From NCBI GenBank assembly GCA_965221165.1, contig CBDCRP010000002.1, positions 1,056,001 through 1,120,000 on the forward strand: 64,000 nucleotides of DNA, given 5' to 3'. Shown one piece after another: positions 1 through 64,000 of this stretch. How positions within the stretch are numbered: position 1 is the first letter of the stretch; each line of letters opens with the position of its first letter. The position numbers and the translations under genes are program-made. The notes below the pieces were generated by a model. The model was not told the DNA's origin and searched no databases. It saw only the letters and a program-made list of their open reading frames with translations. The stretch comes from a bacterium. Its GTDB lineage: Bacteria > UBA8248.

Positions 1-338
1 GCAAAAACGAGAACCACGAAAACAATCAGCAAAAACCACATTACGCCCAAAGGCCGAATCAGCGCGACCACGGAGGTAAAAAAAGCGGCCGGCTGCGTAG
101 TAGACGCAAGCAAGGAGAGCGCCGCCCCGATGAATAATACCGGAACGAGAGAAGCCAGACACAGGCCCGAGAGGCGGCGCGCGAATTCGATGTCGTCATG
201 GTTATTCTCTCGCCAGCCCCAGAACGCGAGATGCGCGGAAAACCACGGCAGCGAAGCGCTCACGCCCCCGCACAGCCACAACGCGGAGCCGAGCAGGGCG
301 ATGAGCCACCCGCTCCATTCGGTGATCATGATATTCAT
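1..338 (-). CDS. 5' part of a polytopic membrane protein, runs off the window; likely partner/paralog of the upstream cytochrome bd-I-like protein
   Basis: ATG at 338 overlaps the TGA of 335..1981 (ATGA); reads MNIMITEWSGWLIALLGSALWLCGG..., with hydrophobic helices and an open frame to the window edge. Confidence 0.65.
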   Translation of the reverse strand, partial: MNIMITEWSGWLIALLGSALWLCGGVSASLPWFSAHLAFWGWRENNHDDIEFARRLSGLCLASLVPVLFIGAALSLLASTTQPAAFFTSVVALIRPLGVMWFLLIVFVVLVF

Positions 339-1981
339 GGCGAATTTTTCTCTTCTGGTTTTTGCGCGTCTTCCAAGTCGTTCGGTGGACTGGAAGGTGC
401 GGTGACGCCGCTCCCCTCTTTTTCCGATACTTTGGCGTCCTGCGAACTTTTGACGTCTTGTCCATCATCCGGCGGGCTGGAAGGAATGATGGAGACGCCC
501 CCCTCCTCTTCCGCTTTTTTCGCGCTCTGCGCGGCTTCAGGCAGAGAGGGAGAAGCGCTCGATCCGCTCTCATCCTCCCCCATTCCCGGCACACTCGACT
601 TTGAATTTTCAGTGTGTTTTTCCCGTTCCTGGGGAGAGGTCCCCGAAATTACATCGGGGCGCTTGTCCGGTTTCTGCTCCACGGTCCGCGGCGGCTCGGG
701 GCGCGACGCGAGAGCGCGGCCTGACTTCGTGATCAACGCCTCGAGATACGCCGCCAGGGCGCGGCGCTCTTCGGGCGTACCCGCAAAAAGGGGATACCCG
801 GGGTGTCGTGAGCGTATTTCTTCGAGAAACCGCAACGCATCTCTCTTGAACCTGAATCCAGGGATGCGGGACGGGTCCTCGGATTCCACCCAATCCTCAT
901 GACAGGCCATACACTGCGCGCGAAAGCCGAACCTGCCCAGCTCCTCTTTCGTGGGCAGGGGTCTTCCGGGGTTCGCAATCCTCCACAAGCCCGATTGGCG
1001 AAAAGACTCCGCTTCTTCGATGATAATTCCATTGCGATACATATATCGATGAATCTGGAAATTTCCCTTCGCCTCGGCATAAACCCACCCAAACGCCGCC
1101 ACCAAAAGAACGACCAGAACCGAGGCGCCGCCCGCATGTAATCTTTGACGCCTTTCGGGGTCACGAACACCCCACCTGTACGCCATACCTCCCAGGGCCG
1201 CCTGCGCCGCCACCGCGACCGCTATCAGCCAGAACACCCATTTCTGATTCACCCCTCCCGGGAGGCGAATTCCCCACCATATCCATCCGAGAAGGCCGAC
1301 GATAGCGGCTCCCACCATCCACTTGCCCAATTCATGCACCAGGGCGACCCGCCATGCGCTATCTTTTTGCATCACGGCGTAGTGCAAGCCGAAAGCGCCA
1401 AAAATCGATGTCGAAATGGCCGCCCACGTCACGAAGGCGGCGGGGAAGGTGGGATTCCAAAAAGCATTCGAAAGGCCGGGTTCCGCTATCCATGCGCCCG
1501 TATGCGCCGAAAAAGCGCAGATCGAAACCAGAATCGCCGCCGCACACCAAAAGCCGATCGCGGATAAAAGGCCCCACGAAGAATGAAGTCGGCTTTCGTG
1601 ACGGCCTCTACACCAGGAGGCGATGTATCGATGCAGAAAACACAGAGCCAGGAAAAAAAACGATAATCCCAGCAGAGCGGGCGCGATGAAAATCGAGTGG
1701 AGTTGCTCCATCATGCGGGGCTGCTGGGCCATCATGATGACCCAAAGGGTAAAACCCAAGGGACACGCCGCCCATGCAGCCAGGGCGCGGGTCAACCGCG
1801 CGCACCGCAGGGCGAGGTCGTTCCATCTCGGGTCCATGCTTTCCGAGCCATGAAACTTCACGACCAGGGTGAAAACCGAACCACTGGCGACGCATGAGGC
1901 CGAGGCGGCGAAAAACAAAGAAACGCCCGCGGCCAGGAGACGCTCGGCCAGTGAGAGTGATTCCTGAAATGGGAACGGCAC
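335..1981 (-). CDS. Cytochrome bd subunit I-like membrane protein fused to a C-terminal c-type cytochrome domain and an acidic low-complexity tail
   Basis: Many TM helices, FWNPTF motif, YMYRNGI, heme-c motif CMACH, FAGTPEERRALAAYL. Confidence 0.6.
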   Translation of the reverse strand: MPFPFQESLSLAERLLAAGVSLFFAASASCVASGSVFTLVVKFHGSESMDPRWNDLALRCARLTRALAAWAACPLGFTLWVIMMAQQPRMMEQLHSIFIAPALLGLSFFFLALCFLHRYIASWCRGRHESRLHSSWGLLSAIGFWCAAAILVSICAFSAHTGAWIAEPGLSNAFWNPTFPAAFVTWAAISTSIFGAFGLHYAVMQKDSAWRVALVHELGKWMVGAAIVGLLGWIWWGIRLPGGVNQKWVFWLIAVAVAAQAALGGMAYRWGVRDPERRQRLHAGGASVLVVLLVAAFGWVYAEAKGNFQIHRYMYRNGIIIEEAESFRQSGLWRIANPGRPLPTKEELGRFGFRAQCMACHEDWVESEDPSRIPGFRFKRDALRFLEEIRSRHPGYPLFAGTPEERRALAAYLEALITKSGRALASRPEPPRTVEQKPDKRPDVISGTSPQEREKHTENSKSSVPGMGEDESGSSASPSLPEAAQSAKKAEEEGGVSIIPSSPPDDGQDVKSSQDAKVSEKEGSGVTAPSSPPNDLEDAQKPEEKNSP

Positions 1982-2049
1982 AGGAATTCCCTAACCGGAT
2001 GTTAAAAATGTCTCAAAATCGAAACCGGGGAAGCCGATTCCGCCGATAT

Positions 2050-3168
2050 TCACACCTTCACCACCTGGTGCGCCAGATACTTCTCCATCTTATCTTCATC
2101 CAGTACGACGCCCAACCCGGGCTCGCCGGAAATCGCATACCGCCCCGCGCCCATGTCGACCGGAGAATCCACAACGTCGTCCAGCATCTTCTCGGGACCG
2201 ACGGACTCTATCGCCGTCAAGAAAGCGTTCGAAGTCGCCGCCACATGAATCTCTCCCAGCGTGTAGGGCGACAGCCCGAACCCATGGCCGATGACCAGCT
2301 TCATGCCGGCGGCCTCCGCCGTGCCGACCATGTCCCGAACGCGAAGGGGGCCGCCTTGCTTCATGATCTTGACCTTGACGATATCGGCGGCCTCCGCCCG
2401 GATGATTTCGAGCAGACTCTCGGGCCCGAACACGCACTCATCCGCCATGACGGGGATGCCGATGGAGCGGCGCACCCGGGCGAGTCCTTCGATGTCGTGC
2501 CTGGGAACGGGCTGCTCGAAATGCTGGATGTCAGCTCCTTCCACCTCCCGCGCGAGGGCAACGGCGTCCTCCACGCTCCCGTAGGATTCATTCGCGTCGA
2601 TTCGTATCTCGAAATCATCCCCCGTCGATTCCCGCACGGCCAACACCCGCGCCGCATCCGACGCCACGTCTCCCCCCGCCTTTACCTTACAAGCCCTCCA
2701 GCCGCGCTCATAAAAACCCCTCGCCTCGCGCGCCGCCTCTTCGGGCGTCTTTATGCCGATCCAGGCGTTAAAGCGCACCTCGCCTTTTACGGCGCCGCCC
2801 AAAAGCTCATACAAGGGGACACCCAGGTATTTCGCGTGGAGGTCCGCCAGGGCGAGCGACAAGGCCCCCTTTCCTCCATCGAAGCCGTCGCAAGCCTCAT
2901 CCATCTTCTGCGTGAGTACACGCGCCGCCCGGGGATTCGCGCCGATCAAGGCGGGCGCCAGCTTCGCCTCCATCACGTCTGCGATCTCATCGCGCCCCAA
3001 GCCGGAATACCCCGCCACGGGTTCGACGTCGCCTATCCCTGAGAAACCGTTATCCGCAGTCACCCGAACGACGACCGCCGGCTGGACGTTGTGGTTATGG
3101 TTCGCGTTCTTGAAAAAGTCCCGCATCGGCATATCGACGCGAAATATCTCGATGGATTCGATTTTCAA
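2050..3168 (-). CDS. Enolase superfamily protein (mandelate racemase/muconate cycloisomerase/dipeptide epimerase-like)
   Basis: KVK, DAN, EQP, ADE and KIMKQGG motifs; TTG start after GGAGGGG (ORF track starts at 3189). Confidence 0.85.
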   Translation of the reverse strand: MKIESIEIFRVDMPMRDFFKNANHNHNVQPAVVVRVTADNGFSGIGDVEPVAGYSGLGRDEIADVMEAKLAPALIGANPRAARVLTQKMDEACDGFDGGKGALSLALADLHAKYLGVPLYELLGGAVKGEVRFNAWIGIKTPEEAAREARGFYERGWRACKVKAGGDVASDAARVLAVRESTGDDFEIRIDANESYGSVEDAVALAREVEGADIQHFEQPVPRHDIEGLARVRRSIGIPVMADECVFGPESLLEIIRAEAADIVKVKIMKQGGPLRVRDMVGTAEAAGMKLVIGHGFGLSPYTLGEIHVAATSNAFLTAIESVGPEKMLDDVVDSPVDMGAGRYAISGEPGLGVVLDEDKMEKYLAHQVVKV

Positions 3169-3222
3169 AGCAATCCCCCCTCCATTCATTCAGAACAGGT
3201 TGAAGCCTTGTGGATACCCTCT

Positions 3223-6200
3223 CTATTCCGCCTGCGCCACGGCCTCGCGTACGCGCTGTCTTAACACATCATCGACGGGGCGGGAAACATCGACACCCGG
3301 ACGCAAAAAAGAAAACACCAACTCATGGACTTCGAGACCCGTCGCCGCCTCCAGCCCCATGACGTAGGCGCCTCCCTGGTTCGCATAAAAACAGGCCCTC
3401 TGGTCCGCTTCGTCCCCTGCGACCTTATCGGTCTTGAAATCCACGAGCGTCAGTTTCCCTTCTTCTTCAAACACCAGATCGATGAATCCCCGAATCAGCC
3501 TTCCGTCCAACTCGAACATGAACGGCAACTCACGCCAACGCCTGGGTGCGGCGGCCGCGCGCGCCAGCACGCCCGTATCCATCGAGTTTCGAATAAGCTT
3601 CATGGCGCGTTCCACATCTTCACCGCCCAAACCCAGTGCGTGGGCGCGCGCGATGCTTTCTTCGCGCAAACTCTCCAAGCGGGCCTTATCCGGCGGCTCC
3701 AGCCGCGCGAGAATCGAATGGGCCAACCGCCCGAAGGCCACGCCGCCTGCATGAAATTCAGGCTTTTGAGGCGCATCCTCATCGAAAAGCATCCATGAAG
3801 CCACAGGCTCCGGCTGCTCCCTGTCGAGTCCTTTGGCGAGGCTGCTGGGAGCCAAGGGCTTCAGTACTTCGGCCGGTTTTTTTAGCCGCTTCAATTTCTC
3901 ATCGAGGGCGCCGCGCCCGGAGAGGCTCCCCGAACCCCCGTTCATCGGACGGAAGACATCGTCCCGAAGGCGGAGGATGGACTCCGGAGCTTTTGGTTCC
4001 TCGGGTGAAACTTCGAGGAGAGAAACGGACGCCGCCTGAATCATCTCGTCTATTTTTCCCTCTCCCAGGCCTGCGCCTTTCATGAACGAGTAAAAACTGG
4101 ATATCGGCCAGAGCAGGTAATCCTTCGCCCGCGTCGCGCCTACGTACCAAAGACGCTTTATTTCCGCTTCCCGGAATTGTTTTTCCCGCTCTAGCGCACC
4201 TGCATACCCGAGCGAATTCAGCCACCGGGTCTTTGAACCCAGATGCAAATCGACTGCTCCTTTTCGGCGCTCCGCGAGCCGGGTCTCCGAGGGTTGTGAG
4301 ACTCGCCCCTCCAAATCGGCCAGGGCGACCACGGGGAATTCCAGCCCCTTGGCCTGGTGGATGCTCATGAGCCGAACCGCGCCGGCCTCATGGGCGTCCA
4401 GAAACGCCTCTGGCTCCCTGGCGTCGCGCCCCAGTTCGTATTCCGCCTCCATGCGCGAGGCGAACGCATCCGCCCCCCGTCTATCGCCCCCGGTGAACTC
4501 ATGCGCCATATCGAGTAGTTTCAATAAATTGGCGACGCGCTGCTCTCCGTCCGAAGAGGCCAGGAACAACTCGAACGCCTGCGTGCGGCGGTATATCTCC
4601 TCCAAAAGCGCGCGCGCGCTTACATCTTTTATCCCCTCGTGGAGCAGATACATTTCCCGAACCGCTTCCTCCAACTCCTCCGGCGGTTCGTGTGTTTTCA
4701 GGAAGTAGCGGGTGATATCCTCATCCGAAAAACCATACAAGGGAGAGCGCAAGGCGGCGGCCAGCGCCAGCGGATCACCGGGCCGCGTTACGGCGGATAA
4801 GACCGAGATGACCGCGCCGACCTCGAACTTGTCATAAAACCTGTGCCCGCCATCGGACGCGAAAGGGACACCTGCGCCGCGAAACGCATCCTCGAACTGG
4901 GGATAGCCCGTGCGGGCGCTGAACAACACGGCGACGTCGCCATAGCGAATCTCCCGGCGCTCGCCTCCCTCCACAATCTCTACTCTTCTCTCCTCCACCA
5001 ACTCGCGAATCGCGGCGGCGAGGCAGGCGGCCTCAAACTCGCGCCTCTGCGTCTCGTTCATCCTGACGCCATCCTGGGGTTCATCCCCATCTTTTTGCTT
5101 CTCGATCAGGAAAACGCCGGCGCCCGAGGATTCGCGGTGCGCCATCAGTTCGACATATTCGGGCTGAACGCCCGCCTTGGGAACGATGACGCGCGAAAAC
5201 GCCTCGTTCACGAAATCGACCACGCCGGGAGTGCTGCGGAAGTTTTCTTTGATATGCAGCAGGCGGCCATTTGCGAGAGCTTGAATCTTCTCCCTCACTT
5301 CGTGATAAATGGCGATGTCCGCCCGGCGGAAGCGGTAGATGGATTGTTTGGGGTCGCCCACCAGAAAGAGGTTCGCGTTCTCTATCCGCGCCTCGCGCCA
5401 ATCGGCGGCGTTCCCCTCTCCCGCAAGCAGGAATATCAACTGAACTTGCAAGGGGTCGGTATCCTGAAACTCATCGACCAGAAAATGCCTGATGTTCTCT
5501 CGAATTCTCTCCCGCGCGGCGGGGTTATCCCGGACGAGCTTCGCCGCCAGGAAGAGAATATCCTGGTACGACAAAATGCCCGCTTCGCGAATTTCCGCCT
5601 CGAAGGACTCGGCGAAACCCCGGACGACCGGAATGAGGCCCGCGAGCACCTCGTGCGCTATTATCGCGGCGCTAGCTTGTAAAAAACGGTCGTACCCCCC
5701 GCGAAAGAGTTTGAGGTTTTCTCTCCCCTCATTCGTAGAATCGCCCCACTTTTTCGGCGAACCCACTTGTTTGTTCAATCTGACGCTTGGACGCCAGAAT
5801 TCACGCAGCAATTCCGTTTGCGACGACCAGGGCAGACCCTCCAGCCAGTTCCCGGCTTTCCCCAGTTCTTGAAACGCTTTATCCGCATCGTCGCTGCAAT
5901 GGCGCTCCGCAAAGCCCGCCCAGGCGTGGAACGCCTCCGTGATGGATGCGCGTATTTCATCGGCGGAAACGCCCCCCGAACGGGGGAAATGTTCTCTCAA
6001 TTCCGGCAGTTCGAGCAGGGCGTCGCGGATTTTCTCCAAATCGGCCACCGAGAAACCCAGTTCCAAAAAATCGCGCAATCCTCCTTCATCGCCGCCCAGT
6101 TCCCGAACCAACCAATCGCGCCACGCCGCATCGCGCCTCGCCTCGTACTCGATCCCGTCCACGTCCCCGACCTCGGGCCGAAGCCCCGCATCAAAGGAAA

Positions 6201-6549
6201 ATTGCCGCAAGATTCCCAGGGCGAAGCTGTGGATCGTGGAGATGCGCGCGGATTCCAGGTCGCCCAGCGCTTCTTCCAGGCGCGCTTTCGCCCCGGCGTC
6301 TTCTTCTTTCCGGGCAGATTCGACAAGGCGGGTGCGAATCCGCTCCTTGAGCTCCAAGGTCGCCTTTCTCGTGAAGGTGATGGCGGCTATCTCACCCAAG
6401 CGGACGCCTTCGCTCCGAATCAGATGCAGCATTCTCTCCACGAGCAGTGTGGTCTTGCCCGTGCCCGCGCCGGCTTCGACCAGAACGGGGCCTGCAACCC
6501 AGGTCTTCGCCAAATCTCTTTCTTTTTGATCGCGGGGCTGCGCATTCAT
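3223..6549 (-). CDS. addA: AddA-like UvrD helicase/PD-(D/E)XK nuclease
   Basis: AGAGTGKT, DEFQD, VGDPKQSIYRFR, SIHQAKGLEF, YVGATRA and C-terminal GFIDL...VDFKT. Confidence 0.85.
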   Translation of the reverse strand: MNAQPRDQKERDLAKTWVAGPVLVEAGAGTGKTTLLVERMLHLIRSEGVRLGEIAAITFTRKATLELKERIRTRLVESARKEEDAGAKARLEEALGDLESARISTIHSFALGILRQFSFDAGLRPEVGDVDGIEYEARRDAAWRDWLVRELGGDEGGLRDFLELGFSVADLEKIRDALLELPELREHFPRSGGVSADEIRASITEAFHAWAGFAERHCSDDADKAFQELGKAGNWLEGLPWSSQTELLREFWRPSVRLNKQVGSPKKWGDSTNEGRENLKLFRGGYDRFLQASAAIIAHEVLAGLIPVVRGFAESFEAEIREAGILSYQDILFLAAKLVRDNPAARERIRENIRHFLVDEFQDTDPLQVQLIFLLAGEGNAADWREARIENANLFLVGDPKQSIYRFRRADIAIYHEVREKIQALANGRLLHIKENFRSTPGVVDFVNEAFSRVIVPKAGVQPEYVELMAHRESSGAGVFLIEKQKDGDEPQDGVRMNETQRREFEAACLAAAIRELVEERRVEIVEGGERREIRYGDVAVLFSARTGYPQFEDAFRGAGVPFASDGGHRFYDKFEVGAVISVLSAVTRPGDPLALAAALRSPLYGFSDEDITRYFLKTHEPPEELEEAVREMYLLHEGIKDVSARALLEEIYRRTQAFELFLASSDGEQRVANLLKLLDMAHEFTGGDRRGADAFASRMEAEYELGRDAREPEAFLDAHEAGAVRLMSIHQAKGLEFPVVALADLEGRVSQPSETRLAERRKGAVDLHLGSKTRWLNSLGYAGALEREKQFREAEIKRLWYVGATRAKDYLLWPISSFYSFMKGAGLGEGKIDEMIQAASVSLLEVSPEEPKAPESILRLRDDVFRPMNGGSGSLSGRGALDEKLKRLKKPAEVLKPLAPSSLAKGLDREQPEPVASWMLFDEDAPQKPEFHAGGVAFGRLAHSILARLEPPDKARLESLREESIARAHALGLGGEDVERAMKLIRNSMDTGVLARAAAAPRRWRELPFMFELDGRLIRGFIDLVFEEEGKLTLVDFKTDKVAGDEADQRACFYANQGGAYVMGLEAATGLEVHELVFSFLRPGVDVSRPVDDVLRQRVREAVAQAE

Positions 6550-9500
6550 GGGGTTTCATCCCTCAACGCTTGAAGCCGAATCATCCCCGGCGTTTGTGCC
6601 TTTCGCGCCGCGCGCTCGGCTCTGTCGGGCCCGCAAAGGGCCTTGTAATCGCAATACCTGCAACCATCTGAAGGCGTCGGGAAGAAGCTCCCCTCTTTGA
6701 CCGAGGCGAGGAAATGATTCAAAAGCGCATCCACGCCCTCCATGTGCTCCGCCATCACCTCGTGTGAGCGGACGCGCTCCGTGGCGCCTTCTTCTTCGGT
6801 GATGTAGGCGTAGGCGCCGCTCACCCGGGCGTCATCCGGCAAGGCGCCGTCCCCTCGCCCCGCGCGCAGGTGCCGCGCGTACAGATGAAGCTGAAGACTC
6901 GCGCCGCCGCCGAGAACCGTTGTCCGGCTCGGGACCAAATCCATCCTTCCCACGGTCTTGAAATCGACGACCCGGTATTCCCCCTCCCCGTTTCGCTCAA
7001 GCAAATCCATCCGTCCGCTCAGGGAGATATCTCCATTCTCCAGCGATATCCGCAAAGGCTCCGAACCCCTGCCTCCGAATCTCTCCTCAAGCATCACCGG
7101 GAGCCAGCCCGTGTCACCCGCGCGCTTTTGCTCCACATACCCCCACAAACGCCGATAGAGCGCGCCCTCGAGAGTCCCCCAGGGCAGCGCGAGCAGCGGC
7201 GGTGTCTCCATATTCTTTACCTTCTCCGCCTCCTCGCGCATCGCCTCTTGAATCGCAGCGCGGAGCGCATCCCGCGCGATTGACGCATCGAGCGAACGCA
7301 GCGGCTGGTTCATCGCCTGAAGCCGGCGGTGGAATTCCTCGAGAATCCGGTGCGTCAATTCACCCCGGAGCATGCCATCCATGGCGAAGAGAGGCGCAGG
7401 TTCTCTGCGCTTTTCCATGCGAGGATGCAGGCGATCGTTGATGAAGCGATAAGGACACCCGAAGAAGACCTCCACCCTGGTGGTTCCGACAGGACGCGCG
7501 GGCGAATGAATCCTCTCCCGAATCAACTCCCGCAAATCGGGGGCTGTAAACATCCCGTCGTATTCGGTCAGAACCTCCCGCCGCCATCGTTCGCTCAAGG
7601 CGCTGCGTCTGCGGGCGAACCCTGAAAAATCGTCCATATAGGAGAGACTGCCCGGAGCGGGTCGATGAATTTGCTTCAGAATGTTCGCGAGGTCGTATTC
7701 GCGCAGATGAACGCGGGTCTCCGAAATGGCCCCGGCGTCCAACGCCGCGGCGGCGGTGCGGCTGCGCGAGCGCGCGAAAAGACCCCATGCGCCGTCTTTC
7801 GCCTCCCCCAGCGCGTCCGACAGATAGTGGAGAAACATGCTGGGGAAAGACGCCGCTTCATCCCCCCGGCCATCTTCCGCGCTCGTCGCCGAGAGGATGA
7901 GACGATTGCGCACGGACTGGAGAATCGTCCAGAACTGAAACCGCGCTTCGCCCTCCCGGGATTTTTTGAGCGGAATATCCACCCCCTCATCGGGTAAGTT
8001 CGCCTCGGCGGCGCGATTCAACTCCTCGCGCACCGAATCGGGCAGAAGCGGGTCCTCCGCTCCCGTGGGCGGAAACAGGCCCTCGCCCAGGCCCGAGAGC
8101 ACGACGGCATCGAAGGAAAGTCCGCGCGCGCTCTGGATGGAAGAGAGGCTCGCCAGATGCCCTCCGCCGCTCTCTCCCGGCTCGCTCTTCGCCCTTGCTG
8201 TTTTATCCAGAAAACGCTCGCAAAGCCCATGGAACGCATCGCGCGTCAACTCTCCGGCAACCGCGTCCATACCCGCCAGGGTCGAGACGATATTCTCCAC
8301 CTCGTCTTGATGGGCCAAACCACTCGTCGTCTCCGAGAAAACCTCCAGAGCCGATTTCACAAAAGATGAAGGCAACCCCTGCTCGGGAATTTTCTCCAGA
8401 TGTTCAAAAAAATCAGACATCGCCATCGCGAGGGAATACGCGGCGGGATATTCCTCATCCTCTTCGCCCATTTCCTCCAGAGCGGAATCGAGAGCCGCGA
8501 GCCATGGGTCGACACCTCTCAGGTAGGGCAGACTTCTCGAGAAAAACTCCCACTCGGATGCAAGAGGGAGGCCGTCGATTCTCTCTTCTATTTCATATTT
8601 GCGGGTCAGCTCCAGAAACGCCCCCGAGCCGGTGAAGCCGCCCTCATCCAGAAAGCGAATCACCTCGGCGCGCGGGTAATCGCGCATGGGCAACCCGAGC
8701 ATCAAGAGAAACAAGCGGGCGGCAGGCGCTGTGGATAAAGGGGTCTTTTCTTCCGTGCGGCAGGGAATCTCGAGGGCACGGAAAGTTTCTTCGAACAAAT
8801 CCTGATAGCCGCTTCGCTCGCTCATCAAGACGCATATTTCATCATCGCCCTCAAAATCCTCCCTGGCCCGCAGCATTTCCCTGCATCCTTCCCACGCTTC
8901 CCGGCCTCTCGAGGACGCCGCCACGATTCGCAAGGCGTCTTTTGCCAAAGACCCCGCCGCATCACCCGAGAAGAGCGCCCCCGCCAAGCGCGAGAGCGGC
9001 CTCGGCGCAGGCGGCCCGGCATCTTCTCTGCGAAAACCCGCCTCCTCGAACCAGCGGACCAGGGGTTCCGCATGCCTACACGCGGGCGCGCCGATTTGCG
9101 CAGGCACCAGGGCCTGGGACTGCGCCTCGCGGCAGGCGGCCGCCGCCAGCCTGCGCTGAAGCGCGTTCATCTCGGCGAAGCCATAGAAGACAGTAGGGAC
9201 CCGCGGAGACTCCGCTTCCATTTTTTCGCACGCCATCTGCAGAAGAGAGGAGCCGTCGTAGAATCCGAGGCTTTGCATCTCACGCCGGAAACCCTCGGCC
9301 AAAACCCCCAAGTCCCGGCATCGCGCCGCATCCGGGCCCGAGATTTTCCGGATCAATTTCCTTAAAATCCCGGGCGAGAGATTCGCCTCGGCGAGGTCGG
9401 TCAGCGTGGCGTAGAGGCTCTCTCCGTATCCCTTTGAAGAAGAGCGAAAAAAGGCGAGTTCTCTCTGCGCGCCCTCGAATACCTTCTCCACCAACACCTC

Positions 9501-9775
9501 GGCGAGGGCCGGATGAATCCGCCGGAGCCCCCCCGAAACGCCCTCGGGCCCGGTGACTTCGCGCGCCAGATCGATCATGCTCAGAACCGACACCCCGGCG
9601 AAGCCACCCGCGCGCGCAAGCACCTGCTCGACGTGATCGCGCAGCCGGTTCGAGATGACGACGACCCGCCGATGCGCAAGGGGTCTCCCCCGCCAAGGCG
9701 GCGCACGCGTGAGGCGAGGGATGATTCCAGGTGATGAAAGGGAGCGGCGATCAGAATTTTAGAAACCGGCGCCAT
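6546..9775 (-). CDS. addB: AddB-like PD-(D/E)XK nuclease subunit with a 1-nt frameshift near 9680
   Basis: CPY...GRMDL..VDFKT...CRYCDYKALC Fe-S/nuclease motifs; coupled to addA; N-terminus MAPVSKIL..GDPL lies in another frame and joins if the C4 run were C5. Confidence 0.8.
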
Positions 9776-9904
9776 GGGGATTTCCATATCAGCGATGACA
9801 GGGCGATTCCGATGTGTGAAACGAAACCCGGGAGAATTATATGCCCGGACACACGCGCGGGACGACGCTCATCAAGCGCGCCCTCGCCGAACCCGAACCG
9901 GCGA

Positions 9905-10870
9905 TTATGTGTCCAGCACGCTCTCGCCGAATAAATCCTCCAAGCCGAGCAGCATCGGCGTAAGGCCCTGGCCGTGGGCGTAGGAGAGGAGTTTTTCGAG
10001 CGACGTACGGTTCGCCTCCACGCCGTAGGGCCAGAAATCATCCCCGAAAATCTCCCGCGTCTCATCCATGACCGCCGGCAGAAACGGAATCATGGCGGAG
10101 AGCGCGCCGTTGTCGTTCAGCGATTCGAGCGTATTCTCCCGCGCCTCGCACATGGCCTGGTAAATGGACCCGAGCGCCCAGGGGGTTCGATCGTGAACGT
10201 CCTTTCGCAGCACGACGCAGTGCATCATGGGGTGAACCCCCGTTCTTTGGTAATACTCCGTCTCGGCGGCCTTGTAGTCCGGGAACAGGCGCTTGACGCG
10301 CGGCGAGCCGTTTGCGAAACACGCGGGAACCTGATGGATAAGCGCGCCGTCCACCTCACCGGATTCGAGCATGTTCGATATCGTCTGGCCGGGCTTCATG
10401 TAGCGGATGCGCGCGCCGGGGGGCATGGGTATCGGCACGCGCGGCTCGAGCGCGGCGACCCAATCCACCGAACCCACGTCGAGACCGTATTCTTCGGCGA
10501 GAATGCCCACGATCCATATGACCGCCGTCATCCCCCATTCGCGAATCGCGATCCGCTTGCCGTTCAGATCCGCCACCTTATCGACGCCCGAATCCACGTT
10601 GGCGTAGACCATCGAATGCCGGAAAACCCGACTCGGAAAGGCGGGCATCCCCACGAAGGGGCTCTCTCCTCCCCCGAGCAGGAACATGTGCGCGCCCATC
10701 GACATTTCGGACAGGTCGAACTCCTGGTATCTGCACATGCGTAAAAATATCTCGGTGGGCGGCAGGGAGAGCACACGCAGATTCACCCCCTGCGGGCGAA
10801 CGGAGCCCATTTTGAGAATGTTGGTCCTGTCATAATCGCCAAACGCCGCCGTAAGCTCCAAATCCGGCAT
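9905..10870 (-). CDS. 4,5-dihydroxyphthalate decarboxylase-like / periplasmic-binding-fold protein
   Basis: YDRT, FDLSEMS, FPSRVFRHS, HPMMH and WPYGVEAN family motifs. Confidence 0.75.
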   Translation of the reverse strand: MPDLELTAAFGDYDRTNILKMGSVRPQGVNLRVLSLPPTEIFLRMCRYQEFDLSEMSMGAHMFLLGGGESPFVGMPAFPSRVFRHSMVYANVDSGVDKVADLNGKRIAIREWGMTAVIWIVGILAEEYGLDVGSVDWVAALEPRVPIPMPPGARIRYMKPGQTISNMLESGEVDGALIHQVPACFANGSPRVKRLFPDYKAAETEYYQRTGVHPMMHCVVLRKDVHDRTPWALGSIYQAMCEARENTLESLNDNGALSAMIPFLPAVMDETREIFGDDFWPYGVEANRTSLEKLLSYAHGQGLTPMLLGLEDLFGESVLDT

Positions 10871-11068
10871 ACTCCCTCCCCCTGCGCATCATCCTGAAAG
10901 CGCCTATGATAGTTGAAAGGCCAACAGATTTCTCATAGTTTTCTCCGTGAGGCAACGAGACGAGCCCTCAGGCGCGTAAAAGCCCCGAGTTGACCACCCG
11001 CCGTTCGCCGTGGCATGAAGAGGCGTCGGATTCTCAAGGTCCCTGATTATAACCAAAAAGGATGACGC

Positions 11069-12112
11069 TTGCCTGAGAAAATTAGAGTGATCGTATGCGG
11101 ATTCGGCCGCGTAGGACGCGAATTCGCGAGACTCATCACGGAGAAAACAGATTTCATGCGCACGGCCTACGGCTTGGAGCCGGCCATCGTCGGCGTGGGC
11201 GAGTTGGCAGGCAGCCTGCACCACCCCGGCGGACTCGACGCCATTGAGGCGGCGGATGCCTTCGAGCGCGAGGGAGGTTTTACAAGCCATCCGCATCTGA
11301 AAGCCGCCTGGCAGGGTCTGGACCTGATTCGCGCAGCACGCGCCGACGCCCTCATCGAGACGACGCCCACGGACATCCAGACCGGCGAGCCCGCCATGAG
11401 CCACATCCGCGAGGCGCTTTCCAGGGGAATCCACGTCGTGAGCGCCAACAAGGGCCCCTTTATCCGCGCTTATCGCGAACTGACCCGGCTCGCCCGGGAA
11501 AAAAACGTGGAGCTCAAAATTTCCGCCGCTGCGGCGGCAGCCCTCCCTACCATCGACGTCGCCGAGACGTGCCTCGCGGGTGCCGAGATTCTCGCGATCG
11601 AGGGCGTGTTGAACGGGACGACGAATTTCATACTCTCGCGCATGAGAACAAATGGGCAAAGTTACGAGGAAGCACTCGCAGAAGCGCAGACCCTCGGAAT
11701 CGCCGAGACGGACCCCACGCTGGACGTGGAGGGCTTCGACACGACGAACAAGCTCGCGCTCATCACCAACGTCTGCATGGACACGGATCTGAGGCCCGAG
11801 GATATACCGCGCGCGGGCATCGCCGGGGTATCCCTGGCCGAGGTGCGAAGCGCGGGTGCTGCGGGAAAAATCATGCGCCTGGTGGGCGTCTCGAAACGAG
11901 ACGAAAGCGGGCGCGTCTCGGCCCGCGTCGCGCCCGTGCTGCTCTCTCCCGATCATCCCCTCGCGGGCGTGGGGGGTGCGGAGAAGGGAATCACCTACAC
12001 GAGCGATACGATGGATCGCGTCACCGTGGTGGGCGGCAAGAGCGACCCTCGGGGCGCGGCGGCCGCGCTCCTTAAAGACCTTATCAACATTTATCGTCAT
12101 TCATCATCCTGA
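11069..12112 (+). CDS. hom: Homoserine dehydrogenase
   Basis: GFGRVG, VVSANKGP, GVLNGTTNFIL, AETDPTLDVEGFD. Confidence 0.85.
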   Translation: MPEKIRVIVCGFGRVGREFARLITEKTDFMRTAYGLEPAIVGVGELAGSLHHPGGLDAIEAADAFEREGGFTSHPHLKAAWQGLDLIRAARADALIETTPTDIQTGEPAMSHIREALSRGIHVVSANKGPFIRAYRELTRLAREKNVELKISAAAAAALPTIDVAETCLAGAEILAIEGVLNGTTNFILSRMRTNGQSYEEALAEAQTLGIAETDPTLDVEGFDTTNKLALITNVCMDTDLRPEDIPRAGIAGVSLAEVRSAGAAGKIMRLVGVSKRDESGRVSARVAPVLLSPDHPLAGVGGAEKGITYTSDTMDRVTVVGGKSDPRGAAAALLKDLINIYRHSSS

Positions 12113-12127
12113 ACCCGGAGATTTTCC

Positions 12128-13729
12128 ATGAACAACGCGGACCTGATCGTCAAAACCATGAAGGAAGCGGGCGTCACGCACTGCTTCGGCATCCCGAGCG
12201 GAAACGTCCTGCCCATGCTCGAGGCCATGCGCAAGGGGGGGCTGGAATTCGTCCTCACCGCGCATGAAGGCTCCGCGAGCTTCGCCGCCGACGTGATGGG
12301 CCGCCTGACGGGCGCGCCGGGCTTTTGCATCGCCACCCTGGGACCGGGAGCCACGAACCTCTCGACCGGCGTGGGCAACGCCTATCTGGACCGCTCCCCG
12401 CTCATCGCCCTCACCTGCAACCTGCATACGCACCAGCTCGGACGCCGCATCCAGATGTATATCGACCACCACACCCTCTACCGGCCCATAGCCAAGGCGA
12501 GCCTTCCGCTCAGGAAAGGCCGCGTCGCCTCCGTGCTGGAAGAAGCAATGGGCCTGGCGATGAGCGAGCCGCACGGCCCCGTTCATCTGGATCTCCCCGA
12601 GGACGTATCGCTCGCGCCCGCCACCGAGGAACTGCCTCCGCTTCCTCAGGGAAAGCGCTACCGGGCGGCGCCTGAGAGCGCATTCAAAAAACTCGAATCC
12701 CTTCTGCAAAACGCCAGACGGCCCGTCGCCGTCCTGGGTTCGACGAGCATGCGGATGGAAAATCCGGCGCTTCTGCGCGCCTTCATCGACAGGCACCAAC
12801 TCCCCTTCGCCACGACCACCATGGCGAAAGGGATGATAGATGAGGATCATCCGCTATCCATAGGCTGCATCGAACGCGGAAAGCGCCAGGTGCAGCGCGA
12901 GTTCCTGAGAAGCGCCGACCTGATCCTCGGCATCGGCTACGACGTGATCGAGGTGGAATACGAACAATGGATAAAGGACGCGCCCCTCGCAAGCGTGGAC
13001 ATCGACCCGGTGGACGCGGATTCTTCGGTCGACATCGCGCACGAGGTGGTCGGCGACCTGGATGCGTCTTTAAGACGCATGAACGATTTCACGCCCGGCG
13101 CCTACGAGTGGCCTTCTGACGCCGCCTTGCGGCACAAGGAGAAATTCCAGAAGGCCCTGCGCCCCGAGGTCCCGCATTTCGCGGCCCATGAGGCCATCGA
13201 CGTGGTGCGCGAGGTGACGCCCAAAGAGGGGATACTCTCCTTCGACGTGGGCGCGCACACGCACCAGATAGCCAGCCAGTGGAGCGTGCACGAGCCGCGC
13301 ACCTTCCTGATCACGAACGGGTGGTCCTCGATGGGCTTCGGCCTGCCGGGGGCCATCGCCGCGAAACTCGCGCATCCCGAAAAACCCGTCGTCGCTCTCA
13401 TAGGGGACGGTTGTTTCCAGATGACGTGCGGCGAGGTGGCCGTCGCCAAGAGAATGGGGCTCGCCATCCCCATCGTCGTCCTGGACGACCGCTGGCTCTC
13501 GCTCATCCAGGTCAAACAGGACAGGCGGGAGTATGGCCGCTACGGCACCGAACTCCAGGCCGAGGAATACCAGGCGCCGCCCGCTCATTATTTCGGCGTC
13601 CCGGCCGTGGGCGCGCGAACGCCCGAGGAGCTCAGGCGCGCGCTCACGGAGGCCTTCAACGCCGACGGGCCCACGATCATCGAGGCGGTGGTGGATTCCG
13701 CGCACTACGACGATACGGTGTTCGACTAG
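12128..13729 (+). CDS. ThDP-dependent enzyme (acetolactate synthase large subunit-like)
   Basis: HE, GPGATN, SMGFGLPGAIAA and GDG motifs. Confidence 0.85.
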   Translation: MNNADLIVKTMKEAGVTHCFGIPSGNVLPMLEAMRKGGLEFVLTAHEGSASFAADVMGRLTGAPGFCIATLGPGATNLSTGVGNAYLDRSPLIALTCNLHTHQLGRRIQMYIDHHTLYRPIAKASLPLRKGRVASVLEEAMGLAMSEPHGPVHLDLPEDVSLAPATEELPPLPQGKRYRAAPESAFKKLESLLQNARRPVAVLGSTSMRMENPALLRAFIDRHQLPFATTTMAKGMIDEDHPLSIGCIERGKRQVQREFLRSADLILGIGYDVIEVEYEQWIKDAPLASVDIDPVDADSSVDIAHEVVGDLDASLRRMNDFTPGAYEWPSDAALRHKEKFQKALRPEVPHFAAHEAIDVVREVTPKEGILSFDVGAHTHQIASQWSVHEPRTFLITNGWSSMGFGLPGAIAAKLAHPEKPVVALIGDGCFQMTCGEVAVAKRMGLAIPIVVLDDRWLSLIQVKQDRREYGRYGTELQAEEYQAPPAHYFGVPAVGARTPEELRRALTEAFNADGPTIIEAVVDSAHYDDTVFD

Positions 13730-13834
13730 AAAACCGGAAACTCCAGCTTCACAGGAATCACATTCGCGTAATAAGGATTTGCGATGACGCCGGAGGATTC
13801 TCCCCCGGCGAATCGCCCCACCGGCGAATCCAAC

Positions 13835-14065
13835 TATTATCCTTGTATATTTAAAGTTAGACTTTTAATTTACTAGGATAATACGTCCATTTCCCGCCAG
13901 ACAGCACCGGACGCGCTCGACTGCGAACAGAGTCGGAGCCTTGCTTTCACAGTGCCTCATTGGCAAATTTCCTTGTATATTTAAACTTAAACTTTCAATC
14001 TAAAAGGAATAAATATAATTATCCTTGCAAATTTAAAGTTTATATTTTAATTTACAAGGATGATA
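13835..14065. repeat. Three imperfect copies of an AT-rich ~45-bp palindromic unit
   Basis: Copies at about 13835-13883, 13968-14009 and 14019-14065 with consensus TCCTTGyAwATTTAAAsTT...TTTyAATyTA(c)wAGGA; copy 3 contains the ATG of the next gene. Confidence 0.8.
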
Positions 14066-15238
14066 CACCGACGCTCATATCAAAACGTACTGAACGCGCT
14101 GGACCGCCAGGCCGCCGTCGCCCTCCTCGGTGCGCGCCAGGTCGGCAAGACGACTCTGGCGCTCGACATCGCCGAAAGCGCGGGCGCGATCTATCTCGAC
14201 CTCGAAGCCCGCGCGGACCGGGGCAAGCTCGCCGAGCCTGCGCTTTATCTCGGCGAATATGAGGATCGCCTCGTCGTCCTCGATGAGATTCACCGCGTCC
14301 CGGAGTTGTTTCAGGAGTTGCGCGGCCTGATCGATCAGGGCAGGCAGCGGGGAAAGCGAACGGGCCGCTATCTGGTGCTGGGCTCGGCGTCGCTGGACCT
14401 GCTCCGGCAATCGGGAGAAAGCCTCGCCGGGCGAATCGAATATATTGAACTGAACCCGCTCGACGTGGGAGAAGTCGCGCCCGACGCTCGGACCATGACG
14501 GCGCTATGGGTGCGCGGCGGTTTTCCGGACAGCTTTCTGGCCCCAAACGACCCCGACAGCATGACCTTCCGGCAAAATTTCATCCGCTCCTATCTGGAGC
14601 GCGACGTGGCGCAATTCGGCCGACGAATCCCGGCGGAAACGCTGGAGCGGTTCTGGACCATGCTGGCGCATGGACAGAGCGGGCCGCTCAACGCATCGAA
14701 ACTGGCCGGGGGCCTTTCGGTAAGCGTCCCCACGGTGAGCAGCTATATCGACCTGCTGGTCGGCCTGCTTCTCGTGCGTCGCCTGCGCCCGTTCCACGCG
14801 AACGTCAAAAAACGCCTTGTGAAATCTCCCAAAATCTACGTGCGCGACAGCGGCATCGTCCACGCCCTGCTCGGAATCGAGAATCACGACGCGCTCGCCG
14901 GCCACCCGGTCGTCGGCGCAAGCTGGGAGGGTTTCGTCATCGAGAACCTCCTCGCCGTCGCCCCGCCCCGGACCATGGCGAGCTTCTATCGCACCCTGGC
15001 GGGCGCGGAAATTGACCTCGTACTCGAACTTCCCGGGAAGCGGGGTCCGTGGGCGGTCGAGATCAAACGCGGACTCTCCACCAAGCCCGGCAAGGGCTTC
15101 CACCACGCATGTCAGGACGTAAGGCCCGAGCGCGCCTTCGTCGTCCATTCCGGCGAGGAGCGCTACCCCGTCACGAAGGACGTCGAGGCCATCGGCCTGC
15201 GGGAGATGGCGTCTCTTTTGGAGCGTGGGGGGGAATAA
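14060..15238 (+). CDS. AAA_14 ATPase with DUF4143 and C-terminal nuclease-like domain
   Basis: GARQVGKTT, LDEIH, LGS, SLAGR, RGGFP, KSPKIYVRDSG, EIDL..VEIK. Confidence 0.9.
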   Translation: MIHRRSYQNVLNALDRQAAVALLGARQVGKTTLALDIAESAGAIYLDLEARADRGKLAEPALYLGEYEDRLVVLDEIHRVPELFQELRGLIDQGRQRGKRTGRYLVLGSASLDLLRQSGESLAGRIEYIELNPLDVGEVAPDARTMTALWVRGGFPDSFLAPNDPDSMTFRQNFIRSYLERDVAQFGRRIPAETLERFWTMLAHGQSGPLNASKLAGGLSVSVPTVSSYIDLLVGLLLVRRLRPFHANVKKRLVKSPKIYVRDSGIVHALLGIENHDALAGHPVVGASWEGFVIENLLAVAPPRTMASFYRTLAGAEIDLVLELPGKRGPWAVEIKRGLSTKPGKGFHHACQDVRPERAFVVHSGEERYPVTKDVEAIGLREMASLLERGGE

Positions 15239-15263
15239 TCAGGCTTGGGCGCGGCGAGCGTCC

Positions 15264-15629
15264 TCAAAGAAACTGCGCGCCCTCGATTATCGCCTCATCG
15301 AAGTTCACGCCCTCGATGTCGGCGCCGATCAATTCCGCGTCCCGGAAGTTGGCCCCTGCGACGTCGGCGTCAGAAAGATTCGCGTCCCGGAGTATGGCGC
15401 CGTCCAGATCCGCGTTTCGCAAATCCGCCTCGCGCATGTCCGCGCCCGACAAATCAGCGCCTGCGAGGTTCGCGCGCACCAGACTCGCCCCTCGCAGATT
15501 GGCGTCCGCGAGATCACGTCCGCTCAGGTTCGCCCAGGAGAGGTCTTCTCCTTCCATCGAGAGGGCCTCGCCGGTCCGGGCGGCTTGCTCGATGATCTTC
15601 TCCAGTTCCTCGCGCCGCATGTTCACCAT
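15264..15629 (-). CDS. Pentapeptide repeat protein
   Basis: Continuous A(D/N)LxG repeats; exact start uncertain. Confidence 0.85.
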   Translation of the reverse strand: MVNMRREELEKIIEQAARTGEALSMEGEDLSWANLSGRDLADANLRGASLVRANLAGADLSGADMREADLRNADLDGAILRDANLSDADVAGANFRDAELIGADIEGVNFDEAIIEGAQFL

Positions 15630-15840
15630 GTAGAAAATCATAAATCAGATCGGCAAACTTGCAAGGCCGGATTGACAAGAATCCGGCGCGAAGCCTACAA
15701 ATAGACCCGCATACGGAAACTTTGGAGATGAGCGAGCGCCCCTCTTCGAAGAATTTTCATACTGAAAATGCGTGCTGCAAGCAGCCAGAATCCGGGCGGG
15801 GAGAATGCGCTTCGCTCATGAAACTCGACAGGAGAATTCC

Positions 15841-17622
15841 ATGAAGGTTCAAAAGGTGGGCGTCGTCGGTTTGGGAACGATGGGGTCGAACATCGCCATC
15901 GTCTGCGCCCGGGGCGGCAAGGAAACGGCCGTGTTCGAGGCGGGCGCGGCGGCCATGGAAGCCGGTATGGGCCGGGTACGCTCGTTCGTCGACGCCGGAG
16001 TGCAGAAAGGAAAAACCTCTCCCGAGGAGAGAGACGCGATGATGGGCCGGATTCAGGAGGCCGGGTCGCTCTCCGGGATGGAGGACTGCGATCTGGTGAT
16101 CGAGGCCATCACGGAAGACCGCGAGGAGAAAAACAACCTGCTCAGGAACCTGAACGCCGTCCTGGGTGGAGACGCCATCATCGCGTCCAACACGAGCACG
16201 CTTTCCATCTCCCACATGGGAGCGGCGTCGGGGCGGCCGTCCAAAACCATCGGAACCCATTTCTGCCTGCCCGCAGCGCTCAACAAACTCGTGGAAGTCG
16301 TCCCCGGCCTCCTCACGAGCGATGAGACCCTGAGCGCGACGACCGCCTTTCTGGAAGAAGTCGGCCAGACGCCCGTCGAAGTCAAGGACGCGCCCGGCTT
16401 CGTGCTCAACTATTTTCTCGTGGCTTTCCAGAACGACTGCATTCGCCTCATAGAGTCGGGCTACACGAACCCGGCGGACCTGGACGCGGGCGTCCGGCTC
16501 GGCCTGGGCTACAGGATGGGGCCGATGCGCCTGCTCGACATCGAGGGACTCGACATCCACCGGACGGTCTCTCTTTCGATGTACGAACAATTAAAGGACC
16601 CGAGGTACATCCCCCCGCCGCTGGTCGACCGCATGATCCACGCGGGGCACCTGGGCGCCAAGACGGGTAAAGGGTTTTACACCTACAAATCCGCGGGCGT
16701 GTTCGGCGTCGCCGAGCCCGAAGAAGACTTGAGCCAAGAGCGCGACCTCTCCCGGGGCCGGCCTCTCGCGGATGCGGTGAAAAAAGTGGGCGTCATCGGA
16801 GTCGGCGCCATGGGCTCGGGCATCGCGCAGGTCTGCATCACCGCAGGTCTCGAAGTCACCGCCATAGAGGTGAGCCCCGAGTTCCTGGAGTCAGGCCTCA
16901 CCCGGATTCGCAGAAATCTAGAAGGCGCCGTGAAGCGCGGGAAGATGGATGAGAACCAAAAAGAGGAAACGCTCGCGCGCCTCGGCGGCTCGACCGATCT
17001 GGGCGCGCTTGCGGATTGCGACCTCATCATCGAGGTGATCGTCGAGAATCTGGACGCCAAGCTCGAACTGTTCGAAAAGCTGGGAGAAATCGCGAAACAA
17101 GGCGCCATCATCGCGTCGAACACCTCGTGTTTGTCGGTAACCGCCATGGCGGCCAAGACGAAAACCCCCGAGCGCGTGCTCGGACTCCACTTCTTCAACC
17201 CCCCCTACGCCATGCGGCTCGTCGAGGTGGTCGAGGCTATCCAGACGGCGCCCGAGATCACCGAGTTCGGGGTCGCGTTCTCCGAGCGAATCGGCAAGAC
17301 CCCGATTCCCGTCAAGGACAGGCCGGGATTTCTGGTGAACCGCCTCGTCGTGCCCTATCTCAACCACGCCGCCCAGGCGTTCGACGAGGGGCTGGCGGAC
17401 AGAGAAAGCATGGACAAGGCCATCAGCATGGGACTCGGACACCCCATGGGCCCGCTCACGCTCATCGACCTCGTGGGCGTGGACGTGCAGACCTTCGTCG
17501 CCGATTCGATGGCCGAAGAGCTGGGCGAGGCCAGGTTCTACGCGCCGCCCATCCTGCGCCGGATGACCTCGGCGGGGTGGCTGGGCAGAAAAACGGGCAA
17601 GGGTTTTTATGATTACGCCTAA
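15841..17622 (+). CDS. 3-hydroxyacyl-CoA dehydrogenase with two complete tandem units
   Basis: Two GxGxMG, two ASNTS and two GxKTGKGFY motifs; RBS AGGAG before ATG 15841. Confidence 0.9.
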   Translation: MKVQKVGVVGLGTMGSNIAIVCARGGKETAVFEAGAAAMEAGMGRVRSFVDAGVQKGKTSPEERDAMMGRIQEAGSLSGMEDCDLVIEAITEDREEKNNLLRNLNAVLGGDAIIASNTSTLSISHMGAASGRPSKTIGTHFCLPAALNKLVEVVPGLLTSDETLSATTAFLEEVGQTPVEVKDAPGFVLNYFLVAFQNDCIRLIESGYTNPADLDAGVRLGLGYRMGPMRLLDIEGLDIHRTVSLSMYEQLKDPRYIPPPLVDRMIHAGHLGAKTGKGFYTYKSAGVFGVAEPEEDLSQERDLSRGRPLADAVKKVGVIGVGAMGSGIAQVCITAGLEVTAIEVSPEFLESGLTRIRRNLEGAVKRGKMDENQKEETLARLGGSTDLGALADCDLIIEVIVENLDAKLELFEKLGEIAKQGAIIASNTSCLSVTAMAAKTKTPERVLGLHFFNPPYAMRLVEVVEAIQTAPEITEFGVAFSERIGKTPIPVKDRPGFLVNRLVVPYLNHAAQAFDEGLADRESMDKAISMGLGHPMGPLTLIDLVGVDVQTFVADSMAEELGEARFYAPPILRRMTSAGWLGRKTGKGFYDYA

Positions 17623-17699
17623 GCGCACTTCTCATTAGCCGCCCCGGATTTCACGATGCGCATCGCCACTACCGCACCCACCGTATCGGGAGAGAGGCA

Positions 17700-18647
17700 G
17701 TGAGCCGCGCGTTCCCGGAACCCATCATCGTGGTGAGCAAGTGTCTCGAGTTCGACGCATGCCGCTACAACGGCGAGCGAATCGCGTTTCACTTCATCGA
17801 ACGCTTAAAGCCCCACGTCCGCTTCCGGCCGGTTTGTCCGGAGGTGGAGATAGGCCTGGGCACGCCGAGGGACCCGATACGAATCTACCTACAAGGCGAG
17901 AAGAAAAGCCTCTACCAGCCCCGCACGCAGAGGTATCTCACGCGGGAGATGAACGCTTTTTCCAGACGGTTTCTGGAGGGACTCAAAGAAGTCGACGGTT
18001 TTATCCTGAAGGCGAAATCCCCCTCGTGCGCGATCACGGACGCGAAGATATTTCCTGCCGCCACGTCAGAGCGGCCAGCCGGCGAGGGGACGGGCCTGTT
18101 CGCGGAAAAAGCGCTCAAAAAGTTCGCCGCGCGCGCGTTCGTGGACGAGGAGCGGCTGAACGACGCGGACGGTCGCGCGGGTTTTCTCACCAAAATTTTC
18201 ACGCTCGCCGGGTTCCGCGAAATCAAACAAGAAGGCCGCACCGCTGGCCTCGTCCGCTACCACGCGGAGAACAAACTACTCTTCCTGGCCTATCATCAAG
18301 AGACCATGCGCGAGATGGGGCGGATAGTGGCGAATCACGAAAAGCGCACGTTCGACGAGGTCGTCTCCACCTACGAAAGCGCGCTCATGAGACTCCTCGC
18401 CCGTCCGCCTGCGCGCGACTCATGGGTGAACGCCCTCGCCCATGCGATGGGGCATTTTTCCGAAAAAACCGGCGCGCTTGAGAAGACGCGTTTCCTTGAT
18501 GCGCTGGACGAATACCGCGAGGGAAAAATTCCGCTGAGCGAACCTCTCGAAACCCTGCAGGAGTGGAGCGCTCGCTTCGGCTCCGAGTATCTGGAAGCGC
18601 AAACCCTCTTCGAACCATACCCGCGCGCGTTGTGTGATGAGGGGTGA
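17700..18647 (+). CDS. DUF523/DUF1722 (YbgA, 2-thiouracil desulfurase-like) protein
   Basis: SKCL..CRYNG, CPEVEIGLGTPR, KSPSC and C-terminal EPYP. Confidence 0.85.
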   Translation: MSRAFPEPIIVVSKCLEFDACRYNGERIAFHFIERLKPHVRFRPVCPEVEIGLGTPRDPIRIYLQGEKKSLYQPRTQRYLTREMNAFSRRFLEGLKEVDGFILKAKSPSCAITDAKIFPAATSERPAGEGTGLFAEKALKKFAARAFVDEERLNDADGRAGFLTKIFTLAGFREIKQEGRTAGLVRYHAENKLLFLAYHQETMREMGRIVANHEKRTFDEVVSTYESALMRLLARPPARDSWVNALAHAMGHFSEKTGALEKTRFLDALDEYREGKIPLSEPLETLQEWSARFGSEYLEAQTLFEPYPRALCDEG

Positions 18648-18757
18648 ATAATCAAGAAGCCCTATCTGCATGAGCATGCGCTCTCCGGCTTGAAAAACGG
18701 TGCCCTGATCGATGTCCAATTACAGAAAACCTTCACGGTGAAATAACGGGGAGAGGC

Positions 18758-18785
18758 GTAGGGGCGGTTCGCGAACCGCCCCTAC
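18758..18785. repeat. Perfect 28-bp GTAG-type REP palindrome
   Basis: GTAGGGGCGGTTCGCGAACCGCCCCTAC is its own reverse complement. Confidence 0.85.
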
Positions 18786-18863
18786 CGGAAAACCAACACT
18801 TCTGGATTTACCCGCATCCATCCCAGGCGTGAAATTTCGGGCTACCGGAATGCCGCACGCTCC

Positions 18864-18982
18864 TCACATGCCGTCGGGTTCACCCGTGGCAGGGTCGACC
18901 GTCGACGGCTCGTAGAAATTGAAATCCTCGGCGTCGAGGTTCGCCACGTCGAAGTTTTCCAAGGTGATCGAGCCCCCGCCGT
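18864..18982 (-). pseudogene. Orphan C-terminal fragment of an RTX/Ca-binding protein
   Basis: GGSITLENFDVANLDAEDFNFYE...GM* matches the end of 20945..21757 (GGTITLENVDVADLDAEDFTFYE...GM*); no homologous 5' part upstream. Confidence 0.8.
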
Positions 18983-19113
18983 CCCCCCTCCACACACTCG
19001 TTGCCACAACGCGAGCGGCGGTGCTATTTTCACCCGTGGTGGATCGCTGTCATCAGCGGAGGCCCACCCACCTTCCATATCACCATCATTCGTTTTCAGG
19101 AGGAATCACCCTT

Positions 19114-19473
19114 ATGAAAGTGCTCATCAAGAGTCCCTGGGGTTCGGACGAGTCTACGAAAGGGTCTTTCGCCTTTTTGCACGCGAACGCCTTTGCGGAG
19201 GCGGGCCACGAGGTGCGGCTGTTTCTTCTCGGCGAAGCGGTGAACCTGATGAAAGACGAGGTGATGAACGCGGTGACGCCCGTCGGCTGGCCGCCTCTGA
19301 GAGAGACGTTTGCCCAGACGGTAAAGTTTGAGATTCCCGTCCATATATGAACGGCGTGCGCGCGGGCCCGTGCGGTCCATGAGGATGACCTGGAAGGCAA
19401 GAACGCGCGCTTCGTGACGCCCAAGGACCTGGTGGCGCTCGTGGAATGGGCCGACAAGGTCCTGAGCGAGTAA
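19114..19473 (+). CDS. DsrE-like sulfurtransferase, probable selenoprotein (Sec at codon 79, UxxC)
   Basis: AGGAGG RBS; FLLGEAV motif; in-frame TGA 19348-19350 followed by TACARAR...LVEWADKVLSE* that completes the DsrE fold; tRNA-Sec in window. Confidence 0.85.
19364..19378 (+). promoter_or_regulatory. Candidate bacterial SECIS hairpin
   Basis: GGGCC-CGTGC-GGTCC stem-loop starting 13 nt after the UGA, with GU in the loop. Confidence 0.45.
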
Positions 19474-19689
19474 TCAACCCCGACCGGGGGGGTCAATTCC
19501 GAGCGAGGAGCGAGGAATTGCAGGCTGTTGTTTTTCTCATCCGCAGCAGCCCCTCCTTCCTCAGTCGTGGGAATTCCTCCTTCTTCAGTCGGAATTCACC
19601 CCCCACCGCATCAGCCTTCGCACACAAAACGCTCGGCTTCTGCGTCGGTCTTCCCGAGGAGGAAAGACCGACCCTCAAGGGGGAGTGGA

Positions 19690-19950
19690 TTCGAGGATTA
19701 CCCCCATCCGCAAGCGCAGAAGTGATGAAGGGCGGGGAGCCTTTGAAGCCGGACAAAAATCCACGTGGATTCCCGCCCCCGGCGCGCAGACGCTCGGCGT
19801 CATCGAAAAATTCGGGAGCAGGGGAAGCGAAGTTGTGCTACCATCGTACCGGCATCCCGGCGCGAGCCCCGGGAGATCCGCCCCGGCGTCAGGGTCGCCT
19901 TCATCAAAGGGCCGGAGAACATCGGCGTCGAACCCGCCCAAAGGAACACC
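19690..19950 (+). pseudogene. Decayed VOC/glyoxalase gene fragment
   Basis: EPREIRPGVRVAFIKGPENIGVE resembles a VOC C-terminus (compare RTAFIIAPDNVVIEL at 36540..36920); frames broken, 5' limit uncertain. Confidence 0.45.
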
Positions 19951-20035
19951 CAAGAGCGAGAAACCGCGGGCGCGCCGCGAGAAGGAGCGCGCTCGCCTCC
20001 TTGGATCGTTTCATCATCAGGCATGGAGCGCGGAA

Positions 20036-20503
20036 ATGGACATTGAAAAGAGGCTGGAAGAGCTCGATATCGAGCTTCCCGAAGTCCCGACCGCCGTGGC
20101 GAACTACATCCCCGGCGTGGCGGTGGGCGAGGTGCTTTTCCTCGCCGGCACCATCGGCCAATACAACGGAGAGATACCCATTCAGGGGAAGCTCGGCGGC
20201 GGGGTCACCGTCGAGGAGGGCTATCAGTCGGCGCGCCTGTGTGGTCTCAACCACTTCGCCATGGCGAAAACGTGCCTGGGGGGCGACCTGGATCGCATCG
20301 TCCGGGCCGTGCGCCTCATCGGCTACGTGAACAGCGCGCCCGGCTTCCAGGAGGCGCCCTGGGTGGTGAACGGGGAGAGCGACCTTCTGGTCGAGGTGCT
20401 CGGCGAGGAGAGGGGAAAGCACGCGCGCGCGGCCCTGAACATCAACGAGCTCACCTACGACGCGCCGGTGGAGACCGTTCTCACCTTACAGATTCGTCCC
20501 TAG
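20036..20503 (+). CDS. RidA/YjgF family protein
   Basis: IEKRLEEL..LP...ANYIP, GKLG, NGESDLL, GKHARAA; GGAG before ATG 20036. Confidence 0.85.
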   Translation: MDIEKRLEELDIELPEVPTAVANYIPGVAVGEVLFLAGTIGQYNGEIPIQGKLGGGVTVEEGYQSARLCGLNHFAMAKTCLGGDLDRIVRAVRLIGYVNSAPGFQEAPWVVNGESDLLVEVLGEERGKHARAALNINELTYDAPVETVLTLQIRP

Positions 20504-20572
20504 CCGTCCCGGTGCGGTTTTCCCGTCGGGGTCGCGCCGGTGTTCCGCTTCGGCGATTCTCGACCGGGCGCT

Positions 20573-20850
20573 TCAAGCGGAATGCGTCGACTGCGGGCTC
20601 ATCCCTTCGATGATTTCACTCACCCTGGCCCTGAGCCAGGATTCATCGATCGGATCCGCTCCCGAGCGACTCTCCTCCACGGCTCTCATCGCCTCGAATC
20701 GTACGTGCTGCCGTATGGCGGCGGGGATACCCTCCGTGACCCGGTTGAGGGCCACCTGCAACTCATCCGGCCAAAGCCGCTCGAACGCCTCCCGGCCGGC
20801 CCCGAACGAAAACGGACCCGCCGGCGACCCATCGTCATTCTCGGCGCAAA
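20573..20850 (-). pseudogene. Probable C-terminal remnant of hydantoinase B/oxoprolinase
   Basis: GPFSFGAGREAFERLWPDELQ resembles HyuB tails; collinear with the hyuA 5' fragment at 22365-22463. Confidence 0.45.
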
Positions 20851-20944
20851 GCTGCCGCCGGCGCTTGCCGGAGAACCCGGCCCCTTCCGACAAAACTTGC
20901 AAGTCCTTCCATCCCGGTTGGCCACCACCCGCGCCGCGCGCGCC

Positions 20945-21757
20945 TCACATGCCTTCGGTTCCGCCGTCGTCCACCGGCGCTTCGTAAAACGTGAAATCCT
21001 CCGCGTCGAGATCCGCGACGTCGACGTTCTCCAGCGTAATCGTACCGCCCTGGTGCGCGCTCAGGTCGATGACGGCGGCGCCGCCGTCGGCGGAGATGCT
21101 CAGATCCCCGAAACCGGTAATCCCGGTGATCGCGCTCAGATCGATGGTGTCCTCTCCGTCGGTGAAGTCGGTGATCGTGTCGTTTCCATGTCCGGCGCTG
21201 TATACGAAGGTGTCCGCGCCTTCGCCGCCCGTCATCGTGTCGTCACCCGCGCCACCCGATATGGTGTCGTCGCCCTCGTCGCCATGGAGCGTGTCGTCGC
21301 CTGCGCCGCCATAGATCGTATCGTCGCCCGCGCCGCCGGCGATCCAGTCTTCGCCTTCACCGCCCACGATCGTGTCGTCGACCGCGTCGGGGTCGTTTCC
21401 AGACTCCGACGCGCCGGTGGACTCTTCCTGGGGCTGGTTGAAAATGAAGTCGCTCGCGTCGAAGTCCTCCAGGGAGACCCCCGATAGGTACAGCCGCCCC
21501 CCTCCATGATCGGCGAGGTCGATGATCACCCCGGAACCATCCGCCGCCTCTTGGATGTCCAGTTGGTCGAAACTCGTGATGCCCGGACGGTTCCTGCTGA
21601 AATCTATCTTGTCCTCTCCGTCCGTGAAGTTGGCGAGCTCGATGTCCATGGCCGCGACGCCGATGTGGTAGATTTCCGCTCCCTCCATCCCCGTCAACGT
21701 GTGCTCTACGGGTATGTCATTCCACCAGGCGTCGCCTACATTTTCATTATCCGCCAT
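20945..21757 (-). CDS. Hemolysin-type (RTX) Ca-binding repeat protein with T1SS-like C-terminus
   Basis: GGAGDDTI/L nonapeptides, two FTDGEDxID modules; AAGGAG RBS. Confidence 0.85.
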   Translation of the reverse strand: MADNENVGDAWWNDIPVEHTLTGMEGAEIYHIGVAAMDIELANFTDGEDKIDFSRNRPGITSFDQLDIQEAADGSGVIIDLADHGGGRLYLSGVSLEDFDASDFIFNQPQEESTGASESGNDPDAVDDTIVGGEGEDWIAGGAGDDTIYGGAGDDTLHGDEGDDTISGGAGDDTMTGGEGADTFVYSAGHGNDTITDFTDGEDTIDLSAITGITGFGDLSISADGGAAVIDLSAHQGGTITLENVDVADLDAEDFTFYEAPVDDGGTEGM

Positions 21758-21769
21758 GTCGTCTCTCCT

Positions 21770-22147
21770 TTATTTCAGGCCGCAAAAGTAATTTTGTTCG
21801 CAAGAGCGCAGCGCCGCTCTCGCCCATATCACCGCAGGCGCGCCGCCAAAAAGATCGTCGTCGCCGGCCTCGTCGGAGTCCAGATTGTCGCCCACCAGCG
21901 TATCGTCGCCCGCGCCGCCAAAGAGCCAGTCGTCGCCCGAGCCCCCGTGGAGCACGTCGTCTCCGGCATCGCCCGAGAGCAAGTCGTCGCCCGAGCCGCC
22001 GTAGATGACGTCGTCGCCGATCCCGCCGCTGATACGGTCGTGACCGCCGAGACCGTCGATGCGGTTGTCGATGTTCCCTCCCTGCAGGTGGTCGTCGTCT
22101 TCGGCGCCGGTAATCCTGCCTTCCTCGGGAGTGTTTTCCTCGGTCAT
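21770..22147 (-). CDS. RTX Ca-binding repeat protein, apparently 3'-truncated
   Basis: GGxGDD repeats end abruptly in unrelated residues (PAVIWARAALR...). Confidence 0.7.
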   Translation of the reverse strand: MTEENTPEEGRITGAEDDDHLQGGNIDNRIDGLGGHDRISGGIGDDVIYGGSGDDLLSGDAGDDVLHGGSGDDWLFGGAGDDTLVGDNLDSDEAGDDDLFGGAPAVIWARAALRSCEQNYFCGLK

Positions 22148-22364
22148 GATCGCCTTTCCCTATTCAGGAACTGGCCGGATTTCCAGGCCGCCATGGTAGT
22201 CCTCAGTGACCCGGCCGTGAGGGGCGCCCTCTCGCCCGAAACGGATGACGAGTCAAAACCCGACAACTCACCGACAAGGTCTTTTCAAAATTTACTACTA
22301 CGGCGAAACGCGCGTCAAGATGAAATTTTTGGGGGCGTCGGTGTGTGGGTCGGTGCGAGAGGAT

Positions 22365-22463
22365 GAGAACCTTGTAGACGCCGACCCGGCCCGTCGACTC
22401 CTCCACCAGGGCGATGTCCGTAAAGGTGCCTCCGACGTCCACGCCGACCCGCCAGCCGCTCAA
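22365..22463 (-). pseudogene. 5' fragment of hydantoinase A/oxoprolinase
   Basis: GGAGG RBS, then MSGWRVGVDVGGTFTDIALV...YKVL; homology lost after about 33 codons. Confidence 0.8.
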
Positions 22464-22901
22464 TGGCGCCTCCCTCTTACGTCATGGCCGGGAACCCCCG
22501 AATTCGGGCCGCCCGTTCGGCCTTCCCGGACAATCCCGATCCCCTGCCGGATCAGTGGGCGGGTAATCCTGGCACTCCTGTCTTCAGGATTACGCGCGCG
22601 TTCAAACGCTGAATCCCGCCGGATGACGCGGCAGTATATGCCATACCCGGCCCGGCAGATATGGAAAAATTCGTCGTGAAAACTCTGCGTCTCGCCCTTC
22701 TCATAAGCCGCCCCCCCCCAACTGCGGGCGAAGCGTGCCGGGCGGACGCGCATCTCGTTCCAGGAGAGGCGCACGTCTAGCCTACGCCCAAGCCGGGCTG
22801 CGTGGCGGTTCGGGGGGTATGCTGAAGTGGCTTTTTTCTCGTGGCTTTCATGGGATGAGAATATCGCACATTTTGGGGCGCAATTCCTCCCTCCCCGCAG
22901 A

Positions 22902-23275
22902 CAATCCCTCCTCCCGTAGGTCGGACACACGGGTCCGCCCTTACAACAAAACATCCCCCCGTCGACAAGATAAGGGCGTAGGCCCGTAGGGACAGGCCCC
23001 CGTGCCTGTCCTGGCCAGAGACAACCATAGTGGCCGGACAACCACGGGGGGTTGTCCCTACAACACCTCGGGGTCGTCCTGTTCGGCTCGTTTCATGTTT
23101 TGGGCGGGCACAGGGGTCTGTGGGGCGGCCCCCAAGAGGGTCCGCCCCTGAGCAATCCCTCCTCCCGTAGGGGTTGCATACATGCGACCCGTGTCCTACG
23201 GGCGAAAGGCCGGGACGCATATATGCGTCCCCTACGGGTAATCCCCTGCCGTGGGGCGGACATACGGGCTTGCGG
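22902..23275. repeat. Cluster of GTAG-type REP/REPIN palindromes of several sequence types
   Basis: GTAGG...CCTAC-bounded hairpins; 19-bp direct repeat CAATCCCTCCTCCCGTAGG at 22902 and 23153; GGGACGCATATATGCGTCCCCTAC at 23212 is identical to 47898. Confidence 0.8.
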
Positions 23276-23370
23276 GCGGGGGCGCTTTCAAGAGAGCATG
23301 AGAGGGGACGCGAGCGGGCGCCGTGAGGGGAATTGCGGGCGAAATCCGCGCGCTAAAAGGCTCTCGATAA

Positions 23371-23460
23371 TATGTGAAAAGTGGTGAAAAAAGGAGAAAA
23401 ATCCTGAAAAACAGTGAAAATATCTGAAAATTTAAACTATTGATAATAAAGGCGTTATTT
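23371..23460. repeat. Six 10-bp-phased wGAAAA units followed by an IHF-like box
   Basis: wGAAAA at 23375, 23385, 23395, 23405, 23415 and 23425, then AACTATTGATAATAAAGGCGTTAT. Confidence 0.8.
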
Positions 23461-23555
23461 GAAAAAAGAGAGGGTTTTGGACTTAACGGGGGACAGACTC
23501 CTGGTTCCGGGCGCAGTCGTGGGTACGCTGAACGCGGAGCGGGCGCGGCCGGGGC

Positions 23556-24458
23556 CTACGGATTGGGCTCTATTCTCGAGGGCAGGCCCCCCATCTCGCG
23601 CAGCACCTCGTAGAAGGCGACGGTGTCTTCTTCCGCATAACCCCGCTCATAGGCCATCTGCACCACCTGGGACCAGAGGTTCGTCATCAGCATGGGCGAG
23701 CCGTGGAGCCGGCCTTGCTCGAGCATGAGGCGAGAATCCTTGAGGGATGTCTTCACCTGACCCTGTTTCGAGTAATCCGCGTGAATCATCTTGGGGCCTT
23801 TGTCTATCATCGTCTTGGAGGAGCAAGCCCCGTCCTGGAGCACCTCCAGGAGGGTGTCCATCTCGAGACCGACCTTCGATCCGAGCAGCAGCCCCTCGGC
23901 CAGGGCGAGCCGGTTGCCCGCCAGGATCATGTTGATGACCAGCTTCGTCCGCGCGCCCGAGCCCACCGGCCCCATATAGTAGGCCGCCCGGCTGAAACCG
24001 GCGAAAACAGTGCGGCAGGCGTCGAAATCCTCCGCCTCACCGCCTGCGATGACCACCAGATCCTTCACGACCGCCATCGTGCTCGTCCCGCTCACGGCGG
24101 AATCGAGAAAACGGATTCCCCGCTCATTCAAATCCCCGGCGAGACGAACCGAATCCTCAGGACGCGAGGTCGTCGTATCGAGATGGTAGAGGCCCTCTTT
24201 CGCGCCCTCGGCGACCCCGCCGGGGCCTAAAGTCGCCTCGCGCGCGACGTCGCTGGTGGGCAAAGAGGTGATGACGAAGTTCACGCCTCTGGCGGCGGCG
24301 GCGGGCGTTTCGGCGGGATGGCCGCCTTTTTCGCGCAGATCGTCCATGCGCGCGGGGTCCACGTCGAAGCCCTGCACCTCGAAGCCCGTCTCGCGCATGT
24401 TCTTGATGAACGCCTGGCCCATCAGCCCCATGCCCACGATACCCACACGTTGCGACAT
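23556..24458 (-). CDS. NAD(P)-dependent beta-hydroxyacid dehydrogenase (3-hydroxyisobutyrate/6PGD family)
   Basis: GMGLMG, DTTT, FLDSAVSG, GSGARTKLVIN. Confidence 0.9.
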   Translation of the reverse strand: MSQRVGIVGMGLMGQAFIKNMRETGFEVQGFDVDPARMDDLREKGGHPAETPAAAARGVNFVITSLPTSDVAREATLGPGGVAEGAKEGLYHLDTTTSRPEDSVRLAGDLNERGIRFLDSAVSGTSTMAVVKDLVVIAGGEAEDFDACRTVFAGFSRAAYYMGPVGSGARTKLVINMILAGNRLALAEGLLLGSKVGLEMDTLLEVLQDGACSSKTMIDKGPKMIHADYSKQGQVKTSLKDSRLMLEQGRLHGSPMLMTNLWSQVVQMAYERGYAEEDTVAFYEVLREMGGLPSRIEPNP

Positions 24459-24613
24459 ACCCTTTTCTCCTTTCACGGCGATGAATTTCGTTTGGTTTTA
24501 AGACGTTCCCGCCCCGAGAACAAGCAGCACAGGCCTCGCCGAGCGTTCTCGCGCCGCACAAAACCCCCGGACCACGCTTTCAGAACCATCCCAAGCCGTT
24601 GTATCCTTCTCCC

Positions 24614-24710
24614 GGGAGCGCATCGGTGCTGGTGTGCCGCCTGGACTTCAAATCCAGTGGACGGGGCTAATCACTTCGTCGGTGGGTTCGACTCCCACGC
24701 GTTCCCGCCA
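24614..24710 (+). tRNA. selC: tRNA-Sec (anticodon UCA)
   Basis: 8-bp acceptor stem GGGAGCGC/GCGTTCCC, anticodon arm CTGGA-CTTCAAA-TCCAG, long variable arm, GGTTCGACTCC T-arm, G discriminator, encoded CCA, 97 nt. Confidence 0.95.
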
Positions 24711-24729
24711 GTTTTTGGCCTCAAAAACA

Positions 24730-25473
24730 TCACACAATCGTCAAACCACCGTCGAGCACCAGAACCTGGCCCGTCATGTAGGATGAGCGGGGCGTCACCA
24801 GATACTCCATCGCGTCCAGCACTTCATCGACCCGCCCGAACCTGCCCATGGGGGATTTGCGGTAGCGCTCCGCCATGTTGTCGGGGTCGCCGTCTCCCTG
24901 CCCTTCTCTGAGCTTCGTCAGCACGGGACCCGCCGCTATGGCGTTCACGCGGATATTCGAATCCGCCAGTTCGACGGCCAGCGCGCGCGTGAGGCCCTCC
25001 ACTCCGCCCTTCACTCCGACGTACACCACACGCTCCTTGGCCGGCGTGTGCGCGTAGAAACTCGACATGTTGACAATGGCACCGCCGCCCCGTTTTTTCA
25101 TCTCAACGGCCGCACGCTTCGCGCACAGGATGTTGCCCTTGAGCCCCACGGCCAGCGCCAGGTCAATCGTGGCCTCCTCGACTTCCTCCAGAGGGCCGTT
25201 CCCCCGAATCACGGCGCAATTGATCAGAATATCCACGCCGCCGAATTTCCCTACCGCCGCGTCGAAAGCGCTTTCAACACCCTGCGCATTGGAGATATCC
25301 GCCTGCACGCCGAGAATGGAACCGGCTGCTTCCTCCTCGAGTCGCCGTAGTCCATCTTCTTGCATGTCCACGGCCGCCACATGCGCGCCTAGACTCAAGA
25401 ACCGGCGCGCGGCTTCCGCACCGATTCCCCGGGCAGCACCCGTGATGACGAAAATTTTCCCGTTCAGTTCCAT
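24730..25473 (-). CDS. SDR family oxidoreductase
   Basis: TGAARGIG, NMSS, YVGVK. Confidence 0.9.
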   Translation of the reverse strand: MELNGKIFVITGAARGIGAEAARRFLSLGAHVAAVDMQEDGLRRLEEEAAGSILGVQADISNAQGVESAFDAAVGKFGGVDILINCAVIRGNGPLEEVEEATIDLALAVGLKGNILCAKRAAVEMKKRGGGAIVNMSSFYAHTPAKERVVYVGVKGGVEGLTRALAVELADSNIRVNAIAAGPVLTKLREGQGDGDPDNMAERYRKSPMGRFGRVDEVLDAMEYLVTPRSSYMTGQVLVLDGGLTIV

Positions 25474-25519
25474 AGTGGTCTTTCCACTCACCGGCCAACG
25501 AGAGGCGCAAGGTTCCCGC

Positions 25520-26566
25520 TCACAACGAGAGCACCCCCTCGCCTCGTGCAATTTCCAGCCGTGTTCCCAGCTTCGCAGAGAGCGATTCGAGGTTGGTGAG
25601 GATTTCCGCCGATTTGGGCTCCTCCTCGGCGAGAATACGCGGGCTGCCGTCCTCTTCGATCAAAACGGGCGCAAAAGCCACCCGGCTGAGCGCTCCTCCC
25701 CTAAGGGTTATTTTCAGGCAAATCGACTCGCGCGCGGTGGGCATGAACATCGGGTGGTCATGATCGAGAACGAAATTGCCCAAAGCATAAAAAACAGGCC
25801 GGCCGCGATAGACCTCGATTCCTTGCAGAATGTGGGGATGATGACCGACGACGACGTCCACCCCCGATTCGACGGCCGCATGCGCAGCGGCTTGCTGGGA
25901 AAGCGTGAGCGTACGGCTCTGGCTCGCGCCCCAGTGGAACGAGGCTAAAAGAAAATCGACTCTCGGACGCGCACGTTCGATATCGGCGGCCATCGCCTCC
26001 ATGTCCTCTTCATTCACGTAAGGGGGGCCATAGAGCGCATCCTGCCGGATGGGCGCGACGCCCGGCTTCGTGGGGCCTGCCCCCCAGCCCAACGGCAGTT
26101 CGAGAACGTAGGATAAAAACCCGTATCGTACGCCTTTTCGCTCCATAACGGCGGGCGTTCGCGCTTCCTGGATATTTCGGCCCGCTCCCGAATATGCGAT
26201 TCCGTTTCGCTCGAGCAATTCCATCGTCTCGACGAACGGTTCGACCCCGTAGTCCATGCAGTGGTTGCTGGCGAACGCCAATACGTCGAAGCCTCCTTCG
26301 AGATATCCCCGAATCATGTCCGGGCTGTGGCGCATCACGATTTTCCTGCTCGCGGGTTCCCCCAGATGAGACATCGACGCCTCGAGTCCACCGAAGCGCA
26401 GATCGGCCGCATCCAGAAAAGAGGCGACCTTCGAGAAAGTATTTTTCGGCTCGGAGCGATCGATTTCCATGTCGCCCACTACGATGAGCGTAGATTCGCC
26501 ATCCGCTAAATCTTGTGCTTCACCCGGCAACGGCCACCCCCATTCTTGATGTATCGCGCATTCCAC
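25520..26566 (-). CDS. CapA family metallophosphatase
   Basis: VGD, ASNHCMDYG, HWG, GHHPH, YALGNF. Confidence 0.88.
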   Translation of the reverse strand: MECAIHQEWGWPLPGEAQDLADGESTLIVVGDMEIDRSEPKNTFSKVASFLDAADLRFGGLEASMSHLGEPASRKIVMRHSPDMIRGYLEGGFDVLAFASNHCMDYGVEPFVETMELLERNGIAYSGAGRNIQEARTPAVMERKGVRYGFLSYVLELPLGWGAGPTKPGVAPIRQDALYGPPYVNEEDMEAMAADIERARPRVDFLLASFHWGASQSRTLTLSQQAAAHAAVESGVDVVVGHHPHILQGIEVYRGRPVFYALGNFVLDHDHPMFMPTARESICLKITLRGGALSRVAFAPVLIEEDGSPRILAEEEPKSAEILTNLESLSAKLGTRLEIARGEGVLSL

Positions 26567-26654
26567 CTCTGATCAATTCAGAACGGACGCAACAGTTTCC
26601 TCTCACTCGCGGGCGCGTCCCATCTATCAGATGAGAAAGCCCGGGTGAATTCTT

Positions 26655-27566
26655 CTATTTTTTGTTCTCTCGATCGAGGTACGACAAATAAACCGCCGCG
26701 CTGTCCAACTCTCCATGGCCTGCGCGCGCGCCTTCTCTGAAAAGCGGCGCGCATGCGTTGCCTACCGGCGTCACGGCACTGTGTCTCCTAGCCAGTCTGA
26801 GACCAAGCCCGATGTCCTTCAAGATGACGTTCAAAGTGCTCCGGGGACGGCGAAACCGACCCCGCACCATGTAGCCGCCGTGGCCATGGAACATACTTGA
26901 GTCGCCCGCGCGGCTTCTCTTGAGCGTGTCGAACAAAAAATCTTTCCCGAATCCGCTGCGTATGCCCAGCCGGAGGCCTTCGGCGATGACGCAACGCCCC
27001 ATGGAGGTCATGTAGTTCACGACCACTTTCATCGCGGCCCCGGAGCCGGAAGGTCCGCAGTATTTCTGGTCGGATAGCATCGTCTCCAAAAGTGGTGACA
27101 CCTTCTCGTAGGCTTTCCTGTTCCCGCCCACGAGAAACAAGCCTTCCCGCGCGGCCACGTAGTCGCTGTTGCCGCTTACGCACGCATCCAGGTAGGGAAT
27201 TCCCTTTCCCCGGCACAGTTCTGCGTGTTTTTTCGAGTCCTCCGGATCCGACGTCGTCGTGTCGAGCACGACTTCGGGCGCGAATTCGGGCTCGCAGGCC
27301 AGATAACCGTTTTTCCCCCGCGCGGTCTTGAGGGATATTTTCGAATTGGGAACGGAGATGAACACCACCTCGGCGGCTTCGGCCACGGCGCGCGGCGTTT
27401 CGAGGGCGCTTCCTCCCAGTCGCCTGAATTTCCGCATCGCTCCCGACTGCACGTCCGTTCCCACGAGGCGATGCCCGTCTGCGATGAGGTTTTTTGAAAA
27501 CGCCTGGCCCATGAGGCCCAGGCCGATGAAGCCGATGGTTTTTTTCGGGTTCTTTTTATTGGACAT
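26655..27566 (-). CDS. NAD(P)-dependent beta-hydroxyacid dehydrogenase
   Basis: GLGLMG, DACVSG, GSGAAMKVVVN; paralog of 23556..24458. Confidence 0.9.
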   Translation of the reverse strand: MSNKKNPKKTIGFIGLGLMGQAFSKNLIADGHRLVGTDVQSGAMRKFRRLGGSALETPRAVAEAAEVVFISVPNSKISLKTARGKNGYLACEPEFAPEVVLDTTTSDPEDSKKHAELCRGKGIPYLDACVSGNSDYVAAREGLFLVGGNRKAYEKVSPLLETMLSDQKYCGPSGSGAAMKVVVNYMTSMGRCVIAEGLRLGIRSGFGKDFLFDTLKRSRAGDSSMFHGHGGYMVRGRFRRPRSTLNVILKDIGLGLRLARRHSAVTPVGNACAPLFREGARAGHGELDSAAVYLSYLDRENKK

Positions 27567-27622
27567 CTTGCCCTCCCTTCGAGCGGAAAAATGAAGAAGC
27601 GGGCAGCGGGAGATGCGAGGCT

Positions 27623-28366
27623 CTATTGGCTCACGAGTTCCACGCTGTATCGATGCTGATCTCCGCGATAATAGATTTGGGAGAATTCGACAGGCTCGCC
27701 GCTTTTGCTGTAGACGAAGGTTTCCACGTATAAAACCGGCGCCAGAACGCCGATGGAAAGATGGCCTGCGACGTCACTCTCGGCGACGCGTGCTTCGAAC
27801 GTCTGTTGTATCTTGCCCAGCGGTATACGCAGTCGACTTTTGATGATGTGGAGCATACTGCGGGTGCGAATATCCTCATGCGGGATATTTTTGGCGAGTT
27901 TTTGGGGCAAATAATTCATCACATAACAAAGGGGCGTTTTCTCCGTCATCCTCAGGCGCTGAACCCTGGTCAACATTTCTCCGTGGCCCAGGCCGAAGAA
28001 TTTCTCCAATCGGGACGAAGCGTCCACATCCTGAATCGAGATAACGCGCATGTTCTCACCGCCGGCGGCCTCTTCCCAGATGGCCCCGGTGAGTTGAATC
28101 ATTTTCGATTTCACGCCCGCGCTGTTGACGAACGTGCCTTTTCGACGTTCGCGCGTCACGAGCCCTTCTTTCTCCAGTATGGAAAGCGCTTGTCGAAGGG
28201 TGACCCGGCTGACGCCGAAATGTTTGGAAAGGTCCAGTTCTTTCGGGAGCTTCATGCCCGAAATCAACTCCCCATTTTCGATTTTTCCGCGCAAAAGATT
28301 GGCGATCTGATAGTAGTAGGGGATGAATTCGTTCGAGAACGGTTTTTCCGCAATCAATTCCCGCAT
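27623..28366 (-). CDS. GntR/HutC-family regulator with UTRA domain
   Basis: PYYYQI...LPKE.DL...FGVSRVTLRQAL...KGTFV; C-terminal YRGD. Confidence 0.92.
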   Translation of the reverse strand: MRELIAEKPFSNEFIPYYYQIANLLRGKIENGELISGMKLPKELDLSKHFGVSRVTLRQALSILEKEGLVTRERRKGTFVNSAGVKSKMIQLTGAIWEEAAGGENMRVISIQDVDASSRLEKFFGLGHGEMLTRVQRLRMTEKTPLCYVMNYLPQKLAKNIPHEDIRTRSMLHIIKSRLRIPLGKIQQTFEARVAESDVAGHLSIGVLAPVLYVETFVYSKSGEPVEFSQIYYRGDQHRYSVELVSQ

Positions 28367-28488
28367 TTTTTTCTCGCCTTCAAAATCTACAAGAATCGTT
28401 GAATCCTGATGAAATTCAGAACACTACTAGACTCGAGTCTCACATATTGCAACTTCGTTGAAAACGGCCCTCTTCAGCAAAATAAAAC

Positions 28489-28524
28489 TTGCGATTCCTA
28501 ATGGTATTAAATATAATACCATTA
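28489..28524 (+). promoter_or_regulatory. Sigma70 promoter overlapped by an 11-bp inverted repeat (candidate GntR operator)
   Basis: TTGCGA (28489) N17 TATAAT (28512); TAATGGTATTA-AATA-TAATACCATTA at 28499-28524. Confidence 0.8.
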
Positions 28525-28636
28525 TTCAAGGATTAATTTGAGCGATTCTTCCGCATCGAGATTTTAAAAAGCGGAAACTATTTTCGTTGATTTTGAGGAT
28601 TCATACTTTTTCGTTCACTTTTGGGGTGAGTTCTGA

Positions 28637-29389
28637 ATGAAGCTCGAAGGACGCGCCGCGCTCGTCACCGGAGCCACGCGAGGCATCGGCAAAGCCATCG
28701 CCTTCGCATTGGCGCGCGCAGGGGCCACCGTCGCCGTGCATTACCACGCGGGCGAAGCGGCGGCGCAAGGGATAGTGGAAGACATTCGCAATGAAGGCGG
28801 CAGGGCCTTGAGCGTCCAGGCCGACGTGAGCCGGCGCGACGAGGTGGAGCGCATGTTCGGGGAATGTGAAAAGGAGATGGGAGGCGTCGATATCCTCGTC
28901 AACAACGCGCGGCAACTGGTGAAGGGCAGAGCCTTCCTGGAGATGAACTGGGAGGAGGATTACGACCCGCAGATTCAGGTGATGCTCAAAGGCGCTTTCC
29001 ATTGTTGTCAGGCAGTGCTGCCGGGCATGCGCGATAGAGGCCGGGGCCGCATCGTCAACGTTTTGTCCACCGTCCTGGGCGAGAAGCGCCCGCGCACGAA
29101 TTCCTACGGGGCGGTCAAATCCGCCCTATTGTATTTCTCGCAAAACCTGGCCGCGGAGATGGGCCCCTACGGCGTCACGGTCAACATGGTCTCCCCCGGC
29201 CTCACCGAAACGGAGCGGCCCATCCTCCATTCGGATGATTATCAAAGAGAATATATCGACACCATTCCGATGAAGCGCCTGGGGCGCTCGGAAGACGTCG
29301 CTGGCGCCGTGGTGTTTTTTTGCAGTGATGAGGCCGCCTATGTCACCGGCGTCAACATGGCCGTCTCGGGCGGTAAGGTGATCTTTTAA
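28637..29389 (+). CDS. SDR family oxidoreductase (FabG-like)
   Basis: TGATRGIG, NNA, YGAVK. Confidence 0.9.
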   Translation: MKLEGRAALVTGATRGIGKAIAFALARAGATVAVHYHAGEAAAQGIVEDIRNEGGRALSVQADVSRRDEVERMFGECEKEMGGVDILVNNARQLVKGRAFLEMNWEEDYDPQIQVMLKGAFHCCQAVLPGMRDRGRGRIVNVLSTVLGEKRPRTNSYGAVKSALLYFSQNLAAEMGPYGVTVNMVSPGLTETERPILHSDDYQREYIDTIPMKRLGRSEDVAGAVVFFCSDEAAYVTGVNMAVSGGKVIF

Positions 29390-29416
29390 CGACCCGCAAC
29401 CCGGAGGAAACGAAAG

Positions 29417-30559
29417 TTGGGACTATCGACCAAAGAGCGTGATCGTCGCCATGCGAATCTAAGAGAGGAGATGGGGCGCGAGGGGCTGGATGTCCTCGTC
29501 GTCTACGGAAACAGCGGCCGCCAGGGACCGCGCACGGGCAATCTGGCCTACGTCAGCAATTTTATTTCATTCTCCGGCCAGCAGATCCTGGTTTTTCCGC
29601 GCGAGGGAGAACCCGTCTTGTTCGTGGGAGTGGAGAACCAACGAATCGAATCCCTGCGAAACGGATGGATATCCGACACCCGCTGCGAGGCCATGACGCC
29701 CGTTCCGCAGCAGGCGTGCAACTATTTGAACCAAATCGCCCCCTCGGGTGCGAGAATCGGAATTTCCTCGCTCGCCATCATCCCCGTGGCCTGGCACCAG
29801 CAGCTTCAGGATCAGGTGAACGCGAGCGAATGGGTGGAGGCGGGCGACCTCGTCTGGAAACTGCGTCTGGTGCAAAGCGATGAGGAAGTCGCCATGTCGC
29901 GCCATGCGGCCGAGCTCGGCGACAGGGTGTGGAATCACCTCCGCGATTTCATCCGCGAAGGAGTGACGGAACTCGACATGCGCGCCGAGATGGACCGGGT
30001 GATCATCCCCGAGGGCGGGACGGAGAACTTCAACATGATGGGCCTGGCGAGCATGGCGGATGGAGGCGAAGCGCCCTGGGGCTACGTCATCCCCCAAACC
30101 GATCGACCCATCAAACAGGGCGATGCCGTTTTGCTGGAGATTTCTCCTCGCGTTCAGGGGTACTGGAACCAAATCGTACGGGTTCTGGCGCTGGGCGAGG
30201 CGGAAAAATGGCTGGTCGACGCCCACCAGGTGGTGCGCGAGGCGCGAGACGCCTCTTTGGAGCATCTCGGGCCGGGGCGGCCGATGGTCGGCATGGTCAC
30301 GGCGATGAACGAGGTTTTTGAAAAACACGGCTACGAGGTATGGCCCTACGGCCTGGTGCATCTCACGGGCCTGGACCTCACGGATTATATGATCACCCCG
30401 GTATCCGAAGGAGATTTGGAACCCGGAATGGTGGTGACGACGCACCCCATGTTCAACCTGGGAACCAACCGCCAGATTTTCTGGGGCGAAACCTATCTGG
30501 TAACATCTGATGGCTATGAACCGCTGAACACGAGTACGGATGAATTGGCGTGTCTATGA
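29417..30559 (+). CDS. M24/creatinase-fold hydrolase with non-canonical metal site
   Basis: Creatinase-like N-domain; GDAVLLE..GYW, HLTGLD, LEPGMVVTTHP, GETYLVT. Confidence 0.8.
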   Translation: MGLSTKERDRRHANLREEMGREGLDVLVVYGNSGRQGPRTGNLAYVSNFISFSGQQILVFPREGEPVLFVGVENQRIESLRNGWISDTRCEAMTPVPQQACNYLNQIAPSGARIGISSLAIIPVAWHQQLQDQVNASEWVEAGDLVWKLRLVQSDEEVAMSRHAAELGDRVWNHLRDFIREGVTELDMRAEMDRVIIPEGGTENFNMMGLASMADGGEAPWGYVIPQTDRPIKQGDAVLLEISPRVQGYWNQIVRVLALGEAEKWLVDAHQVVREARDASLEHLGPGRPMVGMVTAMNEVFEKHGYEVWPYGLVHLTGLDLTDYMITPVSEGDLEPGMVVTTHPMFNLGTNRQIFWGETYLVTSDGYEPLNTSTDELACL

Positions 30560-30598
30560 TGGCTTGTTTGATTCTTACCCAATAAGGAGGAATACGAG

Positions 30599-32113
30599 AT
30601 GAGGAGGCTTTGGCTTTGGATGGTTGTTTTGGCGTTGTTGGTGCTCCCCGTAGGAGCGAAGGCGGCGCCCAAGGGCAAGGTGGTACTGGGCATGGCCGGC
30701 GCGCTTACGACGTTTGATCCGCACACCTTCAGTTCCCTGCCGATTTCGATGCACCACCCGAACGTTTTCGAGACGCTGCTCGCCCGCGCGCCAGACGGCT
30801 CCATGACGAACCAGCTCGCCGAGAGCTACAAGATGGTGAGCCCCAAGGTGTGGGAGTTCAAGCTCCGCAAGGGCGTGAAATTCAGCAACGGGGATCCCGT
30901 GAACGCGGCGGCCGTGAAGTTCAGCTTCGAGCGGATTCTCGACCCCAAGATGAAATCGAGGCAATACCGCTACTTCAAGAGCATGGCGAAATTAGAGGTG
31001 GTCGATGAACACACGGTCCGGATTCACACGAAAAAACCCGACCCCATGCTCCCGCCGTTTCTGGCGATCTACGGCTTCATCGTGCCGCCCAAGTATTACA
31101 AGAAACACGACAAGAAATACCTCACCCGCAATCCCGTGGGCAGCGGCCCGTTCGTGATGAAGAAATGGCGCAAGGGTCAGGAAGTCGTATATGAGGCCAA
31201 CCCCAACGCCTGGAGAAAGCCCAGGGTGAAGACGGCCGTCGTGAAGTTCATTCCTGAGTCCACCACGCGCGTCTCCGCGCTGATCTCGGGCGATGTGGAC
31301 GTCATCGACAACCTGCCGCCCGGGCTGAGCGGCCGGGTCAGGGCGGGCGGCAAAACGAACGTCATCGCCAAGCAATCGCCGCGCACCAACTACATCCTGA
31401 TGGTGATTAAAGAGGGTGCGCCCTGGATGGACGTGCGCGTCCGCAGGGCCATGAACCTTGCTATCAACCGCGAGGCCATCACCAAGAACGTGATGATGGG
31501 CTTCGCCAAATCGGTGGCGATCATCCAGGGTCCCGCGAGCTTCGGCTTCAACCCCGAACTCAAGCCCTATCCCTACGATCCCGCCCAGGCGAAGAAACTG
31601 CTCGCCGAAGCCGGATTCGCGAAAGGGTTTTCCTTCGACGTGTACATTCCCCGCGGACGCTTCATGATGGGCAAGGAAGCGCTCGAGGGCATCGCCGGCC
31701 AGTGGGCGAAGGTCGGCCTCAAGGCGAACGTTCGCGTGATGGAATGGGGCGCGATGAAGAAGATAATCTTCAGCAAGTACAAGAAAAACGTAAAACCCTT
31801 CTTGTACTATCTCGCGCGAATGAACACGGCCTTCAGCGCGGAGCACATGTTCGCAGGCGCCATCAGCAGCCGTTCGGCCTACGGCGGATTCCGCGACAAG
31901 GCCGTGGACAAGATGATCAACGACGCGCGCTCCACGCTGGACGACAAGGCGCGGGAGAAGAAGTACCAGAACATCGCCCGCGTTCTGCGTCATGAGAAGG
32001 TGCCGATCGTTCCGCTGTATCAGACCTTCCGCATCTTCGGCGCGAACAAGAAGATAGACTGGAAACCGCGCGCCGACGGAAAACTGATAGCCGCCGAGGT
32101 CGGCCTCAAGTAG
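30599..32113 (+). CDS. Peptide/nickel ABC transporter substrate-binding protein (family 5)
   Basis: Signal peptide, FKLRKGVKFSNG, PVGSGPF, VRRAMNLAINR. Confidence 0.92.
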   Translation: MRRLWLWMVVLALLVLPVGAKAAPKGKVVLGMAGALTTFDPHTFSSLPISMHHPNVFETLLARAPDGSMTNQLAESYKMVSPKVWEFKLRKGVKFSNGDPVNAAAVKFSFERILDPKMKSRQYRYFKSMAKLEVVDEHTVRIHTKKPDPMLPPFLAIYGFIVPPKYYKKHDKKYLTRNPVGSGPFVMKKWRKGQEVVYEANPNAWRKPRVKTAVVKFIPESTTRVSALISGDVDVIDNLPPGLSGRVRAGGKTNVIAKQSPRTNYILMVIKEGAPWMDVRVRRAMNLAINREAITKNVMMGFAKSVAIIQGPASFGFNPELKPYPYDPAQAKKLLAEAGFAKGFSFDVYIPRGRFMMGKEALEGIAGQWAKVGLKANVRVMEWGAMKKIIFSKYKKNVKPFLYYLARMNTAFSAEHMFAGAISSRSAYGGFRDKAVDKMINDARSTLDDKAREKKYQNIARVLRHEKVPIVPLYQTFRIFGANKKIDWKPRADGKLIAAEVGLK

Positions 32114-32297
32114 GGTTCGATTTTTCAGATAGAGGCAAAGCTCCGGCCAGGGACGCGTGAACATCTCTCTGGCCGGAGCCGTTCTCTAAACCGGGGCGCT
32201 TCCCCGCCAATGCGTGGCTTGAATAGAGCGCGCTCCCTTGGTGAGGCGAGCGTCGTCGCCCTCGAAACAAGATGTATTCCTGCTGCTGGGTGGCTCT

Positions 32298-33215
32298 ATG
32301 GCCGGATATGTTGTCAAGCGCTTGATTCAGGCAGTAGTCCTCCTCAAGTGCGTCATGATCATCGTGTTTCTCCTGCTTCACATGACGGGCGACCCCGTCC
32401 TGGTGATGCTCGATACGGATGCGACCCACGAAGACATCGAGCATTTGAGAAAACTCATGGGGTTCGACCAGCCGCTGCACGTGCAGTACGGGCGTTTTTT
32501 CTCGAACGCCCTGCAGGGGAATTTCGGGGAATCCACCGAACACGGCGAATCGGCCATGGGCCTCGTTCTGGAGTATTTCCCGGCGACGATAGAGATGGCG
32601 GTCGGGGCCTTCGTTTTCGCCGCCCTCATCGGGATTCCCTTCGGCTGTCTGGCGGCTTTCAGAGAAGGCTCGATTTACGACAAAGGCTGTGTGGGCATCA
32701 CGGTGCTGATGCAGGCGATTCCCGATTTCTGGCTGGCGATCATGTTCATCATGTTCTTCTCCGTGACGCTGGGGCTCTTGCCCTCCTTCGGGCGAGGGGG
32801 TTGGGAGCATTTCATCATGCCGGCCTTCGCCGCATCCACGTATCATCTCGCCCGGCTCGCGCGGCTCATGCGCTCCCAGATGCTCGAGGTGCTGCGCCAG
32901 GACTACATTACGACGGCGCGGGCGAAGGGGCTGAGCGAAAAAATCGTGCTCATGGTGCATGCCCTCAAGAACTCCTCGATTCCCATCGTCACCGTCATGG
33001 GGCTGGATTTGGGGATTCTCCTGGGTGGAACCGTGATCATCGAGGTCGTATTCGCCTGGCCCGGAGTCGGGCGCCTGGTGGTCGAGGCGATCGCGAATCG
33101 CGACTTTCCGATCGTCCAGGCCGCCGTGTTCATCCTGGCGTCGGGGTTCGTGCTCATCAATCTGGCGGTGGACCTCGTCTACGCCTATCTCGATCCGCGG
33201 ATTTCATACGAATGA
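32298..33215 (+). CDS. Peptide ABC permease (DppB-like)
   Basis: GDP, DYITTARAKGL, EVVFAWPGVG, LDPRI. Confidence 0.92.
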   Translation: MAGYVVKRLIQAVVLLKCVMIIVFLLLHMTGDPVLVMLDTDATHEDIEHLRKLMGFDQPLHVQYGRFFSNALQGNFGESTEHGESAMGLVLEYFPATIEMAVGAFVFAALIGIPFGCLAAFREGSIYDKGCVGITVLMQAIPDFWLAIMFIMFFSVTLGLLPSFGRGGWEHFIMPAFAASTYHLARLARLMRSQMLEVLRQDYITTARAKGLSEKIVLMVHALKNSSIPIVTVMGLDLGILLGGTVIIEVVFAWPGVGRLVVEAIANRDFPIVQAAVFILASGFVLINLAVDLVYAYLDPRISYE

Positions 33216-34117
33216 GAGAACGCACGCTGGCATTTCAGGAGCAGATGGAGATAGAAGAACTCCCCGAGCGCGCGAAGATATGGGCGTCCTTGTGGCGGGA
33301 CAAATCCGCTCTCTTGGGCTGCATTATCCTATTCTGCGTAGTGACGATGGCGGTCTTCGCTCCGCTGCTCGCGCCGATGGACCCCCATGCCCAACTCCTG
33401 GACAGAAACTTAAAACCACCCATGTGGTCGGATGGCGAGAATATCTTCCTGCTCGGCACGGACCACCTGGGGCGGGATTTCCTGAGCAGGCTCATCTTTG
33501 GCGCGCGCATCTCACTCATGGTGGGTTTCTTCGCCGTATTGCTCACGGGGTGTTTTGGGCTTTTCGTGGGTCTGGTGGCGGGCTATTTCGGCGGAAAGGT
33601 GGATTTTCTGCTCATGCGGTTCGTGGATCTGGTCCTCTCCTTTCCCTTCATACTGCTGGCCCTGGCGACCATCGCCATCGTGGGGCCGAGCCTGGTCGTG
33701 CTCATACTCGTAATGTCGATGCGCATCTGGGTCATCTACGCCCGCGTCGTGCGCGGCGAGGTGCTCACGCTGCGCGAGCAGGAATTCGTCCAGGCGGCGC
33801 GGAGCATCGGCGGCAGCCATTTTCGCATCATCGTCCGCCATATTCTCCCGAACGTCCTGGCGCCCGTCATCATCATCGCTTCCCTCTATCTGGGGCGGAT
33901 GATCATCATCGAGGCGGGCCTGAGTTTTCTGGGTCTGGGGGTGCCGCCGCCCACGCCCACCTGGGGCGGTCTGCTCAGCGACGGGAAGGTGTATCTCTAC
34001 ACCTCCTGGTGGGTCGTCACCCTGCCCGGCCTGGCGATTACGGTGACGGTTCTGGGAGCGAACCTGGTGGGCGATTGGCTGAGAAACGTGTTGGACCCGC
34101 GTTTGAAATCGTTGTGA
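33212..34117 (+). CDS. Peptide ABC permease (DppC-like)
   Basis: ATGA overlap; LGTDHLGRD, EFVQAARSIG, HILPN, LSFLGLG. Confidence 0.92.
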   Translation: MRERTLAFQEQMEIEELPERAKIWASLWRDKSALLGCIILFCVVTMAVFAPLLAPMDPHAQLLDRNLKPPMWSDGENIFLLGTDHLGRDFLSRLIFGARISLMVGFFAVLLTGCFGLFVGLVAGYFGGKVDFLLMRFVDLVLSFPFILLALATIAIVGPSLVVLILVMSMRIWVIYARVVRGEVLTLREQEFVQAARSIGGSHFRIIVRHILPNVLAPVIIIASLYLGRMIIIEAGLSFLGLGVPPPTPTWGGLLSDGKVYLYTSWWVVTLPGLAITVTVLGANLVGDWLRNVLDPRLKSL

Positions 34118-34146
34118 GTTCGTTTCGGAATGAGGAGAAAAACCAG

Positions 34147-35178
34147 ATGAGCGATCCATTGAGGGTGGCCGTGGTCGGGCTGGGCCGCTGGGGCAACACC
34201 CTGGCGTCCTATATCGAAAGAACGCCCGGGATGAAAATCACCACGTGCTTCACGAGAACGCCCGAAAAACGCCGGGCGTTCACCGAAAAATTCTCATGCG
34301 GCGAGGAGGAGAGCTACGAGGCGGTGGTAAACCACCCCGAGGTGGACGCCGTGGTCATCGCGGCTCCCAACAACAAGCACGCGGAACTCGCCATGGCGGC
34401 CGCCGAGCAGGGAAAGCACGTGTTCGTCGACAAGCCGATCGCCGCCTCCATCCCCGATGCCAAGAAAATGATACGCGCTTGCGAGGAAGCCGGCGTCACC
34501 CTGGCGGTGGGCGCGAGTTCGAGGTGGCTCCGGGGCCATCGCCTCTTCAAGAAACTGCTCGATGAGGGAACCATCGGCACCCTGGCGATGGCAGAGACCA
34601 ACTACTCGAACGACCGGGGGCTTCACTATACGCCGGACAACTGGCAATGGTATGCGGAAGGCTCCCCCGGCGGCCCTCTGCTCCAGGTGGCCATCCACCA
34701 GGTGGACAACCTCTTGTATCTCTACGGGCCGATAAAACGGGCCTCGGCGGCGTTCAGCAAGATAAAGACGAAATCGGAAATTCCCGACGTGAGCGTCGTG
34801 TGGTTCGAGTTCGAATCCGGTCTGCTCGGCACCCTGGGGACGAGCTTCATCAGCCCGCGCACCCCGAACGGACGGTACACCTATTTCATGAACGCCTACG
34901 GGGATGAGGCGAACCTCTACCACGACAGGTGGGAGGGCATCAAAATCCTGCGAAAAGACGGGGAGAAGCGTGAAGAGATTCCTTATGAGGAATATCCCAG
35001 GCAGGATTATCTGATTGAAGAATTCAAAGACTTCGCCGGCGCCGTTCGGGATAACCGCCCGCCCGAGGTGGGCGGACCCGAAGGACTCCACGTTCTGGGC
35101 GCCGTATGGGCGGCCATGCGCTCCTGGGAGCGGGGCGAGCCCGTGGAAGTGGCCGAGGTACTGGAGGAAGACGACTAG
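34147..35178 (+). CDS. Gfo/Idh/MocA oxidoreductase
   Basis: VVGLGRWG, GKHVFVDKP, GGPLLQVAIHQVD. Confidence 0.88.
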   Translation: MSDPLRVAVVGLGRWGNTLASYIERTPGMKITTCFTRTPEKRRAFTEKFSCGEEESYEAVVNHPEVDAVVIAAPNNKHAELAMAAAEQGKHVFVDKPIAASIPDAKKMIRACEEAGVTLAVGASSRWLRGHRLFKKLLDEGTIGTLAMAETNYSNDRGLHYTPDNWQWYAEGSPGGPLLQVAIHQVDNLLYLYGPIKRASAAFSKIKTKSEIPDVSVVWFEFESGLLGTLGTSFISPRTPNGRYTYFMNAYGDEANLYHDRWEGIKILRKDGEKREEIPYEEYPRQDYLIEEFKDFAGAVRDNRPPEVGGPEGLHVLGAVWAAMRSWERGEPVEVAEVLEEDD

Positions 35179-35233
35179 ATACGAATGGCTACGGCGGGGT
35201 AGACCCGCCCATCACCTGGAAGGAAGGAGACCC

Positions 35234-36511
35234 ATGTTCGACTACCGAATGACGGATGAGCAAAAAGAGTATCAAAGAATCGCGCATGAATTCGCGCGGG
35301 ACGAAATCCGGCCCATCAGCCTGGAGCTGGACCACCAGCAAGACCCGCTCAAGTGCGCCTACATGCCCCATCTTCTCGAAAAACTCGACAAGACCGGCCT
35401 CCGGACGATGAGCATCCCCAAGGAATACGGCGGAGGCGGCGTGAACGATCTGCTCACCCACTGCATCGTGGGCGAGGAGATATCCTGGGGAGACAGGGGC
35501 GCCACGGGGTTCATGCTCTCCTCCACGAAGATCTCCCACATCCTCGCGAGCGAGCTTCTGGGAGACCCGGAACTGGCGGACTACTGGATGCGCGAGTACG
35601 TGAACGACCCCACGTTCCTCATCGGCACGGCGACGACCGAACCCGCCTCGGGATCCGAGAACCAGCTCCCCTACAACGGAGCGGACGGCGGATACCAGAC
35701 CACCGCCGTGCTCGACGGCGACAACTACATCGTGAACGGAAAAAAACACTTCATCTCCAACGTCGGCTGGGCGCGGCTCATGTTCACCTTCGTCCGCACG
35801 AACCCCGACGTGGGCGTCGAGCAGGGCGCTTCCCTGCTGATGGTGCCCACGGACGCGCCAGGCGTCCGCATGGGCAAGGTGCACAACAAGATGGGCTACC
35901 GCCTGAACCAGAACGCGGAGATCATCTTCGAGGACGCGGTGGTCCCCGCGAAATACCGCCTGGGACCCGAGAACTGCGGCGTCTCCTACATCAGGCGCCA
36001 CCTGCGCGGCGACGCCCTCATCAACGCGGCGGGCCAGATTGGCGTGGCGCGGGCCGCGTATGAGAAATCGCTCGAATTCGCGCAAAACCGCATTCAGAGC
36101 GGACGCCCCATCGCGCACCACCAATCCGTCGGTATCAAGCTCGTCGACATGTACACGAAAATCCAGGCGGCGCGCGCCTACGTGCACTACGCGGCTTGGC
36201 GACAGGACATGCGCCACGAGATTCCCATCGACCCGCCCATGACGCTCACCGCCAGCGCGTTCGCGCACGAAATCTCCTGCGACGTCACCAAGATGGCGAT
36301 GGAGATACACGCGGGCGTGGGCGTTCAGCGCGAGAACTTTCTCGAAAAATGGTTCCGCGACACGCACAACATGCTCTTCTCGAGCGACGGCGGAAACAAC
36401 ATGAAGAAGGTGCGGGCGATGTACGCCATCACCGGCGAGTGGGGCGCGCGAAGCGAGGAGGAGAACCCCGTGCCCGGCGGCGCATACGTCTCCGCCGGAG
36501 ACGGCCTCTAG
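35234..36511 (+). CDS. Acyl-CoA dehydrogenase family protein
   Basis: TEPASGS, NGKKHFISN, KMGYR, RIQSGRPI; AAGGAG RBS. Confidence 0.9.
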   Translation: MFDYRMTDEQKEYQRIAHEFARDEIRPISLELDHQQDPLKCAYMPHLLEKLDKTGLRTMSIPKEYGGGGVNDLLTHCIVGEEISWGDRGATGFMLSSTKISHILASELLGDPELADYWMREYVNDPTFLIGTATTEPASGSENQLPYNGADGGYQTTAVLDGDNYIVNGKKHFISNVGWARLMFTFVRTNPDVGVEQGASLLMVPTDAPGVRMGKVHNKMGYRLNQNAEIIFEDAVVPAKYRLGPENCGVSYIRRHLRGDALINAAGQIGVARAAYEKSLEFAQNRIQSGRPIAHHQSVGIKLVDMYTKIQAARAYVHYAAWRQDMRHEIPIDPPMTLTASAFAHEISCDVTKMAMEIHAGVGVQRENFLEKWFRDTHNMLFSSDGGNNMKKVRAMYAITGEWGARSEEENPVPGGAYVSAGDGL

Positions 36512-36539
36512 GCCCATCAAGAACAAGGGAGGAAAAAGG

Positions 36540-36920
36540 GTGGCCTCACGAACGCATCATGTGCACCACGTCGCCAAGGACCCGCAGGCGGCGGCGGAAT
36601 TCTACATCAACCACTTCGGCGGCGAGTTGTTCACGCCCGAGATCGAATACCGGGGTTCCCCCTACATCAGCGTGATGCTCGGGGAGGTGGAAATCCGCAT
36701 CCGCGGCTTGAGAGCCGATGAGGACGATACGATGGCGAAGGTCGGCCGCGGCCTCCACCATTTCGGAATTCAGGTGGAAGAACTCGATGAAGTCGCCGAA
36801 CGCCTGGAGAAAGCGGGCGTCGTCTTCACGAAAAAACCCGGAGACGGCGTTCTGGGTTCGAGGACGGCCTTCATCATAGCGCCCGATAACGTCGTAATCG
36901 AACTGGTGGAAGAACCTTAA
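36540..36920 (+). CDS. VOC/glyoxalase family protein
   Basis: HHVH, FY..FG, LHHFG, PDNVVIELVE. Confidence 0.88.
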   Translation: MASRTHHVHHVAKDPQAAAEFYINHFGGELFTPEIEYRGSPYISVMLGEVEIRIRGLRADEDDTMAKVGRGLHHFGIQVEELDEVAERLEKAGVVFTKKPGDGVLGSRTAFIIAPDNVVIELVEEP

Positions 36921-36987
36921 AGTCAAAAACGATACATTTTTCATGTGAGACATTCTGGGCGCCGCGAGGGCGTCCCCACTTGAGGAG

Positions 36988-38217
36988 ATGAACCTGATGC
37001 CGGGATTCGCACGGGGCCAATTCAACGTCGACTACGAGGAGCGCGTCGACGTGAGTGCGCTTCGCCAGAAGCGCGTGGACAAGGCGCAAAAAGCGATGGC
37101 CGAGGCGGGGATCGACGCCCTCTTCCTCTGGAAGGTGGAAAACGTGCGCTACCTCACGAGCATGCGGTCTTCTTTTCTGGCCCACCGCGAGGGAACGAGG
37201 AACGCCGTCATCCTCCCGCGAGAGGGAAGAGCGCACATCATGACCAACGGCGGGGAGATACCCCGCGTCTCGCGCGACATGCCCTGGATAGAAAAATTCC
37301 ATCACCTCGCGAAGATGGAAGAACAACCCCTCGTGGACAAGATGATCCGCGAGACGCTGCGCCCCCTGTTCGAGGAAATGGGCCTCATCGGCAAGAGGGT
37401 GGGCCTCGACCTCATGACGTTCATCCAGTTCAGCGCCTACCAGAAGCATCTGGACGACGTGGAGTTCGTGAACGGCGATTCGTTCATGCACAAGGTGCGC
37501 CGCCACAAGATGCCCGAGGAGATCTATATGATTCGCGAGGCCTGCGCCATTGCCGACGCCGTGAACGAAGAGGCCATGGACAGCGTGCGGGCGGGCAAAC
37601 GCGAGTGCGACGTGGCCGCGGACGCTATGAAGGTGCTCCACCACTACGGGGGCGAGATGGCGCATCTGGTCTCCCCTTTCGTCGCCTCGGGCGAGCACAT
37701 GTCCCCGCCCTACCGCTTCGCGAGCGACAAGATTATCCGAAGCGGCGACATGGTGTTCATCGACATCGGCGCGCAGTGGAACGGATATTTCGGCGACGTG
37801 GCCCGGACGATGATCTGCGGAAAACCCTCAAAACGGCAAAAGGAAATCTACACGGCCGTGCATGAATCCCTGCAGTTGGGGCTCGATCGCACGCGGCCCG
37901 GATTCACGAACAAACAGGTGGCCGAGCGGATTTGGGAGACGGGTGAGAAATACGGTTTGAGAAAAAACTGGTTCTCACTCAGCATCGGCCACGCAGTGGG
38001 CACCTCGCCAAACGAACCTCCCTACATCGGGGAGCCGGACCCGGACTCGGAAGAAGTCAACCTGGAACCGGGCATGGTATTCGCCATAGAGCCGCTCATC
38101 TGGGTGCCGGACGTACCCGGAGGCGGCGGCGTGCGCATCGAGGAGACCGTGCTCATCACCGAAGAGGGCCACGAGGTATTGACGCGCTCGCGCATGGACG
38201 ACCGCCTGCTTCTTTGA
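36988..38217 (+). CDS. Xaa-Pro peptidase family (M24) protein
   Basis: D..GYFGD, GHAVG, EP, IEP and RIEET metal ligands. Confidence 0.9.
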   Translation: MNLMPGFARGQFNVDYEERVDVSALRQKRVDKAQKAMAEAGIDALFLWKVENVRYLTSMRSSFLAHREGTRNAVILPREGRAHIMTNGGEIPRVSRDMPWIEKFHHLAKMEEQPLVDKMIRETLRPLFEEMGLIGKRVGLDLMTFIQFSAYQKHLDDVEFVNGDSFMHKVRRHKMPEEIYMIREACAIADAVNEEAMDSVRAGKRECDVAADAMKVLHHYGGEMAHLVSPFVASGEHMSPPYRFASDKIIRSGDMVFIDIGAQWNGYFGDVARTMICGKPSKRQKEIYTAVHESLQLGLDRTRPGFTNKQVAERIWETGEKYGLRKNWFSLSIGHAVGTSPNEPPYIGEPDPDSEEVNLEPGMVFAIEPLIWVPDVPGGGGVRIEETVLITEEGHEVLTRSRMDDRLLL

Positions 38218-38413
38218 GGCGCGCATCGTCTGGTGACGGCAACCCCTAAGAATCATCAAAACCATCGAGGAAACGAAACCGCGCCCTGCGCGGAAAAAAC
38301 GGGACGCCGCCGCGAATGTCGGTTCGACGGGTCCGCGATCTCGATTGAAGGCGAGGTATTCGAGGCGTAGAATACCCGCACGCCCTCCCCATACAAAACA
38401 AATCAGGAGGTTC

Positions 38414-39517
38414 ATGTTGGAGCTTTTCGATAGAACCGAACTAGGCGTCGCCGTCGTGGGCGCCGGACGCATCGGCACGCACCGCTCCCGCCTCGCCGCG
38501 CAGCATCCCGCCGTCCGCTTTCTCGCCATCTCGGACGCAGACCCCGAACGGGCGAAGGCCCTCGGCGCGCGCGTGGGCGCGCAGGTCACCTCAGGAAGCA
38601 ACGAGGAGGTCATCTCTCACCCCGACGTCGGCGCCGTCATCGTCTCCACCTCTGAATTCGCTCACGTGGAGCCGGTGCTTCAGGCCATCGAACTCGGCAA
38701 GCCCGTGCTGGTGGAAAAACCCATTGCGATGACTTTGGAGGACGCCGACCGCCTGCTCGCCGCAGCGGAGAAAAACGAGACCGACCTCCGGGTGGGTTAC
38801 ATCATGCGCTACAAACGGCGCTATTTCCTGGGGAAAGAACAGATACAGCAAGGCCGGCTGGGAAGGTTGATAGGTGCTACGGGCCGCGTGTTCAACACCA
38901 GGGCGCAGGCGTTCGAGATATTAAAGCGCTCGGCAGACGCCACGCCCGTTCTCGACGTGCTCACCTACTGGGTCGACATGATGTGCTGGTTCATGGAGGG
39001 AAATCCGCCGGTGGAGGTCATCTGCCGGGGAGGAGGCTTCGTATTCAAGGAGGCGGGCTATCCCAAAGTGGACGACGTGAGCTGGTCGATCATCACCTTC
39101 CAAGACGGCGCGACCGTGAACCTGGGCATCTGCTACGCGCTGCCCGCGAAATACCCCACCGCGGGGCAGAGCATCCGCCTCGAAGTCATCGGCGCCGAGG
39201 GAGTGATGCTCTTCGATGAGGATCACAAGGAGAACATCCTCTACACCGAAAAAGGCTATCCGCACGCCTATGTTCCCGACCACCACCTGCCGATGGTCTT
39301 TCTAGGCAGCACTTCGTCGGGCGACTGGGCGCTCGACACCATGTACGGCCCCATCGGCGATGAAACCAGGAGCTGGCTGGATTCTCTCTCCACGGGGCGG
39401 CCCTGCCATCTCGCCACGGCGGAGGACGCGCGCCAGACCCTGGAGGTGACCATCGCCATGGAGGAATCGGCGCGCACAGGGGATGCGGTGAAACTCCCCC
39501 TGGGCGAGGGACACTAG
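38414..39517 (+). CDS. Gfo/Idh/MocA oxidoreductase
   Basis: VVGAGRIG, VLVEKP; AGGAGG RBS before ATG 38414. Confidence 0.88.
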   Translation: MLELFDRTELGVAVVGAGRIGTHRSRLAAQHPAVRFLAISDADPERAKALGARVGAQVTSGSNEEVISHPDVGAVIVSTSEFAHVEPVLQAIELGKPVLVEKPIAMTLEDADRLLAAAEKNETDLRVGYIMRYKRRYFLGKEQIQQGRLGRLIGATGRVFNTRAQAFEILKRSADATPVLDVLTYWVDMMCWFMEGNPPVEVICRGGGFVFKEAGYPKVDDVSWSIITFQDGATVNLGICYALPAKYPTAGQSIRLEVIGAEGVMLFDEDHKENILYTEKGYPHAYVPDHHLPMVFLGSTSSGDWALDTMYGPIGDETRSWLDSLSTGRPCHLATAEDARQTLEVTIAMEESARTGDAVKLPLGEGH

Positions 39518-39689
39518 GCCATGAAGCGCCGGGGAGCCGTCGGCTCAGAAAAACACAGGCCCGGACTTGAACATATAGGCGTCCCGTGCATATATTTTCG
39601 AAAAACGCGTCGGCGACGAAACCGGGACCACGCCCGATGAAATGCGAAACGAAAGCATTGAAAACCTCTAAAATGAATGTAGCCTGAAA

Positions 39690-41216
39690 ATGCCCCCAAC
39701 GAACCCGTTTCACGCCAGAAAGAGCGGCATTTTGCTTCACCCCACTTCGCTGCCGGGCGAGGCGGGTTTCGGCGACCTGGGTTCCAGGGCGTTCGAATTT
39801 GTCGATAGCCTCGCATCCTCCGGCCAGAGCTGGTGGCAGATGCTGCCCGTATGCCCTGCGGACGAGAAGGGCTCTCCTTACGTGTCCTCATCCACTTTCG
39901 CGGGCAATCCCTTGCTGATATCGCTCAACCGGCTGGCCGAAGAGGGCCTCCTCTCTCCGAGTGATTTCGAGAACCATCGCCTTCCCGCCGAGGGGGAAAT
40001 CGAGCCGGCTCAGGCGCTACAAGCCCATGAATCGCTGCTTGAGGGGGCGTTCGAGGAGTTCTTGAACGGCGGCGGGGCGCGCGACGCGGCATTTACGGAG
40101 TTTTGTGAGGCGCATTCGGGCTGGCTCGCCGATTACGTGAGGTTCCGGGCGCTCAAGCGCGTTTCCGGCGGCTCTCCCTGGTGGGAGTGGCCCGAGGACG
40201 CGGGGAGTAATGACCCCGATGACCCTGAGTTTGAAAAAAACATCCACTACGCGCATTTCGAGCAATTCGTCTTTCACCGCCAATGGCGCGCGCTCAAGGA
40301 TTACGCCGCCGGGAAAGGTGTCGGCTTAATCGGCGACATCCCCATCTACGTCGCTCATGATTCGGCGGACGTATGGGCGAAGACGCATCTGTTCGAACTC
40401 GATGAATCGCGCAGGCCGAGCGCCTACGCGGGCGCGCCGCCGGATTACTTCAACCACGAAGGCCAGCACTGGGGGAATCCCCTGTATGACTGGGCGGCGC
40501 ACCGCGAGGAGAATTTCGCCTGGTGGAAGATGCGCCTCGCCGTGAACGTCGCCCGGTTCAACGCCTTGCGCCTCGATCATTTCATCGGCTTCGCGCGCTA
40601 CTGGGCGATTCCGGCCGATGCGGAATCGCCCAAGGACGGCGCCTGGCGCGAGGGGCCGGGAGAGGCCTTCTTCAGCGCCATGGAAGAGGAATTGGGCGCG
40701 CTTCCGCTCATCGCCGAGGATCTGGGCGCCGTGGGCGACGACGTCCACGCCCTGCGGGATCGCTTCGGTCTGCCGAGTATGCGCGTGTTGCAGTTCGCCT
40801 TCGACGGCAGCCCGGACAACCCCCATCTCCCCCACAACATTCCCGAGAACGCGGTGGTCTACACCGGCACGCACGACAACGACACGGCTCTCGGCTGGTT
40901 CCACGGCGCGGACCCGATTCTCCGCAACGAATCGCCCGCCGGTTTCGCCATCTCGCGCGCCACGGCGCTCAGAACCTTCGGGGGCGAACCCGAGGACATC
41001 CACTGGTCGATGATCCGCGCGGCGATGAAATCACGAGCCGCGCTCGCCATCATTCCCGCACAGGACGTCCTGGGTCTCGGCAACGAGGCCCGCATGAACC
41101 GCCCCGGCGTCTCGCTGGGCAACTGGGTCTGGCGGATGAAGGAGGGCGCATGGAACGGGGATATTCAGGCGAGACTCTTGGGTCTAACGCAGCGCAGCGG
41201 CCGAGCGCCGGAATGA
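39690..41216 (+). CDS. malQ: 4-alpha-glucanotransferase (amylomaltase, GH77)
   Basis: LLHPTSLP, GDIPIYV, GQHWGNP, RLDHF, AEDLG, YTGTHDNDT. Confidence 0.95.
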   Translation: MPPTNPFHARKSGILLHPTSLPGEAGFGDLGSRAFEFVDSLASSGQSWWQMLPVCPADEKGSPYVSSSTFAGNPLLISLNRLAEEGLLSPSDFENHRLPAEGEIEPAQALQAHESLLEGAFEEFLNGGGARDAAFTEFCEAHSGWLADYVRFRALKRVSGGSPWWEWPEDAGSNDPDDPEFEKNIHYAHFEQFVFHRQWRALKDYAAGKGVGLIGDIPIYVAHDSADVWAKTHLFELDESRRPSAYAGAPPDYFNHEGQHWGNPLYDWAAHREENFAWWKMRLAVNVARFNALRLDHFIGFARYWAIPADAESPKDGAWREGPGEAFFSAMEEELGALPLIAEDLGAVGDDVHALRDRFGLPSMRVLQFAFDGSPDNPHLPHNIPENAVVYTGTHDNDTALGWFHGADPILRNESPAGFAISRATALRTFGGEPEDIHWSMIRAAMKSRAALAIIPAQDVLGLGNEARMNRPGVSLGNWVWRMKEGAWNGDIQARLLGLTQRSGRAPE

Positions 41217-41295
41217 GATCGGTCCAGTGTGCTATTTGATTTCAAAGACAGAGGCAAGGGAGTTTAGGTTTGGTAAAAAAACGAGTGCGCATCAT

Positions 41296-41835
41296 TCATG
41301 ACCCCGATAAAGCACTTCTTAACTTAGCAACGAACTCAACAGCCTCCCGAGCCTCGCCCGGACTGATGTGAGGCTTTAACTCGACGATTTTTGCCGCTAT
41401 ATCGCCATCATCAACTTCTTCGTGATTTTTAGAAACGTAATACGCCGTGGCGTATCTCTCCAAAGCCGTTACACCCATATCGGCGAATTCATCCGCAATT
41501 TTTTGAACCCTATCGATATATCGTTCAATTGGTTTTGGATACGTTTCCTTCAAGAGCTCCGCATTTTCGCCGGGTATCAGCTTCGGACCATACGGTCGTT
41601 GTTGTGGTTGCAACTTCAAAAGGTCTTTCGCCCGCATCCAGGATATTTCATCGCTTAAGTCAAAGGAAAAAGGGCCGTGCTTGTAAAGAATAAAATCGAA
41701 TTCCAGCGGAACTTCCAATAAATCCTGCAAAAAATAGGTGCCTTTTTGAACGTGCGTTTCCCCGCACCAACTATCACCGTCTCTGAGTCTCTCAATCAAA
41801 GACAACATGATAGCGGCTCTCTCGAATCGCTCCAT
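41296..41835 (-). CDS. YwgA/SocA(DUF4065)-like small protein
   Basis: HVQKGTYFL...FILYKHGPFSFDL motif; 5 nt downstream of the HD gene; AT-richer than flanks. Confidence 0.6.
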   Translation of the reverse strand: MERFERAAIMLSLIERLRDGDSWCGETHVQKGTYFLQDLLEVPLEFDFILYKHGPFSFDLSDEISWMRAKDLLKLQPQQRPYGPKLIPGENAELLKETYPKPIERYIDRVQKIADEFADMGVTALERYATAYYVSKNHEEVDDGDIAAKIVELKPHISPGEAREAVEFVAKLRSALSGS

Positions 41836-41840
41836 CTCTC

Positions 41841-43157
41841 TTAGCCCCCTCCGGCGGAAGAAAGGATTGCCTCTCGATTATTCAGCAACCAAATGTTGGC
41901 TTCGTTTTTCATCTCAGGCGAAATAAAAACATGCTCATAAACTGACGTAACGTCTTCAAATGTTTCTTTCTCACTTGCTGCCTGTGCAATTCTTGTCCCT
42001 TGTACAAGAACTGGAAAATCACTTACGCTTCTGGTTTGAGTTTTCTCAACATGCTTCACATTTTTTTTACCAAATTTCTCGGATGCTGCTTCATATATTT
42101 TCTTTCCTGGTTCTAAGAGTTTTCTGTCTTCCGCAGTAGATCTGTAAATACTTCTGAAATGCCGGCGATTAACTATTCGATCTGCATGTATATGGGCGGG
42201 ATGCGACTTATTTTGGGCTATGGATAACATAGCGGATATTACTTCATTATCCGTATGTTTCAAATGCCCTTTGCAATCCGTTGGAAATTTCCCTCCTTCC
42301 AGCCAGGATTTCAAAAAATCCAATAAATGCTCATCATAAATGAGGCGGACAGGGTGAAAATAGATTTGAGAGAACATGAAGTATCGCGCAAGTAACAACG
42401 CCTCGGCGGATTCCAAACCGCCTTCCTCGACACCTAAAACCGGTTCCTGAGAACCGCCAGTTTCCTGTTTTGGCAATATCCTCATCGTGTCAATAAGGCG
42501 GTAATGATCAAATTTCCCGTAGGCAACCCCTGCGTGATATGAATCCCGCAACAGATAATCCATCCTGTCCGCCCCAAAAACATCCCCTGTGATAATTTCC
42601 GATAGAATATTCTCCCATTCATTAAGTTCAACTTTCAGATAGGCTTTCGATTTTTTGGGCCCAATCACTAATTTCGCTACATCTTCTGGCTGTACATGAA
42701 TTTGTCTCAAAATATCTGCTAACTCCCCGCCCAAAATTATTTCCATCGTCATACGCTCATGATCCCAATCTTCCGGTAACAATTCTTCTGAAACATGGGA
42801 AAATGGAAGATGTCCGAGATCATGACATAACGCCGCTAGTCTTAATGTTCTTCTCCAGCGGAGGTGATCAAATTGCCTATATATTGGGATAATATCTCTA
42901 ACAGATGCATACTGCTGATAAATATTTTCCGGATCCGTAACGACATCATATATCCTGCTCGCAAGCTCCATTACGCCAAGTGAATGTTCGAATCTCTTAT
43001 GTGTTGCGCCTGGGTAGACGAGATAGGTCAACGCCAATTGATGGATATGACGCAATCGTTGAAAGGGGGGCGAATCAAGAACTTTCCTTTCATCAGAATC
43101 CAGTCTGATGAAAACATGGATAGGATCTCGTATTTCGTGTGTTCTTTTATTCACCAT
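41841..43157 (-). CDS. HD-domain dNTP triphosphohydrolase-like protein (SAMHD1/YwfO type)
   Basis: DPIH, FQRLRHIHQL, RFEHSLGV, HDLGHLPFSH, ADRMDYLLRD, QIYFH. Confidence 0.9.
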   Translation of the reverse strand: MVNKRTHEIRDPIHVFIRLDSDERKVLDSPPFQRLRHIHQLALTYLVYPGATHKRFEHSLGVMELASRIYDVVTDPENIYQQYASVRDIIPIYRQFDHLRWRRTLRLAALCHDLGHLPFSHVSEELLPEDWDHERMTMEIILGGELADILRQIHVQPEDVAKLVIGPKKSKAYLKVELNEWENILSEIITGDVFGADRMDYLLRDSYHAGVAYGKFDHYRLIDTMRILPKQETGGSQEPVLGVEEGGLESAEALLLARYFMFSQIYFHPVRLIYDEHLLDFLKSWLEGGKFPTDCKGHLKHTDNEVISAMLSIAQNKSHPAHIHADRIVNRRHFRSIYRSTAEDRKLLEPGKKIYEAASEKFGKKNVKHVEKTQTRSVSDFPVLVQGTRIAQAASEKETFEDVTSVYEHVFISPEMKNEANIWLLNNREAILSSAGGG

Positions 43158-43306
43158 ACTATAGCTGTATCATACTTTCGTATTTTTGTCGCCATCTTAG
43201 CTTTAAGTTTCGTACTCGGCAAGTCGAGAAAGCAAAGGCGAAGACAACTTAAGGGTGGGCAGAATCATCATAATATATGTTCATGACAGAAAATTAATCC
43301 TCCCCC

Positions 43307-43834
43307 TCACGTCACGGGCGGTATCTCGAAGGCGTTGAGCGTCAAGGAGATGGCCGAGTAAAAGCCCACGAGGGCGGTGAGGTCGACCACGCCCTTCTCT
43401 CCGAGCATAGAAAAAGCCTCCTGATAGGCGGCGTCCGACACTTTTCGGGTCTTGAGCAATTCCGTGCAATACCGGTGAACGCAGAGCTCGAGAGCGGTGC
43501 CCTCGGTAGGCGTCTCGCCCGCCATCACGGCGGCCACGAGCCCAGGCGTCAGCCCGCCGGCAAGGGCCTGCGCCTCGTGCGCGGCGTAGGCGTAGGTCGC
43601 TCCCCAGTGGCGCGTGGTGATGAGGATGGTGAGTTCGCGGATGTCTTCGGTGATGACGCTTTCCTCATAATAAAACTTCATGAGGCCGCGCAGGGCGGTG
43701 ACGAGGCCCGGGCTGCGCACCCAGACGCCGAAAGGCCCGCGCACGCCGCCGCGCTGGTGGGCGATGAGTTCCTCATACGCATCTCTTTGACGGGGCGGCA
43801 TACTGTCGGGTTCAAGCGGTGCGAGACGGCTCAT
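43307..43834 (-). CDS. Carboxymuconolactone decarboxylase family protein
   Basis: RGPF...SP, RELTIL, H..AL, VDLTALVGFY; AAGGAG before ATG 43834. Confidence 0.85.
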   Translation of the reverse strand: MSRLAPLEPDSMPPRQRDAYEELIAHQRGGVRGPFGVWVRSPGLVTALRGLMKFYYEESVITEDIRELTILITTRHWGATYAYAAHEAQALAGGLTPGLVAAVMAGETPTEGTALELCVHRYCTELLKTRKVSDAAYQEAFSMLGEKGVVDLTALVGFYSAISLTLNAFEIPPVT

Positions 43835-43922
43835 ACGCGATTCTCCTTTCAGCGTCGTTTGTCCAGAAATTTTGCTATAGTGGCGAAAACATCCGTTTCT
43901 TTCATTCCTAGCGAGGTATCTC

Positions 43923-44348
43923 ATGAACTTCGAAGATGCAAGACCGTTTATGGAGAAAAACCACAAGGGCATGGTCACGACCTTAAGGCCGGACGGCTCG
44001 GCGCAATCGAGCATCATCGTATGCGGGGCGCATGAGGATTGCGCCGCGTTCGTCATCGTGCGCGGTCATTCGGTGAAGCTCAAGAACCTGCGCGCGAACC
44101 CCCAATGCACGGTGCTCTACGTCACCCCCGACTGGCGCACATGGGTGAGCGTGGAGGGCACTGCCAGATTGTTCGACTATGCGAACACCGAAAAAGAGCA
44201 GATGCGCGTGATGTTCCGCGAGGTGTTTCGCGCCTGCGGGGATTCGGACCATCCCGACTGGGAGGAATACGACCGGGCGATGGTGGACCAGGGCGCGGTC
44301 GCCGTGTTCGTCGATCCCCAGCGCGTCTACGGGCGTCTGCCGGCTTAA
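43923..44348 (+). CDS. Pyridoxamine 5'-phosphate oxidase-like (PPOX class) protein
   Basis: TLRPDG, KLKNLRANP, VSVEG, HPDWEEY..AM. Confidence 0.85.
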   Translation: MNFEDARPFMEKNHKGMVTTLRPDGSAQSSIIVCGAHEDCAAFVIVRGHSVKLKNLRANPQCTVLYVTPDWRTWVSVEGTARLFDYANTEKEQMRVMFREVFRACGDSDHPDWEEYDRAMVDQGAVAVFVDPQRVYGRLPA

Positions 44349-45274
44349 AGATTCAGGGATTCCACGAAGGCGGCGACGCCCGCATCGAGAGTATATCGGG
44401 GCCGCCAGCCGGTTTTTCGCTCAAACGCGCGCGCGTCCAGACCGATTCTGAACACCTCGCCCGCACGCAGGGGCTCGCGCTTTACGTCCACGGGTTTTTC
44501 GCCCATATGGCGGCAGAGGACTTCCAGCAGCGTTTCCACGTCGGTGACGACGCCGGTGCCGATGTTGTAGGCCCCGCCGTCCGCACCGCCCTTCGCCGCC
44601 GCCATGAACGCCTCGACCACGTCTTTCACGTAGACGTAATCGCGCCCCGCGCGTCCGTGCCCATAGAGAGTAAGGGACTCAGCCTTCGCTAGCTTTTCCA
44701 CAAAGATCGATATTACGCCCGCGTCCAGGTCCGCGCGCTGCCCCGGCCCGTAGACGTTGGCGAGGCGAAGCGATACGACACGCAGCCCGAAGTACTCCCC
44801 GTAGAAAACGAGATACCGCTCGCCCGTCACCTTGCTCATCCCGTAGTGGGAAGCGGGGGCGAGCGGGCAGCCCTCGTCCACCATCTCGTCTTCGGGGTCG
44901 CCGTAGCACGCCCCGCCCGTGGCGGCGTAGACGACTCTCGGCGGCGTATCCATGCTCCTGGCCGCCTCCAAGACGCCGAGCGTACCCATGACGTTCACGC
45001 GCGCGTCTCGTAAGGGTTCGGCCAGGCTGCGCGTCACGCTCGCCTGGGCCGCCAGATGGTGGATGACGGCGGGACGCATCTCTTCCACCAGACGGCGCAT
45101 GAACTCCGCATCCGCCACGTCGCCCTCTTGAAATACGACTCCCGAGGGGAGGTTCTTCGCTGAGCCTGACGCGAGATTATCCACCACCCACACGGAATCG
45201 CCTGCTTCCAAGCAGGCCTCCGCCACATGGCTGCCGATGAAACCGGCGCCTCCCGTCACCAACACGTTCGCCAT
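44345..45274 (-). CDS. NAD-dependent epimerase (UDP-glucose 4-epimerase-like)
   Basis: TGGAGFIGSH, HLAAQ, YGMSK, NVYGP. Confidence 0.9.
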   Translation of the reverse strand: MANVLVTGGAGFIGSHVAEACLEAGDSVWVVDNLASGSAKNLPSGVVFQEGDVADAEFMRRLVEEMRPAVIHHLAAQASVTRSLAEPLRDARVNVMGTLGVLEAARSMDTPPRVVYAATGGACYGDPEDEMVDEGCPLAPASHYGMSKVTGERYLVFYGEYFGLRVVSLRLANVYGPGQRADLDAGVISIFVEKLAKAESLTLYGHGRAGRDYVYVKDVVEAFMAAAKGGADGGAYNIGTGVVTDVETLLEVLCRHMGEKPVDVKREPLRAGEVFRIGLDARAFERKTGWRPRYTLDAGVAAFVESLNL

Positions 45275-45496
45275 CTGAAATCCCAACCCATGTCATATCA
45301 AAATGCGGCAATTGATCGATAAGCCAACCATTGCGGATCACGGCGTGAATTTCAACCACAAACCCCGCTTTGCCGGAGAAGACTTGAAGACGCCCAGATA
45401 CGCGCGGTTGCGCTGGTCGTTTTGCCTGAACCCACCCGTCTTGATAGCCTAGCGTCGGTTCAGGCGCAAATGATTTTTAAGGGGAGGGAATCCGGA

Positions 45497-46492
45497 TTGG
45501 CCAAATATCTCGTCACGGGCGCTGCGGGTTTCATCGCGTCCAGGGTGTGTGAACTGCTGATGGATGCGGGCCACGGCGTCATCGGCCTGGACGATATGAA
45601 CGACGCCTACGACACCCGGCTGAAACACTACCGCCTCGCGCGCTTAAAGGCGCAGCCGGGCTTCTTTTTTCATGAAATGGACGTCACCCGGCTCGACCTC
45701 CTGCGTGAATTGTTTGCAGAAAACGCCGCAAGCGGCGCGCCGCCTTTCGACGCCGTCCTGAACCTGGCCGCGCGCGCAGGCGTGCGGCAATCCATCGAGA
45801 ATCCCTGGGCGTATTTCGAGACCAACGTCACCGGGACGCTGAACCTGCTGGAATTGTGCAAGGATTTCGGCGTCGTGAAGTTCGTGCTCGCCTCGACTTC
45901 GAGCGCCTACGGGGCGGAGGCGCCCATGCCGTTTCGAGAAGACGCCGCAACCGACAAGCCGCTGTCTCCCTATGCGGCTTCCAAGAAAGCGGCCGAGACG
46001 CTCTGCCACACCTACCACCATCTGTTCGGAATCGACACGACGGTGCTGCGCTATTTCACCGTCTACGGCCCGGCCGGGCGGCCCGACATGAGCCTTTTCC
46101 GCTTCACGCAGTGGATAGCCGAGGGAAAGCCCGTTCTCGTCTATGGGGACGGGACGCAGGAGCGCGATTTCACCTACGTGGACGACGTCGCCCGGGGCAC
46201 GGTTGCGGCCTTGAAGCCGGTTTCCTATGAAATCATCAACTTGGGATCCGATGAACCCGTCGTCCTGAACGAGGCAATCGCCCGCATCGAGGCGCTGGTG
46301 GAGAAAAAAGCCCGAATCCGCCACGAGGAGAGAAACCCCGCCGACGTCAAGGCCACGTGGGCGAACATCGACAAGGCGGAGAGGCTCCTGGGCTGGCGGC
46401 CCCGGGTGAGGCTCGCGGAGGGCCTCGCGCATCTGGTGGAATGGTACGCCGCCAACCGCGAATGGGCGAAAGACATCAGAACCGACGAGTGA
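45497..46492 (+). CDS. UDP-glucuronate 4-epimerase-like protein
   Basis: TGAAGFI, LAARAGVR, YAASKK, FTVYGPAGRPDM. Confidence 0.88.
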   Translation: MAKYLVTGAAGFIASRVCELLMDAGHGVIGLDDMNDAYDTRLKHYRLARLKAQPGFFFHEMDVTRLDLLRELFAENAASGAPPFDAVLNLAARAGVRQSIENPWAYFETNVTGTLNLLELCKDFGVVKFVLASTSSAYGAEAPMPFREDAATDKPLSPYAASKKAAETLCHTYHHLFGIDTTVLRYFTVYGPAGRPDMSLFRFTQWIAEGKPVLVYGDGTQERDFTYVDDVARGTVAALKPVSYEIINLGSDEPVVLNEAIARIEALVEKKARIRHEERNPADVKATWANIDKAERLLGWRPRVRLAEGLAHLVEWYAANREWAKDIRTDE

Positions 46493-46628
46493 AACCCCTT
46501 CGTCCCGATGCACCGCGCGATGCGCGCAAATTTCTGAGCTTCGGTGATTTTCCGCCGCGCGTTACCCCTCCAGGGCGTGATGCTCTACACTAGCCGAAAA
46601 ACTTCACCCACTACCGGCAGGAGACGAC

Positions 46629-47669
46629 ATGAAGGCGATGGTATTGTCGGAACCGGGCGCACCGTTCGTCCTGGAGGAGAGGCCCATCCCCGTAGCGGGA
46701 CCGGGCGAGGCCGTGGCGCGCGTGCTGGCCTGCGGTGCGGGACTTACCATTGAACACACGCGCGCGGGCCGCATGGGCGGGAATTTCCCGCTCGTGATAG
46801 GCCACGAAATCACGGGCGAGATCACGCAAGTGGGCGCGGGCGTGGATGGACTCCGGGAAGGCGCGCCCGTGACGGCGTATTACTATTTCACCTGCGGGCG
46901 CTGCCGCTGGTGCCGCGTGAACCGCGAGACCTTGTGCGAGAATCTCGCCGGTCAGGTAGGCCGCCAGATGGACGGGGGCTACGCCGAGTACATCAAGCTG
47001 CCCGCCCGGAATTTCATACCCCTGCCCGAGGGACTGGACTACAAGGCGCACCCCGCCGAGGTCGGCGTCATCTCGGACGCCATAGCCACGCCGTACAAGG
47101 TGCTCGGCCACGCGGGAATCCGCCCGATGGAGAACGTGGCCGTGGTGGGCGCGGGCGGCGGCGTGGGAATCCACATGGTGATGATGGCGCGCTGGGCGGG
47201 CGCGCGCGTCATCGCCGTCGATATCGCGGCGGATAAGCTGGGCAAATGCCGCGACATGGGCGCGCACGATACGGTGGATGCGTCCAAAGAGAGCTTAGGC
47301 GAGGCGCTGCGCGATTTGACCGGGGGCGCGGGTGTGGACGTCGTCGTCGATTTCGTCTGCACCGCCGAAGGGGTGGAAGGCGGCCTGCGCGGCCTGGGCA
47401 AGGGGGGACGCTTCCTCGCCATGGGAGCCAACCAGATAGAGCGGTTTCCCTTCTCCCCCCGGGAACTGCTTCGCGAGGAGCAGCAGATCATGGGCAGCCG
47501 CTACGCCACCAGGCAGGAGGTGATCGACTCGCTCGAACTCGTGGCGCGCGGCGAGGCCTGGCCGCTGGTGAGCGAGACCTACCCGCTCGAAGAGGCCAAC
47601 CTCGTGCACGAACGACTGAAAGAGGGCCGCGTCACCGGGCGCGCCGCTCTCGTGATGTCTCCCGCATAG
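46629..47669 (+). CDS. Zn-binding MDR alcohol dehydrogenase family protein
   Basis: GHE, CGRCRWC-x7-C, GAGGGVG. Confidence 0.88.
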   Translation: MKAMVLSEPGAPFVLEERPIPVAGPGEAVARVLACGAGLTIEHTRAGRMGGNFPLVIGHEITGEITQVGAGVDGLREGAPVTAYYYFTCGRCRWCRVNRETLCENLAGQVGRQMDGGYAEYIKLPARNFIPLPEGLDYKAHPAEVGVISDAIATPYKVLGHAGIRPMENVAVVGAGGGVGIHMVMMARWAGARVIAVDIAADKLGKCRDMGAHDTVDASKESLGEALRDLTGGAGVDVVVDFVCTAEGVEGGLRGLGKGGRFLAMGANQIERFPFSPRELLREEQQIMGSRYATRQEVIDSLELVARGEAWPLVSETYPLEEANLVHERLKEGRVTGRAALVMSPA

Positions 47670-47777
47670 GAGGCGCTTTATTCAAGGGATGGCGGGATGG
47701 ATTGCCGTGCCGACCGAGGAGGTCGATTCTTCCTTCCCCAGGAAGAATCGTGCTTAGCCGGAGATGGATATTCCTTT

Positions 47778-47921
47778 GTAGGGGCCGCATATATGCGGCC
47801 CTATATTCGTGCTCGTAGGGGGTGTTCGTAAACGTGGGGCGTTCACGAACGCCCCACTACGGATGCCCCGTCGGCGCAGGAGGTCCGCCTCCTGCAAGGG
47901 ACGCATATATGCGTCCCCTAC
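47778..47921. repeat. REPIN-like doublet with a second REP type nested inside
   Basis: GTAGGGGCCGCATATATGCGGCCC ... GGGACGCATATATGCGTCCCCTAC encloses GTAGGGGGTGTTCGT...ACGAACGCCCCACTAC (47815-47860). Confidence 0.8.
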
Positions 47922-47962
47922 AAGGGCATCTTCCCTGCCTGCGCACGGAGCCGCAAGGTCGG

Positions 47963-49417
47963 TCAATCCGCATTCAGCGCCTCCCTCCCGAAACGCTCGA
48001 TTACCTCCAGCGTCTCGCGCACGTCGTCCCAGGTCGTATTATGATTGATGATGCAGAACCTGAGCGCGAACTTCCCCTTGAGAAGCGTCGATGAGAAGAA
48101 CGCCTTGTCGTCCCAGAAGATGCGCGCGAGAACCGTCCTGTTGACCTCCTCCAACGTTCTCTCTTCGAGGCCCGCATCCCCCGGATTGACCCGGAAGCAC
48201 ACGATTCCCAGCGAGACGGGCGTCAGCATCTCCAGATGCGGGCTCTCGCGAACGTACTCCTCGGCTTGTACGGCCAGTTCCATGCCCTTCGAGACGGCTC
48301 GGCGGAACGCGACCATCCCGAAGGTCTGAACCGACATCCAGACTTTCAAGGCCCGGAAGGAGCGGCTCAGTTGCAGGCCGCGATCCGAGAAGTTCGGGTG
48401 GTTCGCGCCCCATATCGTGTCCTGGAGAATGTCGTGCCGCACCGCGAAGGCGCGCTCAAGCGTGCTCACGTCCTTCACGAGCAAGGCGCCCGCCTCGTAG
48501 GGCTGAAAAAACCACTTGTGCGCGTCCATTCCGATGGAATCGGCGCGCTCCATGCCGCGCATGAGTTCCTTGCCCCGCTCGGTCACGACCGCGAAGCCGC
48601 CGTAGGCGGCGTCGACGTGCAGCCAGATGTCTTCCGCCTCGCAGAAATCCGCCATCCCTTCGAGCGGGTCGACCGCTCCCGTGCTGACCGCTCCGGCGTT
48701 GGCGCACACCGCGATGGGGTGAAGCCCCGCCGCGCGATCTTCGGCCACGGCGCGAGCGAGCGCCTCCAAATCCAGGCGGAAATCTCCGTCGCTCGGGAGC
48801 AACCTGATGCGCTCGGGCCGAATGCCGATGATCCGCGCCGCGCGGATGTGCGCGCTGTGGCTCTGGTCGCTCATGTACACGCTCGCTCGCTCGGGATCAC
48901 CCGCCGCTTCGCGCGCCGCGACGAAGGCGTCCAGGCTGGCCGCCGAACCCCCGCTCGTGAAAAGCCCGCCCGCGCCCTCTGGATAGCCGACCCAGCGACG
49001 CAGCCAGTCGATGACGACCAGTTCAACCTGGCTCGGGCCGCTCGCGATGAGCCAGGTGGCCGAGTTGACGTTGAAGCCCGCGGCCAGGAAGTCGGCCAGC
49101 ACCCCAGGCCAAGTAGGCGCAGAGGAGACGAACCCGAAGGAACGGGGGTGGTCCAACCGAAGCGCGAGCGGGAGAATATCGCGCGCGGCACGCTCCATCA
49201 CCTCTATCGCCGGCTTCCCGTCCTCGGGCGGAGCCTCCAACAGTTGCTTTTCGAGCTCCTGCTGGAAATCTCCGTCCCACGCGCCTCCTTCGCCCAGATT
49301 CTCGGCTCGCTCCACCAGAATTTCCGCCGCCCTGCGCGCGAGAGCCAGCATCTCCTGGGGCGCCATCTGGAGACCATGGTCTCCCGGGCCAGACGCTTCT
49401 CTTCTTGAGTCTTCCAT
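47963..49417 (-). CDS. Group II PLP-dependent (aromatic amino acid-type) decarboxylase
   Basis: HPR.FGF, SGGS, HVDAAYGG, DAHKW, SRSFRALKVW. Confidence 0.9.
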   Translation of the reverse strand: MEDSRREASGPGDHGLQMAPQEMLALARRAAEILVERAENLGEGGAWDGDFQQELEKQLLEAPPEDGKPAIEVMERAARDILPLALRLDHPRSFGFVSSAPTWPGVLADFLAAGFNVNSATWLIASGPSQVELVVIDWLRRWVGYPEGAGGLFTSGGSAASLDAFVAAREAAGDPERASVYMSDQSHSAHIRAARIIGIRPERIRLLPSDGDFRLDLEALARAVAEDRAAGLHPIAVCANAGAVSTGAVDPLEGMADFCEAEDIWLHVDAAYGGFAVVTERGKELMRGMERADSIGMDAHKWFFQPYEAGALLVKDVSTLERAFAVRHDILQDTIWGANHPNFSDRGLQLSRSFRALKVWMSVQTFGMVAFRRAVSKGMELAVQAEEYVRESPHLEMLTPVSLGIVCFRVNPGDAGLEERTLEEVNRTVLARIFWDDKAFFSSTLLKGKFALRFCIINHNTTWDDVRETLEVIERFGREALNAD

Positions 49418-49885
49418 CGAGCCTCTCCAATCGTCCCAGAATAATTTGGAACACATAACGGGTCCGATGGCACAAAAAGAAAATGGAGCCCTCGTTGCTC
49501 CATTCCCACCTTGGTTCGGAACCCGATCACATGAATATAAGACATTCTTTCCGATTGTATGTCCCGAAACTATGATTGATTCAGATCATCGGGTCAAGCT
49601 AACGCCCGGGATTCCCTTTCCCGCCGGGCGCTCGAAAGGATATGGAACCGGAAACACACCATGAGTTGCGAAATCCGGCGATATTTTATACACTTGTGCG
49701 GCGAATTCCATGGGGGGTGGTTCTTGCATGAGGCTACCGTCCGCCTGAGAATTGGCGGACCGGTATTGTGTTCATGCACCATGAGGTATTACGCTTGACG
49801 CACCAACTAAAACGCATCAAGCGCCCTCGGGGTTATTGGATCACTTATCGAAGAACTCTCAAGCTGGTAGGAGGCGAGATCGAGC

Positions 49886-50224
49886 ATGGAAATCAAGACT
49901 GAGCAGGAAAATGGAATCTTGGTTGTGCAGGTTGATGGCCGTATTGACGGCGCTACCGCCCCTGAATTCGAGGATACGATAAAGAACGTGATCACGGACG
50001 ATGAGCGCGCCGTGATCGTAAATTTCGAGGGCGTATCCTATATCAGCAGCGCCGGCCTACGCGCCGTCCTGCTGGTCGCCAAGCAGCTTAGTCAAAGCAA
50101 TACGAAGTTCGCGCTGTACTCGCTCGGGGATTTGACCCGCGAAGTTTTCGAGATATCCGGATTCGACCGCATCATCCAAATCCATGGCTCGAAGGACGAA
50201 GCGCTCACCGCGACAGGAAGCTGA
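49886..50224 (+). CDS. STAS anti-sigma factor antagonist (RsbV/SpoIIAA-like)
   Basis: GRID, YISSAGLR, VFEISGF; AGGAGG RBS. Confidence 0.92.
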   Translation: MEIKTEQENGILVVQVDGRIDGATAPEFEDTIKNVITDDERAVIVNFEGVSYISSAGLRAVLLVAKQLSQSNTKFALYSLGDLTREVFEISGFDRIIQIHGSKDEALTATGS

Positions 50225-50365
50225 CGACCTCAAAGCAGGAACCGGGAAACACTTCTCCCGACGTCTCGCTCGATAGATTGGCGCGTCGCGGCTTTCGCCG
50301 CGATGGCAATCCCTATCCTGATTCGGAATTTCCTCAAACCTTGCTGAACGGGAATTGGAAGGAGA

Positions 50366-52552
50366 TTACCGGGGCAACTCGATGATCATTTCCGTAAATT
50401 CATCGGGCTCGGTTTCGACTCGTATGTTTCCCCCGTGCTGACGAATGATGTCGCTGGAAAGTGAAAGGCCGAGGCCCGTGCCCCTGTCCGTCGGCTTGGT
50501 CGTGAAGAAGGGGTTGAATATCTTCTCGGCGACCTCGGGCGGCATTCCGCTTCCGTTGTCGCGAATGCGGATTTCGATGCGATCCGGCATGCACCGGGTA
50601 ACGAGGCGCAGGGTGGGATCGTAGCGCGGCGCATCTTCGCCGGCGGAAGCGGCGACCGTTTGTCGTTTCTGGTCGGTGGCGTAGCAGGCGTTGCTCACCA
50701 TGTTCAGGAAGACACGTCCCAAATCCTGGGAAACCGCTTCGTACTCCACCATATTCTCGTCAAAATCCTCCTCCAGCGTGAGGTTGAAATTCGGGTCGAC
50801 GGCACGGGCGCTGTGGTAGGCAAGCCGCGCGTGCTCGTTCAGCAGGTTGTTTATATTGGTCGGCTGGGCCTCGCCCGAGCCCCTGCCCATCTGGAGCATG
50901 CTCTGCACGATACTGTTCGCCCGCTCTCCATGTTCGCGGATGCGCTTGAGGTTGCCGGTGAGGTCTTCCCCGATTTCGTTGATGAGCTCGACCGGATCCT
51001 CCTCGCCCTGCTTTTTCTCCTCCTCCGCTTCCTGTCCATTTTTCTGCCCGTTACCGCCCGACGCCAATACTTTCTCCAACTCTTCGAGCAACTCTTCCAT
51101 CAGTTCTTCGGAAACTTCCGAGAAATTCTTGATGAAGTTCAACGGATTTCTGATCTCGTGGGCGACGCCCGCCGTCAGTTCGCCGAGCGCCGCCAGTTTT
51201 TCGCGCATGACGATCTGATCCTGCGCTTTCTCCAGATCGCCCAGCGCGCTTTCGAGCTCTTCGTTCTTGCCCTTGATCTCCTCGGCCAGCTTCTCCACCA
51301 GGTTCAGGCGCTGCACCTCCAAAGCGTGGCGGCGGAAGATTTCGAGCGCCGCTGCCATTTCCGCCACTTCGTCCTGCCCGCCGATATCGACTTTCTCCTC
51401 CAGGTCGCCGTCGGCCATGCGGCGCATGCGGTCCGAGAGCCGTCCGATCCGGCGCGACAGCACGCGGCCGATGAACAGCCAGCCGATCAGCACGGCGCCG
51501 ATAAAGCTGATGGCGCTCAGCGCGAGCAGGATGTTGCTGCCGGTGCTGACGGCCTGGGCGGAGTCCCGGGTGGCCTGCCGCGCGCTCTTGCGGGCCGTGC
51601 TCACCAGCGTTTCGGCGGCGGCCAGGATTTTCGCCTCCAAAGATTCGTGAAACGCGAGAAGCTCTCCCTGTTTCCTCTCGAGCGCCAGTTCACGCGCGCG
51701 CAGGTTGAAGCCCCCCTCCTCCCCGATGCTCAACTCGACCATCTGCTCGAAGAGCGGCTTGAGAGCGGCGCGCACCGGAACCTTTCCGAGCGCGTCCAGA
51801 CGCCGCCTGACGCCGCGCGCCGTGGCCTCGAACCGCTCGCTCAGCGGCTCGAGCAGGGCGGCGTCCGACACGCTGAAGGCGGTGGCGAGAAGCTGCGTGG
51901 CGATGGTGGCGTCCGACCTCAAACCGGCGATGTAGCGGTAGAGGTTGATTCCCTCTTCCGAGAAATGCCCGGCGCGGGGGACGGGCGCCTCCCCGATTTT
52001 GCTGTAGCCCGTCATCGCGTAGAACAACTGATCGTCAATGGCGGGAACCATGACGTTGTTCAGCTCCTTGCGCACCCATGTGAGTTGCAATTGCAGCGTA
52101 TCGCGCAGATCGGTGAGGTCGAAGCGCTGCAACACCAATTGTTTGATGGCTGCAAGGTTCTCGATCAGCACGTCGCCGAGCTTCTTGATGCGCAGGGAGA
52201 TTTCCTCGTTCCCTCCCTGGCGTATCAGCGCCGCCAGAGCGGTCTCGAACGCCTCCTGGTCCTTGGCGACCTCGGTGGCTATCTGGTCCAGATTGTCGGG
52301 ATTCACGATAGCGGCCAGGCGCGGCGCGGCGGCCACCAGGCCGCTGCTTTTCTGGGCGGTTTCGAAGGCGCTCGCCAGGAATGGAACGGTGCCCTCGTTC
52401 ACGCGGTTCTGCACCTGCGCCACGAAACCGAACGAGACCCATGCGACCACGCTCGCGATGACGGTGAGAGAAGCGGCGGTGCCGATGCTGAGGTAGAGTT
52501 GCGTCGATATCTTATAACGCTTGTCCAGGAGGTTTTTCAGCGCGCCTTTCAT
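50366..52552 (-). CDS. Membrane sensor histidine kinase with large helical (TorS-like) periplasmic domain and HAMP
   Basis: Two TMs, HAMP ([11 protein letters not shown]), [25 protein letters not shown]. Confidence 0.92.
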
Positions 52553-53736
52553 CACTTTTCCGGCCGCCGGATATTTTTGGTCGGAATGTAGCGGCCGCCC
52601 TTTCCGATGACGGTGAGGAAAACGGCGTCCGAACCCTGGTTGTCGCCTTTGCCGTAGCGGAGCCTGAATCCGCCGAGGTCGATGTTGGCCGCGCGGCGCA
52701 GACCCTGGAGAAGACAGGCTCGGTCGGGCTTACGCCCGCACAGCTCGAGGGCGCGGATGGTCAGCCTGCCGGCCATGTAGCCCTCGAAGGAGACGAAGCT
52801 GGGAACCGCGCCGGGCTTGTGGGCTTCCAGATCCCGCCGGTAGTCCGACGCGATCTTGAGGTTCTCCGTCGTCGGGAACGGAACCACCTGGGTGACGTAT
52901 ATACCGATGCCGGCGGGACCGAGTTCATGCACGAGCGCATTGCTGCCCACGAAGGAGATCGTCACGAAAATCGGCTCGAAACCCGTATGGCGCGCCCAGG
53001 CGATGAAGGCGGCGACCGGCTTGTAGGCTCCCACGAGGACCACCGCTCCGGGGTTCGCGCGCCTGATGTCGAGCAGGGCCGTTTTTACAGCCGTCGTATT
53101 TCGTGTATAGACTCCGGTGACCGCCGGTTTGAGCTTGCGCCGCTCGAGGGCGCGGCGAACGCCCCGGTAGCCCGCCAAACCGAAAGAATCGTCCTGATAG
53201 AGCACGGCGATCTTCTTGATCCCTAAGTCCTTGATCAGCCGGTTCACCATCTCCTCGGTCTCCTGGAAGTAGGAGGCGCGCAGGTTGATCACGTTCTTCC
53301 ATTTGGGATCGCGCAGGAAGGCGGCACCGGTGAAGGGCGCGATATAAGGGACGTTCGCTTTTGCGGCGACCGGAGTGGCGGAACGCGAAGTGGGCGTGCC
53401 GACGGCCCCGATGAGCGCGAAGACCTTGCTCTGCTCTATCAATCGGCGGGTGTTCAGGATGGCGGCTTCGGGTTCATACGCATCGTCGAGGGAGGTGAGT
53501 TCGAGCCGGCGCCCGTGAACGCCGCCGCGCACGTTCGCCGCGCGAAAGGCGGCTTCGATGCCGAGGCGCATCTCCTCGCCCAGAGCCCTCGCGGGGCCGG
53601 TGAAGGCGGCGGACTGGCCGAAAAGAATCCGCTGGGGGGAAATCCCGGGCACGGCTGCCTGTGCTCCCACCGCCGAGCAGAGGAGCGCTCCGGCGAGGAG
53701 CGAAAACACCCGGCGGATTCGGAACCAGAGCCTCAT
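52552..53736 (-). CDS. Periplasmic binding protein type 1 (branched-chain amino acid SBP family)
   Basis: Signal peptide, GQSAAFTG, DDAYEP, VGTPT, RASY. Confidence 0.9.
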   Translation of the reverse strand: MRLWFRIRRVFSLLAGALLCSAVGAQAAVPGISPQRILFGQSAAFTGPARALGEEMRLGIEAAFRAANVRGGVHGRRLELTSLDDAYEPEAAILNTRRLIEQSKVFALIGAVGTPTSRSATPVAAKANVPYIAPFTGAAFLRDPKWKNVINLRASYFQETEEMVNRLIKDLGIKKIAVLYQDDSFGLAGYRGVRRALERRKLKPAVTGVYTRNTTAVKTALLDIRRANPGAVVLVGAYKPVAAFIAWARHTGFEPIFVTISFVGSNALVHELGPAGIGIYVTQVVPFPTTENLKIASDYRRDLEAHKPGAVPSFVSFEGYMAGRLTIRALELCGRKPDRACLLQGLRRAANIDLGGFRLRYGKGDNQGSDAVFLTVIGKGGRYIPTKNIRRPEK

Positions 53737-54152
53737 TCACTCCTCCGCTTGACAAGGATCATATGGTTCCTGTTCTCCTCCCGTCGATAGGACACCTCGT
53801 CCATCATCGTCCGCACCAGATGGATGCCGAGTCCGCCCACGGCGCGATCTTCGATGCCCGATTCGGTGTCCGGAACGGGTGCATCGGTCAGCGGGTCGAA
53901 CGGCTTGCCGTCGTCTATGATCTCGATGGTCACCGCCTCCGCGTCCGAGACGAGTTCGATTTCGATTTCACCTGCGCCGCCGCCGCTCCCGTGGTTCACG
54001 ACGTTGAGCACCAACTCTTCGAGCACGAGGTCGACCTGGAATTCGACGTCGGGCGGCCACTCCTGCTCCCGCCCGAATTCCCCGATAGCGGCCTGGACGC
54101 GCGGGAGGTCGTCGGCTTCAAACCCCATGCGCAAGGAGAGTTTCGCGCTCAT
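53733..54152 (-). CDS. Anti-sigma factor Ser kinase (RsbW/SpoIIAB-like)
   Basis: EELVLNVVNHG, DDGKPFDP, GGLGIHLV; ATGA overlap at 54149-54152. Confidence 0.9.
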   Translation of the reverse strand: MSAKLSLRMGFEADDLPRVQAAIGEFGREQEWPPDVEFQVDLVLEELVLNVVNHGSGGGAGEIEIELVSDAEAVTIEIIDDGKPFDPLTDAPVPDTESGIEDRAVGGLGIHLVRTMMDEVSYRREENRNHMILVKRRSE

Positions 54153-55360
54153 CCGCTCGCTCCGATTCGATAAAGCGTCAGGCAGGTGATGTCGTCGAAC
54201 TGGGGCGCTCTGCCCGCGAAATCCTTCACCGCCTGAAAGATCGCATCGTTGATCTCCTTCGCGTTCTTCGGCGGCGAATTCGTGCAAATCTCGCGCAGCC
54301 GTTCGAGTCCGAACTGCTCTTGCCGGTTGTTCTCCGCCTCCGTCACGCCGTCGGTGTAGAGGATGATCGCATCGCCGGGCGAGAGGGTCGTGGTGTATCT
54401 TTTGTACTCGAACTCGGGCGCCACCCCGAGGGCGACCCCCGGATCCTGGGTGAGCAGGCTCGAGGAGCCGTCGGCGTGGACGATGAGCGGAGGATTGTGC
54501 CCGCCGTTGGCGTAAACGAACTCCCCGGTCGCCGAGTCGAAAACCGCGAAAAAGACGGTGACGAACATCGCGGCGTCGTTGTTCTCCTGGAGCATGCGAT
54601 TGACCTCGCTCAGCACGTCGCCGGGCTGGAGCAGACGGTTGACCTCGCCGAGCACGTCGCCGGGATTGGCGCGGGCGACGGCGACGCTGTTGAGCAGCGT
54701 GCGGCTCGACATCATGAAAAGGGCGGCGGGCACGCCCTTGCCCGAGACGTCGGCGACCGTGATGCCGACGCGGCCTTCGGGCAAGTCTATCACGTCGAAG
54801 AAATCACCCCCCACGTCACGGGCCGGCTCCATGTTCGCAAACACCTCGAAATCGGGAGATTCGGGAAATTGGGTCGGCAGGATCGACTGCTGCATCTTGC
54901 TGGCCAGGGCGAGATCGCTTCTCAGCGCGACCAGCTTGTCGCGCGCCTCGAGGGCCTCGCGCAGCATGGCCAGGTGCTCCAGCGTCCGTTCTATGGTGAT
55001 CCGCAAATCCTCGAAGTCGATCGGCTTGGTGACGAAGTCGAAGGCGCCCCTGTTCATCGCCGTGCGGATGTTCTTCATGTCGCCATACGCCGAGACGACC
55101 ACGGAGCGGACGTTGGGGTCGACCGAGGGGATTTGCTTGAGCAGCGTGAGGCCGTCCATCTCCGGCATGTTGATGTCCGTGAGCACCATGTCGATCTGCT
55201 CGCCATCGTCATTGAGGCGCTCGAGCGCCTCGACCCCGTTGCGGGCGAAGACGAACGTATAACGGCCTCTCCGAATCTCGCGCCGCATGCGCTGCAGCAC
55301 GAGTTGCTCGAGGTCGGGCTCATCGTCGACCACGAGAATCTTGTGCGGTTCTTCCATCAT
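54149..55360 (-). CDS. REC + PP2C/SpoIIE phosphatase (RsbU/RsbP-like)
   Basis: REC DD/D/K; VGGDFFD, ADVSGKG, MFVT, YTDGVTE, DDIT. Confidence 0.93.
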   Translation of the reverse strand: MMEEPHKILVVDDEPDLEQLVLQRMRREIRRGRYTFVFARNGVEALERLNDDGEQIDMVLTDINMPEMDGLTLLKQIPSVDPNVRSVVVSAYGDMKNIRTAMNRGAFDFVTKPIDFEDLRITIERTLEHLAMLREALEARDKLVALRSDLALASKMQQSILPTQFPESPDFEVFANMEPARDVGGDFFDVIDLPEGRVGITVADVSGKGVPAALFMMSSRTLLNSVAVARANPGDVLGEVNRLLQPGDVLSEVNRMLQENNDAAMFVTVFFAVFDSATGEFVYANGGHNPPLIVHADGSSSLLTQDPGVALGVAPEFEYKRYTTTLSPGDAIILYTDGVTEAENNRQEQFGLERLREICTNSPPKNAKEINDAIFQAVKDFAGRAPQFDDITCLTLYRIGASG

Positions 55361-55797
55361 GGCCCCCCTTCCGCCAACATCTTGTCGCGCGCCTCGAAGG
55401 CCTCCCGCATCGACTTGAGATGCTCCAAAGACCTCTCGATGGTAAGCCGCAGGTCCTCGAAATCGATCGGCTTGTTGAGGAAATCGAATGCGCCCCTGTT
55501 CATCGCCGTGCGGATGTTCTTCATGTCCCCATAGGCAGAGACGATCACGCAGCGGAGCTTGGGGTCGAAAGCCGGGATTTGCTCGAGCAGCGTGAGGCCG
55601 TCCATCTCCGGCATGTTGATGTCCGTGATGACGATGTCGATTCCATCGTCCCCGTTCAAGCGCTCGAGCGCTTCGACCCCGTTGCGGGCGAAGACGAACG
55701 AATAGCGGCCGCTGCGAATCTCGCGCCGCATGCGCTGCTTCACGAGGTCTTCAAGGTCGGGTTCGTCGTCGACCACGAGTATCCTGTGCGAATCCAT
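55357..55797 (-). CDS. Stand-alone response regulator, close paralog of the adjacent phosphatase REC domain
   Basis: VVDDE, TDINMP, KP; shares SAYGDMKNIRTAMNRGAFDF with 54149..55360. Confidence 0.9.
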   Translation of the reverse strand: MDSHRILVVDDEPDLEDLVKQRMRREIRSGRYSFVFARNGVEALERLNGDDGIDIVITDINMPEMDGLTLLEQIPAFDPKLRCVIVSAYGDMKNIRTAMNRGAFDFLNKPIDFEDLRLTIERSLEHLKSMREAFEARDKMLAEGGP

Positions 55798-56181
55798 CGT
55801 CCCGGTCCCCCTATTGCCAGACTCCGCCCGACCAACGCTCAAGCATTTTCGAATTCCAGCTAAATGTATATAAGACTCACGCGGCGCGCAACTCATTTCG
55901 CAAGCCCGCCTCGTGATCCGGGCAAGGCGGCGCGGCGCCTCCTATCCCCTGAAACCCGGGCTTCACCGGCGCGCGCTCCCGGCTCGATACCGCCCCGCCG
56001 CCGGATTTTGCGCCTCTCGATTTTCCGCCCGGGAGCATCTCGACCTCCCGATCCCATGAGTCGATTCTGCGCCGAATGGGGTAAAACCTCGAAAATTTCA
56101 TCCGCCGCCCGGTTGTCCCCGCCCTTGCGTTTGCGTATTTTAGGGTGACGCCCGCCAGGGCGCCTACCCGCCAGGGTGGTC

Positions 56182-56808
56182 ATGCGCCGCCGATTGCCGA
56201 TTTCAAGAGGAAGACCCCCCTTGTCCCGCAAATCCAAAAGAAAAAACAAAGGCTCAGGCGCCGCAGGGCGCAACTCCTCGCGTCCGGCGAGAGCCGGAGG
56301 TTCCAAGAACAACGGCACGGCCTTGCTCGTCTGGGTGAGCGCCATCGTCGCGGTCGTCTTCGGCATCTATTACTTATCGGGCGCATCCGCGAACAAGGCG
56401 CGCGACGCGCCCTCCCTCGGCAACCGCCACATCCGCGTCGGGGCGAGCCACACCATCACCTACAACACGGACCCCCCCACTTCGGGGCCGCATTATCCGA
56501 CCATCGTCCGCTGGGGCGTGCACCAAAGACCCATCGACAAGGGCTTCCAGGTGCACAACCTGGAGGACGGCGGCGTGCTCGTGCAGTATAACTGCAGCGA
56601 TTGCCCCGAACTCGTGAAAAAACTAAAGTCCATCGTGCGCGGCTACCCCAAGTTCGTCATCCTCGCCCCCTACCCGGCCATGAAGCACAGGATCGCGCTC
56701 ACCGCATGGGGCAAGATCGACACGTTCGAGACGTTCGACGAAAAGCGCATCACGGGCTTCATCAAGGCCTTTCGCGGCATCGACCACCACCCGCGGGGGA
56801 GAAGATAG
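56182..56808 (+). CDS. DUF3105 domain membrane-anchored protein
   Basis: One TM, YNTDPPTSGPH, VHNLEDGGV.VQYNC, ALTAW. Confidence 0.85.
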   Translation: MRRRLPISRGRPPLSRKSKRKNKGSGAAGRNSSRPARAGGSKNNGTALLVWVSAIVAVVFGIYYLSGASANKARDAPSLGNRHIRVGASHTITYNTDPPTSGPHYPTIVRWGVHQRPIDKGFQVHNLEDGGVLVQYNCSDCPELVKKLKSIVRGYPKFVILAPYPAMKHRIALTAWGKIDTFETFDEKRITGFIKAFRGIDHHPRGRR

Positions 56809-56890
56809 GGTTTTCGGGGGAGCGGACGCCCTCCCCGCACAATATGCGCACAGATGCCGATGGACGGGTACGGTAAGGACTCCGCGCGTC

Positions 56891-58663
56891 TTAATTCCCG
56901 CCGCCGCTCGCCGCCGCCGGGGTTTCCACGCGGAGGGTCACGATATCCGTGTCATGGTATTGCTGGTGGCGAACCGAGGACGCGAGGTGGCGCAGAAGCC
57001 GGAGCGACACTTCCCGCTCGATGGGCGCGCCGACGGTATGCTCGCCGAGCAGAGCGATTCTGTCCTGGAGGTTCTCCTCGCCGCTTGCGGCGATGAACTC
57101 GATCACCGCCCCGCCGTCTTCCTTGTGCGCGACCAGGAGCAGGCGCCGCCGCTCGCGGCCCTCGCCTGCTTCATCCTGGCGGAGGAGCGTCAGCAGAGTC
57201 TCCTCGCCCGCGGCGTCGATGCGGTTCGCCATCGCCGCATCCCAGCCGCTCGCCGAGGCGAACGCGCCGAGAAACTCCCTGATCTTCGGCAGGGCCGAGA
57301 CGTCGAAGGCCACCTCGACCCGGCTGCGGCGGGGTTCGGTGAGTTCCACGAACAGGGTCATGAGAATGGCCACGAGGCCGCCGGCCGTCATCCCGTTGTT
57401 CAGAAGGCCGCCCGCGAACGTGGAGAAATACTCAGGAAATATCACGCCGTTTTGGAAGCCGACGCCGGCCCAGAACGCGACCCCCGCGACCAGGCCCTTG
57501 CGGTAGTCGATTCCGTCCTGAACGATCATCTTCATGCCGCTCACGAAGAGCATCGCCATCAAGACGGTGAGATAGGCCGCGGCGACCGGACCCGGTATCG
57601 CCAGCACCACGGTGATCGCCTTGGGAAGAAACGTCAGCGCGATGAACACCACGCCTGCGGCGATTCCCACGTTGCGGGCCGCGACCCCGGTGAGTTCGGT
57701 CACGGCTACGCTCGTCGAAGCGGCCGTGTTCGGCACCGTTCCCGCGAAGCCGCATAGCAGGTTGCCGATTCCGGTTGCGGCCACCGCGCCCTGCACCGCC
57801 CGGAAATCCACCGCCCGGGGCCGACGCCAGGATACGCGCTGAATGGCGACGGAATTGCTGAGCACCTGGATGGTGTCGATCAGGGTCACGAACACGAACC
57901 CGGGAAGCAGCGTCCAGAAAACCGGCCCGAAGCTAAGGTCCAGGCCCGGCCATTCGCCTTCGGGAAGACCGATCCACAAAGCCCCCGCGACGCGGCCCGT
58001 GTCGTAGAGACCGAAAAAACCGGCGACGAGCGAGCCTGCGACCACGCCGACCACGGGCGCCCACAGGCGAAGCGCGCCCGTCGCCTTGAGCGCGATTCCG
58101 ACGATGACGGCCATGGTCGCCAAGGCGCTCAGCGGCGCGGCGAGCGCAGGAGCGCCCTTCGGCGCGTCTTTCAGCATGTCGAAGACGATGGGCATCACCG
58201 TCACCGCTATCAGCATGACTACGGTTCCCGTGACGGTCGGCGTCAGTACCCGTCTGAACAGCGAGAGCCGCGCCGAAAGCGCGAACCGGAAGAGCGATGA
58301 GATGAGAACCAGGGTGGCGAGCATCGCCGGGCCGCCCTCGGTGAGCGCCGTGATGCAGACCGCGATGAAGGCCGGGGAAGAGCCCATGAGGAGCACGTAG
58401 CCCGCGCCGATCCGGCCGACCCGGACCGCCTGTAACACCGTGGTCACGCCGCTGATCGCGACCGCGGCGAACACGGCCCACGACAGGTAGGCTTCGGTTC
58501 CGCCGCCGGCCCGGACCACGGTCGTTGGGATAAATATCGAGAAGGCTATAATCACAACAACGAGCTGTAAGCCGAGCCCGAAGGCGAGCGCGGGAGGGGG
58601 CTTTTCGTCGGCCTCGTAGCGAACGTCCGTATTCGCGGGCTGGTCGGGATTTCGGGTGCTCAT
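56891..58663 (-). CDS. NCS2 (xanthine/uracil) permease fused to a C-terminal degenerate RsbW-like domain
   Basis: TP.VTG.V, ELTGVAAR and IPGPV permease motifs; last ~140 aa align with the neighbouring RsbW; AGGAAGG before ATG 58663. Confidence 0.85.
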   Translation of the reverse strand: MSTRNPDQPANTDVRYEADEKPPPALAFGLGLQLVVVIIAFSIFIPTTVVRAGGGTEAYLSWAVFAAVAISGVTTVLQAVRVGRIGAGYVLLMGSSPAFIAVCITALTEGGPAMLATLVLISSLFRFALSARLSLFRRVLTPTVTGTVVMLIAVTVMPIVFDMLKDAPKGAPALAAPLSALATMAVIVGIALKATGALRLWAPVVGVVAGSLVAGFFGLYDTGRVAGALWIGLPEGEWPGLDLSFGPVFWTLLPGFVFVTLIDTIQVLSNSVAIQRVSWRRPRAVDFRAVQGAVAATGIGNLLCGFAGTVPNTAASTSVAVTELTGVAARNVGIAAGVVFIALTFLPKAITVVLAIPGPVAAAYLTVLMAMLFVSGMKMIVQDGIDYRKGLVAGVAFWAGVGFQNGVIFPEYFSTFAGGLLNNGMTAGGLVAILMTLFVELTEPRRSRVEVAFDVSALPKIREFLGAFASASGWDAAMANRIDAAGEETLLTLLRQDEAGEGRERRRLLLVAHKEDGGAVIEFIAASGEENLQDRIALLGEHTVGAPIEREVSLRLLRHLASSVRHQQYHDTDIVTLRVETPAAASGGGN

Positions 58664-58812
58664 GTCGTATCCTTCCTGGCCGGGAAGCGGGTCTTCGAGA
58701 GAGCGGAAACAAGTATTCCATGCCGCACAGGGACGGAGTTTCTCACAACCCCTGCGGCCTCTCAAGAAAGAGAGGGGGATTGGCGGGGGGCTTGATAAGG
58801 CAATCCTGAATA

Positions 58813-59184
58813 GTGTATAAAAAGCGAAAATCAACATACTCAAGCCTAGCGTGGTGGAATCAACCGACAAGGACACCTTGCTGGGGATTCATTCAAGATC
58901 ACGTGAAAGATGGGGGGACGGTGTACATGGATGAGCATCCTTCTTGCCAAGGCATTCAGGGATTCGGCCATGAATCCGTGAAACACAGCGTTGGTGAGTA
59001 AATGAAGGATCAAGCTCATATGAACGACGCATACTACAGTAAGGGCATAAAACATTTTTGGGGAAATGTGGTAGAATTTGTTGGATTCCACAATCCCCGC
59101 CCGTTGGACACTCAAAATCTAATGCGTCAGATTGCGAATGACCTATCCGGTCAAAGGCTACGCTACAAGGATTTGGTGGCGTAG
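58813..59184 (+). pseudogene. IS1595 (ISXO2-like) transposase remnant
   Basis: TVYMDE, HESVKHSVGE*, AHMN, FW, RLRYKDLVA; internal stop at 58999 and apparent deletions. Confidence 0.8.
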
Positions 59185-60143
59185 TGCGAGAACAAATGGC
59201 TCTAGACATCCATTTGCCGGAAGAATCCTCGCTGACCGGAAAGAAAGCTACTTTCCTTGAATTGTTACGTAGTTCAGGCAAGATGAAGTACCGTCGCTAC
59301 CTTGCATCGCCCTTGCGCTATGCAGGGGGGAAGAGTCTGGCCGTCGGCATGGTTGTTGAGCTTTTACCGGACGATATTGACCATATCGTATCGCCGTTTA
59401 TGGGTGGTGGCTCTATTGAAATTGCCTGCGCCAATGAACTTGGTCTCAATGTCGTGGCCTACGATATCTTCGATATACTTTGTACATATTGGCAAGTTCA
59501 AATATCGGTGCCGGATGAATTGGCGAATCGAATGCGAGCATTTACCCCGAACCGCAAAACCTTTGCCACTGTAAAGCGACGCTTGGAGCAACATTGGAAG
59601 GCTGGAAAATCTTTAGATGCTTACGATCTGGCCGCACACTATTATTTCAACTCAAACACATCATACGGGCCGCACTTTCTAGGCTGGCCATCGGACATTT
59701 ACCTCAACAAAACCCGCTACGAAAAGATGGTAGAGAAATCAGCAGCGTTTCGTGCGCCAACATTGATGGTTGAATGTGGTTCGTTCGAGGAAACTATTCC
59801 ACGGCATACTAAGGATTTCCTTTATTGCGACCCTCCCTATTATCTCGAAGAAGGAAAAACTTTTGTTGGCATGTATCCGCACCGAAATTTCCCGATCCAC
59901 CACAATGGGTTTCGTCATGACATATTGCGTGATCTCCTCTTGAAACATAAAGGCGGATTTATTCTTTCCTACAATAATTGCGAGACTATTCGAGACTGGT
60001 ATTCCGACTGCGAGATGATTGAACCTGAATGGCAGTATACCTTCGGGCAAGGTGATACACGAATCGGAAAGAATCGACTCGAATTAAATGGTGGTTCGTA
60101 TATTAAAAAGTCACACGAACTTCTAATCTGGCGGCATTCATGA
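59184..60143 (+). CDS. N6-adenine DNA methyltransferase (Dam/D12 class)
   Basis: SPLRYAGGKS, SPFMGGGS, DPPY, ILSYN. Confidence 0.92.
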   Translation: MREQMALDIHLPEESSLTGKKATFLELLRSSGKMKYRRYLASPLRYAGGKSLAVGMVVELLPDDIDHIVSPFMGGGSIEIACANELGLNVVAYDIFDILCTYWQVQISVPDELANRMRAFTPNRKTFATVKRRLEQHWKAGKSLDAYDLAAHYYFNSNTSYGPHFLGWPSDIYLNKTRYEKMVEKSAAFRAPTLMVECGSFEETIPRHTKDFLYCDPPYYLEEGKTFVGMYPHRNFPIHHNGFRHDILRDLLLKHKGGFILSYNNCETIRDWYSDCEMIEPEWQYTFGQGDTRIGKNRLELNGGSYIKKSHELLIWRHS

Positions 60144-60925
60144 TTTCCCCTGGAAGGCGTGGAGGTTCATCGGAACAGGCTCGCGCCTATCGACAAGCAG
60201 GGCACGACGACGCGACAATTTTTGCTCTACTTCTTGGCCTTGCTGATGGATACCGCCGTGATCCTAAAGCCAAAAAAGATGTTATTGACCCAGCTGGTGA
60301 TGCTCACTCACTTAAATCAGGAAAAAAGAAGTGGCAAGTGTTCCTGTATAGACGAAGCCGATTTCTGGAAGACGACGGATTTCAGGCGTTGAATGGCATC
60401 GGAACATTACTTGCTCACTGTATTGATGCTTTCCCGCCGCGCTATGAGGATTATCGGGGCAATGAAGCTGCGGCTAAAATCCGTTTACAGGCACCGATGC
60501 GAGAACTAAAAGACAGGTTTCAGCGCAAGGCTCTACTCCGTGCTTTTCTCAAGAAAGCAATATTCAACGGCGGTGAAGTGAACTACCTGACAATCTGCCA
60601 CGAAGATCGCTATCATGTGTATTGGAATGATGATGTCGTAAAAATAATGGCGAATGGGTTTAGTGTTGAAAATTCAAAGGCGCGTCCAGGAAGAAGGAAT
60701 GAATTTGACGATCAAAAGGTGCTATTCAAATATAAAGGGCTGAATGTTGGTGAACTAGAGATGCGTAACGATAGCGCAAAGCATTACGGCCAAGTTCGGT
60801 TCAATATGATAAAGGATAGGTGCTTCGAGCTATTGCAAGACGCGATGCTTGAATCATCGGAATGGTCTCCCGAAATCATCGTTTATGGTTATGCAGTGCG
60901 AACATTTGGAAAATGGAATTCATAA
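60140..60925 (+). CDS. Putative type II restriction endonuclease
   Basis: ATGA-coupled to the MTase; KKDV...SLKS PD-(D/E)XK-like core. Confidence 0.65.
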   Translation: MISPGRRGGSSEQARAYRQAGHDDATIFALLLGLADGYRRDPKAKKDVIDPAGDAHSLKSGKKKWQVFLYRRSRFLEDDGFQALNGIGTLLAHCIDAFPPRYEDYRGNEAAAKIRLQAPMRELKDRFQRKALLRAFLKKAIFNGGEVNYLTICHEDRYHVYWNDDVVKIMANGFSVENSKARPGRRNEFDDQKVLFKYKGLNVGELEMRNDSAKHYGQVRFNMIKDRCFELLQDAMLESSEWSPEIIVYGYAVRTFGKWNS

Positions 60926-60935
60926 AGACATTCTC

Positions 60936-61112
60936 ATGAAAAATCGAACCCTCACGCTCAAGTCCACAGACTACCAGCCGAGCAAGGCTGAACTGGAGAA
61001 AAAGGTGCGCATAAAAACCACACCAGAGAACCTTGCCAAAGCGATGGTTCAGGACGTGAAAATCAAGCACTCACCCGACGCCAAGCAGGCTGAATGCTAC
61101 GCTGGCAAATAA
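60936..61112 (+). CDS. Small hypothetical protein at the element end
   Basis: 58 aa, YQPSKAELE...TPENLAKA; stop lies within the candidate terminal repeat. Confidence 0.5.
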   Translation: MKNRTLTLKSTDYQPSKAELEKKVRIKTTPENLAKAMVQDVKIKHSPDAKQAECYAGK

Positions 61113-61169
61113 TTCCTTAAATTTTGATGAGAAAATAACGGGCGCATGCGGGACGCTTTTCATCAAGGC

Positions 61170-61247
61170 GTAAGGCCCAACCGGCGCATCATCTTCCGCT
61201 TCGAGGGTGAGGATGCGCACGACGTTGAACTCATCGACTATCACTGA
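61170..61247 (+). pseudogene. higB: 3' remnant of HigB (RelE-like) toxin
   Basis: VRPNRRIIFRFEGEDAHDVELIDYH* directly before higA; 5' part missing. Confidence 0.8.
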
Positions 61248-61263
61248 ATAAAGGAGGACCCCC

Positions 61264-61557
61264 ATGCCCATGAAGAGTCCGCCGCATCCCGGCAAGGTCG
61301 TGCGCGTCTCCTGTCTGGAGCCGCTGGGCCTGAGCGTGACCGAAGGCGCCAAAGCGCTGGGCGTCAGCCGCCAGGCCCTCTCGAACCTGGTGAACGGGCG
61401 CGCGCGGATGTCGTCCGAGATGGCGATTCGCCTCGCCAAGGCCTTCGGCTCCACGACCGAGACCTGGATACGCCTTCAGACGGCTTACGACATCGCCCTG
61501 GCGCATGAGCGCGAGGATGAAATCGAGATCGAGCGCTGCGAGCCGCAACCGGCGTGA
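61264..61557 (+). CDS. higA: HigA-family antitoxin (HTH)
   Basis: [35 protein letters not shown]; AAGGAGG RBS. Confidence 0.92.
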
Positions 61558-62020
61558 GACGAACCGACTCTAAGCGAACTGCGCGGGCCAACCTCGACCG
61601 GAGAAGGGGACCCCCTGAGTCGCCTGCGAAATCGCACCCTCTCCCGCCACCAGCACGACGTGATTTAGCCGGACGCGCTCGCGGAAGCGCTCAGGAGTGG
61701 AATCCCGGACGAAGGCGTCCACGCGAAACGGGGGGTTGTTCTCCTCAAACGCTTCTTTCAGATCATAGACGAAGGCGGCTTTGGGCGGGTTCTGCGAACA
61801 CCGCCATGTCGAGATCGGATTCGGGGCGCGACGCGCCCTTCGCGCGGGAGCCGTATACCCAGGCGGCGGCCTGGGAAAAGGCGCTCATCATCGCAGGCGG
61901 AATGGATTCGTCAATAAATCGGGACGCGCATTTGCCCGCATTTGCGGTGTGCGCGGGCGAGCGGCTTCGGGTAAATTTCCCGCGGCGCTTACTCCGGGCC
62001 GCACCGGTAACATCGAATTC

Positions 62021-62103
62021 GAATATCTGAAAATATCTGAAAAATGGTGAAAATATCTGAAAATAAGTGAAAATTCATCCTATTGATAAATATAGAGTTA
62101 TAC
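62021..62103. repeat. Five 10-bp-phased TGAAAA units followed by an IHF-like box (second copy of the 23371 element)
   Basis: TGAAAA at 62028, 62038, 62048, 62058 and 62068, then CCTATTGATAAATATAGAGTTAT. Confidence 0.8.
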
Positions 62104-62235
62104 GCGATTCCCCCTTTTCCAGGGGGGTGGGGGGGGCTATCCCGCGCGAAGGGGAAGGAATTTCGCTGCGAAAAATCAAACAGCGTTTTTTTCGGCTAAA
62201 AACTTAGTTTTTCCCCTTTTTTTCGCTAAAAGGCC

Positions 62236-63453
62236 CTAAAGCGCGCCCGCGAAAGCCTCTCCCGCCAGCAGACGGCCGAGTTTCAAGCGCGTGGTGTCGT
62301 TCAAGCCGTCGATGTGATAGCACATCATCGCGTCGCGCAGGTGCCGCTCGGCCGGATGGGTGTCCATGTAGCCGTTGCCGCCGAAGATGTTCATCGCCTT
62401 GATGCAGACCTGGGGCGCCATCTCGGAGGCGAACAGGGCGCAGCGCATGCCCTCCTTGTGGTCGTACTCGCCATCAGCCGCCGTATCCGCGTGCCAGGCC
62501 GCGCGCCAGATGGCGTCCCGCGCGACGGAGATGCTCACGTACATGTCGGCCAGAATCTCGCGAATCCGCGCGTGCTCGATGATGGGCTTTCCGCCCTGGA
62601 CGCGCTCCCTCGCGTAGGTCATGGCGTCCTCATAGGCGGCGCGCGCGATGCCGACGGCGAAAGTCGCCGTGGTGGGTGAGTGGCGCGAGAAGACGCGGGC
62701 CATATAGGGCAGGCCGCCGTCCACCTCGCTGAGACGCCATTTCTCGGGTACCTCTGCGTTCTCGTAGATGAGCTCTGCGTTCATCAAGAGGCGCGCGCCG
62801 AGCTTTCCGTGGATGGTTCCGCGCCTAAAGCCGGGGATCTCGTCCGTCATGATGAACGCGGTGACTCCCTCGTTGACGGGAACGTTCGGGTTGGTTCTCG
62901 CGAGCACGAAATTGATGTTGCTCATCGCCGCGCAGGCGATGAAGTGCTTCTTGCCGTTCAAAATCCAGTTATCGCCCTGTTTTACGGCGGAGAGCCGCGC
63001 GCCGCCGTCGATGTTCGTGGCGGGCATGATGTTGTCCGTACCCGCCTGGGGCTCCGTCAGGCCAATGGCCATGGTGGAGGTGTCCACGTCCATGTAGCGG
63101 GGCAGAAATTCCGCCAACTGCTCCTCGGTGGTGAAGTGGCAGAGCATCTTGGCGATCTTCCAGTTCTGGTGGATGACGGAGGCGAAGCCCGCCTCGCCCT
63201 GAAAAAGCTCCTCCAGCAAGACCACGTGCGCGAATATGCCCAACCCCTCCCCGCCCATTTCCTTGGGCGTCGTGAGCGTTCGGATGCCCGCCGCGGAGGC
63301 CTTCTTCAATGCTTCCACGGGAAAGGGGTGCGCCGGGTCGACGCCGTTTCGCCGATCCCACTCGGCGGCATAGGGCCTCAACTCGTTTTTGGAGAATTCA
63401 GCGATTTTTTCCTGCCAGCCTTTCAGTTCGTCGTCCAGAATATAATCAACCAT
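62236..63453 (-). CDS. Acyl-CoA dehydrogenase family protein
   Basis: LTEPQAGTD, NGKKHFI, RVQGGKPI, IFGGNGY. Confidence 0.92.
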   Translation of the reverse strand: MVDYILDDELKGWQEKIAEFSKNELRPYAAEWDRRNGVDPAHPFPVEALKKASAAGIRTLTTPKEMGGEGLGIFAHVVLLEELFQGEAGFASVIHQNWKIAKMLCHFTTEEQLAEFLPRYMDVDTSTMAIGLTEPQAGTDNIMPATNIDGGARLSAVKQGDNWILNGKKHFIACAAMSNINFVLARTNPNVPVNEGVTAFIMTDEIPGFRRGTIHGKLGARLLMNAELIYENAEVPEKWRLSEVDGGLPYMARVFSRHSPTTATFAVGIARAAYEDAMTYARERVQGGKPIIEHARIREILADMYVSISVARDAIWRAAWHADTAADGEYDHKEGMRCALFASEMAPQVCIKAMNIFGGNGYMDTHPAERHLRDAMMCYHIDGLNDTTRLKLGRLLAGEAFAGAL

Positions 63454-63502
63454 GTCGACTCCCTCGCATGAAGGTTTACGAACCCGATATTCTCCCGGTT
63501 TC

Positions 63503-64000
63503 CTATTCCAAGGCTTTATTTTTTCGATACAAACGAATCAATTCCGCATCCCGCGCCCGCGCCGCTTCCCGGGCCGATTCCTCCGTCCATTTATAAAACC
63601 CCTCGCCGCTCTTGAGACCAAGCAGATTCTTCTCCACCATCTCGTCCATCAAAGGCGAGGGTTCGGGGCGGTGATCGAGGGAGGGCTGGATATTCCGATG
63701 CACGTCGCGCAGCACGTCCATCCCGGAGAAATCGTTGAGCATGCAAAGCCCCAGCGCGGGAAAAAGCGGGGCGAGAGAGCACCATACGGCATCGACGTCC
63801 TCAGGGCGTGCATAGCCTTTTTCCACGATATTAAATGCCTCACGCCTGAGAGCCGTCGTGAGCCTCACCCCGATGTGCCCGGGCACTTCGCGGCATACGA
63901 TGGGCTCCTTGCCCGATTTGTTTAATAACTCGCACGTGATTCGCGTCGTATCCGAACCGGTTCGGCGACCGGGGGAAACCTCCACGACGGGGATCAGATG
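63503..64000 (-). CDS. 3-hydroxyacyl-CoA dehydrogenase family protein, 3' part (begins outside window)
   Basis: HLIPVVEVSPG, PGHIGVRL..ALRREA, LGLKSGEGFY. Confidence 0.85.
   Translation of the reverse strand, partial: HLIPVVEVSPGRRTGSDTTRITCELLNKSGKEPIVCREVPGHIGVRLTTALRREAFNIVEKGYARPEDVDAVWCSLAPLFPALGLCMLNDFSGMDVLRDVHRNIQPSLDHRPEPSPLMDEMVEKNLLGLKSGEGFYKWTEESAREAARARDAELIRLYRKNKALE

Follow-up and report, generated by a model that had tools for sequence, protein, structure and literature searches.

The window analysed here, a 64-kb stretch of contig CBDCRP010000002.1 from a bacterium of the lineage UBA8248, encodes a permease of the SupE type, a branch of the NCS2/NAT superfamily with many, closely conserved members; the protein very probably consists of a permease body followed by a dead RsbW-type tail. 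A complete partner-switching set adjoins this gene in the window (Table 1): a STAS protein with a conserved phosphorylatable serine, an RsbW with intact ATP motifs and a response-regulator-PP2C, accompanied by a periplasmic binding protein and a histidine kinase. Tentatively, and with less than even confidence, we read the dead domain as a protein-docking module through which this neighbouring signalling set controls the permease, by docking of the STAS protein.

Table 1. Features of the permease and its neighbourhood; positions are counted from the first nucleotide of the window.
Feature	Positions	Strand	Basis
SupE-type NCS2-superfamily permease, 590 aa	56891..58663	-	ORF and translation, Pfam Xan_ur_permease, AF2
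Membrane body, residues 1-~441	57341..58663	-	Pfam (residues 30-402), NCBIfam pbuX, secondary structure
Cytoplasmic dead RsbW/SpoIIAB-like domain (predicted), residues ~442-590, stop included	56891..57340	-	BLASTP, Pfam, AF2, Foldseek, hhalign, hmmsearch
DUF3105 protein, between permease and switch genes	56176..56808	+	Pfam 2.2e-27
Single-domain response regulator	55357..55896	-	Pfam Response_reg 3.8e-26
Response-regulator-PP2C (SpoIIE-type) phosphatase	54149..55360	-	SpoIIE 4.8e-56, Response_reg 2.9e-24
RsbW-type serine kinase, N/G1/G2 boxes intact	53733..54152	-	HATPase_c_2 5.5e-27
Periplasmic binding protein (Peripla_BP_6)	52552..53736	-	Pfam 8.2e-58
Sensor histidine kinase (HAMP-HisKA-HATPase_c)	50366..52555	-	Pfam
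STAS-only protein, anti-sigma antagonist type	49886..50224	+	PF01740 4.3e-20, STAS alignment

A permease body with an RsbW-type tail

The permease ORF runs from an ATG at 58663 to the stop at 56891; a longer frame that starts with GTG and reaches 58876 was set aside because the close relatives are 581-590 aa long. Xan_ur_permease (PF00860) matches residues 30-402 (E 4.4e-35; 121.6 bits vs a Pfam gathering cut-off of 27), which places the membrane body in the NCS2/NAT superfamily, and the NCBIfam model pbuX, under its cut-off, aligns positions 1-405 of its 407 to residues 30-438. None of the Pfam matches extends into the last ~150 residues. The body has 14 helices, the last of which (residues 424-442 by secondary structure) leads through a linker of ~4 residues into the cytoplasmic domain; the full-length AF2 model has a pLDDT of 80.6 and a pTM of 0.73. 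A promoter and terminator scan around the gene gave counts no higher than the shuffled level.

The earlier note had paired three segments of the tail by eye with the neighbouring RsbW, and all three pairings were recovered when 45 tail domains were aligned with nine real RsbWs by hhalign (Prob 92.6%, E 4.6e-7, 129 columns, with 16% identity in the aligned columns). By BLASTP the tail is 24% identical to the local RsbW-like protein over 119 aa (pairwise E 3e-4), and hmmsearch with the nine-RsbW profile returned, in round 0, 20 ORFs, namely 13 RsbWs and seven permease tails. HATPase_c_2 (PF13581) is found at E<=1 in 14 of the 45 family tails (best 3e-4); the window's own tail has no match to it in the Pfam scan, and the tail sequence profile found no PDB chain (best E 0.58). 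With the AF2 model of the tail (pLDDT 75.5, pTM 0.71), the best Foldseek matches in the PDB are UsfX, RsbW and SpoIIAB (E 4e-7 to 7e-4, TM 0.52-0.77), headed by UsfX in complex with the STAS protein RsfB (8ih8_C; E 4.2e-7, TM 0.64/0.73) and followed by 8jzt, 6m37, 1th8 and 1l0o; RsbW-RsbV and SpoIIAB-SpoIIAA complexes are among the top matches. Histidine-kinase CA domains appear just at E>5e-3 and a TM of ~0.4. The Foldseek check suggested in the earlier note thus finds anti-sigma kinases as the closest folds, with a best E of 4e-7, and together with the hhalign probability of 92.6% it bears out the RsbW-type GHKL fold that had been proposed. Look-alikes from the ESM Atlas gave no more than weak hints: in one cluster, 15% carry HATPase_c_2.

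The loss of ATP-binding residues that had been noticed by eye is also seen in the alignment with the RsbWs: the N-box Asn is replaced by Thr in the tail, and the G1 (DxG; DxGxG) and G2 (GGLG; GxxGxG) boxes are absent, with unrelated residues in those columns, so that ATP binding is not expected. The local RsbW carries N50, D80, G82 and GGLG, all invariant in the RsbW alignment. Of the RsbW sequence, the tail retains the region of helix 1 and, from the N-box helix, the LEE(L/T) part. On this sequence evidence the tail is homologous to the anti-sigma serine kinases RsbW, SpoIIAB and UsfX (PF13581), but catalytically dead. It shares with them both the fold and detectable sequence homology; it differs from them in lacking the N-box Asn, G1 and G2, and in being fused to a membrane permease with no sigma factor nearby, whereas they are free-standing proteins.

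Conservation of the tail is high: between members from more than 10 phyla identity is 62-87%, and in the alignment of 45 tails, which leaves out those of loci L056, L076 and L027, identity goes down to 38% with one column invariant and 22 nearly invariant, a pattern from which the tail is judged to be under purifying selection. Nearly invariant residues include E46, E47, N90, E110, S112, R114, H125, Y128 and D132 (numbered in the domain of family member P0002). In the short ATP-lid region the prediction is poor, with a pLDDT <50 at tail residues 100-111.

Relatives of the permease and its substrate

The fusion of this permease with a dead kinase domain is the hallmark of a large family, which spans many phyla and counts 591 clusters at 50% identity; its members come mostly from metagenome-assembled genomes of sponge symbionts, in which the family is very common and among which it is apparently shared horizontally. 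Ten representatives of odd length were scanned, five proving to be permease fragments and five having no Pfam match; no other fusion architecture was seen among them. When metagenomes were scanned with P0255, a divergent member, L084 was the one locus returned. The earlier note knew of no description of this architecture, which is correct in part: under the name SupE, permeases of this gene family have been on record since 2007 from the sup clusters of sponge symbionts (the name is taken from a table in PMC3908369), and it is a description of the dead-kinase domain that we did not find in the literature searched, supplementary files aside. That table, in a paper of 2013, lists SupE as the best match of a 44%-identical homologue, and in the tabulated fosmid a SupE-like permease (ORF17, 23842-25515) is directly followed by a STAS gene (ORF18, 25597-25944), another STAS-containing ORF lying two genes upstream of ORF17 (PMC3908369). 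SupE of the sup (SupA-E) PKS cassette is placed in the same protein family as the window permease on the strength of the name in that table (PMC3908369).

Permeases with the same tail, which fall into one tree with the window protein, stand beside KS-AT PKS genes at L028, L063, L069, L084 and L115-L118; paralogues in the genus occupy PKS-ACP-PPTase-hydrolase-permease-ACP cassettes, and L084 has the order hydrolase-permease-PKS. The 64-kb window has no KS match, and its copy lies outside any sup PKS cassette. Unlike SupE in the PKS cassettes, it adjoins the partner-switching set, and its TMS8 and TMS10 residues are different.

The earlier note had taken the protein for an NCS2 nucleobase permease; the superfamily assignment holds (PF00860), but nucleobase transport is doubtful because the protein departs from the NAT motifs of TMS1, TMS8 and TMS10. 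It shares its Pfam family with the canonical transporters UraA, XanQ and UapA and can be aligned with them over most of the membrane body, yet it bears an extra C-terminal domain and falls below every NCBIfam cut-off: 140.4 vs 291.8 for ncs2 (TIGR00801), 162 vs 414.15 for pbuX and 35.1 vs 40 for NCS2_1. The canonical TMS1 motif is Gln-His, with rare Gln-hydrophobic variants (PMC5972032); the window permease has Q33-L34, and Q33 is nearly invariant across the family. At TMS8 it has Q-V-L-S-N in place of E-x-x-G-D. Among 78 relatives, 47 have E-T-x-G-D and 27 further rows are of the Q type, which is conserved throughout whole clades of the family; within the genus, all switch-linked orthologues have E-T-x-G-D, whereas in the window copy the acidic residues are neutralised. 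The TMS10 signature, [Q/E/P]-N-x-G-x4-T-[G/R/K] (E-N-I-G-V-M-A-I-T-R in UraA), is T-S-V-A-V-T-E-L-T-G in the window, beginning with T-S and keeping the final T-G alone. Judged by these motifs, the transported substrate is probably something other than a canonical nucleobase.

Linkage between permease and switch genes

In the window's switch set, the start of RsbW overlaps the stop of the PP2C gene by 4 nt, the STAS protein has the conserved serine motif SYISSAGLR (its PF01740 match spans positions 49892-50203, contig 1105892-1106203), and the single-domain response regulator likely has its true start further in than its ORF, at MDSHR (~55797). No sigma-factor Pfam family was found among the neighbours scanned between 43.3 and 64 kb (a scan of the larger ORFs, three of which have no Pfam match), which leaves the switch with no obvious target of the classical kind. 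Such genes are few in the 3.69-Mb genome, which has one SpoIIE locus (the RR-PP2C is the sole SpoIIE match), one permease of this family, and three STAS and three HATPase_c_2 matches over the cut-off; chance adjacency is therefore put, as a rough estimate, at ~1% or less per lineage.

The arrangement is found again in the genus, where STAS, RsbW, PP2C, binding protein and histidine kinase genes lie within 10 kb of the permease at 11 fetched ortholog loci (L123-L133), in the window and at L004, L005 and L007 (L130 and L007 are on the same contig), in two gene orders. The DUF3105 gene goes with the cluster at all 11 ortholog loci. In one of the two orders, at L123, the RR-PP2C gene shares the strand of the permease and starts 1 nt from its stop. 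Operon membership of permease and switch could reflect a common substrate and not physical docking. In sponge Nitrospirales, the downstream neighbour of the permease at eight of nine loci is RsbW, at ~0-150 nt, and STAS, RR-PP2C, binding protein and histidine kinase come next; L062 has RsbW alone. Since the Nitrospirales RsbW and STAS are just ~30-35% identical to those of the window, the block is not a recent copy, and we reject the idea that it passed as a whole between these lineages in recent times. An AU test does not reject the linked lineages as one clade (p 0.075), and they may go back to one ancient event.

Over the family as a whole, 80 related loci were compared. Switch genes stand within 10 kb of the permease at 12 of them, which represent two lineages and three gene orders; the other 68 show no STAS, RsbW or PP2C gene over that distance, also when the STAS profile is relaxed to E<=50. 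Elsewhere the permease stands in Sup PKS cassettes (three of the 80 loci, as well as L084 and L115-L118), with TRAP transporters (~11 loci) or in other contexts, and the tail is equally conserved in contexts without switch genes. Residues specific to the two switch-linked clades amount to two columns, one of them in the tail, vs 0-5 in control clade pairs. Within the genus, all 22 genomes have the STAS orthologue; three that are 94-99% complete (G025, G029, G033) lack the permease tail and keep the whole switch, and two more have a tail remnant (residues 481-587) or an internally deleted permease beside an intact switch. The switch persists where the permease is missing or broken and therefore does not need it. 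Thus the linkage is real but partial: the co-occurrence with an Rsb cluster expected in the earlier note recurs in a second phylum-level lineage with another gene order, but it fails at 68 of 80 loci, and for most of the family the fusion is independent of partner-switching genes, a situation that the earlier note had counted against its own reading.

Possible roles of the tail

Because a switch set stands beside the permease, the switch may regulate the transporter, and because the linkage is real but partial, STAS docking is plausible. Under this proposal, the binding protein and histidine kinase would sense a solute and phosphorylate the RR-PP2C, which would dephosphorylate the STAS protein; the unphosphorylated STAS protein would then bind the dead kinase domain, and transport would be altered. 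The dead domain would be unable to phosphorylate the STAS protein and hence to release it, and the separate, intact RsbW kinase would end the interaction by re-phosphorylating it. Complex prediction for tail and STAS protein, run without controls, scored 0.14 against a mark of 0.32 and speaks neither for nor against docking. A division of labour like the one proposed is described for the SigF switch of M. smegmatis, in which a kinase RsbW works alongside non-kinase binders of the RsbW fold, RsbW1 being a binder and RsbW2 the kinase (PMC7693655). That switch consists of soluble components throughout and acts on a sigma factor, whereas here the non-kinase copy sits in a transporter.

SulP/SLC26 transporters and NCS2 permeases have a related 7+7 inverted-repeat fold. 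SulP/SLC26 transporters end in a cytoplasmic STAS domain (PMC8256260); the window permease likewise ends in a cytoplasmic domain of the partner-switching kind, but in mirror image, the appended domain being the kinase-type partner. In a quite different reading, to which we give nearly the same weight as to STAS docking, again below even, the tail has no switch partner and serves the permease itself, much as STAS serves SulP/SLC26: it might stabilise or autoinhibit the permease or act in dimerisation beneath the gate domains, and the neighbourhood would reflect inherited synteny or a common substrate or pathway. Dimers are formed by RsbW and SpoIIAB as well as by NCS2 permeases. Such a role would fit a fusion that the whole family has and that is conserved to the same degree whatever the context, the absence of switch genes at 68 of 80 loci, a switch that survives without the permease, the linker of just ~4 residues and the need of SulP for its STAS domain for stability and function (PMC8256260). 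It fits less well with switch genes that are immediately adjacent in three separate settings with differing gene orders, or with the known partners of the RsbW fold, which are STAS proteins, sigma factors and other RsbWs only. That the dead RsbW domain is a built-in receiver for STAS partner switching throughout this family of 7+7-fold permeases seems to us rather doubtful.

We find it unlikely that the tail is a sensor of a small ligand or metal, with a remnant pocket or the invariant R-H-Q-Q-Y-H-D-T-D hairpin binding a metabolite or cation that tunes transport; the nearly invariant polar residues listed above lie where the ATP site no longer forms and conservation is high across contexts, but no ligand-binding family was matched in the PDB profile and Pfam searches, and the ATP-lid region is the short, poorly predicted part. 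Less likely still is docking of the real RsbW kinase in place of STAS, the dead domain acting as a pseudo-dimer partner that ties kinase availability to the permease. RsbW-type proteins do dimerise, RsbW is the immediate neighbour of the permease in Nitrospirales, and RsbW3 of M. smegmatis acts by binding RsbW1 (PMC7693655), but tail and RsbW share just 16% identity over the aligned columns. The least probable reading is a transceptor or decoy, with the permease reporting substrate occupancy by sequestering STAS and information running from permease to switch. The neutralised TMS8 of the window copy could mean altered or lost transport, but the Q type is conserved in whole clades, which are therefore probably working transporters, and the switch already has a sensor of its own in the binding protein and histidine kinase.

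Partner-switching modules are widespread, many of them without a known output, and the regulation of transporters with the NCS2/SLC26 fold is poorly understood. A permease that bears the kinase half of a switch, and in some cases shares an operon with the other components, is a concrete and testable candidate for direct control of transport by STAS. If the dead domain is a STAS receiver throughout the family, a partner switch would act on a transporter directly and post-translationally, STAS and a transporter-borne pseudo-kinase would form a previously unrecognised branch of switch output, and “orphan” switches without a sigma factor could be explained. Even if the tail is a mere structural appendage, the label “purine/pyrimidine permease” is corrected. 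For the permease family of sponge symbionts, including the members in sup PKS cassettes, the dead kinase domain suggests a function to look for.

The permease and its kinase-like tail

As the earlier note had proposed, the body of the permease belongs to the NCS2 superfamily, with a Pfam Xan_ur_permease match over residues 30-402 (E 4.4e-35); the last ~150 residues of the protein have no Pfam match. A longer frame from a GTG at 58876 was set aside because the closest relatives are only 581-590 aa long. In the full-length AF2 model (pLDDT 80.6, pTM 0.73), the last membrane helix (424-442) leads, over a predicted linker of ~4 residues, into the tail, whose first strand starts at residue 447.

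Against the neighbouring RsbW-like protein, 2.7 kb away, the tail is 24% identical over 119 residues (BLASTP, pairwise E 3e-4), and an hhalign comparison of a profile of 45 tails with one of nine genuine RsbWs (probability 92.6%, E 4.6e-7, 129 columns) pairs the same segments that had been aligned by eye in the earlier note. In the first round of a plain hmmsearch the nine-RsbW profile took 20 ORFs, 13 of which are RsbWs of the loci survey, so that seven are permease tails. HATPase_c_2 is touched at E<=1 by 14 of the 45 tails (best 3e-4), with no match at that threshold for the window's own tail (Pfam); NCBIfam's RsbA_anti_sig matches the tail weakly (0.031), over the same profile region as the real RsbW, and the tail's sequence profile alone had no match in the PDB. 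The tail-only AF2 model (pLDDT 75.5, pTM 0.71) bears out the suspected GHKL fold: its first PDB matches in Foldseek are UsfX, RsbW and SpoIIAB (E 4e-7 to 7e-4, TM 0.52-0.77), with histidine-kinase catalytic domains ranking after these anti-sigma kinases (E>5e-3, TM ~0.4). The structure of UsfX, the best match, shows it bound to a STAS antagonist. The proposed loss of the ATP-binding motifs also holds in the aligned columns, where Thr replaces the N-box Asn and neither the G1 nor the G2 box remains; the neighbouring RsbW keeps all three. The anatomy of a permease with a dead kinase tail is secure.

The earlier note knew of no description of this architecture. This stands insofar as none was found for an NCS2 permease bearing a dead-kinase domain in the literature searched, which covered few subscription journals and no supplements, but a permease of the SupE type already appears in a table of PMC3908369, as a 557-aa protein with its best match (44% identity) to SupE of an Aplysina symbiont sup clone.

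The partner switch beside the permease

Coordinates of the permease, its neighbours and related features (window positions unless a locus or contig is named)
Feature	Position	Strand	Remarks
STAS gene	49886-50224		divergent from the other switch genes
RsbW-like kinase	53733-54152		HATPase_c_2 5.5e-27; start overlaps PP2C stop
DUF3105 gene	56176-56808	+	between permease and response regulator, opposite strand
Permease	56891-58663	-	ATG 58663 to stop 56891; 590 residues
Low-GC island	59000-61000		GC 0.46 vs ~0.62; immediately upstream of permease
Overlapping ORF pair in island	59184-60143 and 60140-60925	+	D12-class N6-adenine DNA methyltransferase and, overlapping it, a 261-aa ORF without Pfam match
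Possible second kinase/STAS pair, own genome outside window	G000:C3:1591835-1593359		weak HATPase_c_2 match (356-aa frame) ~1 kb from a STAS match inside a 551-aa frame
Permease remnant, L126 (genome G031)	9801-10121		residues 481-587; switch cluster intact
Deleted permease, L127 (genome G030)	9861-11033		internal deletion of ~residues 330-517; switch cluster intact
Possible permease relic, L136 (genome G025)	10555-10638		perhaps 28 residues, E 5e-4; switch intact

Downstream of the permease, on the same strand, lie a response regulator, the RR-PP2C, the intact RsbW, a Peripla_BP_6 binding protein and a histidine kinase with a HAMP domain; none of the neighbours scanned matched a sigma-factor family. 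The genome holds exactly one SpoIIE-type phosphatase, that of the window, one permease of the SupE-type family and, above cut-off, three STAS and three HATPase_c_2 matches. Across the genus, the DUF3105 gene keeps company with the switch cluster, also at loci without the permease (L123-L133, L136, L137 in all), its side relative to the permease varying between arrangements. The low-GC island is possibly a restriction-modification pair gained by transfer.

With queries derived from the window's own genes, switch genes were found near the permease in a minority of 80 loci (STAS 11, RsbW 12, PP2C 11, PBP 12, HK 12), and a relaxed STAS profile added no further STAS. Each of these loci belongs to one of two lineages: three (L004, L005, L007) to the window's genus and nine to sponge Nitrospirales. 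In the Nitrospirales the RsbW gene lies ~0-150 nt downstream of the permease, convergent, and is followed by STAS, RR-PP2C, PBP and HK in eight of the nine; in the window's genus the full set is present in all 11 fetched orthologue loci, with a different gene order in genomes G034 and G023 and only 1 nt between permease stop and RR-PP2C start in the former (L123). Between the two lineages, RsbW and STAS share only ~30-35% identity. In the permease tree the switch-linked rows split into two clades within an unresolved part, and a single clade for all of them was not rejected (AU p 0.075). The Plakortis fosmid table of PMC3908369 adds a third setting, in which a STAS gene follows the permease at a distance of 82 nt.

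Co-occurrence of the fusion with Rsb genes holds in two lineages (12 of 80 loci with RsbW). Against a tight coupling, the remaining 68 of the 80 lack any switch gene inside 10 kb. Otherwise the permease is most often accompanied by TRAP transporter genes (~11 loci), by a YCII protein (8) and by PKS genes (3). The TRAP transporter (DctP-DctQ-DctM) stands directly upstream of the permease in ~11 loci of a clade named below for its Q...S-G motif (L010, L011, L015, L024, L026, L078, L081 and others), the YCII-domain gene immediately downstream in its eight. Three permease paralogues occur together in one Nitrospirales genome, the first linked to the switch, the second to PKS genes and the third to neither, and the tails of switch-linked copies have no switch-specific residues when compared with the rest. 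Within the genus the STAS orthologue is kept in 22 of 22 other genomes; the switch cluster is complete in three that have no tail anywhere, and in two more an intact switch stands next to a permease that is internally deleted or reduced to its C-terminal end.

The mechanism that we tentatively prefer is that the dead kinase tail is a putative docking site: the unphosphorylated STAS protein would dock on it, the separate intact RsbW would serve as kinase and the RR-PP2C as signal-controlled phosphatase. The M. smegmatis switch, as described in PMC7693655, offers a precedent, its likeness lying in a binder role split from the kinase role. The main rival, rated almost as likely, holds that the tail may be a self-contained domain with a structural or regulatory role, in analogy to the STAS domain that SulP carries (PMC8256260). 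Of lesser weight are the readings that the tail might sense a ligand or dock the RsbW kinase, or that the permease might act as a transceptor.

Substrate-site motifs and PKS cassettes

The label “nucleobase” permease, also from the earlier note, is doubtful. The protein falls below the cut-off of every NCBIfam NCS2 model and, by the motif definitions taken from PMC5972032 and positions aligned to UraA, reads Q-L in TMS1 (canonical Q-H) and Q-V-L-S-N in TMS8 (canonical E-x-x-G-D), while its TMS10 signature opens T-S rather than [QEP]-N. Judged by these scores and motifs, it is probably not a canonical nucleobase carrier.

E-T-x-G-D is kept in 47 of 78 relatives, including all of the window's switch-linked orthologues; within that orthologue group a Q-type TMS8 occurs in the window copy only, with TMS10 also altered (residues ~258-275 and 308-331; window 57800-57900). 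Elsewhere TMS8 reads I-D-T-M-Q-T-I-S-A-S in the Nitrospirales switch-linked clade, R...S-S in PKS-linked copies and Q...S-G (Q...S-C in L053) in a 17-row clade with TRAP genes upstream at some of its loci. The window's I-D-T-I-Q-V-L-S-N-S, against I-G-A-I-E-T-V-G-D-G in sister genomes, differs at 8 of 10 residues in a protein otherwise ~80% identical, and resembles the Nitrospirales motif. The altered TMS8 and TMS10 could stem from gene conversion, from a change of specificity or from relaxed selection.

Paralogues in the window's genus sit in PKS-ACP-PPTase-hydrolase-permease-ACP cassettes, and locus L084 has the order hydrolase-permease-PKS.

Family size and spread

The fusion of an NCS2 permease with a dead kinase is a large family and not a one-off. 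Scoring 8000 candidates gave more than 3001 tail matches at E<=1e-3, and when representatives at 50% identity were searched exhaustively, 591 clusters passed E<=1e-3, with 339 still present at E<=1e-10 and 32 at E<=1e-30. Members of full length have ~570-600 aa, of which the tail occupies ~436-590. PF00860 is present on 119 of the 120 tail matches listed, the remaining one being an integrase-permease chimera; no other architecture was seen among ten odd-length representatives (five permease fragments, five without Pfam match). The chimera (P0019, a public protein of 423 aa) joins an N-terminal phage-integrase Arm-DNA-binding and central domain to the C-terminal end of the permease and its tail, and is probably a permease gene cut by an integrating element.

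Species-representative genomes contain 277 stretches encoding a relative. The best 80 of these 277 loci, at 62-87% tail identity, come from Nitrospinota, Nitrospirota, Alpha- and Gammaproteobacteria, Actinomycetota, Binatota, Latescibacterota, Verrucomicrobiota, Thermodesulfobacteriota and Acidobacteriota, and many of their records are titled as sponge-metagenome bins; in all, more than 10 phyla, mostly as such bins, share the family at that identity. In the window's own phylum the tail is found in 21 of 51 genomes (19 of 22 others of the genus, one of two in one other genus, 0 of 26 elsewhere), restricting the family to two of 15 genera. This patchiness, together with the identity across phyla, suggests that the permease family has spread by horizontal transfer within a shared habitat.
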